Shown: piece after piece, positions 1 through 64,000 of the stretch
How positions within the stretch are numbered: the stretch's first letter is position 1
Layout of the letters: every line of letters begins with the position of its first letter
Assembly: GCA_964637575.1 (NCBI GenBank)
Contig: CAZWVU010000002.1
Span: 82,824 to 146,823 of the forward strand
DNA: 64,000 nucleotides
Source of the DNA: an uncultured Candidatus Saccharibacteria bacterium
Lineage (GTDB): Bacteria > Patescibacteriota > Minisyncoccia > UBA6257 > WO2-44-18
Direction: 5' to 3'
Position numbers and translations under genes: made by a program
Notes under the pieces: model-generated
What the model saw: the letters and a program-made list of their open reading frames with translations, nothing else
What the model was told of the DNA's origin: nothing
Databases searched by the model: none

Positions 1-363
1 AAGCCGGTCTGGCAGTCCGATTCCGGCTGCGCCAACCGCACCATTGCCGATGTATCGGCAGTCGCCGATCCGAACACGGGTGCCGCGGTCTATGACAGCG
101 TGCGCTATCAGGGCAAGAAAGGCTGGTTCAAAGTGGGCGGCACAAGTTTGTCATCACCGCTGATCGCGGGTATGTACGCGCTCGCAGGCGGACTTTCCTC
201 CGGCGTCTATGGCGCTTCGCTTCCGTACGGCAACGCGGCCGCCTTGCACGATGTTCTCTCTGGCAGCAACGGCTCCTGCGGCGGCACATACCTCTGCACC
301 TCGCTCTCCGGCTATGACGGCCCGACTGGTATGGGCACGCCAAACGGCCTTTCCGCTTTTTAA
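1..363 (+). CDS. Subtilisin-like serine peptidase (S8 family), C-terminal fragment; 5' end lies outside the window
   Basis: Translation contains GTSLSSPLIAGMYAL, which matches the catalytic-Ser motif GTSMASPHVAG of S8 peptidases. The frame is open to the window edge. Confidence 0.6.
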   Translation, partial: KPVWQSDSGCANRTIADVSAVADPNTGAAVYDSVRYQGKKGWFKVGGTSLSSPLIAGMYALAGGLSSGVYGASLPYGNAAALHDVLSGSNGSCGGTYLCTSLSGYDGPTGMGTPNGLSAF

Positions 364-498
364 AACAACTCCACCCCACTGGTGAAAGTAGGGTGGTAGA
401 CAGCTAGTATTTTTGGGAACGTCCCGCAGGACGATGTGGCTGGCTCTGGCGCATGGTTGCGCCAGAGCCATGGTGCCTTGCACATCGTCCGAGGGTGA

Positions 499-531
499 AG
501 AAAAATCGGCCGCTGGAGCCGATTTATTCTG
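499..531. terminator. Bidirectional intrinsic terminator between convergent genes
   Basis: Hairpin AATCGGCCGCTGGAGCCGATT is flanked by an A-run upstream and a T-run downstream, so it can terminate on either strand. Confidence 0.5.
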
Positions 532-562
532 TTTCCCGAAAAAACTAGCTGTCTGCGCCGAA

Positions 563-937
563 CTATATTTTCAAAACGTCCCTTACTTTTGCCACAATAT
601 CCTCCAGCTTCACTTCAGCTTTCATTAAGTAATACGCCGGCTCGTCTTTGGCGACGCCCTTCATAATCTTGTCGTCCATATTCAGGTTGGTGAGAATGAT
701 AATCGGCACCTTCCTGCCCCATTCATCCTGCCGCAGCTTGCTCATCGCCGTCATACCGTCCATTTTCGGCATAATCAGGTCCAGCAGAATGAGGTCGGGT
801 TTCTTTTTCAGCGCCATCGCCAGCGCCTCCTCTCCGTTTTTTGTTTCCATAACTTTAAAACCCTCCTTCGAGAATTTTTTGGAAAGCGCCATCAGCATCG
901 GCGCCTCGTCTTCGGCAATTAATATTGTTTTGGCCAT
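563..937 (-). CDS. Single-domain response regulator (CheY-like receiver)
   Basis: 124 aa. It has the receiver signature: an acidic pocket (IAEDE), a phospho-acceptor Asp context (LILLDLIMP) and a conserved Lys. There is no output domain. Confidence 0.85.
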   Translation of the reverse strand: MAKTILIAEDEAPMLMALSKKFSKEGFKVMETKNGEEALAMALKKKPDLILLDLIMPKMDGMTAMSKLRQDEWGRKVPIIILTNLNMDDKIMKGVAKDEPAYYLMKAEVKLEDIVAKVRDVLKI

Positions 938-1335
938 CAGGATTTTATAAATGTTTTAATGTCCTGAATCATCTGATCCAGGCGATAGTCCGATTTCGTG
1001 TAATATTTATCAACGCCAAGCCGGAGATAGGCATCCACTTTTTCCGGGCTGGCGGTGTTGGATACCACAAACACCGGAACTTTGCGCCATTTGGACTTCG
1101 CTCCCTTCAGCTTCACCACGAAATCCAATCCGGTCTCCCGTCCGAGCAGATAATGGTCGAGCCAGATCACGTCCACCCGCTTTACATCTTCCAGGTAACC
1201 CAGCGCCTGCTTGGCAGTCCGCGCAGTAATCACGTCAAAACCGTTCAGTTCCATCTTCTGCTTGACCGCTTCCAACAGCGGACGTTCATCCTCGATTACC
1301 AGCGCCACCGGATTTTCTTTCACCATTTTTGCCAT
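937..1335 (-). CDS. Single-domain response regulator (CheY-like receiver)
   Basis: 132 aa receiver domain (VIEDE ... VIWLD). Its stop overlaps the downstream receiver's start by 1 nt, which suggests translational coupling. Confidence 0.8.
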   Translation of the reverse strand: MAKMVKENPVALVIEDERPLLEAVKQKMELNGFDVITARTAKQALGYLEDVKRVDVIWLDHYLLGRETGLDFVVKLKGAKSKWRKVPVFVVSNTASPEKVDAYLRLGVDKYYTKSDYRLDQMIQDIKTFIKS

Positions 1336-1391
1336 AGGTTTTATTATACCAAACCGGGCAGTGAAAACTCGAGTTTCTCCTGCCCGGCACG

Positions 1392-2783
1392 TTAACTCAA
1401 ATGCTTCGTGCCTTCTTTCTCTTTCATTCCTTTAAGAGGAATGCTGACATGGAACTTGGTTCCCTTGTTTTCCTCGGATTCGAACCAGACTTTCCCCCCG
1501 GCGCTTTCCACCACTGCCTTCACAAGATACAAACCGAGCCCGGTGCCGGCGGTTTCTTTTTCCCGGACGTTGTCGGCCCGGAATAATTTCGTGAAAATTT
1601 TGGACTGCTGGTCGCTGGGGATGCCGTAGCCGTTGTCCGCCACCGTGATGAGGGCGTCGGGATTTCCTTTCGTAATCTCCAGGCTGACACTTCCTTTCGG
1701 CGGAGTGTATTTTACCGCGTTCGAGAGAAGATTCTGGAAAATAATCCGAAGCAGTTTCGCGTCGGCCGGGATCGCCGGCAGTTTGTCGTAATGCTTCTCA
1801 AAATGAATCAGGCGTTCTTTCATCTGCGGCTTCAGTTCGTCGATCACCGAATCCGCCACTTCCGTAAAACTGGTCGGCGCGAGATCAATTACGAAGGTGC
1901 CTAGGTCAAGGCGGGACACGTTCAGAAGCGCATTGACGAGCTCGATCATCCGCTGGTTGCCGCGATAAATTTCCTGCAAATAATGCTTCTGCTCTTCCTT
2001 AAGTTTACCCGCATCGCCGTTAAGGAGCATTTCCGCATACCAGCTGATAGTGGAGAGCGGGGTGCGCAACTGGTGCGACGCCAGCGATACGAACTCCGTC
2101 TTCGCCCGGTCCACGTCCTTTTCCAGCGTGACATCGCGGAAGACATCGATCACGCCGACGGTCCTGTCTTGTATGACGATCGGGCTGGCGGTACTGGCCA
2201 CCGGAAACGTCCGGCCGTTTTTCCGCACATAGCTTACTCCGGCGGTACTGCTGGTGTAGAGTTTTTTCCCGCTCTCCCGCGCCTTCTGGAAAAGCCGCGC
2301 CTGTTTCGGAATCAGTTTTCCATTCTCGTCAACCGCCGGCAAAACCTCGTCCCAGGCCTTTCCCTTCGCGTCGGCAAACTGCCACCCAAGCAGACGCTCC
2401 GCCTCCCGGTTCATCACGATAATCCTGCCCTCCTCGTCGGTCGCGATCACGCCGTCGCCGATGCTCACCAGCAGCGCCTCGTCCCTGATTTTTTCCTCCT
2501 GCAGCTGCTTGTTGATCGCGGTCAGCTCCGTGGAACTTATCTCCAGCGAACGCTCCACGAGCGCCCGGTCCTCATCGGCGTGCTGATACGTCTCGCTGAC
2601 TGCTGACAAAAAAGCCTCCCACTCTTTGGGAATAGGCCGGTCTCCGAAATATTTTTTCAGCTGACGCTCAAGAACTTTATGCACGGAATGTTCACGTATC
2701 GGGCTTATGCTTCGCGAAATGTAGTGATCGTCATCGTCTGGTTGTGTAACTGGCACTGCTTCTCGGTCGGCGCCGTCGGGCAA
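1392..2783 (-). CDS. Sensor histidine kinase with PAS domain
   Basis: PAS segment (GDGVIATDEEGRIIVMNREAERLLGW), H-box HQLRTPLSTISWYAEML and HATPase_c motifs (DNGYGIP, GTGLGLYLVK). The true start probably lies downstream of the annotated Met, because the 5' end overlaps the FIST gene by 79 nt. Confidence 0.88.
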   Translation of the reverse strand: MPDGADREAVPVTQPDDDDHYISRSISPIREHSVHKVLERQLKKYFGDRPIPKEWEAFLSAVSETYQHADEDRALVERSLEISSTELTAINKQLQEEKIRDEALLVSIGDGVIATDEEGRIIVMNREAERLLGWQFADAKGKAWDEVLPAVDENGKLIPKQARLFQKARESGKKLYTSSTAGVSYVRKNGRTFPVASTASPIVIQDRTVGVIDVFRDVTLEKDVDRAKTEFVSLASHQLRTPLSTISWYAEMLLNGDAGKLKEEQKHYLQEIYRGNQRMIELVNALLNVSRLDLGTFVIDLAPTSFTEVADSVIDELKPQMKERLIHFEKHYDKLPAIPADAKLLRIIFQNLLSNAVKYTPPKGSVSLEITKGNPDALITVADNGYGIPSDQQSKIFTKLFRADNVREKETAGTGLGLYLVKAVVESAGGKVWFESEENKGTKFHVSIPLKGMKEKEGTKHLS

Positions 2784-3856
2784 AGCTCGCCATACGAATA
2801 AAACCCGATGATCGCCGCCTGTTTTCCGATGGTGGAATGGACCGCCTCGATTTCTTCTTCGATTCTTTCTTTCAATACAAGCTTGCGGCCGATGCAGCTG
2901 ATCAAAATCGCTAGCTCCGGCTTGGATTTTCCGAGCGGCTCCACGCTCATGCTGGCCGCGCCGGACGCGCCGTCGATCAGGCGGTCGAAATTCGCCTTCA
3001 TCAGCTTCGCAGAAACGCCCACCGGCATATCACCGGCAAAGGTCATGCTCTGGTCCTTTTCATCCACCCCCAGCAGCGTGCGCACCACCTCCACCTCTCC
3101 TCCTTTATCATTTTTGATTTTCAAACTCAACGGAAAGAGCAGGCCAGTGCCCGGCAATCCGGACGCCTTGTCGCCAAGATATTCCTTATACAATCCGAGC
3201 GCCGGTTTGCCGTCCAGCTCGTAAAGCACATTGTCTTTCGCTTTGGTGATCGTCCGATCGGGGCCGAACGCGTCCCAGCCGCCCAAGGATCCGTAGCCGA
3301 CTTTCAGATCATTCCCGTAAAAACCGATGAGCACGATCTTGCCTTCGGCCGGCTGGCTGTCGAGGCCGACGAGCGTCGTTTTGAACGCGGCCCCGTCGCC
3401 CACCAATCCGCCGGTCGCGGATACGCTTTTGGGCAGACTTTCGGCAAGACCGCGGACGAGCGCCGTCCCGTTCACCTTCAAACCGTCCGAAAACACCATG
3501 ACGTGCATCAGATCTTTTGCGGGAAGTTTCGCCGCGAGCTGTTTGCCCGCCTCAAAACTTTCCGGCCCGGAAGCGATGTCTCCGACTTGGAATTCCAGTT
3601 TCGTTTTTTCAAAATGAATCGCGGTAACGGAAATGGAATCGTCCAAAACCTCGTCGCCGATAATCTCGCCGGCGGTGCTGCACAATAGAATGTGCGATTT
3701 CGGATACATCTGCTTCATGCCCTTAAAGGTTTCCGGATTCTTGAGCATCGCCGTACTGCTCATGACGAGCACCAGCTGGGGAATCTCTTTTATTTTTTGC
3801 GTCACTTCGACCCAACCCTTACCTTTTGTCCACTTTTTTTGTTCAGTAATAATCAT
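2705..3856 (-). CDS. FIST-domain sensor protein
   Basis: 383 aa soluble protein ending in GFYSYGEL, which is typical of the FIST_C domain. It sits directly upstream of a histidine kinase, as FIST proteins usually do. Confidence 0.6.
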   Translation of the reverse strand: MIITEQKKWTKGKGWVEVTQKIKEIPQLVLVMSSTAMLKNPETFKGMKQMYPKSHILLCSTAGEIIGDEVLDDSISVTAIHFEKTKLEFQVGDIASGPESFEAGKQLAAKLPAKDLMHVMVFSDGLKVNGTALVRGLAESLPKSVSATGGLVGDGAAFKTTLVGLDSQPAEGKIVLIGFYGNDLKVGYGSLGGWDAFGPDRTITKAKDNVLYELDGKPALGLYKEYLGDKASGLPGTGLLFPLSLKIKNDKGGEVEVVRTLLGVDEKDQSMTFAGDMPVGVSAKLMKANFDRLIDGASGAASMSVEPLGKSKPELAILISCIGRKLVLKERIEEEIEAVHSTIGKQAAIIGFYSYGELCPTAPTEKQCQLHNQTMTITTFREA

Positions 3857-3873
3857 GACTTTTAGTATATCAT

Positions 3874-6798
3874 TTACCGCACATTCACAAGAAATTTCGT
3901 CGTAATAACCTTTCCGGCGCGGCTGAATTGGCCGAATATATAGTAATTTCCTGATGCCGGAAAGAAGAAGTTGCCCGCTTCGATATCCGGCCCAAAGGCG
4001 TTGGGCAGGAAAAGATGCGACTGGTGGACGCTCTCACCGAGAAGCTGGTTCAGGAATGACAGCGGCAGAAGCCCATGGATATGGCGGAAGTTGGAAAGGT
4101 CGTCGCGGACAATGCTGATGTGCATCGGGACGGCAAGATACGGGTTGAGATCAGTAACCGGCTGGCCGTCCTTTTCAATATGGTAGGAAAGCGTCATGGG
4201 ATTACCGGGCTTCGGATTTTTCGGAGCCATGGCCAGCGTTACATCATACCCGTCAAAATTCCCCCTGGTATCAAAGGATTCCGTGGGGCCGCTCATCGCC
4301 GCCGGATTGCCGACGTTCACGTAAAACTGATCGGAGAAAAGCTGGGCGCGCTGCATGAAGTCGACGGAAATCATGTAGTAACCCGGTTTCGGGAACGTGT
4401 ACCTGACCGGGAATTCAGACCGGGCCAGCATGTCCGGCGTCACCGGCCCGGAATCTTCCGGGTGAATATGCGCGAAGACGCTGAAGTCTTTGCTGATGAT
4501 CACCACATGGATAATCCGGTCGTGATCCAGCGTCAGATCCCGGATCGGGCCGTTGGCAATGTTGTCGTGAAGCGTGAAGGTCAATGTCACCGGCATCCCC
4601 GGCATCAACGTTTTTGGATTGACCGCCATCCGGGCGTCAGTACGCGCCGGCCGGATGAAATACGCGAACTCGCGCGGGTCGGCAAAATGATACTGGCCAA
4701 GCCCGAGGCCGATCGTGCAGCCCGGCACCGCCACATCCGACGTCGCCTTCCCCGCCCGCTCCGGCACGCTCTCATGCCAGACATTCATCACATTCTGCTG
4801 TTCGCACTGTTTCTGGAACGCACTTTCCAGCACTCCGGAATGCGCGGCATGCGAACCACCTATGATGTGGAGCACCGCCCACACCCCCACCAGAGGGATC
4901 AGCCATGTTCCCCGCGCGTTGAAATCTATCAGAAGCGGCGCGGCTGCCGGCGCTGCGGCCAGGATGGTCCGGTTTCTCGCGCCGGCAACCCGGTACAGCC
5001 GGAAGGAAACCGCCGCGATGCCCGCCGCCACAAGAATATTCAAGATTTCAAACAATCCGAATCGCCGGTCTTCGGCATGCGCGGAACTGTCGTTGATTTC
5101 CTGCGGGTAATTGACGGTGAACGATGCCGCCGCGTCGTAGGCGCCGCCACGCTTCGCGACAAGATCAATTTTCCAGGTTCCCGCCGGGGAAAGAAGACTC
5201 ATCGGGAAAATATATCCGCCGATAAAGCGCCCGGTAACCGGAGCTATGATCGGGCCGATTCCTTGTTTCTGATTGGTAAGCGTCACCGCCAGATCGTTGA
5301 CCGCCGCCGCTCCGCCGGTTTTTTCATCCTGCAGCTCCACCAGAAATTCCCCGCGTTCATAAGGATGCTGGGTAAGCCGGAGGTCAACGCCCTGACTCAC
5401 CGCTTCCCGCTGGAAACTGAAATTCCGGTCCACTGGCGGCGTGGTGATGATCAGCAGGCCGGTCACGCAAAGAATAGTAAGCCCCATGACCACTTCAGAA
5501 GGCAGCGAGACGCCGAGCCAGAAGATCGCCTTCGCGAGTTTCGGCGTAGGCTGTTTTTGCAGATATCCGGCCGCCAGCGGCTCGAAATACAGCTGATGAA
5601 ATACCCGCAACGCCGCCAGCAGTCCCGCGAACACGCTCAGAATAATGAATGCCTTTCCCCAGTCGGTCGTGAGAAGATTCTGGAAACTCTTTAGATGAAG
5701 CCAGACGATGTACACGCCGGTCACCCCCGCCACGCCGAAGGAAACGCTGGCGATTTTTGAAAAGACCGACATCGCGTAGGCGGCGATCTTCAGATTTTGG
5801 AGCTTTCGCATCACCGGTGCGAGGATCAGCACGAACGCGGCGATCCCGCCGATCCAGATGTCTTTGAAAAAGAGATGAATGAAATTCATCAGGACAGAAA
5901 ACGCCGGCGCAAACGTGGACGCGGCGGCATGGCTGACGCGGGCGCGCGCGAGGGCGGTCAGCGCCAGGATAATCCAGAGCGTCCGTTCCGCCGCGCCGAC
6001 GGTTTCCCCCGCGGCTATTGTTTTTCCGAACATGAGAAAGATACAAAGAAACACGATCGCGCCGATCATCCGGTAGACAGTAAAAAGGCCCGAGACAGTG
6101 TTTACAAACGGAATGAAAACCGCCGAAAACGACGACTCCTGCAGTGTCGCGAGCTCGCTGGTCTTATAGATGAGATAGGAAACGCCTCCGGCAAGCGCCA
6201 GTATCAGTCCGATCACCGCGATCAGGCGGGCGCGCTTCCAGACTGCTTCCTCATGTCCCGAAAGTTCCACGGCGAAAAACTTTTTCCGCATCGGACGCCA
6301 GATGAATGCCAGGACGGCCAACGCGCCCAGCAGGAGTGCCTCGCCGACCAGCTCCAGCGCCACGGTTGCCGCCTCCGGCACACTGGAACTGTGGACGATC
6401 TGGAATTCGGCATTGGACGCGGCGGCCGGACTTTCGGCGCCGACGGAAAATACATACGCTCCCTTTGTGAAGTGGCCGTCATCGGCGGAGATCACCTGCC
6501 AGGAAACCGTGTACGTCCCCTTCCCGCCGTTCATCAGCGCCGCGCCGAAAAGCCGGGCATCATTCGGATTGACGCCGCCATTCCCGATATTCACTTTGGC
6601 GCCATCCGGCCCGAACACGCTGATACTGCTCACTCCCGGCTCGATCCGCTCGCTGAATTGAATACGCACACTGGCCGGCGCGGTGCCCAGCACTGACGAC
6701 GCCTCCGGCGTGTATTGCACCGGCGTCGCGTGCGCGAACGCCGCCGCGGGGAACGCCAGCGCGATTGCCACGCCGCACCATATGAAAATCTTGTTCAT
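3874..6798 (-). CDS. Copper transport protein, CopC-CopD fusion (YcnJ-like) with extra C-terminal periplasmic YtkA-like domains
   Basis: Signal peptide, then a CopC-like cupredoxin fold (HATPVQYTPEASSVL ... SWQVISADDGHFTKGAYVFSV). About 8 TM helices typical of CopD follow. Roughly 480 aa of C-terminal domains with HxH/Met-rich segments and one additional TM follow that. At 974 aa it is much longer than B. subtilis YcnJ (about 540 aa). Confidence 0.75.
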   Translation of the reverse strand: MNKIFIWCGVAIALAFPAAAFAHATPVQYTPEASSVLGTAPASVRIQFSERIEPGVSSISVFGPDGAKVNIGNGGVNPNDARLFGAALMNGGKGTYTVSWQVISADDGHFTKGAYVFSVGAESPAAASNAEFQIVHSSSVPEAATVALELVGEALLLGALAVLAFIWRPMRKKFFAVELSGHEEAVWKRARLIAVIGLILALAGGVSYLIYKTSELATLQESSFSAVFIPFVNTVSGLFTVYRMIGAIVFLCIFLMFGKTIAAGETVGAAERTLWIILALTALARARVSHAAASTFAPAFSVLMNFIHLFFKDIWIGGIAAFVLILAPVMRKLQNLKIAAYAMSVFSKIASVSFGVAGVTGVYIVWLHLKSFQNLLTTDWGKAFIILSVFAGLLAALRVFHQLYFEPLAAGYLQKQPTPKLAKAIFWLGVSLPSEVVMGLTILCVTGLLIITTPPVDRNFSFQREAVSQGVDLRLTQHPYERGEFLVELQDEKTGGAAAVNDLAVTLTNQKQGIGPIIAPVTGRFIGGYIFPMSLLSPAGTWKIDLVAKRGGAYDAAASFTVNYPQEINDSSAHAEDRRFGLFEILNILVAAGIAAVSFRLYRVAGARNRTILAAAPAAAPLLIDFNARGTWLIPLVGVWAVLHIIGGSHAAHSGVLESAFQKQCEQQNVMNVWHESVPERAGKATSDVAVPGCTIGLGLGQYHFADPREFAYFIRPARTDARMAVNPKTLMPGMPVTLTFTLHDNIANGPIRDLTLDHDRIIHVVIISKDFSVFAHIHPEDSGPVTPDMLARSEFPVRYTFPKPGYYMISVDFMQRAQLFSDQFYVNVGNPAAMSGPTESFDTRGNFDGYDVTLAMAPKNPKPGNPMTLSYHIEKDGQPVTDLNPYLAVPMHISIVRDDLSNFRHIHGLLPLSFLNQLLGESVHQSHLFLPNAFGPDIEAGNFFFPASGNYYIFGQFSRAGKVITTKFLVNVR

Positions 6799-7310
6799 TT
6801 CTTTTTCTTGAGATCCAGCATAACCCCGCCGGCGATCAAGCCGATCGCGGTCAGCGCGACCACCCCGAACAGGATGTACTTTCCCGCCCCCGTGCCGCCT
6901 CCTTTAATAGTAATCGGCATCACCGCTCCGGTAATCACCCGGTTCTGGTCGTCATAAAACGCGAGATCGAGATTGAAGGTGCCGCCTTCGGTGAAGGTAT
7001 AGACAAGAAGGGTTGGCCCGAAAAGCGAATAAGGAACCGTCTCTTGAAATGCGGTGTCACCGTTGCTTTTGATAAACTTCACGGCCACCGTCGCGAACGG
7101 GACGTATTCTCTCGTGTCACTCTTCAGGAGGTTAAAATCAAACTGGATCGGCGTCCCGGCCATCGGCACGCCGCTCTGATCCGTCCCGACGTCCACGATC
7201 AAGTTGCCGACCACCTTTTCCAGACGCTGGCCGCCAAGCCCGTTCGCGAACGCGAACGGCGCCAACGCAAGGGCGCACGCCGCGATCCCTATGGCCGCCG
7301 CGATTTTCAT
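6795..7310 (-). CDS. Membrane-anchored periplasmic protein (signal peptide + beta-rich domain + C-terminal TM/KKKK anchor), copper-operon member
   Basis: N-terminal signal peptide, and a C-terminal hydrophobic helix followed by KKKK. It overlaps the CopCD start by 4 nt, so it is probably co-translated with it. Confidence 0.5.
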   Translation of the reverse strand: MKIAAAIGIAACALALAPFAFANGLGGQRLEKVVGNLIVDVGTDQSGVPMAGTPIQFDFNLLKSDTREYVPFATVAVKFIKSNGDTAFQETVPYSLFGPTLLVYTFTEGGTFNLDLAFYDDQNRVITGAVMPITIKGGGTGAGKYILFGVVALTAIGLIAGGVMLDLKKKK

Positions 7311-7314
7311 CCGG

Positions 7315-8016
7315 TTATTTTCTCCGCCGCGCCGCCACGAGCGCCACTACCGCCAGCGCGAAGGCTCCGATCGCGAATGTCTTCGCCGTACCCGCGGATG
7401 ACGCGGAGGCCGATGCCGCCGCGTTCAGGTCGTAGGAAGAACGCTCCGGCTCCGGAAAACCATACTCATCGCTCGCCACCGGACAGCCAAACGCCCCGAC
7501 TTTATGCAGCCGCGTGACGCCAGCGGAAATTTTGGAAACCGTGGCATCCTCCGCGTCTTCGGACACCGACGAATCGCAGGTGAACTTCAAATCCACGGGT
7601 GTGTTATTGAGCGTGCCGAAAATCCGGTAACTATACGTCGTCGCCACGGTGGGAATGAAGATCGCAGTATACGCACCGGGCGCGTCTTCAGAAGGTTCCA
7701 GCGGCACTATTTTCGTTTTGTCGCCGGCGCCAAGCTCCACTTTGAGCGAGTCCGCGAGCCCGTTGACCGGAACGCCGCTTGTCGCACCCTGGCGAAAGAT
7801 CTGCGAGACGCGAAAGTCCACGCCGGACTGCCGGTCTACGATCGCCGGCTCCGCGAGCGATCCCACCGTCACAAGATACATTTTATTCCCGATCTGGAAG
7901 GTGTCATGTTCGTGCGCGAACGCTGCAAACGGCACTGCCAGACTCACCAACCCCGCCGCCGCGATGAACGGCAACGCGTATATTTTTTTCATGTGATTCA
8001 TTATATCTTGAAACAA
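7315..8016 (-). CDS. YcnI-like (DUF1775-type) candidate copper-binding protein, membrane anchored
   Basis: Signal peptide ending AFA|HEHD, so the predicted mature N-terminus is His. A Ser/Ala-rich linker and a C-terminal TM follow, matching YcnI architecture. It lies immediately upstream of the CopC-CopD gene, as in the ycnI-ycnJ arrangement. The start is ambiguous among three Met codons between 7992 and 8016. Confidence 0.4.
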   Translation of the reverse strand: MFQDIMNHMKKIYALPFIAAAGLVSLAVPFAAFAHEHDTFQIGNKMYLVTVGSLAEPAIVDRQSGVDFRVSQIFRQGATSGVPVNGLADSLKVELGAGDKTKIVPLEPSEDAPGAYTAIFIPTVATTYSYRIFGTLNNTPVDLKFTCDSSVSEDAEDATVSKISAGVTRLHKVGAFGCPVASDEYGFPEPERSSYDLNAAASASASSAGTAKTFAIGAFALAVVALVAARRRK

Positions 8017-8032
8017 TTAAAAATCCGAGCCT

Positions 8033-8275
8033 TTAGCCCGGTTTTTGAAACGACCGCTTCTCTTCCAGCGACTGGCGCAGCCGATCCAGATTGATCAGGT
8101 GTTTTTGCCAGGCCTTGCCGTGCGGATTTACCGTCTCGCCGCCACCGACACAGAAAAAGACTGCCTTGCATCGTTCGCACCCCATGAGATCCCCGTTGCC
8201 CGTCTTCCGGTCGCCCCACGCCACGAACACTAGCTGATACCCGCACTCGCTGCAGTAAATCATAGCGCTCTCCAA
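8033..8275 (-). CDS. Small zinc-ribbon protein (two CxxC pairs), heads the copper operon
   Basis: CSECGY ... CERCKA gives a 4-Cys zinc ribbon; the rest of the protein is a short basic tail. Confidence 0.4.
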   Translation of the reverse strand: MESAMIYCSECGYQLVFVAWGDRKTGNGDLMGCERCKAVFFCVGGGETVNPHGKAWQKHLINLDRLRQSLEEKRSFQKPG

Positions 8276-8317
8276 TTTGCTGGATTTATAGTAGCAAAAA
8301 TGGTTAAATATTCATAT

Positions 8318-8388
8318 TCCGAGGTCGTCTAATGGTAGGACAGCAGCCTTTGGAGCTGTGAATCGGGGTTCGATTCCCTGCCTCGGAA
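8318..8388 (+). tRNA. tRNA-Gln (anticodon TTG)
   Basis: Manual cloverleaf: acceptor TCCGAGG/CCTCGGA, anticodon stem GCAGC/GCTGT with loop CTTTGGA, T-arm GGGGTTCGATTCCC. CCA is not encoded. Confidence 0.85.
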
Positions 8389-8400
8389 CAAAAATAAAAT

Positions 8401-8430
8401 ACCCACGCTCATCGTGGGTATTTTATTTTT
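8401..8430 (+). terminator. Intrinsic terminator after tRNA-Gln
   Basis: Hairpin ACCCACG-CTCAT-CGTGGGT followed by ATTTTATTTTT. Confidence 0.6.
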
Positions 8431-8567
8431 CGTTACTTAGATAGTGGGAATCGAAGACCGCAGCGCCGGCCGCCAGCAGGCGGACAAGCGAGGGGCGGGC
8501 TGCGAGAAATTTCCTGCAGGAAATTTACTTGTAGCCGATTCCACCTGTTATTTGTTAAAATTCTCTG

Positions 8568-9122
8568 ATGCAAGAGCTGAACGAAGAACAAAAAAAGATG
8601 GCCACAAGGTCAATGATGTGCAATGCTGCAAAAAACTATGTCAGAAGTATGGAAATACTAGACGAGAACGCCCCGATTTCTGATTGGCACTTATCTTACT
8701 ACTTACTTGCCACTACAAGCCTTGAAGTATCTGCGAAGCTTTTCCTGTTCAATAAAGTTATGCCGGACTTTGAAAATCTTTCGGATATTGAAAAAAAGCT
8801 GAGATCTTTCGATCATGATTTATCCAAAATTTACTCCCCCGAAACAATTGATATAAAATTTCTTCATAAAGCCAAAATTTCTAAAGTAGTCAAAAAAGTA
8901 ACAACTGGGATTTTCCTATATGACTTCAAGCTAATAGAAGATGGGGCAGAGCCAATCCATGTTTATGATGCAGAATCAATTAAATATGGTTTGATGACGG
9001 ATAAAAAGAATTTGGGATTTGTAGGCTACCAACACAAAGAATTATTGAAATTATGCCAAAATGCATTAAATGCTACACTTAGTTTACTGATGGGTTCGAG
9101 CGGTGGTAGTCAGCAAAAATAA
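8568..9122 (+). CDS. Hypothetical all-helical protein in a low-GC islet (possible HEPN-like/Abi-like)
   Basis: The ORF is AT-rich, unlike the roughly 60% GC flanks. The translation is Lys/Glu-rich and helical, with an R-x3-H-D segment (RSFDHD). No confident family assignment. Confidence 0.4.
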   Translation: MQELNEEQKKMATRSMMCNAAKNYVRSMEILDENAPISDWHLSYYLLATTSLEVSAKLFLFNKVMPDFENLSDIEKKLRSFDHDLSKIYSPETIDIKFLHKAKISKVVKKVTTGIFLYDFKLIEDGAEPIHVYDAESIKYGLMTDKKNLGFVGYQHKELLKLCQNALNATLSLLMGSSGGSQQK

Positions 9123-9507
9123 GACGAAGGGCTGGCCAAAGTTGTGCATTGAATCCTTTACTAAAATGAATATATTTAAGGTCCCCACAAAAGAGGCACA
9201 GGATTTAAAGATTGCTTTAGAAAAATTAGGGGCGAGAGTTTTGGTAGAAGTTTTTGACGAACATAAACGAATCGATTTAACAATTCCGGCTGCAAAAATT
9301 AATATTGAAGTTGATGGAATCCACCATCTTACAGACGCCAATCAAATTGTTGCGGATTTAAACCGTAGTTATTATTCAAATAAACTTGGCTATAATACTA
9401 TACATATTCCTAATAAACTCATTCACACGGATTTGGAAGAAATTGCATCTGCGTTAGCCAAAGCTGCAAGAATTAGGGAAGAGCAATTAAACCAGAAAAG
9501 ACAATAA
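9103..9507 (+). CDS. DUF559 (Vsr-like endonuclease fold) domain protein
   Basis: LGARVLVEVFDEHKRIDLTIPAAKINIEVDGIHH ... LGYNTIHIPNKLI matches the DUF559 pattern, which has a D...(E/Q)VDG..H core and a C-terminal G..vlRf.n motif. The true start may be the internal Met at about 9163. The first 17 codons look like a duplicated remnant of the downstream gene's 3' end. Confidence 0.55.
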   Translation: MVVSKNKTKGWPKLCIESFTKMNIFKVPTKEAQDLKIALEKLGARVLVEVFDEHKRIDLTIPAAKINIEVDGIHHLTDANQIVADLNRSYYSNKLGYNTIHIPNKLIHTDLEEIASALAKAARIREEQLNQKRQ

Positions 9508-9530
9508 CTAATCTGCTATACTATCCATAT

Positions 9531-9788
9531 ATGGATCCATTTCATTACTACATTAATACGTGGGGCGGGCATTGGCCGATACTGATGGGAGCCGGCGTGG
9601 CGATCGGGTTGCTGGGGCTAATCTGGGTGCTGTACTGGAAAGCGATGTCGCTCTGGCACGCGGTGAAAAACGGCGAGAAGGCCTGGTTTGTGGCACTTCT
9701 CATTATTAATACCTTCGGCATCCTGGAAATTCTCTATTTGTACTTCTTCTCAAAGAATAAACAGAAAGGCTGGCCGAAATTGGAGTAG
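9531..9788 (+). CDS. Small two-TM membrane protein (DUF5652-like)
   Basis: 85 aa with two hydrophobic helices. The C-terminus is SKNKQKGWPKLE. Confidence 0.45.
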   Translation: MDPFHYYINTWGGHWPILMGAGVAIGLLGLIWVLYWKAMSLWHAVKNGEKAWFVALLIINTFGILEILYLYFFSKNKQKGWPKLE

Positions 9789-9810
9789 TCCCCGGCGCTT
9801 CTGCGGCAAT

Positions 9811-9839
9811 TTGAAATTTCAAATTTTAAATTTAAAATT
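9811..9839 (+). promoter_or_regulatory. Palindromic promoter/operator: TTGAAA-N17-TAAAAT, with -10 ending 5 nt before the ATG (leaderless-type)
   Basis: A perfect 12-mer palindrome TTGAAATTTCAA and an 18-mer palindrome AATTTTAAATTTAAAATT lie immediately upstream of the HMBD-MauE gene. Confidence 0.45.
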
Positions 9840-9844
9840 GAATT

Positions 9845-10462
9845 ATGTATATCTGCCCGATGCATTCGGAGGTTGTCAGCGACCAGCCGGGCCGCTGTCC
9901 GAAATGCGGCATGCGTTTGGTCCTCCGCGAGAACGCCTCACCTGTCCCGCCTATAGCAGATAAAGGACTCGGAACTCTCACCTGGAAAAATTATCTGCCG
10001 CTGATCCTGATCGTCGGATGTATTCTGGCCGCGACCGCGATATTCTCATGGAGCGATCATCAGTCCGGCTCTTTTTCCATTTTCAAATCAATCGGTTACT
10101 TTATGACCGGATTTTTTCTGGTGTTCTCGTTGTTTAAATTGCTGGACATCAAAGGATTCGCGGAAGGATACTCAACCTATGATCTTCTGGCGCAGAAATG
10201 GTTCGGCTATGGGTATGTCTATCCGTTCGTGGAGCTCGGTTTCGGCCTGGCAATGCTCACCGGAATTCGCACTGCGCCATTTTTACTTGCGGAAATCGCA
10301 GTGATGGCCTTCAGTGGCTTGGGCGTATTAATAAAAATTTTACGGCGTGAGCCGGTGAAATGCGTCTGCCTCGGCACGGTTTTGAAAGTCCCGCTTACCA
10401 CCGTCACCCTCGTTGAAGATTTCGGCATGGCCGCACTCGGCCTTTTACTGCTACTCTTTTAA
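9845..10462 (+). CDS. Heavy-metal-binding domain (YxCPMH ... CPxCGM) fused to MauE/DoxX-family membrane domain
   Basis: N-terminal YICPMHSEVVSDQPGRCPKCGMRL matches the HMBD found on CusB/CopA-type proteins. It is followed by 4 TM helices of DoxX/MauE type. Confidence 0.65.
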   Translation: MYICPMHSEVVSDQPGRCPKCGMRLVLRENASPVPPIADKGLGTLTWKNYLPLILIVGCILAATAIFSWSDHQSGSFSIFKSIGYFMTGFFLVFSLFKLLDIKGFAEGYSTYDLLAQKWFGYGYVYPFVELGFGLAMLTGIRTAPFLLAEIAVMAFSGLGVLIKILRREPVKCVCLGTVLKVPLTTVTLVEDFGMAALGLLLLLF

Positions 10463-10469
10463 AATAACT

Positions 10470-10539
10470 GCGAAGTCTTCTGTTCTTCCCGCAGACAGGA
10501 TTGTAGCCCGACGTCCTGTCGAGGAGAAGAACAGAAGAC
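10470..10539 (+). repeat. Hairpin repeat element copy A: conserved 37-nt core CCGCAGACAGGATTGTAGCCCGACGTCCTGTCGAGGA inside a 14-bp outer stem
   Basis: Identical over 70 nt to the inverted copy at 11950-12019. The same core also occurs at 55537-55601 with different but self-complementary outer stems. Confidence 0.8.
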
Positions 10540-10599
10540 GAGCCACCTTGTTGACCGAACCCTATCTTTTGTGGCGTAACTGTGCTACAGTAGGCGCAC

Positions 10600-11934
10600 A
10601 TGAATAAAGAGGAATCGCAGAACGTCAGTTTTACCTCTCTTGGTATCGCTCCGGCGCTCTTAGAAACATTAACCCGCCTCAAATACGTCACCCCTACGCC
10701 GATTCAGGCGCAGGCAATTCCGGTTGCCGTAACCGGAAAAGATGTGGTCGGGATCGCCCAAACCGGCACCGGCAAGACGCTCGCCTTCGGTATTCCGATG
10801 ATCCAGCGCCTCTCCCAGATCAAGGGAAAAGGCCTGATCGTGTTGCCTACCCGCGAACTCGCCGACCAGGTGGAGGAAACAATCAAAAAGATCGGCAACA
10901 ACCACGTCCGCACCGCGCTTCTGATCGGCGGCGCTTCGATGTTTGCCCAGAAGCAGGCTATTATGCGCGATCCGCATATCGTCATCGCCACCCCGGGCCG
11001 CCTCATCGATCATATGGAACAGCGCAATATCAGCCTTGGTAAAGTGGAGATTCTGGTGCTTGATGAAGCCGACCGTATGTTTGACATGGGATTCGCCCCG
11101 CAACTCCGCAAGATCATGGACGCCATTCCGAAAGAACGCCAGACCATGCTTTTCTCCGCGACGATGCCGCCGGAGATCATGAAGATTGCGAGCGGCCACA
11201 TGAAACTCCCCGTCCGCGTGGAAGTCGCCCCCGCCGGCACGACTGCCGACCGCGTCACCCAGGAAATTTTCATGGTGCGCAAGGAGGAGAAGAACCGCCT
11301 CGTCGAAAAATTACTCACCCAATATCCGGTGACCACGCTGATCTTTACCCGCACGAAATTCGGCGCGAAGCGCCTGGCCCGCACCATCCGCGATATGGGA
11401 TCCACCGCCGCCGAACTCCACTCCGACCGTTCGCTCGGCCAGCGCCGCGAAGCGCTGGATGGTTTCAAGACCGGCAAGTATCGCGTCCTTGTCGCGACCG
11501 ATATCGCCGCGCGCGGCATCGACGTTACCGGCATCGGCCTCGTCCTTAACTATGATCTTCCGATGAACACCTCCGACTACGTGCACCGCATCGGCCGCAC
11601 GGCCCGCGCCGGCGCCGGAGGCCATGCCATTTCCTTTGTGGCGCCCGAACAGCGCGGCGAAGTGCGCGAGATCGAACGCCTCATCAAGAAGAGTCTGCCG
11701 CTTTCCAAGATGCCTACGGATCTTCCGCCTGCCCGCGTACAGGAGCGTCCCCAGTATTTTGAAGAAGAACGCCCCCGTTTCGGCCGCGGACGCCGTCCAG
11801 GTTTTGGTTCCCGTCCGTCCCGTCCCGGTTTCGGATCGCGCCCTTCATTTGGCAGCCGTCCGCATGGCCCGCGTCCCGCCGGATCTTCCGATGGCCGCTC
11901 CTCATTCCCCCGCCGGCGTTTCCGCCGCGGCTAA
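10600..11934 (+). CDS. DEAD-box ATP-dependent RNA helicase with C-terminal RG/RGG-rich tail
   Basis: Q-motif region, AQTGTGKT (motif I), PTRELA, DEAD, SAT and HRIGRTARAG are all present. The C-terminal 80 aa are rich in RGRRPGFGSRPSRPGFGSRP. Confidence 0.95.
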   Translation: MNKEESQNVSFTSLGIAPALLETLTRLKYVTPTPIQAQAIPVAVTGKDVVGIAQTGTGKTLAFGIPMIQRLSQIKGKGLIVLPTRELADQVEETIKKIGNNHVRTALLIGGASMFAQKQAIMRDPHIVIATPGRLIDHMEQRNISLGKVEILVLDEADRMFDMGFAPQLRKIMDAIPKERQTMLFSATMPPEIMKIASGHMKLPVRVEVAPAGTTADRVTQEIFMVRKEEKNRLVEKLLTQYPVTTLIFTRTKFGAKRLARTIRDMGSTAAELHSDRSLGQRREALDGFKTGKYRVLVATDIAARGIDVTGIGLVLNYDLPMNTSDYVHRIGRTARAGAGGHAISFVAPEQRGEVREIERLIKKSLPLSKMPTDLPPARVQERPQYFEEERPRFGRGRRPGFGSRPSRPGFGSRPSFGSRPHGPRPAGSSDGRSSFPRRRFRRG

Positions 11935-11949
11935 GGACTGGCTTGTCTT

Positions 11950-12019
11950 GTCTTCTGTTCTTCTCCTCGACAGGACGTCGGGCTACAATCCTGTCTGCGG
12001 GAAGAACAGAAGACTTCGC
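11950..12019 (-). repeat. Hairpin repeat element copy B (inverted orientation), immediately 3' of the helicase stop
   Basis: Reverse complement is identical to copy A over 70 nt. It is followed by TTCGCTTTTATTTT, so it may act as the helicase terminator. Confidence 0.8.
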
Positions 12020-12053
12020 TTTTATTTTAAAAAAAATGATATAGTATGAACGC

Positions 12054-12461
12054 ATGGCAAAATCATTCGCATCATTTGTAATAATAATTCTGGTCATCAT
12101 CGCGGCCGCGGTGTTCATTACGACGGGAAGCCGGACCACCGTCCCCGCCCCGCTGAAAACCGCTGACGTCAGCTCGGCGACCGGACAGGTTAAGGAATTC
12201 ACCGTCGTCGGCCAGAATTATTCCTTCACCCCATCCACCATCACCGTCAATAAAGGCGACCATGTGAAAATCACGTTCAAGAACGTGGACGGGTTCCACG
12301 ACTTCCGCATTGATGAATTCCAGGCGGCTACCCGCCGCATCTCCGCGGGACAGGAAGACGCCGTTGAATTCACCGCTGACAAAACCGGGACGTTTGAATA
12401 CTACTGTTCGGTCGGCGGCCACCGCATGATGGGCATGCGCGGTTCGCTGATTGTCCAATAA
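12054..12461 (+). CDS. Membrane-anchored cupredoxin (type-1 blue copper protein)
   Basis: N-terminal TM, then a cupredoxin fold carrying the Cu ligand set: His (GFHDF), Cys (YYCSVGGH), His and Met (MMGM). Confidence 0.75.
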   Translation: MAKSFASFVIIILVIIAAAVFITTGSRTTVPAPLKTADVSSATGQVKEFTVVGQNYSFTPSTITVNKGDHVKITFKNVDGFHDFRIDEFQAATRRISAGQEDAVEFTADKTGTFEYYCSVGGHRMMGMRGSLIVQ

Positions 12462-12469
12462 TCTCATGT

Positions 12470-12940
12470 ATGAAAATTAGAGTCGGCGCGCCTGCTCCCG
12501 ATTTCACCCTCGTTGACCAGCGCGGGAAATCGCATACGCTTTCTGATTATAAAGGCGGCTGGGTATTGGTATATTTTTATCCGAAAGATGATACACCGGG
12601 TTGTACGAAAGAAGCCTGCGCTATCCGTGACAATTTCCCCGCGTTCAAAAAAATGAAGGCGCTGGTGTTCGGCATCAGCGCCGACTCCGAAAAGAGCCAC
12701 GCGAAATTCATTGAAAAATACGATCTGCCATTCACGCTCCTTTCCGATCCGGATAAAAAAGTTTTAAAGGCATACGGCGTCTGGGCCAAAAAGAAATTTA
12801 TGGGACGGGAATATATGGGCATCCTCCGGACTTCTTTTCTGATCCATCCTTCCGGCACAATCGCAAAAATATACGAAAAAGTAGCGCCGGAAACCCACGC
12901 CGGCGAAGTGCTGGCGGACCTGAAAGAACTTCGCCGCTAA
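12470..12940 (+). CDS. bcp: Thiol peroxidase Bcp (peroxiredoxin Q type)
   Basis: FYPKDDTPGCTKEACAIRD holds the peroxidatic and resolving Cys in the Bcp arrangement; 156 aa. Confidence 0.9.
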   Translation: MKIRVGAPAPDFTLVDQRGKSHTLSDYKGGWVLVYFYPKDDTPGCTKEACAIRDNFPAFKKMKALVFGISADSEKSHAKFIEKYDLPFTLLSDPDKKVLKAYGVWAKKKFMGREYMGILRTSFLIHPSGTIAKIYEKVAPETHAGEVLADLKELRR

Positions 12941-13467
12941 ACCTTCAGGCTGGCGGCCACCTTCGCAAAGTCCTGCCGGATTCCGTCATCGGGTGAGCGG
13001 TAGGTGGCGTAAAGATACATAATATTGTCGCCGTTCGCGAACACCACCTCGTCCGCCTGATATGCTCCGGACCAGTGATAGGCGTATGCCGGAAGATCCG
13101 CGGTGGTGGTGGCCTGATAGGCGCCAGCGGCGAGTTTAAAATTCGAATAATAATTAGTCTGAATCCATTCGGAAACCGGCTCCTGCTCGGGATTTTGATA
13201 TACGCCGATAATAATTGCCGGCGGATCTTCCCCGGCATATCCGGGTTTCCAGCCGGCATCGATGAGCGAGATCTGGTAATGATAACGGTGCGATTTCTCC
13301 ACCACCCGCTCTTCGATGCGGTAATGCGAGGGATATTTGAATGAAAACCCGAGCGCGCTGCTTGTATACACGCTCATGGTATCCGTGGATTTCAGGGAAA
13401 GCGTGTAGCCAAAATAACAAAGCAATAAACCCGATGCGACGCCTCCGATCGTCCACACTCCCCTCAT
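12937..13467 (-). CDS. Secreted hypothetical protein
   Basis: N-terminal signal/TM segment and no recognisable motifs. Confidence 0.4.
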   Translation of the reverse strand: MRGVWTIGGVASGLLLCYFGYTLSLKSTDTMSVYTSSALGFSFKYPSHYRIEERVVEKSHRYHYQISLIDAGWKPGYAGEDPPAIIIGVYQNPEQEPVSEWIQTNYYSNFKLAAGAYQATTTADLPAYAYHWSGAYQADEVVFANGDNIMYLYATYRSPDDGIRQDFAKVAASLKV

Positions 13468-13484
13468 ACTTTCATTGTACCGCT

Positions 13485-15008
13485 TTATAACGCGCCTAAA
13501 TCAAGGGTATTTTCGATATTGATCTGCGCTACGAATTCCGGCGAGTGGCTCACCAGAATCATCGCACCTTCATAACGGGACAGGGCGCGGGCAACCACCG
13601 GAAGGTGGCGGAAATTGATATGATTGGTCGGCTCATCAAGAATCAGAAGCCCGGGACGCTGGAGGACGAAACGGGCGAACATCAGCAGTCCTTTCTGCCC
13701 TTCGGACAGAGAACCGACTTTGTTGCGCAGAATATCGCTGTCGAGCAGGAAATTGGCCGCGGTGCTACGGAGCGTTTCCTCACCCCCCGACTCCATCACG
13801 CCCGCAAGTGTTTCATACACGCTCGTATTGAAATCCAGCGCCGAAAAATCCTGCTTGTAATAACCGATTTTCACGCCTTCGGCAATTTTGGCACCCTTGG
13901 CTTTCCCGGCCGCGAGTGCTTCAAGAAACGTGCTTTTGCCGATGCCGTTCGGGCCGGTGACCAGCAGCCGATCCTTGCGCTTCAATATAATATTTACTTT
14001 TTTAGAGGCCGGCTTGCCATTCTTCAAAGCGGAGATAGAGGTAATTTCAAGAATTTTCCAATCGGGAAGCTCCGAACCTTCGAACGTCTGTACCGGGATC
14101 ATGAAGTCGCCGATGGTTTTATCTTCCTGCCGCAAATCCACCATCTGGGCTTCCAGTTCCTCTATCGCCTCTCTCATTTTCCTGGCGACATCGCGCATCT
14201 TGCCGCCTTTTTGCGCGAAGAAATTCATCTGCTCCTTGCGGTTGGAAATATCCCGCTCCAACATGACGTTTTTCTTCCGCTCCCGCTCAATCCGAAGCGT
14301 AATTTCTTCCACCACTTTCAGATAGTCGCCGACATACTGCTCGACGTTTCTGGTAAAGCTGTCCAGGTAGAGCACGCCATGCGTGAAGGAGTTGAGAAAA
14401 TGGGCGTCGTGGGAAATGACGATGCAGGTCTTCTTGTAATCGATCAGGAACTGGGTCAGGTGTTCGATGCCAGTTTTGTCGAGATTGTTGGTCGGCTCGT
14501 CCAGCAAAAGAATGTCCGGATTCTGGATCAGCGCGAACGCCAGCAAAAGACGCGCCTGCTGTCCGCCGGAAAACTGGCGGAGCTTTTTTTCCAGATCGGC
14601 ATCGAGATTCACCACGGTGAGAATTTTCTTCACTTTCGGCTCAAGATCATACACCTTCTGCGGAAATGCCCGCTGGAAATATTCCCGCACCGTGTCATCC
14701 ATCCATTCGGGCGGAATCACCTGCTTGGCGATGGCCACCGTCACGTCTTGGCGGATATTGATGGCGCCCTCTTCCGGCTGAAGCTCGCCGGTGATCATTT
14801 TGAAAATCGTGCTTTTCCCCGCGCCATTCTGGCCCATCAGCGTAATTTTCGCCCGCTCGCGCACGCTGAATTCCGCCTCCCGCAGAAGCGGCTTGGAAGA
14901 CGTGTAGCCGAAGGTCACTTTGTTGAAACGCAATACCACGTCGCCGTGATCGTATTTTTTCTGCTGTGACGGGGCCTTCTGTTCCTTTTTTTGCTTCTCC
15001 TGGGCCAT
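13485..15008 (-). CDS. ABC-F family ATPase (tandem ABC domains, ribosome-associated type)
   Basis: Two complete ABC cassettes are present: GQNGAGKST/LSGGQQARL/LLLDEPTNNLD and GPNGIGKSTFL/LSEGQKGLL/ILDEPTNHI. There are no TM domains, and a charged inter-domain linker separates the cassettes. Confidence 0.9.
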   Translation of the reverse strand: MAQEKQKKEQKAPSQQKKYDHGDVVLRFNKVTFGYTSSKPLLREAEFSVRERAKITLMGQNGAGKSTIFKMITGELQPEEGAINIRQDVTVAIAKQVIPPEWMDDTVREYFQRAFPQKVYDLEPKVKKILTVVNLDADLEKKLRQFSGGQQARLLLAFALIQNPDILLLDEPTNNLDKTGIEHLTQFLIDYKKTCIVISHDAHFLNSFTHGVLYLDSFTRNVEQYVGDYLKVVEEITLRIERERKKNVMLERDISNRKEQMNFFAQKGGKMRDVARKMREAIEELEAQMVDLRQEDKTIGDFMIPVQTFEGSELPDWKILEITSISALKNGKPASKKVNIILKRKDRLLVTGPNGIGKSTFLEALAAGKAKGAKIAEGVKIGYYKQDFSALDFNTSVYETLAGVMESGGEETLRSTAANFLLDSDILRNKVGSLSEGQKGLLMFARFVLQRPGLLILDEPTNHINFRHLPVVARALSRYEGAMILVSHSPEFVAQINIENTLDLGAL

Positions 15009-15093
15009 ATTCGTAAGAACTAAACAATAACAATTTCACCGGATTTGGTCAAAGATTAGCGCGCGAGCCGGCTCCTCCGCTATAATCATATGT

Positions 15094-15600
15094 ATGATTT
15101 TGGTAACACACGGCGTTATTGGCGCCGCTCTGGGCCGGCTTTTTCCGCGCTATCCTTTTCTCGCGTTTCTGGCCGGTTTCGTAAGCCACTTCCTCGCAGA
15201 CGCCATTCCCCACTGGCACTATAAACTTTTTTCCCACACCCGCCATCCGGACGATCCGATACAGAACGACATGGTGATCGGCAAAAAATTCCTTATCGAT
15301 CTCATGGATATCGGTCTTGATGGCACGGCTGGACTCGCCCTGCCGATCCTGCTCTTCCAGGGGTGGGCGGGATTTTCCCATCCGGACTGGTCGGTGCTTG
15401 CCGGCGCGTTCGGCGGTCTTCTTCCAGATTTTTTTCATTTTGTCTATATGAAAATCCGAAGAGAGCCTTTTTACAGTTTTCAGCGTTTCCACGTCTGGAT
15501 GCATTCCAAAACCGATATCGACAAAAAACCCCTTATCGGTATCGGGAGCCAGCTCCTGATTATTGTCGCGGCAGCCCTACTTTCGCGCGTGCTTCTTTAG
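15094..15600 (+). CDS. Membrane-bound metal-dependent hydrolase family protein (YdjM/DUF457-like)
   Basis: Small polytopic protein with His clusters (VTHGV, SHFLADAIPHWHY) typical of DUF457. Confidence 0.45.
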   Translation: MILVTHGVIGAALGRLFPRYPFLAFLAGFVSHFLADAIPHWHYKLFSHTRHPDDPIQNDMVIGKKFLIDLMDIGLDGTAGLALPILLFQGWAGFSHPDWSVLAGAFGGLLPDFFHFVYMKIRREPFYSFQRFHVWMHSKTDIDKKPLIGIGSQLLIIVAAALLSRVLL

Positions 15601-16251
15601 GCCTTCAACCTCTTTCCCGGTAAGCGGGCGGGATTCCGCCTCTTTTAATGAGCCGAGTTTTACATTTCCGATCCGCACCCGTTTCAGATTCACCACTGTC
15701 AAACGCACCGCGTCACACATCCGGCGGATCTGATGCTTGCGTCCTTCTTTGATGATCAACGAGAAGGAATGCCCGCTCAGCTTTTCGGCCTTGGCCGGCA
15801 TAGTCATGCCATCCTCCAAAACGATTCCCTCCTCCATCCGGCGGAGTTTCCCGGGCGGTACATCCTCCTGTGTCGTCACTTCATATTCTTTTTCCACAAG
15901 ATGCTCATCGCCGGTGACGGCTTTAGTAACAAGCCCGTCATTGGAAACAAGGATCAATCCCTCGCTTTCCTTATCCAGACGGCCGACGGCATTCAGACCG
16001 CTGAACTGCGGCGAAAAATGCGGAATCTCTTCCGTGGTCATGCCGCGCGGTTTGTTGAACGCCAGCGTTTTCTTTCCGGCGGCCGGGCCTCCGGGCTTGA
16101 TCACCTCCACCCGGTCTTTTTCCGGGTCTATCTGAACCCCCATCTCCGTCACTGTCTTCCCGTTCAGCTTGATCCAGCCGTGCGCAATATAGGCCTCCGC
16201 CTCGCGGCGCGAGCAAATTCCCTCCTGGGATAGATATTTTTGGATGCGCAT
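15577..16251 (-). CDS. rRNA pseudouridine synthase, RsuA/RluB family (S4 domain + catalytic domain)
   Basis: S4 RNA-binding N-terminus (RIQKYLSQEGICSRREAEAYI) and the catalytic Asp motif GRLDKESEGLIL. Confidence 0.9.
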   Translation of the reverse strand: MRIQKYLSQEGICSRREAEAYIAHGWIKLNGKTVTEMGVQIDPEKDRVEVIKPGGPAAGKKTLAFNKPRGMTTEEIPHFSPQFSGLNAVGRLDKESEGLILVSNDGLVTKAVTGDEHLVEKEYEVTTQEDVPPGKLRRMEEGIVLEDGMTMPAKAEKLSGHSFSLIIKEGRKHQIRRMCDAVRLTVVNLKRVRIGNVKLGSLKEAESRPLTGKEVEGLKKHARK

Positions 16252-17076
16252 TGTAAAATAAATCTACCATACATGGAAAACATTATCGAAGTTAAAAATC
16301 TGGTAAAACAATTCGGCACGTTGACCGCGGTCAACGATGTTTCTTTTAATGTTCCCAAGGGTGAGATTTTCGCGTTCCTCGGGCCCAACGGCGCCGGCAA
16401 AACCACCACAATTAAAATACTGACCACGCTCCTCCATCCGACCTCGGGAACGCTTTCGCTCAATGGCCATAATCCGGTTACCGAAAAAGACGCGGTACGG
16501 CGTTCGTTCGGTATTGTCTTTCAGGACCCCAGTCTGGACGATGAGCTGACCGCCCAGGAAAACATGGAATTCCACGGCGTGCTGTACGGCGTGCCGAAAG
16601 AACTCCGGCACGAACGGATCAAACAACTTCTGGACATCGTCGAGCTGTGGGATCGCCGCAACGATCTGGTGAAAGGTTTCTCCGGCGGCATGCGCCGGCG
16701 CCTGGAAATCGCCCGGGGCTTGCTCCATCACCCGAAAATTCTCTTCCTCGACGAACCTACCCTCGGCCTCGATCCGCAGACCCGCAACCATATCTGGGAT
16801 TACATCAAAAATCTCAATGCCACCGAAGGCATTACCGTATTCTTTACCACGCATTATATGGAAGAAGCCGATCGCAGCGCCCGGCAGATTGCCATTATCG
16901 ATCACGGGCAGATTGTCGCCACCGGATCCCCCGCCGAGCTCAAACAAAAAGCGGGCGTCCAGAATCTGGAAGACGCGTTTATCAAGCTTACCGGCAAAAA
17001 AATCCGCGAGGAGGATTCAAGCGGGATGGATTCGATGAGAATGCACCGCCAGATGTGGCGCGGAAAAAATAAATAA
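16240..17076 (+). CDS. ABC transporter ATP-binding protein (ABC-2 exporter type)
   Basis: Walker A GPNGAGKTT, signature FSGGMRRRLEIA and Walker B LFLDEPTLGLD. Confidence 0.9.
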   Translation: MDAHCKINLPYMENIIEVKNLVKQFGTLTAVNDVSFNVPKGEIFAFLGPNGAGKTTTIKILTTLLHPTSGTLSLNGHNPVTEKDAVRRSFGIVFQDPSLDDELTAQENMEFHGVLYGVPKELRHERIKQLLDIVELWDRRNDLVKGFSGGMRRRLEIARGLLHHPKILFLDEPTLGLDPQTRNHIWDYIKNLNATEGITVFFTTHYMEEADRSARQIAIIDHGQIVATGSPAELKQKAGVQNLEDAFIKLTGKKIREEDSSGMDSMRMHRQMWRGKNK

Positions 17077-17091
17077 TCTATCTAAAAAAAC

Positions 17092-17838
17092 ATGAACGCA
17101 ATTTATATTCTTTGGCTCCGTCAATTAAAAAGATATTTCCGCTCCAAGGCGCGCATGATCGGCTCGCTTGGCCAGCCGGTTCTTTTCCTGGTGGCGCTGG
17201 GCTTCGGTTTCGGCCCGACGTACGCGAAAGCGGGCGGCGGCAACTATCTTCAGTTCCTGGCGCCGGGGATCATCGCCATGGGCGTGCTCTTCACCGCCAT
17301 CTTTTCCGGCATTGAAATCATCTGGGACCGTCAATTCGGATTCCTAAAAGAAACGCTGGTAGCACCGGTCTCCCGCCTTTCGATTATGATCGGCCGCACG
17401 CTCGGCGGCGCCACCATCGCCTTATTCCAGGGACTGGCCGTGCTCCTTATTTCACTTGTCTTCGGCTACCGGCCGGAAAGTCTAGCGGCGCTTCCGCTGG
17501 CAATTGTCTTTATGCTGCTCATCGCCGTGCTCTTTACGTCGCTCGGCACTGCCATCGCGGCGCTCCTGGACGACATGCAAGGTTTCCAGCTCATCATGAA
17601 TTTCGTGGTTATGCCGACGTTTTTCCTTTCCGGCGCGCTCTTCCCGTTTTCAGGTTTACCGCCGGTACTTGCCCTGCTGACCCGTCTTGATCCGCTGTCT
17701 TACGGCGTGGACGGCCTGCGCGGCACTCTTTCCGCCGTAGTTCACTTTGGCCTGACCTCGGATATTCTCATTCTCGGCGCCGCCGCCGGCGCGCTGCTCG
17801 CAGTTGGCGCGTACCTCTTCTCTAAAATTGAAGTATAG
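17092..17838 (+). CDS. ABC-2 family transporter permease
   Basis: Six predicted TM helices, located immediately downstream of the ABC ATPase. Confidence 0.8.
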   Translation: MNAIYILWLRQLKRYFRSKARMIGSLGQPVLFLVALGFGFGPTYAKAGGGNYLQFLAPGIIAMGVLFTAIFSGIEIIWDRQFGFLKETLVAPVSRLSIMIGRTLGGATIALFQGLAVLLISLVFGYRPESLAALPLAIVFMLLIAVLFTSLGTAIAALLDDMQGFQLIMNFVVMPTFFLSGALFPFSGLPPVLALLTRLDPLSYGVDGLRGTLSAVVHFGLTSDILILGAAAGALLAVGAYLFSKIEV

Positions 17839-18315
17839 ATGACCACCGCAACCGTCCGGAAAGCCGAAGGCAGGGATCTCGGGCACGTAGTGGAGCTCGC
17901 CCGCATGATGGCCGAGTATCATCACGAACTGGATCCGTATTACAAACCGGGATCGTCTTATAAAAATTTGGAGCTTGATCTTGCCGAGGAACTTGAAGAC
18001 AAGGATTCGGCTATTTTGGTCGCGGAAATGGCCGGCCAGATTGTCGGCTACTTCCGGGGCATGATCGAGCCGGGACCGATGTATATCGCCGCCAAAAAAA
18101 TCGGCGTCATCAATGATCTCGTCGTCCGTCCCGACTTCCGCCGGAAGACGGTCGGCCAGCAGATCCTGAACGCGGCGATAGCATGGTTCGGCGACCGCGG
18201 CGTCAAAAATATTGAACTCAACGTGGACGCCCGCAACGAACCCGGCGTGAAATTCTGGCGCAAGAACGGTTTCTTTGACTACAAGATCCGGATGCGGCTG
18301 GATATCAAAAAATAA
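17839..18315 (+). CDS. GNAT family N-acetyltransferase
   Basis: Acetyl-CoA binding motif region VVRPDFRRKTVGQQIL; 158 aa. Confidence 0.75.
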   Translation: MTTATVRKAEGRDLGHVVELARMMAEYHHELDPYYKPGSSYKNLELDLAEELEDKDSAILVAEMAGQIVGYFRGMIEPGPMYIAAKKIGVINDLVVRPDFRRKTVGQQILNAAIAWFGDRGVKNIELNVDARNEPGVKFWRKNGFFDYKIRMRLDIKK

Positions 18316-18341
18316 AGACCCGCGCTAAGGCGGGTCTTTTG
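18316..18341. terminator. Bidirectional intrinsic terminator
   Basis: AGACCCGC-GCTAA-GGCGGGTCT followed by TTTT, lying between convergent genes. Confidence 0.6.
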
Positions 18342-18344
18342 ATT

Positions 18345-18923
18345 TCATCTGGCGGGAGGAAACACCTGTCTCACCTCTCCGCATTCCAGCATTTCCTTGC
18401 CGAAATACGGATTTCGGACCGGCCCTTCGCATTGCAGCCAACTGGCGCCGGTATTGTTAAACGCCATGCCGCAATACACCTGCTGCACCGGCCCCAGATA
18501 GGTATGACCGACCAGGGCGACCGCGAGCATCATCGAGTTTGAAATACCGGCAAAGTGGGCACGAAGTTCAATAAGATCAGCCCGCTTCGTGTACTTCGGT
18601 ATGTCGAGAAGATTCTTTCTGGCCAGCTCCCAGTCGGCTTTTTGCGGCGATTTGGAGACAAATACCACGTCGTTCATTTCCGCCACTGCCGACTCCCAAT
18701 TCTGTTCTGCCCGAAAGGCGGCGACCGCGTCGTCACCGGCCAGTGCCCGGCCCATCACAAAGTAATGGCCGAGAACATTGGAAACCGCCTGCCGGCACGG
18801 ACCAGGCATCGTATTGCCCTTGCGGCCGTCGGGAACCAGGAGGACCGCCAGTCCGGCCAGCGCGAACACAAGGCACGCTCCGATAATGAACCGCCGGAAA
18901 CCATTCTTCATACCGCACCTCAA
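18345..18923 (-). CDS. Secreted/membrane-anchored protein, possibly DUF3347-like metal-associated
   Basis: N-terminal TM. The C-terminal segment YCGMAFNNTGASWLQ ... NPYFGKEMLECGE resembles the CPMA ... NPY(F/Y)G ... CG end of DUF3347 proteins. Confidence 0.3.
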   Translation of the reverse strand: MRCGMKNGFRRFIIGACLVFALAGLAVLLVPDGRKGNTMPGPCRQAVSNVLGHYFVMGRALAGDDAVAAFRAEQNWESAVAEMNDVVFVSKSPQKADWELARKNLLDIPKYTKRADLIELRAHFAGISNSMMLAVALVGHTYLGPVQQVYCGMAFNNTGASWLQCEGPVRNPYFGKEMLECGEVRQVFPPAR

Positions 18924-19027
18924 AAAACTTTTTCCAGAATATTATAAAATTGCCGGCGGCGCAAGATTGATTGCGCTATTTCTTTAAAGGAGATACTCTT
19001 TAAAAAGCTTTTTCACAGGGGTGCGCT

Positions 19028-19387
19028 GTGATTCGTGCGCTTATAGTCATTTCCTTTTGCGTGCTCGGTCTTGGAGGCATACTGAATTTCGCGGTAATTG
19101 CCGCCAACGGCTGGCATATGCCGATTCTTGGAGGATTCGACGGAGAACCGGCCGGGGTATTCGGAATTTTCACCACCTGCGAACTCACTTCACACACCAA
19201 ACTTGCCGCGCTCGCCGACATCTATCCGGCGTGGTGGGGCTATATGCTCAGCATCGGCGACATTTTTATCCTAGTCGGCTCCGCCGGATTTATTTTGTTC
19301 ACCATCATCCTTCTTTGCGTCAGGAGAATCGTGAAACATGCGGCCGGGCGGATCAATGACGGCCCGTCGCCGTTAAAGCCTTTTTAA
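19028..19387 (+). CDS. Small polytopic membrane protein, hypothetical
   Basis: Three hydrophobic helices. The start is GTG as called by the ORF track. Confidence 0.4.
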   Translation: MIRALIVISFCVLGLGGILNFAVIAANGWHMPILGGFDGEPAGVFGIFTTCELTSHTKLAALADIYPAWWGYMLSIGDIFILVGSAGFILFTIILLCVRRIVKHAAGRINDGPSPLKPF

Positions 19388-19400
19388 CTGGAGGTGGGCG

Positions 19401-19754
19401 GTGGCATCGGAACTCAAGGTCGTTACCTGGATCTGGGAGCGGATTTCCGAACTGGAGTGGTATCAATCACCCCACGGCGGCTTCTTCGCCGTCATCAACG
19501 GCGTCCTAATCCATACCTCGGAAGCCGGGCTGTTACTTGCCAGGGGGCCGAAGCAGTGCAAAATCCCCCGTCCTCAAGAATCCCGAAAAATTATGGACGC
19601 CGTGGATGAAATGTTGAAAGCCCGGCGGGAAATGATGATCGAAATCCATCGCGCGGCTTCGCAGCAAGTTATCAGGCAGGTCGAAGACCCGAAGGCGCAC
19701 AATGACCGGATGCGCCGGGAGCTTTTCCGGGAACTCAGCGGTGAAATTTTCTAG
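19401..19754 (+). CDS. Hypothetical protein
   Basis: Intact 117-aa ORF in an operon-like position, with no recognisable motifs. Confidence 0.35.
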   Translation: MASELKVVTWIWERISELEWYQSPHGGFFAVINGVLIHTSEAGLLLARGPKQCKIPRPQESRKIMDAVDEMLKARREMMIEIHRAASQQVIRQVEDPKAHNDRMRRELFRELSGEIF

Positions 19755-19811
19755 TTTCAAGCGGCCATGACCATGGTCGCTTTTTTGTTCTATACTTGAT
19801 AGAGTACGGCA

Positions 19812-20777
19812 ATGCTGGTTGATGATGTAACAATAAAAATAGCGGCGGGCAAAGGCGGCAAAGGAGCCGTGGCCTTTGAGAAGAATAAATTCGCTCTGGG
19901 GCCGACCGGTGCCCGCGGCGGCGACGGCGGCAATGTGTATTTCGAAGCGGTTTCCGATTTCTCCGCGCTCAACAAATTCCGTAATCAAAAGGACTGGGCG
20001 GCCGTCAACGGCCAGGAGGGACGGAGCCAGTACCGCGACGGGAAGGTCGGCGAAGACCTGGTATTGCGGGTGCCGGTGGGTACCGTAATCCACAATCTCG
20101 AAACCCGCCACCAGGAGGAGCTTGTGCGGATCGGCGACCGGGTGCTGATCGCGAAAGGCGGCCGTGGCGGCAAGGGGAATTTTTTCTTCCGCTCCCCCAC
20201 CAACACCAGTCCGGAAAATTTTGAATACGGCCAGCCCGGCGACAAATTCACGATCCGCCTCGAACTGAAACTGATCGCCGATATCGGCATCGTCGGGCTT
20301 CCCAATGCCGGCAAGTCCAGTCTTTTGAACGAACTGACCAAAGCGCAGGCCAAAGTCGCCAACTATCCCTTCACTACGCTTGAGCCGAATCTCGGCGTCT
20401 ATAAAAATCTCGTGCTTGCCGATATTCCCGGATTGATCGAGGGCGCCTCGGAAGGCAGAGGTCTCGGCACGAAGTTCCTCCGACATATTGAACGCACGCG
20501 CGTGTTATTCCATCTCGTTTCGGCGGAATCGGAGCATGCCGTAAAGGACTACAAAACAATCCGTAAGGAACTCGGCGCCCACAATCCGGAACTGCTGGAA
20601 AAACCGGAATATATCTTTGTAAGCAAAAATGACGCGATTGACCCTAAACAGCTGAAAAAAGAAGTGACGGCGTTGAAAAAACTCAATTCCAAAGTAACAC
20701 CCATCTCCATTCACGACTGGGAAAGTCTGGAAAAAGTTAAAAAGGTTTTGGATTCGCTTTCGAAGAAGAAGGGGTAG
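19812..20777 (+). CDS. obg: GTPase Obg/CgtA
   Basis: Gly-rich Obg fold (GKGGKGAVAFEKNKFALGPTGARGGDGGNVYF) followed by a GTPase domain with GLPNAGKSSLLN and DIPGLIEGA. Confidence 0.95.
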   Translation: MLVDDVTIKIAAGKGGKGAVAFEKNKFALGPTGARGGDGGNVYFEAVSDFSALNKFRNQKDWAAVNGQEGRSQYRDGKVGEDLVLRVPVGTVIHNLETRHQEELVRIGDRVLIAKGGRGGKGNFFFRSPTNTSPENFEYGQPGDKFTIRLELKLIADIGIVGLPNAGKSSLLNELTKAQAKVANYPFTTLEPNLGVYKNLVLADIPGLIEGASEGRGLGTKFLRHIERTRVLFHLVSAESEHAVKDYKTIRKELGAHNPELLEKPEYIFVSKNDAIDPKQLKKEVTALKKLNSKVTPISIHDWESLEKVKKVLDSLSKKKG

Positions 20778-21372
20778 GCCAGAATATTTTTACCAGCTGG
20801 CAGGAAATAACCGCCACCAGCACTCCGACCACCACATCGATCAGATAGTGTTGTTTCACCGTAAGCGTCGACATGCTGATCGCGGCGCCCCAGGCCGCGT
20901 AGACCGCGAAGGCGGTTTTTTTAAGATAGGGGTAGGCCATAATGGTCAGCGTCACCGCCGCCACCACATGGCTGCTGGGAAACGTATTATTGGGAAGATC
21001 GGTCGCGTAGACTTTTTTCAGAATATAATCGGACCAGCTGGACCGGGCTTCGGCGGCGCTGATGGTCGGGCGCGGATACGCGGAAGGAATGATGATATGG
21101 ATAGTGAACGTGATCGCAAACGCCAGCGCCACCGCGGCGATAATCCTTGAATATTGCCGGACATTCACATTTCTCGAAAGAATCAGCGGCAGCCAAAAAA
21201 AATAAATGGTGACATAGAAAATTACCGTTGCCGGCATGAACGGGATCCACATATCAATCGGGGTTTCGAGCGAATGATTGAAACTACGCCGGAGCGTTTC
21301 CACGCCGATCAACCGGTACGCGATAAAGATCAGTCCGATCGTCGCGATAAAAATAAGCCACTTCTTTGCCAT
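20737..21372 (-). CDS. PAP2-family membrane phosphatase
   Basis: PSSH and (S)...HYLID motifs are present, with 5-6 TM helices. The start is placed at the ATG at 21372 (MAKKWLIF). Confidence 0.7.
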   Translation of the reverse strand: MAKKWLIFIATIGLIFIAYRLIGVETLRRSFNHSLETPIDMWIPFMPATVIFYVTIYFFWLPLILSRNVNVRQYSRIIAAVALAFAITFTIHIIIPSAYPRPTISAAEARSSWSDYILKKVYATDLPNNTFPSSHVVAAVTLTIMAYPYLKKTAFAVYAAWGAAISMSTLTVKQHYLIDVVVGVLVAVISCQLVKIFWPTPSSSKANPKPF

Positions 21373-21416
21373 ATTATTCGAAATTATAATACCAGAAAAA
21401 ATCTTTTTTGTCCCGG

Positions 21417-23276
21417 CTATTGTGCGCCGGTGCCGATCAGGCAGATCCTCTGCCAGGGCTGATACACACTGTGGAATTCCTGCTGCCTGGTCGTGCCGTC
21501 CGCATACCGGACAGTAGAGGTGGCATCGGCGGTAACTCCTTTGCGCGGCGTCTCGCTGCATTTGGTTTCACCCGCCGGAAGATCGGAAGTCGCGGTGTAT
21601 TTGGTGGGCGGCGCCGGTATGACGTTGGAAATTACCGGATCGGACACCTCCGCCGAACGCCCGTCCCGCGTCCCGTACAACTCAAACACCACTTCGGTTC
21701 CCTCCGTCCGCCCCTGAAGCAGAATGTAGTTACCCGTGTCATTGACGAAACGCAGATCGGGTTCCGGCCCGTAAATGGTCGCGTCCAGCCCGGGGCCGTA
21801 ATAGGACACCACATAGCGGTGGTTGGTCCGGTCGGTAATCGGCAGGCCGGCGTTCAGCGCCATCCGGAAAAGTGTGGTGGCAAGCTGGCAAAGTCCCCCG
21901 CCAAGTTCTTTAACGCTTTTGTTGTCTTTAATGACGTATTCTTTGACGAATCCGGTTTCTTCAGTGACGGGACCGATACCGTTAACCGCGGAAAATTTGG
22001 CGCCGGGCGGAATGAGCATCCCGGTCAGCTTGGAAATTCCTTCGTCTATATTATGGATGCGATCCGCGCTGCTTCCCTTGAACCCTGTTCTCGCCACTCC
22101 CACGAGGTCGCGGATGTGATACTGATCGATCGTTTTCCGGGTGATTTTCGGATCCGCCTGGCTTATCTGGATCGGGACCTCGATGTCGCCCGTCTGCGCC
22201 CGGAAATTGGCGATATCCGACACCGATGCGAGCGCCAGCGGCAGATTTTCATTGTTCATCGCGTAGGAACGCTGGGTATTCACCACCAGCTCTTCCACTT
22301 TCTGCGCGGTTTTTTTAACATCCACCACATTCCCTGATTTTCCGGGAACAATTTCGGTCAGTGTTCCATCCCGCATTTCAAAACGGCTGTCCACCGGCGG
22401 ATCGTCGATCGCCGCCGCCACTGTGCCGGAAAGAAAGTTTTCCAGAGGGCCACTGTCCACGCCGATGGTATTATCCGCCTTTAATGTCAGCCAGGTGACC
22501 CAGGTGTAGCCTCCCACCCGCCAGCGGTGTTGTTGGTAATAAAATACAATCCGAGTGGTGCGGGCCAGCTGTTGGGCGAATGAAAGGAACGGTTTTAATT
22601 TTTCCGCGGTAACCGCCGGCGCGTCCGTAGCTGCGGTAAATTCCAGAACCGAAGTATCGGCGCGGGCGAGCTGCCCCCGTAGCCCGTCCATTATCGTTTC
22701 CTCCGGAATCACTTCCCCGATTTTTTCCTTGGTAATGGCAACGCCCGATCCGAACGGCGCAAACCTTGCCGGCACGCTTTCCTGAACGAATCCTTTTATT
22801 TCACGGGAAAGAAGGGACTGGACAGCCGCGTCATGAAGTCCCGCGGGCAGAGGAAAATCTTTTTGGCCAAACAAAAGCCGGAATTGCTCGGAAAATCTCC
22901 GCGGCAGAGAACCCGCGCGCCCCCATACATATGCCGATCTGACCGTGGCCTCCCAGTCTCCGAGGGAAAAATATTCGACGGAGTTGTCGGCAGTTAGACC
23001 GCTGCTGGACATGGGGATTTTCACGGACTTGGCGCCGTTCATTCCCTTAAGCGTAAGCGCGAGCCCCTGCGCCCCCAGCGCGTCCACTTTCTTTTCAAAT
23101 GCATCGCGCGCCTCTTCATATGTCTGCCCGCTTACCGCCACTCCTCCTATGGTTACCCGCGGATAAAAACGCCCCCGATAACCGGCCTCGACCGACACGA
23201 TAACCACTCCCACCGTCGCAATAAAGATGAGAAGGACCGCCAGTTCAATTCCGCGTATCCGCCGCAGCATGTTCAT
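21417..23276 (-). CDS. VanW-family protein
   Basis: N-terminal TM, then a VanW-like core with GGGLCQLATTLFRMALNAGLPI; 619 aa. Confidence 0.65.
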   Translation of the reverse strand: MNMLRRIRGIELAVLLIFIATVGVVIVSVEAGYRGRFYPRVTIGGVAVSGQTYEEARDAFEKKVDALGAQGLALTLKGMNGAKSVKIPMSSSGLTADNSVEYFSLGDWEATVRSAYVWGRAGSLPRRFSEQFRLLFGQKDFPLPAGLHDAAVQSLLSREIKGFVQESVPARFAPFGSGVAITKEKIGEVIPEETIMDGLRGQLARADTSVLEFTAATDAPAVTAEKLKPFLSFAQQLARTTRIVFYYQQHRWRVGGYTWVTWLTLKADNTIGVDSGPLENFLSGTVAAAIDDPPVDSRFEMRDGTLTEIVPGKSGNVVDVKKTAQKVEELVVNTQRSYAMNNENLPLALASVSDIANFRAQTGDIEVPIQISQADPKITRKTIDQYHIRDLVGVARTGFKGSSADRIHNIDEGISKLTGMLIPPGAKFSAVNGIGPVTEETGFVKEYVIKDNKSVKELGGGLCQLATTLFRMALNAGLPITDRTNHRYVVSYYGPGLDATIYGPEPDLRFVNDTGNYILLQGRTEGTEVVFELYGTRDGRSAEVSDPVISNVIPAPPTKYTATSDLPAGETKCSETPRKGVTADATSTVRYADGTTRQQEFHSVYQPWQRICLIGTGAQ

Positions 23277-23301
23277 ATATCCATTATATCCGATTGGCTT
23301 T

Positions 23302-25641
23302 TTAAAGCTTGTTTAACAATGGTATGGCCGCCCGCAGATCGGCCCGCGCGTTCCGCATCGGCGACCAGACATCGCCAAGCTTTTTGATCCGCGCCGGCAT
23401 GGTGCGAATGTTGAATCTTCCCGGATTAAGGCGGGCGGTCACCTCCGTCCAGCGTAAAGGAGCTGATGCGAGCGCGCCCGGAACAGGCCGGAGACTGTAC
23501 GGCGCCGCCTGGGTTTTCTCGCGGCTGTTTTGAAGGTAGTCTATATACACTTTTTTCTGCCGGTGTTTTGGCAGACGCTCAAGACTAGTAAAATCCCTGG
23601 TGTTCGCGTGCACAATCGTCGCGACCAGTTCCGCGAAATCACCGGATTCTTCGAACGTATACCGGGCGCCCAGGGGTATATATATGTGGATTCCCCGCTT
23701 TCCGGAGGTCTTCGGAAAATGCGGAACGCCGGCGGCCTCCAAAACGCTGTGAATGGCCCGCGCCGTTTTTACCACGAAGGAAAAATCGATATCCTCCGGG
23801 TCGAGATCCAGAATGCAGTAATCCGGCCGGTCCAGACTTCCCACGCGCGAACTCCACGGGTTGATTTCAATGCACCCAAGATTCACCATGTACAGCACTG
23901 AATCGATGCCGTCGCACACCAGATATTCGACCGTCTTTTGATTGCTCTTCGAATACACGGACACGGTCTTGATCCAATCCGGCGCGATCGGCCCCACATT
24001 CTTATGATAGAAATGCATTCCGTTGATACCTTCGGGAAAACGGTTCAACGATTGCGGCCGGTTCAGTACATACGGAAGCAGCACCCCGCTTACCGCGCGG
24101 TAATAATCCGCGACGTCGCCTTTGGTGTATCCTTCCTCCGGCCAGAAAATCTTGTCGGCGTGATGAATGATAAATTCGGGACTGTTTTTTACCGGCGTTT
24201 CCCTGACCACTTTTTTGGGATCCTTATCTTCACGAAGGCCCACGAAGATCGGCTGGCGCATATGTCCTGTTTCTGTCCATTCCCGGAAGGTGATCTCGGC
24301 CACCAGCTTCGGAGTAAGCCAATGAACCGGCGCGTTTGTTTTCGGCGGATTCCCGAAGGGGGATTTTTTTGTTTCGAGCGGCGCCAGCCGCCTGCGCAAA
24401 AGTTCCAAATTCCCGAGCTTCCCTCCCGTGTGCCCGACATAGCGCAGCGTGCCGTCCCGGTCGTATACGCCCAGCACAAGGGCGCCGAGAAATTTCCGGC
24501 CGCCGCGGGGTTCCGTGAATCCCGCGATTACCGCTTCCTGCCGCGGATGGGTTTTGATTTTCAGCCATTCCCGGCTCCGCACTCCCGTCAGATATGCGCT
24601 CGCCCCGTTTTTCGCAATGATTCCTTCAAGGCCGGCCTTTTCCGCTCCCCGGAAAAGCTCCTTTCCCGATTCCTCCACGTAGTCATTGAAAAAAATCGAG
24701 AGGGTCTTTCTGGGGATTACGTTCCGGAGAAGTTCCTTCCGCTCGGCGAGCGTTTTACGCCGCACGTCCTCCCCGTCCAGTTCGAGAATGTCGAATACGT
24801 AATAGCGGAGCGCGCCGTTCCCGCTTTTCAGATAATTCTGCAGTAACTGGAATGACGGCCGTCCCTGGGTATCAACTACCACGATCTCCCCGTCCAGCAC
24901 TGCTTCGAGGCGGAACGTTTCGAGCTCCCGGACGATCGGATCGAACTCGGCGGTGAAATTGCTGGCGCCGCTCCGCGAGTAGAGCGTGACGTGTTTATTC
25001 CTGCAGACCGCAACGGCCCGGAACCCGTCCCATTTCGGCTCGAAGATCCATCCCTTCCGGTTGAACGGCCCCTCTGCGAGCGAAGCCAGCATCGGCTTGA
25101 TGGGAAGCGAAAGCGACGGGGCCACCCGGGGCGCCCGGACGGCGGCCTCGTCGTGCTTCTTGATGAGCAGCCAGGTGTTTTTCCCGGCGCCCGCCATCCG
25201 CACCAGCGTGAAGGTTCCTTTCAATTTTTTTCCTTCAAGAAAGAAATCGATGTGGCCTTTTTTCAGACCGTTGAGCGCCGCAGCCTCGGTCTCCTTCGGA
25301 TCTTCGCCGCCGGGAAGATGATAGGTTCCCGAATCCCAGACGGAAACCAGTCCGGCTCCGTAGTTTCCCTCCGGGATGACGCCTTCGAACGTCCGGTATT
25401 CGAGCGGATGATCCTCGGTCATAACCGCCAGTCGCTTTTCATCAGGATCCCGCGAAGGACCTTTGGGCACCGCCCAGCTTTTCAAAACGCCGTCCATTTC
25501 CAGCCGCACATCATAGTGCACGCGCGACGCGTAATGCTTTTGCACCACGAAACGCAGCGGTCCGGCGCGGTGCGTCCGCCGGCCGGCCGGCTCGGGAGTT
25601 TTCGCGAACGCTCGCTTTCTCCGGTACTCCTTCAGCGCCAT
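23302..25641 (-). CDS. ligD: Multidomain ATP-dependent DNA ligase LigD (phosphoesterase-ligase-polymerase/primase order)
   Basis: PE domain HYDVRLEMDGVLKSWAVPKGPS, a ligase core with K-x-DG-type adenylation region (EPKWDGFRA), and a C-terminal primase-polymerase (LigD Pol) domain. The start is assigned to the ATG at 25641 (MALKEYRRKRAF). Confidence 0.9.
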   Translation of the reverse strand: MALKEYRRKRAFAKTPEPAGRRTHRAGPLRFVVQKHYASRVHYDVRLEMDGVLKSWAVPKGPSRDPDEKRLAVMTEDHPLEYRTFEGVIPEGNYGAGLVSVWDSGTYHLPGGEDPKETEAAALNGLKKGHIDFFLEGKKLKGTFTLVRMAGAGKNTWLLIKKHDEAAVRAPRVAPSLSLPIKPMLASLAEGPFNRKGWIFEPKWDGFRAVAVCRNKHVTLYSRSGASNFTAEFDPIVRELETFRLEAVLDGEIVVVDTQGRPSFQLLQNYLKSGNGALRYYVFDILELDGEDVRRKTLAERKELLRNVIPRKTLSIFFNDYVEESGKELFRGAEKAGLEGIIAKNGASAYLTGVRSREWLKIKTHPRQEAVIAGFTEPRGGRKFLGALVLGVYDRDGTLRYVGHTGGKLGNLELLRRRLAPLETKKSPFGNPPKTNAPVHWLTPKLVAEITFREWTETGHMRQPIFVGLREDKDPKKVVRETPVKNSPEFIIHHADKIFWPEEGYTKGDVADYYRAVSGVLLPYVLNRPQSLNRFPEGINGMHFYHKNVGPIAPDWIKTVSVYSKSNQKTVEYLVCDGIDSVLYMVNLGCIEINPWSSRVGSLDRPDYCILDLDPEDIDFSFVVKTARAIHSVLEAAGVPHFPKTSGKRGIHIYIPLGARYTFEESGDFAELVATIVHANTRDFTSLERLPKHRQKKVYIDYLQNSREKTQAAPYSLRPVPGALASAPLRWTEVTARLNPGRFNIRTMPARIKKLGDVWSPMRNARADLRAAIPLLNKL

Positions 25642-25642
25642 A

Positions 25643-26416
25643 TTACGTGTTGACCCGCCGGCGTTCGATGCTGCGCCGCAGAAGTGCGGCAAGATCCTTG
25701 GCGTGGGTGGGTTTCGCCGGTCCCTCCTTGGCGGGCGGTTTTTGTCCGCGCGCTTTTCTCCTGATTACCTCGCGCAGTTCGGCAAGATACGTGTCTTTGA
25801 ATTCGCTGCCCCGGAAAGGCTTGCTAAGTTTCTGAATCAGCTGGGTAGCCATCTCAAGCTCCGCATTGCTTACCTGCTCCTTTTTCGGCAGATTGAGTTT
25901 GCTTGCCGGCTCAACTTCTTCCGCGTAGCGCATCTGGTTCAATACGAGCGCCTTGCCTTCCGCGGTTAACGCGCCGAGATGCTGCCGGTTGCGGATGACG
26001 AAGGTGGCGATTCCCACCGTTCCCGTTTTTCTGAGCGCTTCCTGGAAAAGGACGTAGGCCTTTTCGGCTCCTTTCTCCGGCTCGATATAATATGGTTTTT
26101 CGAAATATTTCGGATCGATTTCCTTGAGTTTGGAAAAGCTGTGAAGGGTGATGGCGCTCGTTTTTTTCGGGTTCGCGTTTTTGAAATCCTCATCGGTGAG
26201 CACGATGTACCGGTTTCCGTATTTGAAACCCTTCACGATATCTTCGTAAGGAACTTCCTTTTGCTCATCTTTACAGACGCGGGCGTATAGGATCGGCGAA
26301 AGGTCGGCGCGGTGCAGCATATCCAGATCCAGTTTTTCTTCCGGAGACGCGCTATAGAGCCGAACAGGGATGTTCACCAATCCGAAGCTTATTGATCCTG
26401 ACCATAGCGATCTCAT
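25643..26416 (-). CDS. ku: Ku protein (NHEJ)
   Basis: Canonical Ku N-terminus MRSLWSGSISFGLVNIPVRLYSA. The gene abuts LigD. Confidence 0.95.
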   Translation of the reverse strand: MRSLWSGSISFGLVNIPVRLYSASPEEKLDLDMLHRADLSPILYARVCKDEQKEVPYEDIVKGFKYGNRYIVLTDEDFKNANPKKTSAITLHSFSKLKEIDPKYFEKPYYIEPEKGAEKAYVLFQEALRKTGTVGIATFVIRNRQHLGALTAEGKALVLNQMRYAEEVEPASKLNLPKKEQVSNAELEMATQLIQKLSKPFRGSEFKDTYLAELREVIRRKARGQKPPAKEGPAKPTHAKDLAALLRRSIERRRVNT

Positions 26417-26422
26417 ACTCTC

Positions 26423-26474
26423 TTTTCATCGTATCACGGGAAAAACCGGCCCGGCGTTCGTGATACGATGAAAA
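26423..26474. promoter_or_regulatory. Palindromic divergent promoter: two 16-nt inverted arms (TTTTCATCGTATCACG / CGTGATACGATGAAAA), each carrying an extended -10 TGaTACGAT facing outward
   Basis: Perfect inverted repeat with a 20-nt GC-rich spacer. It lies between divergent ku (minus) and the small ORF at 26513 (plus). Confidence 0.5.
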
Positions 26475-26512
26475 TATAAGGACAAAAGTCGATTATACTT
26501 TTAAAACATTAC

Positions 26513-26704
26513 ATGGCAGAACATCACGATCATGACGAGCATGCGGATGACGCTACCGCGACGGTGCTTCTGGTAATTCTGATTATTATAGTAGTGGCGT
26601 TTGGCGTATATTTCCTGGTGCAGGGAAGATTTTTCCCGTCCGCCGCGCCGAACAACAGCGGTATTGAAGTGAAGGTGAACCTTCCGCCGAAGAACAGCTA
26701 CTAA
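26513..26704 (+). CDS. Small membrane protein with acidic His/Asp N-terminus
   Basis: MAEHHDHDEHADD followed by one TM helix. Confidence 0.35.
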   Translation: MAEHHDHDEHADDATATVLLVILIIIVVAFGVYFLVQGRFFPSAAPNNSGIEVKVNLPPKNSY

Positions 26705-27204
26705 CGCACCTCTAGAATGCGGTAGGGCTTAAACCCGCCCGTAGTCGGGACGTTCACGGTATCGCCTGCTGCGTGGCCGAGCAACGCGGCGCCGAGGGGC
26801 GACCGGTCGGAAATCCGCCCTTTTTCCGGATCGGTTTCCTGGGGTCCGACAATTTGAAATATTTTTTGCGCGGTACCGGCCTCCAGCACCACCGTTGATC
26901 CGATTTTCACCCGGCCGGAAATATCGGGGCCGGACTCAATGACCACGGCGCGCTTAATCTGGTCCTCAATGCTCAAAATCTGCCGGTGTGCGGAGCGCAA
27001 TTTCCCTTTGGCGTCTTTATATTCGGCATTTTCAGAACGATCGCCATAATCGGCGGTACGCTTGGCCTCATTGGCCAGTTCCGGAATGGAAGCCTTAAGA
27101 CGCGCCAGGCGGTCTTTCAGACGCTGAAGTCCTTCCCGGGTAAGATGAACCGGACTGGTGTCCCGCACCTTCAGTTTTTCGTCCGCGCGCTTCGGTATCT
27201 GCAT
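26701..27204 (-). CDS. greA: Transcription elongation factor GreA
   Basis: Coiled-coil N-terminus and an FKBP-like C-terminus (SENAEYKDAKGKL ... VVIESGPDISGRVKIGSTV). Confidence 0.9.
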   Translation of the reverse strand: MQIPKRADEKLKVRDTSPVHLTREGLQRLKDRLARLKASIPELANEAKRTADYGDRSENAEYKDAKGKLRSAHRQILSIEDQIKRAVVIESGPDISGRVKIGSTVVLEAGTAQKIFQIVGPQETDPEKGRISDRSPLGAALLGHAAGDTVNVPTTGGFKPYRILEVR

Positions 27205-27214
27205 ATAGCAGATT

Positions 27215-28240
27215 CTACTTCAGATGCATGTAACTCTCCAGGTTGTGGATAGAAAACCCCCCGAAGGCCGTTTTAGAAATGAACGCCGCGGCAATCCGTT
27301 TCATTTCAATTTTCATCGCCTCCTTGGTCATTCCCAAAAATGTCACCTTCGGCGGATCGGCATCGGTGGTTTCCTGGCCGATGATTACTTTTACCCGCGG
27401 CGCGTACTGACTGGCGTAATCGATCTCGCCCTGGGCGTGGGCGATCGAGCCGTCATCCCCGCGCGCGAAATTGCGGTAATCCATAAGCACGACATACCCG
27501 TTGGCAATCTGGTTCAGCTCATCCATCAGGAACAATCCGGCGCCTTTCGCCGACTGATCGCGCCAGGAGACGATGCTGGTGGCGTTCTCGCCGTCCAGCC
27601 AATACGTCGCGGTAAACCCCAGCTTGAAACCCTGCTCCGCCAGTCCGGCGGTGGTGTTATATTTGGCGACGATCGCGTCCGCCATGTCCAGATACTGCTG
27701 CAAACCTTTCGTCTCCCGGCCGTTAAAATCCTCCTGGCCGTACGGCTCAACGTCGAACTGGATTCCGTCGAATCTGGCCTGGGCCGGCGCGGTCCGGTTG
27801 TAATCAAGGACTGAATCGAAAAAGTCCAGCGGCGTGCTCCGGTAATCGGGCAATGACCAGTCGGGATCTCCGCCGAGCGCCTGCACCTGGATGCCGCGCG
27901 CATGCGCGGAAATAATAAAACTGGCGACAACCTGCTGGCGGTCATGCAAATCTTTTGTAATTCCGTCTCCCGAATAAATATAGATGGAGGAAATATGTTC
28001 CTGCGCGGCAAATGCGAGCAGCTCCTCTTTCCGGGCGTCGTTGAACTGCCAGGGCGGCGTCCACAACCAGGTCGCGATGGGAACTTTTTCCAGATCGACG
28101 CTGTTCACCCGCGCCACCTCTTCCGACACCATCGCCTGCTGGTGGCTGTGATCGATATAACCGGAAACATACACATACAGCACGCCCGCCACCGCCGCGA
28201 AATAAAGAAGGTTCCGCACTGATTTTGGAATGTTAATCAT
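27215..28240 (-). CDS. Membrane-anchored glycoside-hydrolase-like TIM-barrel protein (GHL10-like)
   Basis: N-terminal TM after the internal start MINIPKSV. The remainder has alternating beta/alpha barrel-like segments and lies next to the GT2 synthases. The family call is low-confidence. Confidence 0.4.
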   Translation of the reverse strand: MINIPKSVRNLLYFAAVAGVLYVYVSGYIDHSHQQAMVSEEVARVNSVDLEKVPIATWLWTPPWQFNDARKEELLAFAAQEHISSIYIYSGDGITKDLHDRQQVVASFIISAHARGIQVQALGGDPDWSLPDYRSTPLDFFDSVLDYNRTAPAQARFDGIQFDVEPYGQEDFNGRETKGLQQYLDMADAIVAKYNTTAGLAEQGFKLGFTATYWLDGENATSIVSWRDQSAKGAGLFLMDELNQIANGYVVLMDYRNFARGDDGSIAHAQGEIDYASQYAPRVKVIIGQETTDADPPKVTFLGMTKEAMKIEMKRIAAAFISKTAFGGFSIHNLESYMHLK

Positions 28241-29465
28241 GGTCCCGAAGTTTGATGATGCCCGTGTTTTCCGCGCTGAACGCCATTTTGAAATAGGTAT
28301 AGACCCCAAGCGGCACCAGGATCATCACCTGGAACAGCGCGTAGAGCGGGAACAGCAGATAGAAGGGTTTCGCTTTTTTCCAGTGGAAAAGAAAGATGAT
28401 GCCAAGGTACAGGACTACCACCACCGGTATGACCAGCGGGTATTCGATCACTTCATACCAGCGGATCGGGGTGAGTAGATACACAAGAAACGTCGAGTAA
28501 AAAAAGTAGAGCGGGTGCCGCCAGGTGTACTGATGGGCATTCACCACGGCGTGGCGAAACTCCCCGCCGAACCAGATCATCCTCTGCCGCACCCAGGCGC
28601 GGAAGGTTCTCGGCACGTCAGTGTAAAATGTGAACGCGATATGCCCAACCTTGTAGCCCACCATTTTCGCGAGCTTTCCGATTTCAATGTCTCCCCCGCT
28701 GAAAAAGAGCGAATGATGGCCCATTACTTCTTTCATGATATTGGTTTTCGCGATCATCGCTGCCCCGGAAGTAAGCCACGGATAAATCCGCCGCGCGTCC
28801 ATCGCGAGTTCGTACTCCACCGACTGGAGTTTTTCGATGATGGTTTCGGACCGGGACGCGAGCACACGCACGGAGGCAAGATCGAAATCTTTCTGTTTCA
28901 TGAATCCCACCAGCTGATACAGGCTTTCCTCGGCCGTGGTGTCGCCGTCAATGAAAATTGAATACGCGGTCGTCACGACGCGGGAGCTTTCCCTCATGAT
29001 TTCGTCGCGGGCCTCTTCGCTGAGCGTGTAGATTGCTTCCTGATAAGCGGGGGTGTTCGGTGTGCGGGCCTGAAGCGTGGAAGTAAACAGCCGCCAGGGA
29101 TTGGGCGATGCTCCTTTGGACGAGGAAATGGGAACCTGCGAGCGGTAGATCGCGAAGTGGTATTGCTTCGCCAGGGCTTCGATCTGCGCGTTGAATTCGG
29201 GCCGCTCTTTGGTGGTGGTGCAAAGAAGCACCCTGCCCGGATACTGGCTGAGAAACGCGAGATTCCGGAGATACCGCATATCGCCGAAAATCGGGATCAG
29301 GATGGTGAAATCATCGCAGTCCTGGACTTTACCGGCGGGGATCACGGCGGTTTTCGCGAGCTTTGAGCGTATGATGGTGACAAAATCGACCAGAGAAAGA
29401 AGGAGCGGGATGAGAATATAAGGCGTGGCGGCAAGCAGTGGGATGTGGAAAATGTTCATTTGCAA
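28233..29465 (-). CDS. Processive family-2 glycosyltransferase (cellulose/chitin/PNAG-synthase-like), membrane-embedded
   Basis: DxD (IDGDT) and Q-x-x-RW (VRQRMIW) motifs are present, with an N-terminal TM and C-terminal TMs. It is a paralogue of the gene at 31272-32486. Confidence 0.85.
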   Translation of the reverse strand: MQMNIFHIPLLAATPYILIPLLLSLVDFVTIIRSKLAKTAVIPAGKVQDCDDFTILIPIFGDMRYLRNLAFLSQYPGRVLLCTTTKERPEFNAQIEALAKQYHFAIYRSQVPISSSKGASPNPWRLFTSTLQARTPNTPAYQEAIYTLSEEARDEIMRESSRVVTTAYSIFIDGDTTAEESLYQLVGFMKQKDFDLASVRVLASRSETIIEKLQSVEYELAMDARRIYPWLTSGAAMIAKTNIMKEVMGHHSLFFSGGDIEIGKLAKMVGYKVGHIAFTFYTDVPRTFRAWVRQRMIWFGGEFRHAVVNAHQYTWRHPLYFFYSTFLVYLLTPIRWYEVIEYPLVIPVVVVLYLGIIFLFHWKKAKPFYLLFPLYALFQVMILVPLGVYTYFKMAFSAENTGIIKLRDHD

Positions 29466-31234
29466 AGATACGCGGTATTACCGATAAGGATGCGCTGTTT
29501 ATGAAGACAGAAATCGAGCGACGCGACCTCTTTATAGCGGACTCCGGCTGAAGCAAGTTTCAATTCGGTGGGCACTCTTAGTTCGCCGAAATAAATCTTG
29601 AGCGGCGCTTTTACCGATTGAACGCGCAGGGTCGCGATTTCATCGGCGAGCGCCCGGGTGTATCCGTAGTTGGTTCCGAAAAAATCTTTTGCCACCAGCA
29701 CGTTGTTGACGAGGAGGATCGCCAGGACGGCGAATCCCACGGCTGGAAGCAGCCGCGTATTCGACTTAAATGCCAGGGGCACCGCGATCAGCGGGAGCAG
29801 CCAGATTTGCGGCACGTACCGCGCGACGGAAGACATCGGGTTGAGTATCGCGGACACTACGAGCACCGCGCAGATGAGAAGCGCCATTTTATAAATTTCA
29901 AAATTTCTATACCGTTCCTTCGCCGGTTTTTTCTCGATCGGAAGCGCGGCCGCCCGGTCCCTCCGGATCCGGTAATGCGCTTCGATCGCGCTGAAGAGCA
30001 GGATCGCGGCAGCGAGCACGATCGCGCCGCTGAACAACGGCCCGAATCCCCCCTCCTTCGGATCGCTGCCGTAAAACTGGTGCAGCTCGGTCGCGTCAAT
30101 CGTGAACGGCACCTTCAGCTGCCCGAAGGTATTTTCACCGCGGACGTCATCGCTTTTTGAGAATGCCGAAAGCGCGAGGGTGGCCAGCGATGTCTGGTCC
30201 AGATAATTCTGGGGAACATTGTAAGGTTTAAGATCGATCGCGTGCGCGCCGGCAAGCGGATAGAACGGGTTGCCGTGGTACAGCCAGTTCGTAAGGTATG
30301 GGTTGTATCCCACAAAGGCCACACCGACCAGGACGCCCGCAAAACTTGCCAGGAGAACCCGCTTGATCTGCCGGATCCGGTTCTGGAACCACAGCAACAG
30401 CAGGAGGGCGGACACGGCCACCCCTCCATAGATAAGGCCGGTAAATTTAATGTTGAAGAGGATGACCAGCGCGAAAAAGAAGGATACGAACACCGGCGCC
30501 TCCGGCTCGTCCTGATTCAGGTATTGAAGACCGAGCAGGGCGGCAACGACCAGAAACACCGAGGCGAGCTGGCCGTCCACGTAGTAGGTGGTGGACTGAT
30601 ACAGCGCCACCGGATTAAGCGCCATCAGGAACGCCAGCAGAAGACTTTTGGAAACTCCCCGTTTTTTGAATCCTAGGCCGAGGAAGAAGCTGGTAAGTAA
30701 AAAGAACGACGCAAAACACAATAATATGCCGGAAATTTTCGCCTGCTCGATATTTCCCAAAAGCTGGTACAGGCCGGCGGCGTAATACCAGGGAGCCTTG
30801 GCATAATGATCGATCCACCGCGCCAGCGTGCTGAGATCGGCGCCTACGCTTTCATAAAACGGATTCCAGCCGCCCGCCAGCCGGATGATCGCCGTCTGAT
30901 GATACGACTGGCCGTCATAGGAAAGGTCGGTAAAGGTTCTCGCGATGAACCAGGATCCCGCGGCGATGCCGACCACGATTGCCAGGACGAGCGGAAAGGC
31001 GAAAGGAGATGTTTTGAAATAATACTGAGAAAAAAGGAAACAGATCAGGCCGGCCGCGACCGCCGAGACGATGATCTGCCATGCCCCCGTCGCGCCGCCG
31101 AACAGGAACGTAAAGGCGGATACCAGCAGATCCGCGCAAAAGAAGGCAATAATTGTCGATCCGGTAATAAAGAAGAGCCGCGCGAGGTTTTTCGCGAAGG
31201 AGGATGTGGCATGCTGGTTAGGTTCTACAATCAT
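29456..31234 (-). CDS. Large polytopic membrane protein, possible GT-C-type glycosyltransferase/polysaccharide polymerase
   Basis: 592 aa with about 14 TM helices and large loops. It sits between the two GT2 paralogues. Confidence 0.4.
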   Translation of the reverse strand: MIVEPNQHATSSFAKNLARLFFITGSTIIAFFCADLLVSAFTFLFGGATGAWQIIVSAVAAGLICFLFSQYYFKTSPFAFPLVLAIVVGIAAGSWFIARTFTDLSYDGQSYHQTAIIRLAGGWNPFYESVGADLSTLARWIDHYAKAPWYYAAGLYQLLGNIEQAKISGILLCFASFFLLTSFFLGLGFKKRGVSKSLLLAFLMALNPVALYQSTTYYVDGQLASVFLVVAALLGLQYLNQDEPEAPVFVSFFFALVILFNIKFTGLIYGGVAVSALLLLLWFQNRIRQIKRVLLASFAGVLVGVAFVGYNPYLTNWLYHGNPFYPLAGAHAIDLKPYNVPQNYLDQTSLATLALSAFSKSDDVRGENTFGQLKVPFTIDATELHQFYGSDPKEGGFGPLFSGAIVLAAAILLFSAIEAHYRIRRDRAAALPIEKKPAKERYRNFEIYKMALLICAVLVVSAILNPMSSVARYVPQIWLLPLIAVPLAFKSNTRLLPAVGFAVLAILLVNNVLVAKDFFGTNYGYTRALADEIATLRVQSVKAPLKIYFGELRVPTELKLASAGVRYKEVASLDFCLHKQRILIGNTAYLCK

Positions 31235-31271
31235 TTTTTAAGAAATATTTCATGCTTTCATTTTCACTGTA

Positions 31272-32486
31272 TCATAAAAAATTGGCGTCATTATCGCGGA
31301 ATTTTATCATTCCGGTGTTCTCCGTGGTGAACGCCATTTTGAAATATGCATACATGCCAAGCGGCACCAGCACCATCACCTGGAACAGCGCGTAGAACGG
31401 AAAAATCAGATAGAAAAGACGGGCACGCCTCCAGTGAAACGCCAGGATCAGAAACCAGTAGAGAAAAATAACGATCGGGATAATGACCGGTCTCTTCACC
31501 GCCTCGTACCAGCGGATCGGCGCCAGGGCGTACACCAGAATCGTATTGTAGAAATAAAAAAGCGGATGCTTCCAGGAGTACTGGTGCGCATTGATCACCG
31601 CATGGCGGAATCCCCCGCCGAACCAGACGACCCGCTGGCGGAACCAGGCGCGGAAGGTCCGCGGCACGTCGGTATAAAATGTGAACGCGATATGGCCGAC
31701 CTTATACCCCGCCATTTTCGCGAGCTTCCCGATTTCGATATCGCCGCCGCTGAAGAAGAGCGAGTGGTGGCCCATAATCTCTTTCATCACCCCGGTTTTC
31801 GCGATCATCGCGGCACCTGACGTCAGCCAGGGATATATCTTCCGGGCATCCATCGCCAGTTCGTACTCCACGGACTGGAGCTTTTCCATCATCGTGTCCG
31901 CTTTCGAGGCCAGGACCCGCACCGACGCCAGGTCGAATTTTTTTTCTTCCATCAGGCCCGCCAACCGGTCCAGCGGTTTGCGGGTTACCGTATCGCCGTC
32001 GATCAGGATGGAGTATTTCGTAGTCACGACGCGGGAACCTTCCTGCATGATTTCATCGCGCGCCTCGTCGCCCAGTTCGTATTGCCAAACGTCGTCATCC
32101 TCATCTTTGGTCTGGGTGAGCGTTGAGGAAAAAATTCTCCAGGGATTTGGCCTGGCCTTGGAGGAAGCGATCGGCACGCTGGACCGGTAAATATTGAATC
32201 CGTGTTCGGCAGCAATCGCTTTCAGCCGCTCGTTAAACGTGCGCGTTTCCCGGGTGGTAGTGCATAACAGGACCTTACTGCCGTAGGGCTTCAGAAATTC
32301 GACGTTTTTCAGATAGCGGATACTTCCAAAAATAGGCAAAAGAATGGTAAAATCATCGGACTGCGGACCGTCCGAAGACACCTCCGCCGCGTTGGAAAAT
32401 TTTGCGCGGAGAATGATAATGAAGTCCGCAAGCGAAAGCAGGAGGGGAATAGCGATATACGGAGCCACTGCCAAAAAATTATTCAT
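31272..32486 (-). CDS. Processive family-2 glycosyltransferase, paralogue of 28233-29465
   Basis: Same architecture and motifs (IDGDT, FRQRVVW) as the paralogue. The conserved motif TGaTACCAT, an extended -10, ends 10 nt before its ATG. Confidence 0.85.
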   Translation of the reverse strand: MNNFLAVAPYIAIPLLLSLADFIIILRAKFSNAAEVSSDGPQSDDFTILLPIFGSIRYLKNVEFLKPYGSKVLLCTTTRETRTFNERLKAIAAEHGFNIYRSSVPIASSKARPNPWRIFSSTLTQTKDEDDDVWQYELGDEARDEIMQEGSRVVTTKYSILIDGDTVTRKPLDRLAGLMEEKKFDLASVRVLASKADTMMEKLQSVEYELAMDARKIYPWLTSGAAMIAKTGVMKEIMGHHSLFFSGGDIEIGKLAKMAGYKVGHIAFTFYTDVPRTFRAWFRQRVVWFGGGFRHAVINAHQYSWKHPLFYFYNTILVYALAPIRWYEAVKRPVIIPIVIFLYWFLILAFHWRRARLFYLIFPFYALFQVMVLVPLGMYAYFKMAFTTENTGMIKFRDNDANFL

Positions 32487-32551
32487 TTCTACTTTTATGG
32501 TATCACGGGTAATTATTGACTTATTTAAATTATTGTGTTAAGGTATTGACC

Positions 32552-33112
32552 ATGACTATTCATTTCGACAACGTCCCCTTTTATTCCCAATTCCAGGATA
32601 TCTCCCGGCCGGAATGGCGCGGCCAGAGCTGCGGCATTGCCAGCATGGCGATGGCGATCGAGTTCTATAAGCCGAAGAGTTTCTCCATCACCAAACTGCT
32701 CTCCCAGGCAATTAATTCCGGCGCCTATGATCCCGCCGTGGGATGGAAGCATCAGCAGCTCGCGGAGCTGGCGGATCGTTACGGCCTGGTGGGAACCAAT
32801 TACGATTTTTCCGAAGCCGATAATGAAACGGCGCTGAACAATCTCGAAGCCGCCCTGAAAGAGGGTCCGGTGGTGGTTTCCATCCACAATAAATTCGATC
32901 CTAGGGCGACGCTGGGGCACATTGTCGTGCTGACCGGTTTTGAAAATGAATTTATGCTCTATAACGATCCGGCGAGCGCCAAAGTCGAGAAGAAAATTTC
33001 CACGCTCGATTTTCTGAAAGGGTGGAAGAAACGCTTCATCACGGTCCGCGAAAAAGCGCCTGCGGACGCGCCGATCGCCCTGGACACCCGCGACTTCACG
33101 GCGCTGCCATAA
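32552..33112 (+). CDS. Peptidase C39-like (papain-fold Cys/His) domain protein
   Basis: YSQFQDISRPEWRGQSCGIASMAMAIEF carries a candidate catalytic Cys, and HIVVLTGF carries the His. The start is assigned to the internal Met (MTIHFDNV). Confidence 0.5.
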   Translation: MTIHFDNVPFYSQFQDISRPEWRGQSCGIASMAMAIEFYKPKSFSITKLLSQAINSGAYDPAVGWKHQQLAELADRYGLVGTNYDFSEADNETALNNLEAALKEGPVVVSIHNKFDPRATLGHIVVLTGFENEFMLYNDPASAKVEKKISTLDFLKGWKKRFITVREKAPADAPIALDTRDFTALP

Positions 33113-33140
33113 AAAAGCCCCCGAAAGGGGCTTTTTTGGT
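33111..33140. terminator. Bidirectional intrinsic terminator
   Basis: AAAAAAGCCCC-CGAAA-GGGGCTTTTTT. Confidence 0.65.
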
Positions 33141-33148
33141 CGGCAGTA

Positions 33149-33439
33149 TTAATGATTCGACGTGAGCTGGAAACAGGCGACGTCATACTGTGCGACCGCG
33201 TGAGAGCTGGTAGCATGCGCGAACGACGCGCTCCCGGTACTTCCGGCGTACACGGTAGCCGCGTGAAAGAAACCGCCGGTGGTAAAACCATGCGGCATCA
33301 ACGTCGCGTTCGCGTCTCCGCATTCAACGCTGGGCTGTCCGGTGCCGCTGGGATTTGCCGCGGCGGCCGCCATCAATGCGCCCGAAGCGCTTGCGAGCGT
33401 TGCCGCGATAATGCTTCCTATCAGAAGTTTTTTATTCAT
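33149..33439 (-). CDS. Small secreted Gly/Ala/Thr-rich protein
   Basis: Signal peptide followed by a low-complexity mature region containing two Cys. Confidence 0.4.
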   Translation of the reverse strand: MNKKLLIGSIIAATLASASGALMAAAAANPSGTGQPSVECGDANATLMPHGFTTGGFFHAATVYAGSTGSASFAHATSSHAVAQYDVACFQLTSNH

Positions 33440-33510
33440 GATGATTATAATTGCGATACTCCGACCTTTATTTCATCATAAAATAAAAAACCACCTGCGG
33501 TCGGCGATTG

Positions 33511-34380
33511 TTAATTAAAAAGCGTGATAAGATAGCCGTCGATCTCGCGCTGATCGACATCATAAAAATGCCGGTTCGTATCGTGCAGATTGGTAGCAAG
33601 CGCCACGCCGACGAAACGCCAGTGCCACGGCTCGAACTGATAATAAGAATTGCCCTGGGGATACGAAAGGATGAATCCGAACTTGTAGGCGTTGGCGTTG
33701 AGCCAGGCATAGGCCGGCGATATTTCAAAACCGGACAATATCGCCTTCACGCCCGGCGAGGTGAAATCCGCCGCCGTCCCCAGCTGGTGCTCCGAGTATC
33801 CCTGCTCGGCGGAAAATTGGTTGGCGCCGGCACCATAGATTACTTTGTATCCTTCTTTGACCGCGGCCTGATCATAAAACGAACGGTAGGCCGAAACTAT
33901 TTGCAGAGTTATCCCATCGGCGTTCGCGGCCTGCAGCATCGCGGTCAGTTTCGGCAGGGCGCCGGTGAGGAAAAGCTGGGACCGGTTTTTATCATACAAA
34001 TACTGCGAGTCGATGCTTGAAAGCTGGGCCGGCACGTAGTTTTCATTCAGGAAATATATTTTGGAATACTTTTTCAGCAATTCCGGATCGGTGGAACTCA
34101 ATTTCTGGAGTACGCCGACAATCGTGGAAATTTCATTGATCTTCGCTTCGAACTGGACATTCTTCCCCTGCTCCGCCTGCAGCGCCTGGTTCAGGATGGC
34201 ATTCTGGGTCTGAGTACCGGCGAGCGCGCTGGTGGTGGACGCCAGATCCTGGGTCAATCCCGCGACCTGATTCTGGAGCGCGCCGTTTTCCTGGTGCAGT
34301 TTCCAATAACGGTAGCCGCCGTAGCCATACAGCACAAACGCGATCGATCCCCCGGCAATAATCCACTGTGTCAGTTTCAC
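33511..34380 (-). CDS. D-alanyl-D-alanine carboxypeptidase, VanY/peptidase M15B family
   Basis: Zn-binding motifs SAYRSF, SEHQLGTAADF and EPWHWR. An N-terminal TM plus coiled-coil region precedes the catalytic domain. Confidence 0.85.
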   Translation of the reverse strand: MKLTQWIIAGGSIAFVLYGYGGYRYWKLHQENGALQNQVAGLTQDLASTTSALAGTQTQNAILNQALQAEQGKNVQFEAKINEISTIVGVLQKLSSTDPELLKKYSKIYFLNENYVPAQLSSIDSQYLYDKNRSQLFLTGALPKLTAMLQAANADGITLQIVSAYRSFYDQAAVKEGYKVIYGAGANQFSAEQGYSEHQLGTAADFTSPGVKAILSGFEISPAYAWLNANAYKFGFILSYPQGNSYYQFEPWHWRFVGVALATNLHDTNRHFYDVDQREIDGYLITLFN

Positions 34381-34431
34381 AAATTTAATTTTAGCATAAT
34401 TAAAATCCGCCCGATTACGGGCGGTTATATT

Positions 34432-35226
34432 TTATGTCCGGTAGCCGTTTTCAAAGGCGCGCTTTGTCACGGCGCTCATCTTCCGGAGATCTTCCATGTT
34501 CAGGAAAGGAAACTTCTTTCGGAGAAATCCTTCGATTGCGCCATAGAGATCGGAAAGCTCCACGAGCGTCATTACCTCCACTCCCTGCGCACACGCATCC
34601 TTAAGCTCCTCCGCTTCTTCAACGATCTTGGAAAGCTCGCCGTAGATTCCCCGCGGAATCGAAGCGGCCGAGTATCCCTTCGGAATTCGCGAGAGTACAT
34701 ACGAGAACCTCGGCTCAGCGACGCCGGTGCCGTACACCCACGGGCCGGTCGTCTCGTGGTTGCGGATCCCATACGATCCCAACTCAATCCCGTCGTACAT
34801 GATGTCGGTGCCGATCTCGGTTCCCTGAAATTTCACAGGCTTGGGAAGATACCGGTTAAAAAAATCCGCCGCGTCATGAAGCGCGCACTCCATATCCATC
34901 GGATCTTCCGAACCGGCGATGATCAGCTCTGCCTTCATGAAGTATGGCCGGGTGTATTCGTGGTACTCACTCTCTCTTCGGAAACAGGGCGTGACGCACA
35001 GATGCTTTCCGGGCTTCAGAGTTTTCCGCTGCAGCATTTCCAAAAAACTCTGCTCACCCGACGCCACCAGCCATTTGTCAGCGTGCGGAAACCAGGACGA
35101 GCCCGGCGGCGCGGTGATCTCCAGCGCCTTTCCGTCCACTGACCAGGGCACGTCCAGATAGCCGTACCCGCGCGTTCCGTAAAATTCCACCGCGTCGGCG
35201 ATACACTTGTAATTCACCGGCAACAT
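34432..35226 (-). CDS. Class-II aminoacyl-tRNA-synthetase-like catalytic core fused to a MazG-like (EExxE ... ExxD) NTP pyrophosphatase-type helical domain
   Basis: Motif-2-like CFRRESEYHEYTRPYFMKAEL and motif-3-like GTGVAEPRF. The C-terminus carries EEAEEL ... ELSD, the MazG all-alpha signature. The start is placed at the ATG at 35226, which has a GGAGGAG ribosome-binding site. Confidence 0.45.
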   Translation of the reverse strand: MLPVNYKCIADAVEFYGTRGYGYLDVPWSVDGKALEITAPPGSSWFPHADKWLVASGEQSFLEMLQRKTLKPGKHLCVTPCFRRESEYHEYTRPYFMKAELIIAGSEDPMDMECALHDAADFFNRYLPKPVKFQGTEIGTDIMYDGIELGSYGIRNHETTGPWVYGTGVAEPRFSYVLSRIPKGYSAASIPRGIYGELSKIVEEAEELKDACAQGVEVMTLVELSDLYGAIEGFLRKKFPFLNMEDLRKMSAVTKRAFENGYRT

Positions 35227-35287
35227 TCCACTCCTCCGATTGCAAAGAACGCCATCACTATATGCCAGGTTGTATTCCCGGTCAAAC

Positions 35288-35472
35288 AAAAAGCGCCGCG
35301 CATTGCGTCGGCGCCCTGTAAGCGATGCCAGCGGTGGTTTAGTCAGGATGTCCTTTTGTCAGTCCCGCTATCTTGCGACATGAGGACTGTTGCACCCCGG
35401 CCTGAGCCATTGACTGTTCCCGTGCTCGAGTTTTGGAAATCACTTTTTGTTTTCTTCCACCTGCTGGCACCT
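35288..35472 (-). ncRNA. Candidate structured 5' leader (riboswitch/attenuator-like) upstream of the aaRS-like/MazG-like gene
   Basis: Extended -10 TGGTATAGT sits at 35475-35483. A 12-bp long-range helix pairs GCCAGCAGGTGG (35458-35472) with CCACCGCTGGC (35324-35337) and encloses about 120 nt. A terminator hairpin GGCGCCGACGCAATGCGCGGCGC+UUUUU sits at 35288-35315. The ribosome-binding site and ATG lie 60 nt further on. Confidence 0.3.
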
Positions 35473-35513
35473 TTACTATACCAGAAATTTCCTGTTATTT
35501 CGACCGCTTTTTT

Positions 35514-37010
35514 TTAAGGATGGATGAGATCCGCCGACAACTGCGCTCCGACTTTGGCATGTGATGTTTCGATGCGGTATACAATCAGGTCGCCGTAGGG
35601 AAGATTTTTTTCGCGGAAAATCTCGCTCAATTTCACGCCAAAATTTTCCGCCTGGCTCTGGTCGATTTGTTTTCCGTCGGTATCGGTGAATACCATGCTG
35701 TACCAGGACTTCCCGGAATTTTCATTCGCGTCCCTTTTGAAGGAAAAGACGCCGTTGATTTCGAGCGTGTCGCACCGCGAGTACCAGGAAATGGCGGGGC
35801 GGAAAAGCACGCTCCACACGGCACAGCTGTCGCCGGAGGCGTCATTGCGGATTGCCTCCGCCGCGGCGACGTAAGCGGTGTGGTACCGCTCGACTTCCCT
35901 CTTTTTGAAGGAACTGTCGGCATCCTGGTAATGCACGATTCCCGCGTACAAAGAAAGGCCGGTGAACGCCGCGACCAGCAGGCGCGCGTAGGACGCCGAC
36001 CAGCGGCTTATAAGATAGTACGCGCCCGCGATTCCCGCTCCCGAAAGAAGTACCGCGGAAAAGAAAATATATCTTGCCTCGGGATGGGCGACGATTCCCG
36101 TCACGATAAGACTGGCGAAGCCGATGCCCCCGATCCAGAGCACATTCGGGTATTCCTGCCGCCAGGACTTCAGGACCAGCACCGCGGAGGTGGCGATGAT
36201 TCCCGCAATGGCCGTGATCCCGAGCACCCAGCCGCCGAGTTCGTGCGGGAGCCACTCAAGATACGGAAGCACTCCTTCGCCGAGATATTGCCGCCCCGCG
36301 AATTTTCCCGCGAGTTCCAAAATCCCGATGATGCTTTTGGTGGAAATAAGGGAGTAGATGAAATGCGGCGCCAGCAGGAGAAGCGTGAGGATAAGCGTGT
36401 TTCTAAGATATATGAAACTGGCTGATTGTCTTCTGAACCGGGGATACAGGATGAAAAGCGACAGCGCCGCGACAACGCCGAAGGCGCTCACCACGCCGTA
36501 CCGCAGATAAAACGCCAGCGCGATCAGAATCCCCGCGAGATACACGGAACGGCTCTTCCCCGCCGTTTCGTAGTGGTGGTATAAGAGACCGAGAATCGCG
36601 ACGAGGAGCGCCGCGGAAGGAATATCATTGAGAAAGAGCGGTGCCTGTTTCAAAAACAAACTTGACGACACGACCGCGGCCACGCCGCCCAGCGCGATCC
36701 ATCCGTTAAAAATTCTTCTGAACGCAAGGTAGATCAGCACCGCGGCCACCGCTCCGAATATCACCCCGAAGATGCGAAGTGTCCGCTCAGAACTCCCGAA
36801 GTGAAGAAATATCCAGCCGAACCAGGCCATTCCGACCGGCCGGTAAATTTTGAATTCATCCGCCGGCGCGCCATCGATCCAGGCGCGCGCTTTCGTCAGA
36901 TACACCGCCTCATCGTGATACAGCGAATGCCGGCTTACGAGAGAACCCAGCGTGACAAGGGTGACGATAAACAGCACCAGCGGAACCGAGACTTTCAAAA
37001 CATTTTGCAT
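35514..37010 (-). CDS. GT-C fold glycosyltransferase (ArnT/PMT-like)
   Basis: About 12 TM helices, with an early periplasmic loop carrying YHDEAVY, the DE motif of GT39/GT83 enzymes. Confidence 0.55.
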   Translation of the reverse strand: MQNVLKVSVPLVLFIVTLVTLGSLVSRHSLYHDEAVYLTKARAWIDGAPADEFKIYRPVGMAWFGWIFLHFGSSERTLRIFGVIFGAVAAVLIYLAFRRIFNGWIALGGVAAVVSSSLFLKQAPLFLNDIPSAALLVAILGLLYHHYETAGKSRSVYLAGILIALAFYLRYGVVSAFGVVAALSLFILYPRFRRQSASFIYLRNTLILTLLLLAPHFIYSLISTKSIIGILELAGKFAGRQYLGEGVLPYLEWLPHELGGWVLGITAIAGIIATSAVLVLKSWRQEYPNVLWIGGIGFASLIVTGIVAHPEARYIFFSAVLLSGAGIAGAYYLISRWSASYARLLVAAFTGLSLYAGIVHYQDADSSFKKREVERYHTAYVAAAEAIRNDASGDSCAVWSVLFRPAISWYSRCDTLEINGVFSFKRDANENSGKSWYSMVFTDTDGKQIDQSQAENFGVKLSEIFREKNLPYGDLIVYRIETSHAKVGAQLSADLIHP

Positions 37011-37075
37011 CTACTTTAATTGTACCAATAAAAAAACCGCCGTGTTTTCACGGCGGTCTGGTATTATTTTTTTAT

Positions 37076-37330
37076 TTACGTCCGCTTCGGAGCGCCCCAC
37101 TTCTCCATGCAGTTCACGCCGATGCCGGTGATTTTCCGCACGATTTCCAGCGCGGCCGCGTCGCCGGGATGTTCGGTCCAGGCGGCTTCCGCCTTGGTCA
37201 TGTAGGCGCGCATCATGGTGAGAAATTCGCCGACGGTATGCACCTTCCCGTCGGTGCGGCTCGGCGGCAACCGGTCCTGATACTCCCGCTCGGTGTCGAT
37301 CGCCTCGTACACTTCCTGCCTGGTCGCCAT
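37076..37330 (-). CDS. Hypothetical small protein (co-transcribed with DUF2158 gene)
   Basis: AAGGAG ribosome-binding site 8 nt upstream. It is tightly spaced after the DUF2158 gene. Confidence 0.4.
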   Translation of the reverse strand: MATRQEVYEAIDTEREYQDRLPPSRTDGKVHTVGEFLTMMRAYMTKAEAAWTEHPGDAAALEIVRKITGIGVNCMEKWGAPKRT

Positions 37331-37361
37331 AGCGCTTCTCCTTAAGAACTTTTTTATCTTA

Positions 37362-37550
37362 CTATTTTTTGTGCAGACAGCTCAAGCTGAACCATTCGGG
37401 CTCAACCCTGCCGGAACGATCGGCAACCAGAAATCCATTGTAAGAGCAGATCTGCACCACCACACCGTCGATGGGTCCGCCTTTCCCGCCGTACGCTCTT
37501 ACCGGATCGCCAACTTTGATGCCGGCCATATTCGGACGCGACTCGGGCAT
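37362..37550 (-). CDS. DUF2158 (YodC-like) small protein
   Basis: KVGDPVRAYGGKGGPIDGVVV ... EPEWF pattern. A perfect AGGAGG ribosome-binding site lies 5 nt upstream of the ATG at 37550. Confidence 0.5.
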   Translation of the reverse strand: MPESRPNMAGIKVGDPVRAYGGKGGPIDGVVVQICSYNGFLVADRSGRVEPEWFSLSCLHKK

Positions 37551-37589
37551 ACAACCTCCTTTTTTCAAAACCAAAAGAAACTAAGCGAA

Positions 37590-37617
37590 ATTATAATTGC
37601 CGCCAATGGTTTGTCAA
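37590..37617 (-). promoter_or_regulatory. Near-consensus sigma-70 promoter TTGACA-N16-TATAAT driving the DUF2158 operon
   Basis: On the minus strand TTGACA lies at 37612-37617 and TATAAT at 37590-37595. Confidence 0.55.
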
Positions 37618-37638
37618 ATACCGCCGCTTTTGCTCATG

Positions 37639-37672
37639 CAACCAAAAAACCGCGAACGCGGTTTTTTGGTTG
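37639..37672. terminator. Strong hairpin terminator (16-bp perfect stem) after the PG-binding protein gene
   Basis: CAACCAAAAAACCGCG-AA-CGCGGTTTTTTGGTTG. Confidence 0.6.
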
Positions 37673-37694
37673 TCAAAATAAACGTCCGGACGCT

Positions 37695-38750
37695 TTAAGG
37701 AGTTCCTACCACCGTGGCCACATTGTCAAACTCATTGGTTTCCTGGATGACGTTATTCGGATCCACGGAAACTGTGGCGCTGTACACTGTCCCGGGCGTG
37801 TAGGTCAGGCCCCAGGTATCGTAAGTCCACTGCTTGGGCTGACACTTGCCGGCGGCGTACGCCTCCGGTATGTCAAAGCTCTTGGTCACGCCATTGAGGA
37901 CTATATTAACCGGGAAGCTGGTCAGCGTTACCGTACCCAGGTTGCAGAAGGTCGCCTGCACCCCGGTGCTTTTCAGAATCACGCTGCGCACCGACAAATG
38001 GGCGCCTGGCAGAGCGGGCACCTTTACCGAGGCTGACTGCGACTGGCTGGCCGGAAACGCCAACGAGCCGATCTTGTAGACATTGTTGGGATCGATGAGC
38101 CCGATGGCGGTAAAGGTAGCGCCGGGGTCATAGGACAATCCCCAGGTCTCATACTTCCAGGTGTCGGTCGTGCAAGTTCCGGCTTTTTGGGCGCCGATCG
38201 CTTCAAAGTCGCGGTTGATCCCGTTCAAACGGATGCGGAAAGGAGCGGTCGGCAGATCGGACGTACCTTGGTTGCAGAAGGTCGCGCTTACTCCGTTGGA
38301 ATCCAGAACCAGGTTAGTGATGGCCAGCTTAATACCGCTGGTCGGCACGGGAACGCTGGCGGACGCGCGGCAACCGTAGAGCACTTGCAGTTTCAACCGG
38401 GTGATCGTCCCCGGGAAACCGGTGCCCTTGGTCAGGCCGAACGGAGCGAGGATATCGCTGACGTATTTTTCCTGGAATTTCGCCACCGCCGACCTGGTGC
38501 TTTTGCCAAAGTGCCCAAATTCGGCCGCGTCAACATTGAAGCCCTCCTTGGACAAAGCCAGCTGCAGGTTGAGCAGTCCGACCTGATCGGCCGGGTCGTT
38601 GCCGGGATTCAATTTTATGACCGCGGAAAAATCCATGCAGGCATTTTGCGGCGGCGGCATTAAAGGAGCCGTCTGGGCCAGCGAAACGACCGGCATGACA
38701 CCGGTGGCAGCCAGCGCGATGAGCGCGAAAATTCTTTTAATGTTGTGCAT
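37695..38750 (-). CDS. Secreted protein: peptidoglycan-binding domain (PG_binding_1-like) + two tandem CARDB-like beta domains
   Basis: Signal peptide, then LNLQLALSKEGFNVDAAEFGHFGKSTRSAVAKFQ, which is PG_binding_1-like. Two repeats of about 100 aa follow (FCNQGTSDL ... WGLSYDPG / FCNLGTVTL ... WGLTYTPG). Confidence 0.55.
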   Translation of the reverse strand: MHNIKRIFALIALAATGVMPVVSLAQTAPLMPPPQNACMDFSAVIKLNPGNDPADQVGLLNLQLALSKEGFNVDAAEFGHFGKSTRSAVAKFQEKYVSDILAPFGLTKGTGFPGTITRLKLQVLYGCRASASVPVPTSGIKLAITNLVLDSNGVSATFCNQGTSDLPTAPFRIRLNGINRDFEAIGAQKAGTCTTDTWKYETWGLSYDPGATFTAIGLIDPNNVYKIGSLAFPASQSQSASVKVPALPGAHLSVRSVILKSTGVQATFCNLGTVTLTSFPVNIVLNGVTKSFDIPEAYAAGKCQPKQWTYDTWGLTYTPGTVYSATVSVDPNNVIQETNEFDNVATVVGTP

Positions 38751-38893
38751 ATTTTTATCTTTAATTTTTAGTTTTTAAGTTGCTCGACCTTTGTTTTTAT
38801 ATTTTCTAATCATAGCAAATAAATGGCATTCGGGCGCATCGGAGCTGTGGACAAGTAAAAACCGCCGGTCAGGGCGGGAGCGCCTCACAAGTT

Positions 38894-39121
38894 TTAGCGA
38901 TTATTGTTCAGGTACTTACTGGCAACACTCAACGCGAATGAGGGCAGAAGGATGAACAAGGTGGTGAACATCAGCTTCATGAATATAAAGTGTAAGGGCG
39001 TGCCGTTGTTGTCTCCGTTTTCCGGCAAGGTCAGCACATTTAAAATTCCGGCAATACCAAACAGAACCGACGAACAGATAAATAAACGTGTCGCTATTTT
39101 TTGCATAAGGTAAGTATACAT
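38894..39121 (-). CDS. Small membrane protein, hypothetical
   Basis: 75 aa with two TM helices. The listed ORF is trimmed to the internal Met because its 5' part is the antisense of tRNA-Asn. A terminator-like hairpin lies at about 38852-38878. Confidence 0.3.
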   Translation of the reverse strand: MYTYLMQKIATRLFICSSVLFGIAGILNVLTLPENGDNNGTPLHFIFMKLMFTTLFILLPSFALSVASKYLNNNR

Positions 39122-39228
39122 CAAAAACACCGGCGGCAAATTATCGTATTTCGTGATGAGATAATTTACTTGAAAATACATTGTAAAATGTATTACCATA
39201 TTAGTCATAAGTAGTTTGAGCATTCCGC

Positions 39229-39300
39229 TCCCCGGTAGCTCAGCGGTAGAGCGGCGCCCTGTTAAGGCGACGGTCGTAGGTTCGATCCCTACCCGGGGAG
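39229..39300 (+). tRNA. tRNA-Asn (anticodon GTT)
   Basis: Acceptor TCCCCGG/CCGGGGA, D-arm GCTCAGCGGTAGAGC, anticodon loop CTGTTAA, T-arm GTAGGTTCGATCCCTAC and discriminator G. CCA is not encoded. Confidence 0.85.
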
Positions 39301-39323
39301 CAGAGTGCTTGATCTTTAGCTGT

Positions 39324-39707
39324 TCAGTCGCTCGGCGGAGGTTTGGGCGGTTTGGACATGGAACGGTCAACGGAAATATCGTCGGGCGTGAAATAGCGGC
39401 CGTCCGGTCCCGCGGAGCGGATGTTGACCGCGTCCAGTATCCTTCCCTGCGTATAGATAATCATCAGATTGTTTCCCCAGGGATCACGCTCCGGAAGATA
39501 CATTCCCGGAAAATAAAAGAACTGGTAGCGGCCGCTCGCCGTCTGATTAGCCTGAAACCAGTCCGCCCAGCGCGACACCTGGTCGAACGCAGCCGGACTT
39601 TGGTTGTCATGCGCCCGCACTTCGAAGTACGCCAGGATGCCGATCGCAAAGAGCACCAGCGCGATGCCTATCCGGTTGATTATTCGCCTATGGTGGTGAC
39701 GGTCCAT
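39324..39707 (-). CDS. Pseudopilin-like protein (GspG/type IV pilin-like C-terminal domain) with non-canonical N-terminus
   Basis: The C-terminal ERDPWGNNLMIIY ... SAGPDGRYFTPDDISV resembles GspG (DPWGNPY ... LGADG ... DI). The N-terminal hydrophobic helix lacks the canonical G-F-T-L-I-E prepilin motif. Confidence 0.35.
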   Translation of the reverse strand: MDRHHHRRIINRIGIALVLFAIGILAYFEVRAHDNQSPAAFDQVSRWADWFQANQTASGRYQFFYFPGMYLPERDPWGNNLMIIYTQGRILDAVNIRSAGPDGRYFTPDDISVDRSMSKPPKPPPSD

Positions 39708-40603
39708 TCGGAAAATTTCACATCCATAAAATCGGTGCGGATGCCGGCATATCCCCTGTTGAAGATAGGCGCGCCGCCGAAACTTTTCCCGTCGTCCGTC
39801 GCCTGCGCGGCGAGCGTCCATGTGCCCGTCCGATTGATATCGGTGTACAGCTTGATGCCGACAGTGCCGTCAGAATTGGTGATGATTTCGCTGCGAAGGC
39901 CGAGCCAGGCCTGGTGCGGCAGAAGATCGGGACTGGACGCCTTGTCGTAGATGCCGGGAAACATCTGCGTCTGCGCCATGGTGTAATATTCGCCGGCAAT
40001 TTTTTTCTTGATGATCGCCGTGCCGTCGACGCGGAGGCCGGTGTAATAGAGATTGTCGCCGTTCTGATACCGGTTAAATAAAAGAATCCCGTTGGACTCA
40101 TTCCGGTTTTTGCTGACGCTCAATTGATCTCTGACAATCCAGAAATACGCCGACTGGTGAAAATTCTGCCAGGTGCTGCGGCTGACCAGCCGGAAAATAT
40201 TCTGCGGATGGTAGCCGCCGTCCGTGTCGGCCGGATTTTCATGGGCGTAGATGATCCGCCACAGGGATCTCGCCGGCAGTTCGCCCTGGACGGTTTCGCC
40301 GGTCCCGCTGGCGACGCGCAGATACGCCCCGGAGTTAACCCACCAGTACGGATCGGCGCTTTTTCTCATTGAATCAGTTTCTTCGATGGTTTCCGTTCCG
40401 CCGAAATTATAGGTAAAGGGAGACGCCACTGCTGCCGCGGCGATCGTTACTTTCCGCGGCACGAACGGCGCGGGAAGCGTCACGCGGGGTATTTCCACGG
40501 TGCTTGATACCCGCCGTCTTCCAATGATAATCGCGGCCGCGAGCACGATACCCGCGCTAAGCAGGATAAGACGGGTTGTTTTCATAATGACTACACCTAT
40601 CAT
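39680..40603 (-). CDS. Secreted hypothetical protein (signal anchor + beta-rich domain)
   Basis: N-terminal TM; Trp/Tyr/Asn-rich beta-type sequence. Confidence 0.45.
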   Translation of the reverse strand: MIGVVIMKTTRLILLSAGIVLAAAIIIGRRRVSSTVEIPRVTLPAPFVPRKVTIAAAAVASPFTYNFGGTETIEETDSMRKSADPYWWVNSGAYLRVASGTGETVQGELPARSLWRIIYAHENPADTDGGYHPQNIFRLVSRSTWQNFHQSAYFWIVRDQLSVSKNRNESNGILLFNRYQNGDNLYYTGLRVDGTAIIKKKIAGEYYTMAQTQMFPGIYDKASSPDLLPHQAWLGLRSEIITNSDGTVGIKLYTDINRTGTWTLAAQATDDGKSFGGAPIFNRGYAGIRTDFMDVKFSEWTVTTIGE

Positions 40604-40607
40604 TGTA

Positions 40608-42206
40608 TTACAAAGGATCCACCTGGACTCCCCGGAGGATCAGATTGGCGTTGCCATTTTTTTGATCCCAGACTTTGAAGCCGATTCCGCCGTTTCTCAA
40701 CAGCGGCGTCAGAACATTACTGTACGTGATCGGAATGCCGTTGATCAGACAGGTGACGGTGTCCCCCTGCACCCGCATACCCAGAGACACGTTGCTCGGA
40801 TTGGGAATAATTACGTCCTTCGTCTCGGCCAACTTCAGATCATTGTCTTTTGTGCGCTGGTTGATAAATACTCTGCCCTCCCCGAACTCGCAGCTGACAT
40901 AATTTTCCGGATCGTGCATCCGGCCAAAAATGGTGGCGTACGCTCCGCTCACCCAGTTGGCGCTCGTCTCCACCGAGTAATCATCCCAGAGATACGAACC
41001 GTTGAGCAGCACCGCGGTACCGTTGTTGAAGGCGCCGGTTTCCAGACTGAGATTCCCCCCGCTCATCGTCGTGGATCCCCAGAGTAGGACCCAGTCGATA
41101 TTGGTCGTCCCGTCGAAGGTGTCGGAATACGGCAGCGGCTTCGCCTCTCCCGAATCGAACAAACCCTTCAAATACCCGGCGCTCCAGGTCGGCCGTACGT
41201 CCAGGCGTTTCTTCAAATACGCCTCGGTATTGGGAAAATTGTCGGTGAATCCCTCGCCGATCCAGCTTTGGTAAAACGCGATCGGGTACACGCGGCTGGT
41301 TTCCTGCGGAACCACCCGCCGGGCATCGGGGAAATTATCGGTGGACTGGCCGAAATCGCCGAATGGATAGGCAAAGGCGTGGGCCTCGACGCCCAGCGCG
41401 TTCTTCAGGTCCTGATAGGCGCCGACAAAATCGTCGTGGATCCGGGAGTGGAATTCATCCACGGTTTCCTGCCGGTTCTGCTGGAGCAGCCAGAGCCGGT
41501 CGCTGTAGAAGTGGCCCGGCGTGCCCTTGCTGTCGATATTGTAAAACGTGTGGCCGTCACGCGTATGCGACTCCAGCTCCCAGCGCCCGCTCGCCAGAAG
41601 ATTCCGCAGCTCCGGCAGGGAAAGATAGTACGGCCCCGCCTCGTCGAGCATCGAATACCGCGTGATCACGAACATCACGGCGTTGTAATTAAGCGCACGC
41701 AAAATCGGATCGACCGGGTAGTAGCTGTCCTTGCGCCCGTCGTCGAAGGTCAGCAAAAATGACTTCGCGGGAACTTTTTTCCGGCCGTTCACGAAATTTT
41801 CAAAATCGTTCATGGTAATCGTCTGATAGCCGGCTTGTTTCAGCGCGAACATCTGTTCTTTAAATGTCTCCACGGTAACGTCGGTGCCGTTCGGCCTGCT
41901 CACGATGCCGTGATACAGGAGCACCGGCACCGAGTCGGCATAGCCGTTAACGGGCGTCTGAACCGGGACGGAATCGCCCGCCATCGCCAGCATCATGCTG
42001 GAAAGCAAATCGTGATTGGTGGATTCCGCGTAGCTCACCTCGTACTGGTATGAATCCAGCCAGATTTTTCCCTGCGCGTAAAGATAGAAAAATCCTTTCA
42101 GGAAAATACTGAATCCCACCACCATGCCGATCAGCATAAGCATGGAAAGACTGAAGTAAACTTTTGTTTTGATAAGATAATGTTTCAGCATCAGCGGGTT
42201 CCCCAT
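40608..42206 (-). CDS. Polysaccharide deacetylase (NodB/CE4 domain) with N-terminal TM and C-terminal beta-sandwich extension
   Basis: The CE4 motifs TFDDG and the His-containing segments are present (VLLYHGIV ... LLTFDDGRKDSYY). Confidence 0.8.
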   Translation of the reverse strand: MGNPLMLKHYLIKTKVYFSLSMLMLIGMVVGFSIFLKGFFYLYAQGKIWLDSYQYEVSYAESTNHDLLSSMMLAMAGDSVPVQTPVNGYADSVPVLLYHGIVSRPNGTDVTVETFKEQMFALKQAGYQTITMNDFENFVNGRKKVPAKSFLLTFDDGRKDSYYPVDPILRALNYNAVMFVITRYSMLDEAGPYYLSLPELRNLLASGRWELESHTRDGHTFYNIDSKGTPGHFYSDRLWLLQQNRQETVDEFHSRIHDDFVGAYQDLKNALGVEAHAFAYPFGDFGQSTDNFPDARRVVPQETSRVYPIAFYQSWIGEGFTDNFPNTEAYLKKRLDVRPTWSAGYLKGLFDSGEAKPLPYSDTFDGTTNIDWVLLWGSTTMSGGNLSLETGAFNNGTAVLLNGSYLWDDYSVETSANWVSGAYATIFGRMHDPENYVSCEFGEGRVFINQRTKDNDLKLAETKDVIIPNPSNVSLGMRVQGDTVTCLINGIPITYSNVLTPLLRNGGIGFKVWDQKNGNANLILRGVQVDPL

Positions 42207-43504
42207 TGCCGGTCCTTCAGACGCGCCAGCGCGTAAAACAGCACGAAGGAGAGCAGCACCATATTGATACCGGACCAGATGAAGACGTAAGGCCAGTATT
42301 TATTGCCCCGCGACACATAGCGGTAATAGGTCGTCAGGAGGCCGGCAATCAGGATTACGCCAAGCATGTAAAACGTCGGCCAGACATCATAAAAAAGCGG
42401 GTTGATGATCAGTGCCTTCGTCGCCATCAGAGGAGTCAGGAGCGTGAGAATGATCAGCGGGAAGAAATACGTGATCGCCACGAACGGTTCGGTGGCCAGA
42501 AGAAATTTGCTCGCGAACAGGGAATTCACGAACCAGCCTTTTTTCCAGCGCACCTGCTGTTTCAAAAATTTCCGGAGATTATTCGGGCAGATCGTGTAGG
42601 CGCGGGCCTGATCGGTGTAGATCGTCCGGTATCCGAGCTGAAGCACCCGGTTGGTGAGCGAGCGGTCGTCGCCCCAGGTAACCGGCAGGCCGAGAAATTT
42701 TTCCTCAAGCCACTCGTCCAGAATCGGCGCGACCACGCTTCTCCGGTAGGCGGAAGAACAGCCGCTGCAGCAGAATACAGTAAGAAAGGTCGACTCGGCC
42801 GCTTTCAAAATCCGGAAGGACATGAAATAGTAGGCGGCCTGCATTCTGGTAAGCAGATTCTCCTCCGCGTTTTCCGGATCGGCGTGGGCGCAGACCGCGC
42901 CGATCAGCGGATCGCGGAACGGCGCGACCAACTTATGGAAATCAGCCGGATTCACATAGCTGTCGCTGTCGAGCTGAACCACGATTTCCCCCTTGGCGCG
43001 CTTGAATCCCTCCACCATCGCGTGCCGCTTTCCCTTGTTTTCTTTCCAGTCGATGATCGTCAATGTCGGATACCGGGTCGCTTTCAGACGCCGGAGAATT
43101 TCCAGCGTGCGATCGGTGCTGCCGTCGTTAATAACAATCACTTCCAGCTTGTCCTTGGGATATTCGGCGGCAAAACATTTGGAAACGGTGCGCTCAATGG
43201 CGCCTTCCTCGTTTTTGCAGGGAATCACGAAGGAGGCGGTGGGTTCGTATGTTTCGTCATCCGTATTCGCCATGATTTTGGACATGGAGCGCGCGTACAT
43301 CATGGCACCTACGATCCGGGACAGTTCGAAGGTGGTGATAAAAATCGTATAGAAAAAGAGGGCGGGATCATTCTGCAGCTCTCCCGCGATCGTCCGCGAC
43401 TTGATCAGAAACACCAGAAAGAGAATCGCGGCGCCCACGCATATCAAAAAAATCCGGAACATCATATCTGATGATTTCCGGATTGGGATGGATGCCGTGG
43501 TCAT
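42191..43504 (-). CDS. Processive family-2 glycosyltransferase (PgaC/IcaA/NodC-like N-acetylglucosaminyltransferase type)
   Basis: DGSTD and DSD motifs plus QQVRWKKGW (the QxxRW motif), with multiple TM helices. Confidence 0.85.
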   Translation of the reverse strand: MTTASIPIRKSSDMMFRIFLICVGAAILFLVFLIKSRTIAGELQNDPALFFYTIFITTFELSRIVGAMMYARSMSKIMANTDDETYEPTASFVIPCKNEEGAIERTVSKCFAAEYPKDKLEVIVINDGSTDRTLEILRRLKATRYPTLTIIDWKENKGKRHAMVEGFKRAKGEIVVQLDSDSYVNPADFHKLVAPFRDPLIGAVCAHADPENAEENLLTRMQAAYYFMSFRILKAAESTFLTVFCCSGCSSAYRRSVVAPILDEWLEEKFLGLPVTWGDDRSLTNRVLQLGYRTIYTDQARAYTICPNNLRKFLKQQVRWKKGWFVNSLFASKFLLATEPFVAITYFFPLIILTLLTPLMATKALIINPLFYDVWPTFYMLGVILIAGLLTTYYRYVSRGNKYWPYVFIWSGINMVLLSFVLFYALARLKDRQWGTR

Positions 43505-43506
43505 AC

Positions 43507-44790
43507 CTATCTTCCGATTCCCCGATATGCGAGCCCGGCCTTTATGAATTGTTCCTTGGGAAGACAGTTCCTTCCGTCCACCACCACCTCCACGTTCCGC
43601 GCTACCAGGAATTCCGGGGTCAGATTCCGGAATACTTCGTGATCGGTGGCGACGACTACCGCAGTGGCGTCCTCCAGCGCGTCTTCCAGCGATTTCGCGG
43701 TGGATTGCTGCGGCACCATCGGATCGTAAATTGCCAGCCGCGCGCCGCGCGCCTTGAGATGTTTAATGATGTCGAACGAAGGACTCTCGCGGCAGTCGTC
43801 GATATTGGCTTTATACGCCAGCCCGAGGACGGCAATTTTTCTCCCGTTGATCGCAATGTTTTTCCGGTTCAGCTCCGCCATCAGCAAATCCACGGTAAAT
43901 TCGGGCATGCGATTGTTAATCCGCCGGGCCAGCGAAAGAAAATCGTGATGGAATCCCCTGTCTTTGGCGTATTCAATGAGATAGTAGGGATCCACCGGAA
44001 TGCAGTGCCCGCCCACGCCGCAGCCGGGAAAATGCGCGAAAAAGGAGAACGGCTTGGTGGCGGCGCCGTTGATGACATTCACCACGTCAATTCCCAGCTT
44101 GGCGAAGGACATCGCCAGCTCGTTCACAAAGGCGATGTTGATGTCCCGGAAGGAATTTTCAATGATTTTCACCGCCTCCGCCTCCCGCAATGAACCCATT
44201 TTTCTAATTTTGCCGCTGATAATTCCCCGGTAAAACTTGTGCGCTTTTTCCAATCCTTCTTCATCGAAGCTGCCTACCACGCGGGGAATATTTTTAACCG
44301 TCCAGCGCGCGTCGCCCGGATTGATCCGTTCCGGACAGTGCGCGAGATAAAAATCTTTTCCGCATTTCAGCCCGGAACGCTCCAGGATCGGCAGCGCGAC
44401 CTCGTCGCACACCCCCGGGTTCACGGTGGACTCCAGAATCACCAGCTGCCCCCGTTGTAAAAAACGAGCGACTGCTTTGCAGGCGCTCTCTACTGGTTCC
44501 AGATTGGGCATATGATTTTCGTATACAGGGGTGGGTACGCAGATTACGATCGTCCCGACATCCTGTACGCGGCTGAAGTCGGTGGTGGCCTTCAGACTGG
44601 CCTTCTTGAGATCCCGCCCGACCGCCTCATCCGCGAACGGGGCTATTCTATTATTAATTTTTTTTACTTTTTCCGGATTGACGTCGATACCGACCACCCG
44701 GTACCCCTTCTGATCGGCAAGGAGCGCGAGCGGGAGACCGACATATCCCAGCCCGACTACCGCGACCGACTTTTCTGATTTTTTAACCAT
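43507..44790 (-). CDS. Nucleotide-sugar dehydrogenase (UDP-glucose/UDP-ManNAc 6-dehydrogenase family)
   Basis: N-terminal NAD-binding VAVVGLGYVGLP and a catalytic Cys region GGHCIP. The extended -10 TGgTACGAT lies upstream. Confidence 0.9.
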   Translation of the reverse strand: MVKKSEKSVAVVGLGYVGLPLALLADQKGYRVVGIDVNPEKVKKINNRIAPFADEAVGRDLKKASLKATTDFSRVQDVGTIVICVPTPVYENHMPNLEPVESACKAVARFLQRGQLVILESTVNPGVCDEVALPILERSGLKCGKDFYLAHCPERINPGDARWTVKNIPRVVGSFDEEGLEKAHKFYRGIISGKIRKMGSLREAEAVKIIENSFRDINIAFVNELAMSFAKLGIDVVNVINGAATKPFSFFAHFPGCGVGGHCIPVDPYYLIEYAKDRGFHHDFLSLARRINNRMPEFTVDLLMAELNRKNIAINGRKIAVLGLAYKANIDDCRESPSFDIIKHLKARGARLAIYDPMVPQQSTAKSLEDALEDATAVVVATDHEVFRNLTPEFLVARNVEVVVDGRNCLPKEQFIKAGLAYRGIGR

Positions 44791-44871
44791 GTGTTTTTCT
44801 TTTATCGTACCACGGGTATTTTCCTTGCGTTTTCACATTTTAAAAAATCTCATCAGTAAAAAATGCCGCCC

Positions 44872-45261
44872 TTAGTCCAGGCGGTACTTACTTTTTTTAC
44901 TGACTCCGAAAATATCTTTGATGACGCGCTCCGCAAGCGGATCAAGATCGCGGCCGCACAGCTGTTCCAATTTTATCCATGCCGCACCCGGCCGGAGAAC
45001 GCCCGCGCATTTCGCCGCGGCAGCGGAATAACAGTAAAGAACCGAGTGCCGGATTTCGTACCGGCGCGGCAGAAGAAAAAAATCTTCCGGCCGCGCGTCG
45101 AGTCCGACGCAGCGTTTCAGGCACTCCCGCGCGGCTTCGCGGCCGGTCTGATTTTTTTTCATGACACACACCGGCAGAAAAATAATTTTGTTTCCGCGCG
45201 CGCGCCGCGCGATGAGCAGCACGCGGTCATTGTTCCAGAGAAATATTCCGACGCGTTCCAT
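44872..45261 (-). CDS. Degenerate NUDIX-fold protein
   Basis: The Nudix-box-like segment PVCVMKKNQTGREAARECLKRCVGL lacks the full REx2EE acid set. Confidence 0.35.
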   Translation of the reverse strand: MERVGIFLWNNDRVLLIARRARGNKIIFLPVCVMKKNQTGREAARECLKRCVGLDARPEDFFLLPRRYEIRHSVLYCYSAAAAKCAGVLRPGAAWIKLEQLCGRDLDPLAERVIKDIFGVSKKSKYRLD

Positions 45262-45359
45262 CTTCCTACTCCTTGTCAAACAACTCCTTGCAATTTCAGA
45301 ATATCAGAAAAAACTGTTGGCAATTCTGTGCTAGCCTGAAAATGTAGGAAATAGAAAAT

Positions 45360-47054
45360 ATGATAAATAAAAAAAATATCGGACTGACGCTGGGAATGGG
45401 TATGATGGTCGCGGCCGCCATTCTCACCCTCCACACGGCGCGCGCAGATGCCGCCAACCTGATCAGTAACCCGTCGGTGGAAACGGGATCATCAAGTAAT
45501 CCGCTTATGCCGCAGAGCTGGTTCAAGGGCGGTTACGGATCGAATACCCGCACCCTCACCTATCCTGTTCCGGGATACGATGGCGCCAGGGCGGTCAGGG
45601 TGGATATCAGCGGATACACCGATGGCGATGCGAAATGGTATTTCAATTATGTCCCCGTAAATCCCGGGGACAATTATTTTTTCTCGGACAATTTCCTCTC
45701 CAACACGACTTCCTATCTTACGGTCCAGTTTAAGAAAACCGACGGAACATTCCGCTATCTGAGCCTCGGATCCCTTCCGGCCGACGGAAGCTGGCAGTTC
45801 ATCCAGAAAAATTTCGTGGTTCCCTCAAACGTCACAGGCCTTACCATATTCCACGCGCTCCGCGGCGATGGGTATCTGGTAAGCGACAACTATGTTTTGA
45901 AAAAAATAATTTCCCCGGCCGCCGATCCCAATAATCTTATCAGCAATCCTTCGATGGAACTTCCCTCCTCCGCCGATCCGAATATTCCCAAAAACTGGCT
46001 GCAGGGCGGCTATGGGTCAAACACACGCATCTTCACGTATCCCGTTGCCGGCAACGACGGCTGGAGCGGCGCCAAGGTGGAAATTACCAGTCATGACGAC
46101 GGCGACGCCAAGTGGTATTTCAATCCCGTAGCCGCCAGCTCCGGCGACAGCTTCGAATATTCCGATTACTCGATCGGCAGTATTCCCAACGACGTGACCG
46201 CCCGGTTCACCCTGAAAAACGGCGCCTTCCAGTATCAATATCTCGGCACGGTACCCGCCGCCACCAGCTGGACAAAGTTCGACACCACCCTCACCGCCCC
46301 GGCCAACACCGCCGCGCTTACCGTCTTTCATAATATTGACGACGTCGGCACATTGAAAACCGATTCCTACTATCTGAAAAAACTTCCTTCCAATAAATTC
46401 GCGCAGGGAATGGTCACGCTGACCTTCGACGACGGTTACCAGAGCGTGTACGACAACGCGATTCCTATTCTCCGGAAAGCCGGGATCAAAAGCAGCCACT
46501 ATATCGTCAGCACCTACACGGATTACACGGGATTCATGAACCTGCAGGAGATCGCCGAACTCAACAAATCAGGCTATGAAATCGGCTCGCACACCCGGAC
46601 GCATCCCTACCTTACCCAGCTTTCCGACACCGACGCCTGGAATGAAATTTCCGGAGGTAAATCCGATATAACCGGATTCGGATTTACCCCGAACAGCGTC
46701 TTCGTGTATCCCTTCGGCGATTATGATGACCGGATCAAGCAGATGGTGAAGAAGGCGGGATTCATCGCGGCGCGCAGCACGATCGACGGATTCAATTTCA
46801 AGAACACCGATAAATTCGAGCTTCAGGACGAGCGGGTGCTCCGCACGACGACCGTCAGCCAGGTCCAATCCTGGATCGACCAGGCGCTGGCCGATCATTC
46901 CTGGCTGATTATTGAGCTTCATCAGACACTCGATTCCAGCAACGACCTCTACAGCAATAATGTGGCAATGATCCAGGCAATCGCCGATTATATTACCAAA
47001 ACAGGAATCAAAGTGATCAGTGTCCCCGAAGGAGTGGCGATGATGAATCCTTAA
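45360..47054 (+). CDS. Secreted polysaccharide deacetylase (CE4) with two tandem N-terminal CBM-like beta-sandwich repeats
   Basis: Signal peptide. Two repeats of about 170 aa follow (NLISNPS ... GGYGSNTR ... DGDAKWYFN). A NodB domain comes after them (TFDDGYQSVY, GSHTRTHP). Confidence 0.75.
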   Translation: MINKKNIGLTLGMGMMVAAAILTLHTARADAANLISNPSVETGSSSNPLMPQSWFKGGYGSNTRTLTYPVPGYDGARAVRVDISGYTDGDAKWYFNYVPVNPGDNYFFSDNFLSNTTSYLTVQFKKTDGTFRYLSLGSLPADGSWQFIQKNFVVPSNVTGLTIFHALRGDGYLVSDNYVLKKIISPAADPNNLISNPSMELPSSADPNIPKNWLQGGYGSNTRIFTYPVAGNDGWSGAKVEITSHDDGDAKWYFNPVAASSGDSFEYSDYSIGSIPNDVTARFTLKNGAFQYQYLGTVPAATSWTKFDTTLTAPANTAALTVFHNIDDVGTLKTDSYYLKKLPSNKFAQGMVTLTFDDGYQSVYDNAIPILRKAGIKSSHYIVSTYTDYTGFMNLQEIAELNKSGYEIGSHTRTHPYLTQLSDTDAWNEISGGKSDITGFGFTPNSVFVYPFGDYDDRIKQMVKKAGFIAARSTIDGFNFKNTDKFELQDERVLRTTTVSQVQSWIDQALADHSWLIIELHQTLDSSNDLYSNNVAMIQAIADYITKTGIKVISVPEGVAMMNP

Positions 47055-47112
47055 CCATCCGGGGTGGCTTGACAAAAATAATAAGGACTGCTACTCTTTC
47101 CCCATTACTCCT

Positions 47113-48711
47113 ATGAAGAAGACTCTTATTATAGTAGGGATGGTGGGCGTTTTGAGCGCCAATCTTTTGATTCCGGCCCTCGCCGGCGCCGCTACCTGCC
47201 AGTATTACATTGCCAGTCACTGCCCGAATTACGTCTATGATACCTACAATCCTCCGGCTTCCGGCACCTCGTCCAACGGCGGCGCCACGAACCGCCCGCC
47301 GACCTGGAATTATGTCGGCAACAAAACCGTCTTTGCCGGCCAGGTTCTGCAGTTCACGGTAACCGCGACCGACCCGGAAAACGACTGGCTTTATTATGAT
47401 ATTTTGAACACGCCCGCGGGCGCCTGGTTCGACCGCACGATGCACACGTTTTACTGGAATCCCAGCGAAGGCGATGTCGGCACGTATGGCCTGACCTTTA
47501 CCGTGAGCGACGGCAATTCGATTGTCTATAAAAATGTCACCGTCACCGTGCTCAGCAACGGCGGCCAGACGGGCGGCAACGACAACGGCGGTTCAAACGG
47601 AACCGGCGGAACTTCCGGCGCGACTCCGATCTGGAGCCAGACCGGGGACAAGAATGCCACGGTCGGACAGTATCTTCAGTTCACCGTGTCCGCCTATGAT
47701 CCGAACAGCAATTCCGGCGGCATCACGTACACCGCGCTGAATCTTCCGTCCGGAGCTTCCTTCGATTCGAACAGCCATTTCTTCTCCTGGAATCCGCAGA
47801 ATTATCAGGTCGGCACGTACGTGGTTACCTTCCGCGCGCATAACGCCTATGGTAATTCCGATCTGAACGTGACCATCCATGTTTCCGCCGCGTCGGGCAA
47901 CACTTCCAACAATAACCCGCCGCAGTTCTTCAGCTTCAATCCGGTCACGGGTGCCACGGTCAACCAGCTTTACAGCTATATCGTCCACGCGAACGATCCG
48001 GATGGCGACGCGCTCACCTACTACCTGATCGTCGCGCCGAGCGGAATGTCCATCAACTCCACGACGGGCTTCATTGCCTTCGTTCCCACGGCAGGCCAGG
48101 TCGGCACCCAGCCGGTCAAAGTGGGTGTTTCCGACGGTACCCATCAGGCGACCGCCGACTACACGCTGACCGTCTATAATGCCGGCACTTCCGTCCCTGT
48201 TCCCACTCCGGGTACCACGGGCGGCAACGGCGGCGGCACCGGCGCGACTGTTCCAGTTGAACCGAAGCTGGTAATTTCCGACATCAAGATTGAAAACAAG
48301 GACGGTGACATCGTGGTCAGCTGGAAAACGAATATTCCGGCGGGCTCCCGCATCATCTACGACACCGCCTCCGAAGCGGACCGGACCCGCAACTTCAGCT
48401 ATGCGAATGCCACGTCGGAAAATCAGGAACGTTTCACGAGCCATTCCGTGAATCTCGGCAAGCTCGATACGAACACCGTGTATTATTTCCGCGTCGTCTC
48501 CAAAACCGACCAGCAGACCGCCGTCGGCCAGGAAGTCGGCTTTATCCAGCTCGAAAACGGCCAGGTAAAAAGTCTGTTCGGCGCGTCCCTGATTGAAGCG
48601 CTCGGCAATCTTTTCGGAAACCGCGGGTTCCTCTGGCTACTCATCGCCGGCCTTGGCACCACGACCGCGATCTTCTTCCGCAAGCACCGCAAGTCCTCGC
48701 TGACCGTCTAA
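47113..48711 (+). CDS. Surface protein with tandem Ig-like (He_PIG/cadherin-like) domains, Fn3-like domain and C-terminal TM anchor
   Basis: Signal peptide, then about four repeats of the type FTV(S/T)A.DP ... GTY ... T(F/V) and an Fn3-like segment (WKTNIPAGSRIIYDT ... YYFRVVS). The C-terminal TM is followed by RKHRK. Confidence 0.6.
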   Translation: MKKTLIIVGMVGVLSANLLIPALAGAATCQYYIASHCPNYVYDTYNPPASGTSSNGGATNRPPTWNYVGNKTVFAGQVLQFTVTATDPENDWLYYDILNTPAGAWFDRTMHTFYWNPSEGDVGTYGLTFTVSDGNSIVYKNVTVTVLSNGGQTGGNDNGGSNGTGGTSGATPIWSQTGDKNATVGQYLQFTVSAYDPNSNSGGITYTALNLPSGASFDSNSHFFSWNPQNYQVGTYVVTFRAHNAYGNSDLNVTIHVSAASGNTSNNNPPQFFSFNPVTGATVNQLYSYIVHANDPDGDALTYYLIVAPSGMSINSTTGFIAFVPTAGQVGTQPVKVGVSDGTHQATADYTLTVYNAGTSVPVPTPGTTGGNGGGTGATVPVEPKLVISDIKIENKDGDIVVSWKTNIPAGSRIIYDTASEADRTRNFSYANATSENQERFTSHSVNLGKLDTNTVYYFRVVSKTDQQTAVGQEVGFIQLENGQVKSLFGASLIEALGNLFGNRGFLWLLIAGLGTTTAIFFRKHRKSSLTV

Positions 48712-48714
48712 CCA

Positions 48715-48747
48715 AAAAATCCCGCCTTTGACAGGCGGGATTTTTTG
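48715..48747 (+). terminator. Intrinsic terminator
   Basis: AAAAAATCCCGCC-TTTGACA-GGCGGGATTTTTT. Confidence 0.7.
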
Positions 48748-48819
48748 TCCTACACTATCTCCGCACTTTGAAAGGAGAGAGCATATCGAGTTTCCCCGAA
48801 ACCGGGGAAGGAGGTCCGG

Positions 48820-49110
48820 ATGCTGATGGTTGATGTGGGTATCGTCGCAGCGGTCTTTTTCGTGCTGTATCTTCTGATCGCCGCGCCGATGCGCCGGCGC
48901 GCGAAGCAACAATCCGCGCCCGAGCCGGAAACTGCCGGTTCACTCCGCCAGAAAATCGCGGAGCTGGAGCGGAAACGGGCGGAACGCGTCCGTTTGGCGA
49001 GAGAAGTGGAAGTAAGTCGGGAACTGGCCGACGTCGACGCGGAGCTGGAAGAGCTGCGCAAACAGTTGGCCGAAGCGGAAACCCGCGAGAACGCCGCAGG
49101 TAGCCGATAA
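48820..49110 (+). CDS. Small membrane protein with coiled-coil tail
   Basis: GGAGG ribosome-binding site, one TM and a charged helical C-terminus. Confidence 0.4.
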   Translation: MLMVDVGIVAAVFFVLYLLIAAPMRRRAKQQSAPEPETAGSLRQKIAELERKRAERVRLAREVEVSRELADVDAELEELRKQLAEAETRENAAGSR

Positions 49111-49152
49111 TGGCAGGAAAAGCGTTCGAATCGGAATCGAAAGAGGTGGTTC

Positions 49153-50469
49153 ATGGAAGGCTTCAAGATCCGTCCCTGGATGGTGGCAAGTCTCCTGCTG
49201 GTCATCATGGCCGTAGTGATCGTCACGGGCGGTCTCGCGACCGTTCATGCCGGCACGTACCAGATCAAGCAGGCCGCGGTCAGCGGCACCATGTCGGCGC
49301 ACATGCAGCCCGGCATGTATATGAAAATGTTCGGCACGATCACAGAGTGGCCGCTCGCCGAAACGTTCTACTTCACTGCCGACAACAAAGAAGGCGGTCC
49401 AGGAGATGACAGCATCGAAGTGGTCTTCAATGACGGCTCCAACTGCAAGATCTCCGGCACCTGCCGGATCGTTATGCCGGCGACCGAATCGGACGCGCTC
49501 AATCTGGTGATGAGGCACGGTTTCCAGAGCCACGAAGAACTGCAGCACAAGCTCGTGCTGCCGGTGATCCGCAACGCGCTCAACCGCACGGCCAACCTGA
49601 TGTCAGCCCGCGAATCCTATTCGGATCGCCGGCCCGACTTCGTGAACTGGGCCTGGGATCAGATCCGGGACGGGCTCTACGAAATCGACGAGGAAACCCA
49701 TAAAGAGAAGGATCTGATCTCCGGTGAAATGATCACCAAGATCGTGAAGGTCATCCGGAAAGACGATCATGGCACCGCGATCCGCCAGGCAAACCCGCTC
49801 AAGGGTATGGGCGTGACGCTCGCGAACTTCGAAATCAAGAAGTTCGTCTATTCGGAAAAGGTAACCGAACAGATCGCCAGCCAGCAGGCGGCGCTCATGG
49901 CCGTCGCCACCGCCCGCGCCAATGCGCAGAAGGCGGAGCAGGACGCGCTTACCCAGGAAGCCCAGGGTAAGGCGAAGGTGATGGAAGCCAAGTATGAGGA
50001 AGAGCAGAAGAAGGTCCGCGCCATGGTCGTCGCCACCCAGGAAAAGGAAGTGGCCGAAACGGCGGCTTCCAAGGAAGTGGCAGTCGCCAAACAGCAGAAG
50101 CTGGTCGCCGAGACCAATGCCTCGAAGGAAGTCGAGGTGGCCAAACTCCAACAGCAGGCCGCCGAGTTCAACAAGCAGAAGAACATTCTGGAAGGCGAAG
50201 GCGAGGCCAAGCGGAAACAGCTGGTGCTGGAAGCCGACGGCGCGCTCGCCCAAAAACTGCAGGCCTATATCGAGGTCAACAGAATGTATGCCGATGCCAT
50301 GGCACGGTACCAGGGACAGTGGGTGCCGAGCGTGGTGATGGGTAAGGGACCGGATGGCGCCCAGTCCAACAACGGCGCCCAGGCGTTGATTGACATGCTC
50401 ACCGTCAAGACGGCCAAGGATCTGGCGCTCGATCTTGAGGTCAAGACCAAGAACGCGCAGAAGAAGTAA
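49153..50469 (+). CDS. SPFH/band-7 (flotillin/YqiK-like) membrane protein with long Ala/Glu/Lys/Gln coiled coil
   Basis: N-terminal TM, a central SPFH-like region and about 200 aa of AEKQ-rich heptad repeats. Confidence 0.45.
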   Translation: MEGFKIRPWMVASLLLVIMAVVIVTGGLATVHAGTYQIKQAAVSGTMSAHMQPGMYMKMFGTITEWPLAETFYFTADNKEGGPGDDSIEVVFNDGSNCKISGTCRIVMPATESDALNLVMRHGFQSHEELQHKLVLPVIRNALNRTANLMSARESYSDRRPDFVNWAWDQIRDGLYEIDEETHKEKDLISGEMITKIVKVIRKDDHGTAIRQANPLKGMGVTLANFEIKKFVYSEKVTEQIASQQAALMAVATARANAQKAEQDALTQEAQGKAKVMEAKYEEEQKKVRAMVVATQEKEVAETAASKEVAVAKQQKLVAETNASKEVEVAKLQQQAAEFNKQKNILEGEGEAKRKQLVLEADGALAQKLQAYIEVNRMYADAMARYQGQWVPSVVMGKGPDGAQSNNGAQALIDMLTVKTAKDLALDLEVKTKNAQKK

Positions 50470-50474
50470 TAAAA

Positions 50475-50505
50475 CAGCCCCGACACAATGTGTCGGGGCA
50501 TTTTT
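50475..50505. terminator. Bidirectional intrinsic terminator
   Basis: GCCCCGACACA-A-TGTGTCGGGGC followed by ATTTTTT. Confidence 0.65.
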
Positions 50506-50521
50506 TAACAGTTGGCAGCTT

Positions 50522-51214
50522 TTAATAGAACGTTTCGTTGCGGCGCGTGAGCCGGTAGCCGTACAGATCGTGATGCTGGTACTCGTACACCGAGCAGTTT
50601 TTCGGATGGTCGTGCTCGTGCATCTTGTCCACCTCCTCTTCTGTGAGCCGCTCCAGCCAATAGCGGAGAAGGAGAATGGTATTTCCGTGCGTGACGATCA
50701 GCATCGGATCCCCGGCCAGCGAAGGCGTATCCAGGAACAGGCGCACGCGCAAGGCAACCTGCGCGAAGCTCTCCACGCTCGCCATCTGCAGATGAAAAAA
50801 GCCATGCTTCAATCCCAGCGAACGGTACCGCTGGTAAGCCTCATGAACTTTTTCGGGATCGCCGATGCCGGCATCCAGCTCGCCGGGGTTCTGCTCCACC
50901 AGCAGCGAATTGTAGCGGATGGACTTGCTCATCCATTCCGATCCGAATTGCTCAACCACCAATTGCGCGGTCTGCCGGGCACGGATCAGGCTGCTGGAAT
51001 AGATTCCCCTGAATTGGCCGTAAAGCTCTTTGAGCTTCCGTCCGGTGGCGACCGCCTGCTGTTTCCCCTCTTCGCTCAACTCGGTGCAGTAGTTCGGCAC
51101 CCGGAGTTTTTCCGGCACTTCCATTTGCCGCAAGCGGACGGCTCTCGCGACCTTATTCCATTCTGTTTCGCCGTGCCGGAGAATCACCAGCGTCTTCGGC
51201 GTATGATGCAACAT
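50522..51214 (-). CDS. Histidine phosphatase family protein (phosphoglycerate-mutase-like)
   Basis: The RHGETEWN catalytic His motif at the N-terminus and a second His region (THGNT). Confidence 0.85.
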   Translation of the reverse strand: MLHHTPKTLVILRHGETEWNKVARAVRLRQMEVPEKLRVPNYCTELSEEGKQQAVATGRKLKELYGQFRGIYSSSLIRARQTAQLVVEQFGSEWMSKSIRYNSLLVEQNPGELDAGIGDPEKVHEAYQRYRSLGLKHGFFHLQMASVESFAQVALRVRLFLDTPSLAGDPMLIVTHGNTILLLRYWLERLTEEEVDKMHEHDHPKNCSVYEYQHHDLYGYRLTRRNETFY

Positions 51215-51250
51215 GTATGCTCCTTATAAAGTTCTGCCGGCATTGTGCCA

Positions 51251-51280
51251 TAAAAAAAGCCCCGACACAACGTCGGGGCT
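51251..51280 (-). terminator. Intrinsic terminator for the ligase gene
   Basis: AGCCCCGAC-ACAAC-GTCGGGGCT followed by a T-run on the minus strand. It shares the GCCCCGACAC stem with the terminator at 50475. Confidence 0.6.
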
Positions 51281-52262
51281 AGTCAATCGGATACTTGCGC
51301 GGCGCCCGGCAGTCGCGGATGTTCTTGTCATGCCGGAATCGCACGAACCGCGCGCCCTGAAGCTTACCGCTGTCAAAACGATAATCGTATTCGAGCTGGA
51401 TCACCAACGGATATCTCGCTTTGCGGAGCCATTCGCGCGTTTTGTTATCAAACGCGCCGAACTTGCCGCAGTCAAACTCGTTCCGATCCAACGTGCCGTT
51501 GAACTGCGAGAGTGTGACTTCTTTCACCCGGTCTTTGTTGCTCGGATCCATGATCGGATGCCGCACGATGAAATCGTCTTCGTGGACGGGCTTCCATTTG
51601 TAACAGCCACGGATCCTTTGCGGACTTTTCCCATCCAGGCGGAACGCCGACAGAAACTCGGCGTCGTAGAGCACAAGGCCTTCCCAGCCCTTTTGTTTCA
51701 CCAGGCGTTTGGCCAGCGTGAAGTTGTTGTGCACAACCTCAACAGGCTCAACATAATCACGGCAATATACTTCCAATCCGCACCCGAACGCTGTTCGAAG
51801 CGTGGCGTGCCGGGAAGCATATCTCCATTCGCCGATGACCTGTTTGCCGCCCCAAAAGACAATATCAAACAGCCGGTAATGCACCATGCCGATTCTTTTC
51901 TGCTTCTCCAATGCCTGATCATCCTTTGAGCAGAAAATGCTCTGGATGCGCTCGAGTTTGTCGCCGGATAACGCATCGGGCACTACCGCTTCGCCGGCAA
52001 GCACCGTGTCGTCCGGCACATTCCGGGAAGCCAGGTCGCGGGCAATATGGCCGAGGAATGTAACATTCCGGATGCCATCGGTATACAGCTTCCATCCACC
52101 CATTGCCTTGACCGCAAACAACTTCCAGCCATTCCGTTTGCGCGTAATGACCAGCCGGCTGTCTTTTTCAAGCCGGAAGATTTCTTCCTCGGTGTAATTT
52201 TCCTGGCTTACCGGCTTGGCAAGGATGAATCCCTTCGGCAGCGGATCAAACGAGAACCGCAC
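51279..52262 (-). CDS. Minimal ATP-dependent DNA ligase-family nucleotidyltransferase (LigC/phage-like) with K-x-N-G variant of motif I
   Basis: TRKRNGWKL (Lys adenylation site), EGLVLYD (motif IV) and CYKWKP (motif V, KxK) are present. 327 aa with no extra domains. Confidence 0.6.
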   Translation of the reverse strand: MRFSFDPLPKGFILAKPVSQENYTEEEIFRLEKDSRLVITRKRNGWKLFAVKAMGGWKLYTDGIRNVTFLGHIARDLASRNVPDDTVLAGEAVVPDALSGDKLERIQSIFCSKDDQALEKQKRIGMVHYRLFDIVFWGGKQVIGEWRYASRHATLRTAFGCGLEVYCRDYVEPVEVVHNNFTLAKRLVKQKGWEGLVLYDAEFLSAFRLDGKSPQRIRGCYKWKPVHEDDFIVRHPIMDPSNKDRVKEVTLSQFNGTLDRNEFDCGKFGAFDNKTREWLRKARYPLVIQLEYDYRFDSGKLQGARFVRFRHDKNIRDCRAPRKYPID

Positions 52263-52322
52263 GCAACACCTCCTGTCAAAGAACGGCTATATCCTATCAG
52301 TTTTTGTGTTAAAATCAAGCCA

Positions 52323-53021
52323 ATGTCCAAAGTGTACGTGGTGACGCCCACTTACAATGAACGCGGCAATCTTCCAATTTTAGTGGAAAAAATTTTCGCG
52401 CTGAAAATTCCGGAATTGCGTATGGTGATCGTGGACGACAACTCCCCCGACGGCACAGGTGCGCTCGCCGAAGAACTGGCGCGCGCGCATCCAATCTCCG
52501 TTCTCCACCGCGCCGGTAAACAGGGCCTCGGCACTGCGTATGTCGCCGGTTTCAAGCACACTCTCGCTGAAAAACCCGATTTCATAATCCAGATGGACGC
52601 CGATCTTTCTCATGATCCGACGACAATCCCGGTGATGCTCGAAAAAATGCAAGAGAGCGATCTCGTCCTCGGCTCCCGATATATTCCCGGCGGGCGCACG
52701 GAGAACTGGGATTTCTTCCGGAAAATGGTCAGCCGCTTCGGGAATTTCTACGCCCGGACGATTCTCGGACTTCCTTACCGCGATCTCACCGGAGGCTTCA
52801 AATGTTTCCGCCGCGAAGTGCTGGAAAAAATAAATTTAGACTCGCTAAGTTCGGTCGGTTACAACTTTCAGATCGAGACCACCTACCGTGCCCATCAAAG
52901 TGGTTTTACAATCGCCGAAGTGCCGATCGTCTTCCGTGAACGGAAAACCGGCCAATCCAAATTCAACCTGAAGATCATGCTGGAAAGTTTCTGGAGAGTG
53001 CTTCTGCTCCGTTTCAAATGA
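52323..53021 (+). CDS. Polyprenol-phosphate mannose/glucose synthase (Dpm1-like GT2)
   Basis: VVTPTYNERGNL ... VDDNSPDGT ... DADLSHDP is the classic Dpm1/GtrB signature. The start is assigned to the ATG at 52323. Confidence 0.9.
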   Translation: MSKVYVVTPTYNERGNLPILVEKIFALKIPELRMVIVDDNSPDGTGALAEELARAHPISVLHRAGKQGLGTAYVAGFKHTLAEKPDFIIQMDADLSHDPTTIPVMLEKMQESDLVLGSRYIPGGRTENWDFFRKMVSRFGNFYARTILGLPYRDLTGGFKCFRREVLEKINLDSLSSVGYNFQIETTYRAHQSGFTIAEVPIVFRERKTGQSKFNLKIMLESFWRVLLLRFK

Positions 53022-54724
53022 AATCATCCTCCAAATATCTTCTCGCGATCCTGGCGGCCGCCGCCATTCTCCGCGTGATCAACCTCGGCTCCGGCGATCT
53101 GGTCGGCAATGACGAGGTACTCTACGCCTTCCGCTCCGTGGGAATAACGGACTTCGTGAATTCCCCCGCCCAGACCACGCCACCCGTCTGGTTTGACGGC
53201 CACGTTCCCGGCTGGGCCGGCCTCTCCATGCACGACCATCCCCTCCTCGTATTTATCGTCCAGCATATTTTCATGGGGATCTTCGGCGAAAACAACTTCG
53301 GCTTCCGCTTCCCCTCCGCCGTCTTCGGCGTGCTGTCGGTATATCTCGTCTACCTCATTTCAAAAAAGTTATTTTCGGAACGCGCCGGCCTGATCAGCGC
53401 CGCGTTGATGGCGCTCACGGTCAATAACGTCTACATTTCCCGCCTGGGCCTGCAGGAATCGTATCTGATCTTTTTTATCCTGCTGACGTCCTGGCTGTTT
53501 CTGAACGCGCTGGAACGCCCGAAGTATTTCCTCTGGACCGGCGCTGCATTCGGGTTTACGTTGCTTACAAAATATAACGGCGCCGTCGTCGCGCCTGTCA
53601 TACTCACCTATCTCCTGCTCTTCCGACGCGATGTATTCAGACAAAAATATTTCTGGCTCGGCGGCCTGCTCGCCGCGTGTATTGCCAGCCCGATTCTGAT
53701 CTACAACATCGGCATGTACCGCGCGACCGGACATTTTGATTTCCAGATATCCTATCTTCTCGGCCAGCATCCTGCTATCTGGCAATCCGCGCCGGGCAAA
53801 GAAGTAGTCGGTTCATTCGGCGACCGCCTCCGCGCGTTCATTCCGAATCTGATCGCGTCCAATTCTCCCCTGCTCATGCTGCTCTTCGCGCTGACCATTC
53901 CGTTTTTCATCCGGGAGATCGCCAGGAACCGCGCGGCGCTCCGGCGAAAGGCATTTCTGGATATTTCCTTCGTCTGGATCATTCTCTTACTGCTCTTCAT
54001 CGGCCCAACTTTCCGGTTCCTTACCCTGCTCACGCCATTCATCGTGATGAAGGTCGGCCTGTTTTTGGATGACGCCTTTCCCAAACGCCGGCATCTTCTG
54101 GCGGCATTCCTCGCAGCTTTCCTGATCTTTGAATGTCTGTACTCCCTGAACAGCGTCGTCACGAATTACCCGGCCGGACCGGAGGGTTGGGCTTTCTCCC
54201 ATCTGCGCTATGAAAACTTTCACTGGGGCTACAACGAACTGGAGGACTACTTTTCCAAAGAGTTGGCGGGAAAATATCCATTGCTGACATTCGATCTTCA
54301 ATATCAGTTTCTGGAAAAACAGAAAGAGGCCGGCGTCGCCGCCGCGAAAGCTGCCGGAGCCACGCCCTATCCCGCGCTGCTGGTATATGACGAAAACATC
54401 CACAGCGGCCCCCAGCTTTGGACGTTTGACCGCCGCCAGATTTATCATGGCTGGCCGGTAATGACCGCGGGAGATTATCTGAAGCTGATATCCGAAAAGG
54501 GACCGCGCGCGCTCGAAAATTCCGGCATACAAGTAATCTACTTTGCCTTTCCCACGGACGCAGTCGCCCTGAAAGCCACCGGCCAGCTTACCAGTCATGG
54601 CAAGACGCTGGAACCTCTCGTCGCCTCTCAAAAGGACGCGTTTTTCATTCCCGTCAAAAACGGATTAGGGCAGGACGCCTTTCATATATATAGGCTGAGC
54701 TTCATCCGGCTTGTGGATAATTAG
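53018..54724 (+). CDS. GT-C fold glycosyltransferase, PMT/ArnT family (polyprenol-phosphate-sugar dependent)
   Basis: About 12 TM helices with a first loop carrying GNDEVLYAF, the DE motif. It overlaps the Dpm1-like gene by 4 nt. Confidence 0.75.
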   Translation: MKSSSKYLLAILAAAAILRVINLGSGDLVGNDEVLYAFRSVGITDFVNSPAQTTPPVWFDGHVPGWAGLSMHDHPLLVFIVQHIFMGIFGENNFGFRFPSAVFGVLSVYLVYLISKKLFSERAGLISAALMALTVNNVYISRLGLQESYLIFFILLTSWLFLNALERPKYFLWTGAAFGFTLLTKYNGAVVAPVILTYLLLFRRDVFRQKYFWLGGLLAACIASPILIYNIGMYRATGHFDFQISYLLGQHPAIWQSAPGKEVVGSFGDRLRAFIPNLIASNSPLLMLLFALTIPFFIREIARNRAALRRKAFLDISFVWIILLLLFIGPTFRFLTLLTPFIVMKVGLFLDDAFPKRRHLLAAFLAAFLIFECLYSLNSVVTNYPAGPEGWAFSHLRYENFHWGYNELEDYFSKELAGKYPLLTFDLQYQFLEKQKEAGVAAAKAAGATPYPALLVYDENIHSGPQLWTFDRRQIYHGWPVMTAGDYLKLISEKGPRALENSGIQVIYFAFPTDAVALKATGQLTSHGKTLEPLVASQKDAFFIPVKNGLGQDAFHIYRLSFIRLVDN

Positions 54725-54817
54725 GAGCGCCACTCCCGCCAAAATGCTATAATGAACCTTGTTATCTTTTATCCGCTATCTGGCGGAGAGAAAGGTCGAA
54801 AATAGTCGAATATACAC

Positions 54818-55216
54818 ATGAATCCAAAGAAATTTCTCCAAATCGGTGGCGCAGTCCTCGTATTAGTAGGGATCCTTGGTTTCGTCGGCGTCCTCGGGCC
54901 GACTGCCGAACAGTCAATTTTCGGCAGCAGCTGGTGGTTTGATGGCGGCGAAAACTGGGCTCATCTGATCCTGGGCGTAGTCGGTCTCATCGCTTCTTTT
55001 GCGCTGGGAGCCGGATATCAGCGCGTCCTGGTTCGGTTGTTGGGTTGGATCGGCATCCTGGTAGGGCTGTACAGTCTGTTCATCAGCAACAGCTTCCTCG
55101 GCGCCAATCTTGAGAACCCGATGGACACGCTTCTTCATCTGGCAGTCGGTGTGTGGGCGCTTCTTGCCGCGAAAGGCAGCAAGGCTCCCGCTCCCGCCCC
55201 GATGATGCAGCAATAG
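54818..55216 (+). CDS. Small polytopic membrane protein, hypothetical
   Basis: Four hydrophobic helices. Confidence 0.4.
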   Translation: MNPKKFLQIGGAVLVLVGILGFVGVLGPTAEQSIFGSSWWFDGGENWAHLILGVVGLIASFALGAGYQRVLVRLLGWIGILVGLYSLFISNSFLGANLENPMDTLLHLAVGVWALLAAKGSKAPAPAPMMQQ

Positions 55217-55222
55217 TCTAGT

Positions 55223-55487
55223 CCAGGGAATTTACATTAGCTCTTCCCGCGTTGTGAGGCAAAATGTTCCGACTCGCGAAGTCGAGCCAGTGTGAGCTGT
55301 AGACTCTACTGCCACACTGGGAGACGAGCGAGCGGACATTTTGACCACAACCCTTCGGGACACGCGAATTTTACTGCAGCGCTGTGTGATTCGGACTTGA
55401 AGTAGAGTCTACATCTGCGTCCTCACCACTTCGCGCTGACAGATAAAATTCGCGGTGTCGCGGGGGAGATTAATGTAAATTTCCTGG
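55223..55487. mobile_element. MITE-like nested-palindrome element (about 265 bp) with 18-bp terminal inverted repeats CCAGGGAATTTACATTAG / ATTAATGTAAATTTCCTGG
   Basis: Terminal inverted repeats lie at 55223-55240 and 55469-55487. Inner inverted repeats GTAGACTCTAC (55299) / GTAGAGTCTAC (55403) are present, and there is no ORF. Confidence 0.4.
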
Positions 55488-55495
55488 ACCACATA

Positions 55496-55527
55496 AAAAT
55501 CGCCCTGTGAGGGGGCGGTTTTTATTT
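55496..55527 (+). terminator. Intrinsic terminator
   Basis: CGCCC-TGTGAGG-GGGCG followed by GTTTTTATTT. Confidence 0.5.
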
Positions 55528-55536
55528 ACTAATGAA

Positions 55537-55601
55537 GCTCCGCCTCCTTCCCGCAGACAGGATTGTAGCCCGACGTCCTGGCGAGGAGAAGGAGGCGGAG
55601 C
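55537..55601 (+). repeat. Hairpin repeat element copy C (same 37-nt core, one substitution; different but complementary outer stem CTCCGCCTCCTTC / GAAGGAGGCGGAG)
   Basis: The core CCGCAGACAGGATTGTAGCCCGACGTCCTGGCGAGGA is shared with copies A and B. Outer stem sequences differ yet remain perfectly complementary. Confidence 0.75.
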
Positions 55602-55610
55602 TGTGGTAAT

Positions 55611-56348
55611 ATGGAGGGTATGAAAAAAAGCACCTCCTGGGGCGGAGAATCCGTCGTCGGGCATTACCAGCAGCATGTGATCCTTCCGAACCTCACCCGC
55701 CTGATCGCGCCAAAAAAAGGCGAGTTGATTGTTGATCTCGGCTGCGGCGAAGGTTTTTTTGCAAAGAAATTTGCCCACGACGGCGCGCAGGTCATCGGCT
55801 TCGACGTCTCGAAAGAGCTGATCGAAAAAGCGAAAGAAACCGCCGGGAAAAATGAAGAATACCATGTCGGCTCCGCCGAGCGGCTTCCCCTGCTCAAAAA
55901 CAGCGCTGCCGACAAAATTACCATCATTCTTGCCATTCAGAATATGGATAATGCCCACGCCGTGCTCAAAGAGTGCCATCGTATCCTGAAGCCGGGCGGC
56001 AGGCTTTACATCGTGATGAACCACCCGGCCTTCCGCGTGCCGAAAGCGAGCGACTGGGTTTGGGATGAAGCCAATCAGATCCAGTACCGCCGCGTGGATT
56101 CTTATTTGAGCGAGTCCAAAGCGAAGATCGAAATGCATCCCGGCGAAAAAAACAGCGAGTACACCATTTCCTTCCACCGGCCGCTCCAGCTCTATTTCAA
56201 ACTGCTCAAAAACGCCGGATTCTGCGTGACGAACTTGGAGGAATGGATTTCCGACAAAAAAAGCGAGCCGGGACCGCGCGCGGAAGCTGAAAACCGCACC
56301 CGGAAAGAAATTCCGCTTTTTCTTTTTCTGGAGGCAAATAAGGTATAA
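55611..56348 (+). CDS. Class I SAM-dependent methyltransferase
   Basis: SAM-binding motif I VDLGCGEGFF, with an acidic residue after beta-2 (GFDVS). Confidence 0.85.
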   Translation: MEGMKKSTSWGGESVVGHYQQHVILPNLTRLIAPKKGELIVDLGCGEGFFAKKFAHDGAQVIGFDVSKELIEKAKETAGKNEEYHVGSAERLPLLKNSAADKITIILAIQNMDNAHAVLKECHRILKPGGRLYIVMNHPAFRVPKASDWVWDEANQIQYRRVDSYLSESKAKIEMHPGEKNSEYTISFHRPLQLYFKLLKNAGFCVTNLEEWISDKKSEPGPRAEAENRTRKEIPLFLFLEANKV

Positions 56349-56356
56349 TTTTCTCA

Positions 56357-57073
56357 ATGCGGCTTCATAGATTTATCGGCAATTTTGACTTCACCAAGAA
56401 ACCGCTCCGCGTCGAGGATAAGGAGCTGGCGCATCAGCTGAAAAACGTCTTCCGGATGAAACCGGGCGGGCAGGTAATGCTGGTCAACAACACGCTCCAG
56501 GAAGCGGTGGCAGAAATCAAAACGCTAGGCCGGGATTCGGTTGAGTTTGAAGTAATGGCAACCACGGAAAATAAAAAGGAGCCGGGCATTGAAACGACGC
56601 TGTTCTGCGCGGTCATCAAAAAAGAGCATTTCGAGCTTGTCGTCCAAAAAGCCACGGAAGCCGGAGTGACGGAGATTGTTCCGATTGTCACGAAGCACAC
56701 GGTCAAACTGTCCCTCCGCAAGGACCGCCTAGAAAAGATCGCCAAGGAAGCCGCCGAGCAGTCCGGCCGCGGTATCATTCCGGCAATCGGCGACGTGATT
56801 ACCTTCGAGCAGGCGCTCCGCCACGCGAAAGATTACCAGGCCAATCTTTTTTTCGAGCCGGGCGCGCCGCTCTTCAGCCAGGAACGCCTCCGCAATTCCG
56901 GCGCTACACGCGCCAGCATCTTCATCGGGCCCGAAGGCGGCTGGGATGACGCGGAAATTGAAACCGCCCGCCTCCATGACCTTAAAGTCATCGGACTCGG
57001 CGGACTCACACTCCGATCCGAGACTGCCGCGATTATTGCAACGTATCTCGTTGCCAATGCCGCGAATTTCTAG
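56357..57073 (+). CDS. rsmE: 16S rRNA (uracil1498-N3)-methyltransferase RsmE
   Basis: PUA-like N-terminus and a SPOUT C-terminus with the FIGPEGGW motif. Confidence 0.88.
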   Translation: MRLHRFIGNFDFTKKPLRVEDKELAHQLKNVFRMKPGGQVMLVNNTLQEAVAEIKTLGRDSVEFEVMATTENKKEPGIETTLFCAVIKKEHFELVVQKATEAGVTEIVPIVTKHTVKLSLRKDRLEKIAKEAAEQSGRGIIPAIGDVITFEQALRHAKDYQANLFFEPGAPLFSQERLRNSGATRASIFIGPEGGWDDAEIETARLHDLKVIGLGGLTLRSETAAIIATYLVANAANF

Positions 57074-57107
57074 TACGCTTTGTAAAGTTTTTTGATAAGG
57101 AGAGTTT

Positions 57108-58301
57108 GTGAAAGAGAAGAAGAAAGCCCTGCGCGACGGCACGCGTCTGCTTCATGACGGCTCCTATGAGCCCGCCGCGTTCGGCGGCCATCTGAACACG
57201 CCTCTTTTTCTGGACGTAGCGCCGGTGATGCCGAGTATGGAAGAAGCCTGCCGGCGTTTCGAATCGGCGGAGCGGGGCGTCACCTACATGCGCAAAGGCC
57301 ATGTCAACGCCCGAGTCCTCGAACAAAAACTGGCGGCCATGGAAGGCGCTGAAGACGCGCTGGTCTTCTCGTCCGGAATGGCGGCGACCAACTGCCTGCT
57401 GCTCGACGTGGTGCCGCGGAATTTCCGGATCGTGTCCCAGCAGTGCGTCTATGGAGGCACGCTGGGTTTCCTCACCAAAGATCTGGTGGATGCCGGCCGG
57501 CATGTCTGGTTTGTGGAACATCCGCTGAATCATGACGAGTGGTGGAAAGCGATCCATCACGATCTGACCGCCGCCGTCTGGGTGGAGATGCCTTCGAATC
57601 CGCGGATCGATCTGGTTGAACTGGACGATATCGCGGCGATGTGCCGCGAACAGGGCGTTCTCCTGATCGTGGACAACACGTTCGCGCCGCTCTATTTCCC
57701 GCCGCTGCAACACGGTGCCGACATCGTCCTCCGCTCCTGCACGAAGTATGAAAATCCGGGTAACACCAGCATGCTCGGCGCGATCATGGGAACGCGCAAC
57801 GTGATCAGCAAAATCCGCAACGGACGCTATGAGCGCCTGGGCGCCCAGGCAAACCCGCTGGACTGCTGGCTCACTGAAGCCGGACTCCGCGTGCTCGACA
57901 TCCGGATGGAACGGCACTGCGGTAATGCGCTGAAAGTAGCCCGTTTCCTTGCCTCGCACCGCAGCGTGAAGTCGGTCAATTACCCCGGACTGGAAACTTC
58001 GCTGCATCACGCGCTCGCGCGGAAATACATGCCGAAGGGCTGCGGCGCCATTCTCTCCTTCGAAATGAACACCGAGCGCCAGGCCGTCAATTTCGTCCAA
58101 TCGCTCGAACTTTTCAGCCACGTCATCTCGCTCGGCGACGTCCGTTCGATCGTCACCTACCCCGCCAAGACGACCCATTCCAAGGCGCCGGCGGAAATGC
58201 GGGCGAAAATGGAAATTTCCGAAACCCTCATCCGTCTTTCGGTGGGCATTGAGGATCCGGACGACCTTATCGCCGATCTTCAGCAGGCGCTGAAACAGTA
58301 A
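57108..58301 (+). CDS. PLP-dependent Cys/Met-metabolism enzyme (cystathionine gamma-synthase/beta-lyase family)
   Basis: SSGMAATN and SCTKY (PLP-Lys) motifs. The usual G-H-x-D after TKY is replaced by ENPGNTSMLG. Confidence 0.7.
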   Translation: MKEKKKALRDGTRLLHDGSYEPAAFGGHLNTPLFLDVAPVMPSMEEACRRFESAERGVTYMRKGHVNARVLEQKLAAMEGAEDALVFSSGMAATNCLLLDVVPRNFRIVSQQCVYGGTLGFLTKDLVDAGRHVWFVEHPLNHDEWWKAIHHDLTAAVWVEMPSNPRIDLVELDDIAAMCREQGVLLIVDNTFAPLYFPPLQHGADIVLRSCTKYENPGNTSMLGAIMGTRNVISKIRNGRYERLGAQANPLDCWLTEAGLRVLDIRMERHCGNALKVARFLASHRSVKSVNYPGLETSLHHALARKYMPKGCGAILSFEMNTERQAVNFVQSLELFSHVISLGDVRSIVTYPAKTTHSKAPAEMRAKMEISETLIRLSVGIEDPDDLIADLQQALKQ

Positions 58302-58308
58302 CGAAACC

Positions 58309-58341
58309 AAATCCCCCGGAGTATCCAGGGGATTTTTTTAT
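58309..58341 (+). terminator. Intrinsic terminator
   Basis: AAATCCCCCGG-AGTATC-CAGGGGGATTT followed by TTTTT. Confidence 0.7.
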
Positions 58342-58433
58342 TGCGCCGGCGTTCAACGCGCTAACTGGAAAATCCGGTTGGAAATTGATACTATGCTTAG
58401 TAGCACGTTGACCCGCAAGGGTTTGGAGGTTCT

Positions 58434-58949
58434 ATGGATTCCGAACCTGAAGAATCCGCGCCGACGTACGACCACCTGCAGCGATTGTACGACAACACGA
58501 TTGTACTTCTGATGACCGACAATCCCGATTCTGAAAATCTCAGCTGGGAAGATATCCTGATTGACGGATTCCTGGAAACTGCGACGGGAATGGATCCGGC
58601 GGAAATGCCGGCCGATGTCCATGAATTTCTCAAAGAATGGTCGCTGAAGCACGGGCATGTGTTCGCGTCGTCCCAGACACACGACGACGAACCGGCGGCT
58701 AACGAACAGGAAGTGGTGAAACGTCATGTGGAAAGCCACAGAAACACGCTCCGGCTTCTGGCTTCGCTCTTTGATTGGATCGCGGAAGAGGCGCCCAAAA
58801 GCATGCCGCCGCGCATCATTGAGTGCATCCTCCATATGTACAACGAACAGATGTCTTCCAACCGCGGCTGCATCGCCCACAAACTCTACGGCGCCGACGA
58901 AGACCTGGATGATCCGGAAGAAGAAGACACCGACGAAGAAATAACCTAA
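58434..58949 (+). CDS. Acidic hypothetical protein upstream of dinB
   Basis: GGAGG ribosome-binding site 5 nt upstream. Highly acidic termini (DEDLDDPEEEDTDEE). Confidence 0.4.
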   Translation: MDSEPEESAPTYDHLQRLYDNTIVLLMTDNPDSENLSWEDILIDGFLETATGMDPAEMPADVHEFLKEWSLKHGHVFASSQTHDDEPAANEQEVVKRHVESHRNTLRLLASLFDWIAEEAPKSMPPRIIECILHMYNEQMSSNRGCIAHKLYGADEDLDDPEEEDTDEEIT

Positions 58950-58960
58950 ACGACTCGCAT

Positions 58961-60115
58961 ATGAGTCGTTTTTTTGTTGACCTGTTCCTGTATGCTTATG
59001 GTGTGAGAATTATTGCTCATCTCGATATGGACGCCTTCTTCGCTTCAATCGAAGAACGCGACCATCCGCGCTACCGCGGCAAACCGCTTGTCGTCGGCGC
59101 CGATCCGGAGGAAGGCCGCGGCCGCGGCATTGTCTCCACGGCAAATTACGCCGCCCGCAAATTCGGCATTCACTCCGCGATGCCTATTTCCACCGCCTGG
59201 CGGCTCGCGGAAAAAGCCCGGCTGGCTGGCGCGCCCCGGACAATCTTTGTCGGCGGCCATTACCGTAATTATTCCGCGACTTCCGCGCGCCTCATAGCTA
59301 TCGTCAGACACATTGTGCCGCTCGTGGAGCAGGCCAGCGTGGATGAGGCCTACCTCGATCTCAGCTTCGCCAAGACGTATGCGTGGGCAGAGAAAATCGC
59401 TTTGAAAATAAAGGTGGAGATCAAAAAGAAAGAAAAGTTGACCTGCTCCATCGGCATCGGCCCCAACAAACTGATCGCCAAAATTGCCGTAGGTATGCAC
59501 AAACCCGACGGCCTGACCGTCGTCCCCGAAAAAGACGCCGAAACATTTCTTGAACCGCTCCCGATCCGCACCATTCCCGGCGTCGGACCGAAAACAGAGA
59601 GCGTCTTCGGCGTCCGCGGTATTCGTACCGTCAAAGACCTCAAGCGTTTCAGCCGGTCCGAGCTTTCCGACTGGCTGGGCAAATGGGGCTACGTTCTCTA
59701 TGACCGGATCCGCGGGCGCGACGACTCGCCGGTTGTGGAAGAATACGAGGTGAAATCCATCGGCGAGCAGACCACGTTCCGGGAAGACACCCGGGACGCC
59801 AGTCTGGTCACCGAGGAAATGAAAGCCCTGTGCGCCAGCGTCATCCGGAGTTTTCTTCAGAGCGATTTCCGTTCGTTCCGCACCGTCAGCATCACCGTCC
59901 GGTTTGAGGACTTTGAAACCAAGACTCGCGCCCACACACTTTCCGAAACCAAGGATAAAATCGGCAATCTTTTCGAACAGCAGTCTCCGAAAAAACTCAC
60001 CGAGTTTCTCCAGTTTGAAGCGATGAAACTTCTTGCCCCATTTTTCGATACACGTGAAAATCCCCGGCGCAAAAAGATCCGGTTAGTGGGGGTAAGAATA
60101 GAAAAACTTGTCTGA
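58961..60115 (+). CDS. dinB: DNA polymerase IV (Y-family, DinB)
   Basis: HLDMDAFFASIEERD (catalytic DMD), and SIGIGPNKLIAKIA ... KPDG palm/finger motifs. Little-finger domain at the C-terminus. Confidence 0.9.
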   Translation: MSRFFVDLFLYAYGVRIIAHLDMDAFFASIEERDHPRYRGKPLVVGADPEEGRGRGIVSTANYAARKFGIHSAMPISTAWRLAEKARLAGAPRTIFVGGHYRNYSATSARLIAIVRHIVPLVEQASVDEAYLDLSFAKTYAWAEKIALKIKVEIKKKEKLTCSIGIGPNKLIAKIAVGMHKPDGLTVVPEKDAETFLEPLPIRTIPGVGPKTESVFGVRGIRTVKDLKRFSRSELSDWLGKWGYVLYDRIRGRDDSPVVEEYEVKSIGEQTTFREDTRDASLVTEEMKALCASVIRSFLQSDFRSFRTVSITVRFEDFETKTRAHTLSETKDKIGNLFEQQSPKKLTEFLQFEAMKLLAPFFDTRENPRRKKIRLVGVRIEKLV

Positions 60116-60194
60116 TTTGGTATTATTAAACCTATCAACCAAAAAGGACGCCTGCTTGACATTTTAACCAAATTAATTTAATATTTCCCCTATC

Positions 60195-63185
60195 ATGACC
60201 AAATCCAAAAAGGTTCCGCAGCGATCGATTTCCCGAAAGGTCCAGGCAATTCTTACCGGTACCGCCATTCTTTTTCAATTGGCATTGCCGGTTTTTTCAT
60301 TCGCGACCACGCCCGTAACGCTTTTCAGCGACGGATTTGAATCCAACGACTTCAGCCATTGGACGTCCGCGGACAACACCGGCTCGGCGGGCAAATGGGA
60401 CGTGCTCGGCGGCGATGTTCACGCCGGCAGTAAGAAAGCCGAAATGAAAGGCAGCACCAGCAGCGACATGAGTATTGCCAAAACCCAGTCCACTGCTGGA
60501 TATGAAAACATCGTACTCTCCTACTGGTACAAAGTTGTTTCCGGCAAAGAGCTGGAATCCAACGATCATCTCTATGTTGAATGGTCCGTTAACGGCACGG
60601 GCTGGACTCAACTCACTGATTACTCCGCCGCGCCCTCCAGTTCTTCCTGGACGCAGGCCAGTTTCAGCTTGCCGGCCGGCACCGCCAACCAGAGCGGGTT
60701 CCGCTTCCGTTTCCGCGCCAATATGGACTCGGCCAACGACCTTGTACGTTTTGATGATGTGGCACTCACCGGCACCGCAATTGTGACGCCTCCCCCGGCC
60801 GTGACCGGTTCCATCTCCGGCATGAAGTTCGGCGATGCCAACGCCAATGGCGTCCAGGATAACGGCGAAGCCGGCCTTTCCGGCTGGACGATCACCTTGT
60901 CCGGTCCGGCGAGCGCCTCCGCTGTTACCAATGCGGGCGGAAATTATTCTTTCGCCTCCCTTGCCGACGGTACCTATACTGTTTGCGAAACAATGCAGTC
61001 CGGCTGGAGCCAGACTTTCCCGGCGAGCGGTGCTGCGTGCACAGGCGGCTTTGGGTATTCCGTCACGATCAGCGGCGGCAACACGGTGAGCGGCGAAAAT
61101 TTCGGCAACGTTCAGCACGGCCACCTGATCGTCACGAAAGTTACCGATCCGGCGAATGATGCCCAGCAGTTTTCCATTACCGCGACTGGCGACGGCACGG
61201 TCTTCAGCAACGCCACCCAGAATATTTCCGCCCTTTCCCCGGTTAATTACGAAGTTAATCCGGGAACCTATTCCGTGAGCGAAGCCGCAGTCTCGGGCTG
61301 GTCCAATACCGGCAATACCTGCGTGAATATCACGGTGGCGGCTGGTGCCACGGCGACCTGCACGATCACCAACACCAAGTTCGGCTCCATTTCCGTTATT
61401 AAAATCGCCGATCCTGCCCAGGGCACGTTCGGTTTCACTCTGACCGGCGGCGATTACTCCCAGACCCAGAGCGTGACGATCGGCCAGAACAGCAATACCA
61501 CGGTCTTTTCCAGCCTGATGCCCGGCGCCTACACCCTGACCGAAAGCTCCGTTCCGGAAGACTGGACGAATGCCAGCATGACAACCAACTGCGGCGGCAC
61601 GATCACCCTTTCCGCCGGCGGCAGCGTGACCTGCACGATCAATAACACCCAGTATGCCGTTATCACTGGCAAAAAGTTCAATGACCTGAACGCCAATGGT
61701 GTGAATGACAGCGAACCGGCACTTTCCGCCTGGACAATGACGCTCACCGGCACTGATGAAAACCAGAATCCGGTCAACAGCTCCGTCCAGACCGATGAGA
61801 ACGGCAATTACTCGTTCACCAGTCTGATGCCGGGCACCTATACCGTCTGCGAGCAGATGCAGGAGGGCTGGCACCAGTCCGCTCCCGCGAGCGGCGCCGA
61901 TTGCCAGGGTTCCAATGGTTACACGGTCACGGTAACCGCGGGCGCCACCGCCGGCAACAATGATTTCGGAAACTTCCAGGACAACGACGCCCCGGTAAGT
62001 TCCTTCAACGATCCGCTTGATCACAAAGTAATCAACACGGAGATTGTTTCGCTCAACTTGAGCGGCACCTCGGCCGACCAGGTTTCCGGCGTGCAAACCC
62101 TTGAGCTGACGGTTGCCGAAATCGGCGGCCCCGATTCCGTCGCGCAATATCCGTCCTCCAGCTTTTTCGACGTCTTCACGCCGCTTGATTGCGCGACCGC
62201 CCAGCCCGTCGCGACCGAACTCGTTTCGCTGACGCTGACGAACGGCGCCTGGAGCCACGACTGGACTCCCGCCGAATCTGGCCTCTATTGCTTCAGTTTG
62301 AAAGCGACTGACAAAGTCGGCAATGTTGAAACCAGCGTCTTCGCCGGACCGGTTGCCTATGTGCCGGTGGTGCAGATTTCCAATCAGAACGCCGGTACGC
62401 CGGGCGAAACTTCGTTCACCGTCACCTGGGACACCGACAAGCCGGCGACCAGCCGCGTAGTGTTCGACACGGTTCCCCACGCCACGCTCGGCACCCAGCC
62501 GAACTACGGCTATGCGCTTTCCAGCGTTGAATCCGATGTTGATCCGACGGTTATCAACCACTCCGTCACCCTCTCCGGCCTCACCTCCGGTACGACCTAC
62601 TACTATCGCGTGATCTCCCACGCCTCTCCGGAATCCGTAAGCTCCGAGGGCAGCTTCACGACCGCGACCCCGGCGCCTGCACCGGCTCCGGAGCAGCCGC
62701 CTGTGAATACCGATAATACTTCCGGTAGTGGTGGCACTTCTTCCAGCGGCGGATCCGGTTCCTCCGGCGGTGGCGGCAACGCGACCAATGATCCGAGCGT
62801 AAATAACGATCCGGGCAGCTTTATTCCGGGATGTTCTCCGAGCGGTTGCACGCTCGCGACCCAGGGCGGCAATTCCAATCAGGAAACGCCTGCTCCGAAT
62901 CCGACGTTAGCACTTGCCAACACGTCCGGCCCGGTTACCGGCGGCAATGAAGTCGGCAATTCCGGCGAAAACGCTGCACCTTCCAACGAAGTAGCGGCCG
63001 CGCCCGCCGGAAATGAAGCTCCGGCGGCCGAACAACCGGCGGCGCAAAACCCTGGCCTGCTCGCGGCGCTCGGCAGTCTTATCGGATTCGGCGGCAGTCC
63101 CTGGTCCAGCCTTCTTTTCTGGATCGTGGTGCTGCTTGCGATCTATCTGACCTACCGCCAATTCCGGAAAAAGAACAACCAATAA
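60195..63185 (+). CDS. Large cell-surface adhesin-like protein: lectin-like N-domain, SdrD/Cna-B-type and DUF11-type repeats, Fn3-like domain, Ser/Gly-rich stalk, C-terminal TM anchor
   Basis: Signal peptide. Repeated blocks of the form GxKFxDxNANGVxDxxEPxLSxWTxTL (at 60830 and 61680). A C-terminal Fn3-like segment (FTVTWDTDKPATSRVVFDT ... YYYRVIS), a GSGG-rich stretch and a final TM plus RKKNNQ. Confidence 0.75.
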   Translation: MTKSKKVPQRSISRKVQAILTGTAILFQLALPVFSFATTPVTLFSDGFESNDFSHWTSADNTGSAGKWDVLGGDVHAGSKKAEMKGSTSSDMSIAKTQSTAGYENIVLSYWYKVVSGKELESNDHLYVEWSVNGTGWTQLTDYSAAPSSSSWTQASFSLPAGTANQSGFRFRFRANMDSANDLVRFDDVALTGTAIVTPPPAVTGSISGMKFGDANANGVQDNGEAGLSGWTITLSGPASASAVTNAGGNYSFASLADGTYTVCETMQSGWSQTFPASGAACTGGFGYSVTISGGNTVSGENFGNVQHGHLIVTKVTDPANDAQQFSITATGDGTVFSNATQNISALSPVNYEVNPGTYSVSEAAVSGWSNTGNTCVNITVAAGATATCTITNTKFGSISVIKIADPAQGTFGFTLTGGDYSQTQSVTIGQNSNTTVFSSLMPGAYTLTESSVPEDWTNASMTTNCGGTITLSAGGSVTCTINNTQYAVITGKKFNDLNANGVNDSEPALSAWTMTLTGTDENQNPVNSSVQTDENGNYSFTSLMPGTYTVCEQMQEGWHQSAPASGADCQGSNGYTVTVTAGATAGNNDFGNFQDNDAPVSSFNDPLDHKVINTEIVSLNLSGTSADQVSGVQTLELTVAEIGGPDSVAQYPSSSFFDVFTPLDCATAQPVATELVSLTLTNGAWSHDWTPAESGLYCFSLKATDKVGNVETSVFAGPVAYVPVVQISNQNAGTPGETSFTVTWDTDKPATSRVVFDTVPHATLGTQPNYGYALSSVESDVDPTVINHSVTLSGLTSGTTYYYRVISHASPESVSSEGSFTTATPAPAPAPEQPPVNTDNTSGSGGTSSSGGSGSSGGGGNATNDPSVNNDPGSFIPGCSPSGCTLATQGGNSNQETPAPNPTLALANTSGPVTGGNEVGNSGENAAPSNEVAAAPAGNEAPAAEQPAAQNPGLLAALGSLIGFGGSPWSSLLFWIVVLLAIYLTYRQFRKKNNQ

Positions 63186-63203
63186 AAAAGGTTGCGCGAA
63201 AAA

Positions 63204-63231
63204 AAATCGCCCTCAACGGGGCGATTTTTGC
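63204..63231 (+). terminator. Intrinsic terminator
   Basis: ATCGCCC-TCAACG-GGGCGAT followed by TTTT. Confidence 0.6.
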
Positions 63232-63246
63232 TGGTATAATAAAAGT

Positions 63247-63483
63247 ATGAATAAGACAACAACGGTGTTAATGATCCTTCTCCTCGTAATTATCGGCCTG
63301 GTCGCGCTGTACCTCATTTTCTATCCGCCCTTCGGCGACTCCAACCCTGCCAACACCACCTACACGCCCGGCACAAGCTACACTCCGCCGGCCAGCTCGC
63401 CTTCCACAGGCACCACGGTGAAGCCGCCTTACAACACCCAGACGCCCTCGGTTCCTTCCGGTCAGCCGAATCCTTACTACTAA
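63247..63483 (+). CDS. Small membrane protein with Pro/Thr/Ser-rich extracellular tail
   Basis: TATAAT lies 6 nt before the ATG (leaderless-type). One TM, then a PTS-rich tail. Confidence 0.4.
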   Translation: MNKTTTVLMILLLVIIGLVALYLIFYPPFGDSNPANTTYTPGTSYTPPASSPSTGTTVKPPYNTQTPSVPSGQPNPYY

Positions 63484-63779
63484 TCCCGGCGCTCTTTTTT
63501 CTCCTGACGTTCGCGGGCAATCCGTTCGATTTCCTCGTCGGTGAGGCCGTCGCGCAGGATCCGTTTCTTTTCCTCTTCCAACGCCGCGGCCCGCTCGTCT
63601 TCCTTCTGTTTGTGTTCCATCGCCCCCAAGACCCGCTTCTTCGCATATCTCCGCCGCTCCTCATCACTCATGAAATGCATTCCCGCCCAGCCTTCTTTCC
63701 GGGCTTCGTCCGACTCCTGGCGAAGCCGCTGTTCTTCCTCGTCAATTTTCTGCTCCAGCTCCTTCGGCTCTCGTTCCAT
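63480..63779 (-). CDS. Highly charged (Glu/Arg/Lys) hypothetical protein
   Basis: The start is assigned to the internal Met (MEREPKELEQ). Coiled-coil composition. Confidence 0.35.
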   Translation of the reverse strand: MEREPKELEQKIDEEEQRLRQESDEARKEGWAGMHFMSDEERRRYAKKRVLGAMEHKQKEDERAAALEEEKKRILRDGLTDEEIERIARERQEKKERRD

Positions 63780-63808
63780 ATGTTCACTATACCAATAAAA
63801 AAGAAGGG

Positions 63809-64000
63809 TTATTCCCCTTCTTTGATCTTGTTGACCCGCCGGAACCATTCGTCATAGAGCTTCTGGTCTTCCGGCGAGAGATTCTTGCGCGGCCGGAAAA
63901 GCTCCACTTTGGCATCCAGCACATCCGGATTCTGGAGATTAATCCCGGCAGTCCATTTCACATCCCAGCCATGCCGGTGGATCTCATCTTCAATTTCCCG
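63809..64000 (-). CDS. Hypothetical protein, C-terminal fragment (5' end outside window)
   Basis: Open frame on the minus strand to the window edge; translation ends ...DEWFRRVNKIKEGE*. Confidence 0.3.
   Translation of the reverse strand, partial: REIEDEIHRHGWDVKWTAGINLQNPDVLDAKVELFRPRKNLSPEDQKLYDEWFRRVNKIKEGE

Follow-up and report, generated by a model that had tools for sequence, protein, structure and literature searches.

A 269-bp palindromic element bounded by inverted repeats between a DUF4383 stop codon and its terminator in a Parcubacteria lineage

The small genomes of CPR/Parcubacteria are commonly said to contain little mobile DNA. Among insertion sequences, members of the IS630/Tc1 family duplicate the dinucleotide TA at both ends, while members of the IS5 family duplicate 3–4 bp, such as CTAG/YTAR. 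Invertons are invertible promoters flanked by inverted repeats, and the ERIC, BOX, RUP and REP-BIME sequences are imperfect palindromes of transcribed intergenic or 3′ regions, whose stable RNA structures can stabilise the upstream mRNA. Families of intergenic palindromic repeats have been described in pneumococcus (PMC3049150). Prokaryotic MITEs (reviewed in PMC2229807) are shorter than 500 bp, carry terminal inverted repeats of 4–30 bp and have stable transcript structures, and the direct repeats that flank them decay with age (PMC10969869). Correia elements (CREE/NEMIS), which are restricted to Neisseria, are 100–155 bp long, exist in hundreds of copies, show a TA target duplication and contain an IHF site; RNase III binds their paired repeats or cuts them, and the fate of the adjacent mRNA is altered (PMC2649163). 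Our search of the literature retrieved no report on CPR MITEs or on Parcubacteria structured RNAs.

We have analyzed a 64-kb stretch of DNA (below, the window), in which an earlier note had described an intergenic MITE-like nested palindrome of 265 bp with 18-bp terminal inverted repeats. All sequence strings quoted in that note occur where it placed them. The terminal repeat is real but longer than described: GTCCAGGGAATTTACATTA (55221–55239) and TAATGTAAATTTCCTGGAC (55471–55489) are 95% complementary over 19 nt, with G55228·T55482 as the only mismatch, and they enclose an element of 269 bp (Table 1). In the predicted fold, the terminal repeat forms a 20-bp helix (55221–55240/55470–55489), and with the 7 bp added by 55242–55248/55463–55469, the closing stem, P1, reaches 27 bp (mean pair probability 0.87). 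The interior of the element consists of two independent hairpins of ~100 nt each, H1 and H2, set on a three-way junction at CCCTTCGGG. The element begins 4 nt past the stop codon of a DUF4383 gene and ends 3 nt ahead of an intrinsic terminator; this terminator and copy C of a hairpin repeat do follow the element, as had been noted. The observation that there is no ORF also stands, since the longest one has 43 aa and a GTG start and lacks support; a small ORF or toxin peptide was considered and rejected on the grounds that only ORFs of ≤43 aa with GTG starts, all of them without support, are available. Searches for tRNA/tmRNA (ARAGORN) and for tandem repeats returned nothing, and nothing distinctive was found in the composition of the element.

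Table 1. Positions in the window of the 269-bp element, its parts and the features around it.
Feature	Positions	Strand	Basis or remark
Whole element, lineage-specific insertion as judged from relatives	55221–55489	+	269 bp; fold z −13.4 (RNA, +), −14.3 (RNA, −), −13.1 (DNA parameters)
P1 5′ arm: left terminal inverted repeat and 7-bp extension	55221–55248	+	Inverted-repeat search, fold
Hairpin H1, 40 bp	55251–55351	+	Minimum-free-energy helices; mean pair probability 0.98
H1 tip AGCTGTAGACTCTACT, complementary to H2 tip	55295–55310	+	Inverted repeat I3, 16 nt, 94%
Geometric centre CCCTTCGGG	55352–55360	+	Read from sequence; optional C(UUCG)G mini-hairpin at junction
Hairpin H2, 41 bp	55356–55462	+	Minimum-free-energy helices; mean pair probability 0.84
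H2 tip AGTAGAGTCTACATCT, complementary to H1 tip	55401–55416	+	Inverted repeat I3, 16 nt, 94%
P1 3′ arm: right terminal inverted repeat and extension	55463–55489	+	Inverted-repeat search, fold
Candidate extended −10 promoter box TGCTATAAT of the DUF4383 unit	54745–54753	+	Read from sequence
DUF4383 small membrane-protein gene, 132 aa	54818–55216	+	Pfam PF14325; 779 homologues
Bidirectional intrinsic terminator, ATAAAAATCGCCC-TGTGAGG-GGGCGGTTTTTAT	55493–55525	+	Inverted repeat I6, terminator scan
Hairpin-repeat copy C, a separate family outside the element	55536–55602	+	47 bp downstream of element

The minimum free energy of the RNA (55215–55530, + strand) is −165.8 kcal/mol, compared with −94.5 ± 5.3 kcal/mol for dinucleotide shuffles, and the folds of the − strand RNA and of the DNA deviate from expectation as strongly (z-scores in Table 1). 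The self-pairing of the element is real and exceeds chance by a wide margin; from the fold by itself, neither the strand nor the kind of nucleic acid that matters can be read. On the + strand, the two non-Watson–Crick pairs of P1 are both G·U (on the − strand they would read A·C), and the internal loops of H1 consist of purines only (GAA/GA and GAG/GA); a C(UUCG)G mini-hairpin can also be drawn at the junction. In the fold model, these three features would weakly favour the + strand. The mini-hairpin is optional, since forcing it costs ~7 kcal/mol (−138.8 against −145.9 kcal/mol), and the overall G·U counts of the two strands, 4 and 2, do not discriminate between them.

Inverted pairs do exist inside the element, as the description of a nested palindrome implied, but in the dominant fold, H1 and H2 stand side by side rather than being held together by nested cross-pairs. 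The resulting Y has an energy of −146 kcal/mol, compared with −108 kcal/mol for a "rod" in which the left half is forced to pair with the right half. The global score of the left half against the right half is 21, where −16 ± 5 is expected; the terminal repeat and the hairpin tips account for the whole of this signal, and the idea of a "palindrome of a palindrome" was dropped, the four hairpin arms showing no relatedness to one another (z between −0.8 and 1.1). The pair GTAGACTCTAC / GTAGAGTCTAC, singled out in the earlier note, is real, extends to 16 nt at 94% (55295–55310/55401–55416) and makes up the tips of H1 and H2. The proposed pairing of CGCGTTGTGAGG with CCTCACCACTTCGCG is not used in the best fold, and CGACTCGCGAAGTCGAG (55271–55287), taken for the palindromic centre, sits in the 5′ arm of H1.

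Between the tips of H1 and H2, 15 of 16 nt are complementary, with a local score of 27 against 13.8 ± 2.0 for shuffles. Since the energy of the tip-to-tip duplex (−22.6 kcal/mol) outweighs the cost of opening both tips (+9.6 kcal/mol), an intramolecular kissing contact between them would be energetically plausible. Simple transposon decay does not account for such a degree of tip complementarity in arms that are otherwise unrelated.

The history of the locus was approached by comparison with the loci of DUF4383 orthologues that share 74–80% amino-acid identity with the window protein and are the closest available. DUF4383 homologues whose source is named come from Parcubacteria/CPR groups (Doudnabacteria, Sungbacteria, Liptonbacteria and Kerfeldbacteria) and assign the host organism to Parcubacteria/CPR, and the C-terminus and stop position of the protein are conserved in the relatives. 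The element is absent at the orthologous site in all informative relatives sampled (L004–L014, L023 and L025); the L024 contig ends 33 nt past the stop codon and is uninformative. In seven relatives, only ~23–47 nt lie between the stop codon and the terminator (47 nt in L004–L006). The order DUF4383, methyltransferase, RsmE, Cys/Met PLP enzyme is kept in four relatives (L007/L008, L012–L014 and L025, whose contig ends inside the third gene), and among these order-keeping loci, only L007/L008 have the PMT gene ahead of DUF4383. The gap between DUF4383 and the methyltransferase gene is 45–99 nt in the order-keeping relatives versus ~400 nt in the window.

The terminator loop TGTGAGG is common to six of the seven relatives, while the stems vary; in L023, the loop is degenerate. 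Since the terminator follows the stop codon in the relatives, it is ancestral and belongs to the DUF4383 gene. When positions 55221–55489 are removed, the window sequence reads TAG-TCTA|CACATAAAAATCGCCC-TGTGAGG, the 3′ side of which fits the ACAAAAA-stem pattern of the relatives, and the residual spacer is ~10 nt shorter than theirs. The limits of the added DNA are the ends of the inverted repeat. Because the relatives have so short a spacer at this site and because these limits match the inverted repeat, sequence comparison identifies the 269 bp as DNA that one Parcubacteria lineage gained by insertion downstream of the DUF4383 stop codon and ahead of the terminator. At this level of DUF4383 identity, the insertion event is undatable and intermediates are out of view.

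In form, the insertion resembles prokaryotic MITEs. It is non-coding and intergenic, its length (269 bp) is below 500 bp, its inverted-repeat ends (19 nt at 95%) lie within the ~4–30 bp range, a stable stem-loop is predicted, and orthologous sites are empty in L004–L014, L023 and L025. Unlike MITEs, it has no direct repeats, no partner IS in the window and no family members in the collections searched, a single copy being detectable, and it is not AT-rich relative to its host; its G+C content (50%; window, 54.7%) does not mark it as foreign. No direct repeat of 2–12 nt was found in any register of the flanks (...AATAGTCTA | GTCCAGG...CCTGGAC | CACATAAAAA), the junctions reading ...TCTA|GTCC...GGAC|CACA.... 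Neither of the partners suggested in the earlier note fits these junctions. An IS630/Tc1-type partner is contradicted by the lack of a TA duplication (the left flank ends with TA, the right one begins with CA), and an IS5-type partner by the lack of a 3–4 bp duplication (on the left, TCCAGG comes after CTAG; on the right, CCTGGA is followed by CCAC). The inverted repeat matches no other site in the window, and Pfam searches revealed no transposase, integrase, recombinase or reverse-transcriptase domains in 46 window ORFs; a transposase with matching inverted-repeat ends was not found in the window. The interpretation given in the earlier note is supported in part. The empty sites in relatives, limits that match the repeat ends, the small size and the lack of coding capacity speak for an origin of mobile type, and the results on target duplication, copies and partner transposase speak against a MITE. 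With target duplication, copy number and partner IS all searched for in vain, the element is not fileable as a MITE.

Nor is it fileable as any known RNA family. A search of the whole window with Rfam 15 at gathering score yielded nothing except two tRNAs. At E<10, region 55100–55650 gave only weak matches, which have their centres at the terminator and copy C and span neither P1 nor H1 nor H2; the matches to DUF3800-I and RNAI start within the last ~45 nt of the element. A retron ncRNA (msr-msd) was also considered and rejected, as no reverse transcriptase is adjacent, the neighbours being PMT, DUF4383, class I methyltransferase, RsmE and PLP enzyme genes.

The element is present, in the same orientation and at 100% identity, in three Logan contigs from separate runs (SRR8931202, SRR8931230 and SRR8931234). 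Since it is identical in three independent assemblies, it is not an assembly artefact. These k=31 assemblies pass through the element unbranched, which means that no second copy sharing a 31-mer exists in those samples, and all three end at window position 55572, inside the 42-nt invariant core of the hairpin repeat. The check for additional copies that the earlier note had proposed turned up one copy in the 64-kb window, with no target-site duplication: dispersed copies of the MITE kind were not found there by a search with the repeat 17-mer allowing 3 mismatches (0.24 occurrences expected in the window at ≤3 mismatches), by blastn-short or by nhmmer, the latter run against the masked window and 34 loci. 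The case for a single copy is strong but not absolute, and it covers the 64-kb window and the three Logan samples.

Wider searches gave the same picture. Distant BLAST against phages and plasmids produced no match. In IMG/VR (2.9 M viral contigs), the 17-mer retrieved 6 chance singletons and the paired hairpin-tip pattern 0 sequences; among 185,579 species genomes, the 19-mer was found in 2 chance singletons (a cyanobacterium and a Saprospiraceae genome). JGI metagenomes contained 9 singletons of the 19-mer, none of which extends beyond 19–23 nt, and 0 instances of the paired-repeat pattern. Look-ups with the downstream methyltransferase (starts 55611 and 55620) for contigs of the same organism gave no record.

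The genes around the element, all on the + strand, encode glycosyltransferase 2, a PMT-type mannosyltransferase (53018–54724), DUF4383, a class I methyltransferase, RsmE and a Cys/Met PLP enzyme. Between the PMT gene and DUF4383, a gap of 93 nt contains the TGCTATAAT box, which is a plausible promoter of a monocistronic DUF4383 unit; the two-hexamer promoter scan made no call there. Since the element sits inside this transcription unit, its + strand should be transcribed if the DUF4383 gene is expressed, and transcripts of the − strand would be halted by the same bidirectional terminator before reaching the element. Further downstream, a −10-like box, TGGTAATAT (55604–55612), ends 7 nt ahead of the likely methyltransferase start at 55620, and the methyltransferase gene of L007 has the same arrangement of box and start. 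This suggests that the downstream methyltransferase operon may have its own promoter box and a leaderless mRNA.

The explanation that we prefer, and to which we would give slightly less than an even chance, is that the element is an orphan: a palindromic insertion with inverted repeats at its ends, transcribed along with DUF4383 and forming a highly structured 3′ UTR. An unsampled small mobile element of MITE-like form may have left a solo or decayed copy here, or the palindromic insertion may have been a one-off event; in either case, the DNA would have entered a ~25-nt spacer between the DUF4383 stop codon and its intrinsic terminator. The transcript would then contain, starting from a promoter near 54745, the ORF, the 269-nt element and the terminator (55493–55525), and its 3′ part would adopt a Y shape with a 27-bp closing stem, two ~40-bp hairpins and a possible tip-to-tip contact. 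The consequence would probably be passive or modest; the bulky 3′-UTR structure could shield the 3′ end of the mRNA or offer a long double-stranded stem to RNase III. What the analysis shows is that the element exists, has an extreme potential for pairing, is an insertion, is single-copy within the data available and has no homologues in the collections searched; transcription, the RNA fold in vivo and any effect on the mRNA are inferred.

Correia elements provide the best analogy for such an effect. Like them, the element is enclosed by inverted repeats, is predicted to be co-transcribed with a neighbour gene and has a long double-stranded stem; unlike them, it is 269 bp long, is present in a single copy, contains two internal hairpins and shows no similarity to them in sequence. 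By this analogy, the 27-bp stem could protect or destabilise the 3′ end of the DUF4383 mRNA. Should the 269-nt structure alter stability or processing of this mRNA, it would represent a CPR counterpart of the post-transcriptional effects of Correia/ERIC type.

An unlikely reading is that the element is a functional, undescribed structured RNA, either embedded in the 3′ UTR or released from it by cleavage as an sRNA, which would have its Y locked by tip kissing and would have been acquired or have evolved in this lineage only. The long structured ncRNA of the earlier note agrees with the context, since the element occupies the interval between stop codon and terminator on the + strand, within a + strand transcription unit and directly before the terminator. 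The extreme stability of the fold, the + strand preference of the P1 G·U pairs, H1 purine-only loops and junction C(UUCG)G, and a tip complementarity far above shuffles despite unrelated arms, with duplex energy exceeding opening cost, are all in line with it. However, even with the threshold at E<10, Rfam offers no family for the element, the collections searched contain no diverged homologue (the other copies are 100% identical), and no relative carries the element at this locus. Moreover, the − strand and DNA folds are equally significant, the strands differ little in G·U pairs, and long helices with hardly a mismatch occur more typically in DNA palindromes than in evolved RNAs. Quite unlikely, too, is a reading in which the element is either a new Y-shaped Parcubacteria 3′-UTR RNA with 11–16-bp tip kissing or the founder copy of a CPR mobile element; in the latter variant, the CPR element would enter the spacer that separates a stop codon from its terminator and leave no target duplication. 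We likewise doubt that the palindrome arose locally, being neither mobile nor functional, through duplication or inversion of spacer and terminator sequence (by template switching or hairpin-mediated repair), with the inverted repeats as a by-product. Such an origin would agree with the distribution of CGCNNTGTGAGG, which is found only twice in the 64-kb window (0.11 occurrences expected): at 55248–55259, bridging the innermost part of the P1 5′ arm and the H1 base, and at 55501–55512, in the 5′ arm and loop of the terminator. A degenerate inverted copy of it is present at 55422–55436, segment 55440–55466 weakly resembles the run into the terminator (55490–55515; score 22 against 14 ± 2.2 for shuffles), and the base of H2 (CGCGAATTTTA / TAAAATTCGCG) is similar to the arms of the terminator; the lack of a target duplication and of another copy, the host-like G+C and the presence in the genome of Ku and LigD (end-joining) point in the same direction. 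Yet beyond this 12-mer, the element shares no significant similarity with its flanks, be it direct or inverted, the score of 22 falls within the range of shuffles (maximum 27), and ~200 nt (H1 and most of H2) have no detectable local source.

Two further explanations are an inverton and a cis-regulatory leader. As an inverton, the element would be a segment of 231 bp that a site-specific recombinase turns around between the 19-bp repeats. This matches the known geometry of such loci, with ~19-bp repeats around ~230 bp of intergenic DNA, and the second inverted pair (the hairpin tips, 55295–55310/55401–55416) is concentric with the terminal repeat. It is nevertheless very improbable: the promoter scan found no promoter-like site inside the segment, the terminator stands between the segment and the downstream operon, 46 window ORFs contain no recombinase domain, and four of four sequences (the window and the three Logan contigs) have one orientation at 100% identity; the interior, moreover, is structured into hairpins, which invertons do not need. 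Alternatively, the succession of a structured RNA, a terminator and genes of methyl/sulfur metabolism recalls SAM or T-box leaders, and the element could be seen as a cis-regulatory leader (riboswitch or attenuator) of the methyltransferase–RsmE–Cys/Met PLP enzyme operon, with 55493–55525 as the expression platform. This is hardly credible, and it is largely refuted by the fact that the terminator belongs to DUF4383 and is found ~23–47 nt past the stop codon in seven of seven leader-free relatives. In addition, no riboswitch or T-box matches at E<10, the downstream gene has an apparent −10 box of its own (TGGTAATAT) and a possibly leaderless start as in L007, and long perfect helices are unlike those of aptamers.

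In line with our preferred reading, the 269-bp element is not the only palindromic DNA at hand; the window contains three kinds of palindromic intergenic DNA: a three-copy hairpin repeat, the 269-bp element and a palindrome at 396–556. This suggests that palindromic insertions accumulate in at least some CPR/Parcubacteria lineages and end up inside transcripts. The hairpin repeat is 65 nt long and has an invariant 42-nt core in its 3 copies in the window, and the ERIC/BOX/RUP/REP-BIME category suits it much better than it does the 269-bp element. The latter is, like members of that category, an imperfect palindrome in a (predicted) transcribed 3′ region, but they form multi-copy consensus families, whereas the element has no consensus partner; as one orphan sequence, it is chiefly useful for pointing towards checks on reads and transcriptomes. 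An inverted pair at 45667/45901 lies inside a coding ORF and was dismissed as chance.

The palindrome at 396–556 is a second orphan nested palindrome (z −10.9), unrelated to the 269-bp element. It starts 6 nt past another stop codon and is absent after the orthologous gene in relatives, a position that hints at a possible preference of a putative CPR element for spacers between stop codon and terminator.

The terminator of the DUF4383 gene has counterparts just past the DUF4383 stop codon in the loci of relatives L004, L007, L009, L012, L023 and L025. Its 7-nt loop, TGTGAGG, is the same in six of the seven relatives, the loop of L023 being degenerate, while the stem varies in sequence among relatives with compensation. 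Such loop conservation is unusual for a terminator. It suggests that something recognises TGTGAGG.

The 12-mer CGCNNTGTGAGG occurs just twice in the 64-kb window (expected number, 0.11), once at the inner end of the closing stem of the 269-bp palindromic element (55248-55259) and once within the terminator (55501-55512). Local duplication may have left this pair behind.

Shortly 3' of the terminator lies copy C of a separate hairpin repeat, a true repeat family with three copies in the window. A 42-nt core, CTTCCCGCAGACAGGATTGTAGCCCGACGTCCTG[T/G]CGAGGAGAAG, is invariant in the family, whereas the outer arms of copies A and B and those of copy C are wholly different in sequence, with complementarity kept. 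Copies A and B (~85 nt each) are identical, inverted relative to each other and flank a DEAD-box helicase gene (10600-11934). All three Logan assemblies of the window's organism end within copy C. A search of IMG/VR with the 23-mer core of the repeat gave no matches.

The methyltransferase gene downstream probably starts at ATG 55620 rather than at 55611; the start at 55620 gives MKKSTSW, which matches the N-terminus of relatives. A TGGTAATAT box (55604-55622 region) ends 7 nt upstream of the methyltransferase start, and L007 (3442-3462) carries TACAAT at the same distance. This arrangement suggests that the methyltransferase mRNA is leaderless.

Features of the window, with coordinates and strands
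Feature	Window position	Strand	Remark
tRNA	8318-8388		in intergenic region 8247-8567
Perfect 18-bp hairpin	8390-8430		directly after the tRNA
Hairpin repeat, copy A	10475-10539	+
Hairpin repeat, copy B	11950-12014	-
Ku and full LigD	23302-26416	-	adjacent genes
Further ligase-like ORF	51279-52262
DUF4383 terminator	55493-55525
Hairpin repeat, copy C	55536-55602	+

The LigD protein comprises phosphoesterase, ligase and primase-polymerase domains. With Ku and this LigD, the CPR genome encodes the bacterial end-joining repair system in complete form. The intergenic region that houses the tRNA is strongly structured overall (z -7.1).

A second orphan nested palindrome, unrelated to the 269-bp element, occupies positions 396-556 and begins 6 nt past the stop codon (563) of a response-regulator gene on the - strand. 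In relatives that share 86% and 75% identity, no element of this type follows the orthologous stop codon, and a convergent gene lies 3-6 nt past it. The palindrome has no Rfam match; its predicted RNA fold (z -10.9) places two hairpins, one of them terminator-like, inside a 22-23-bp terminal stem.
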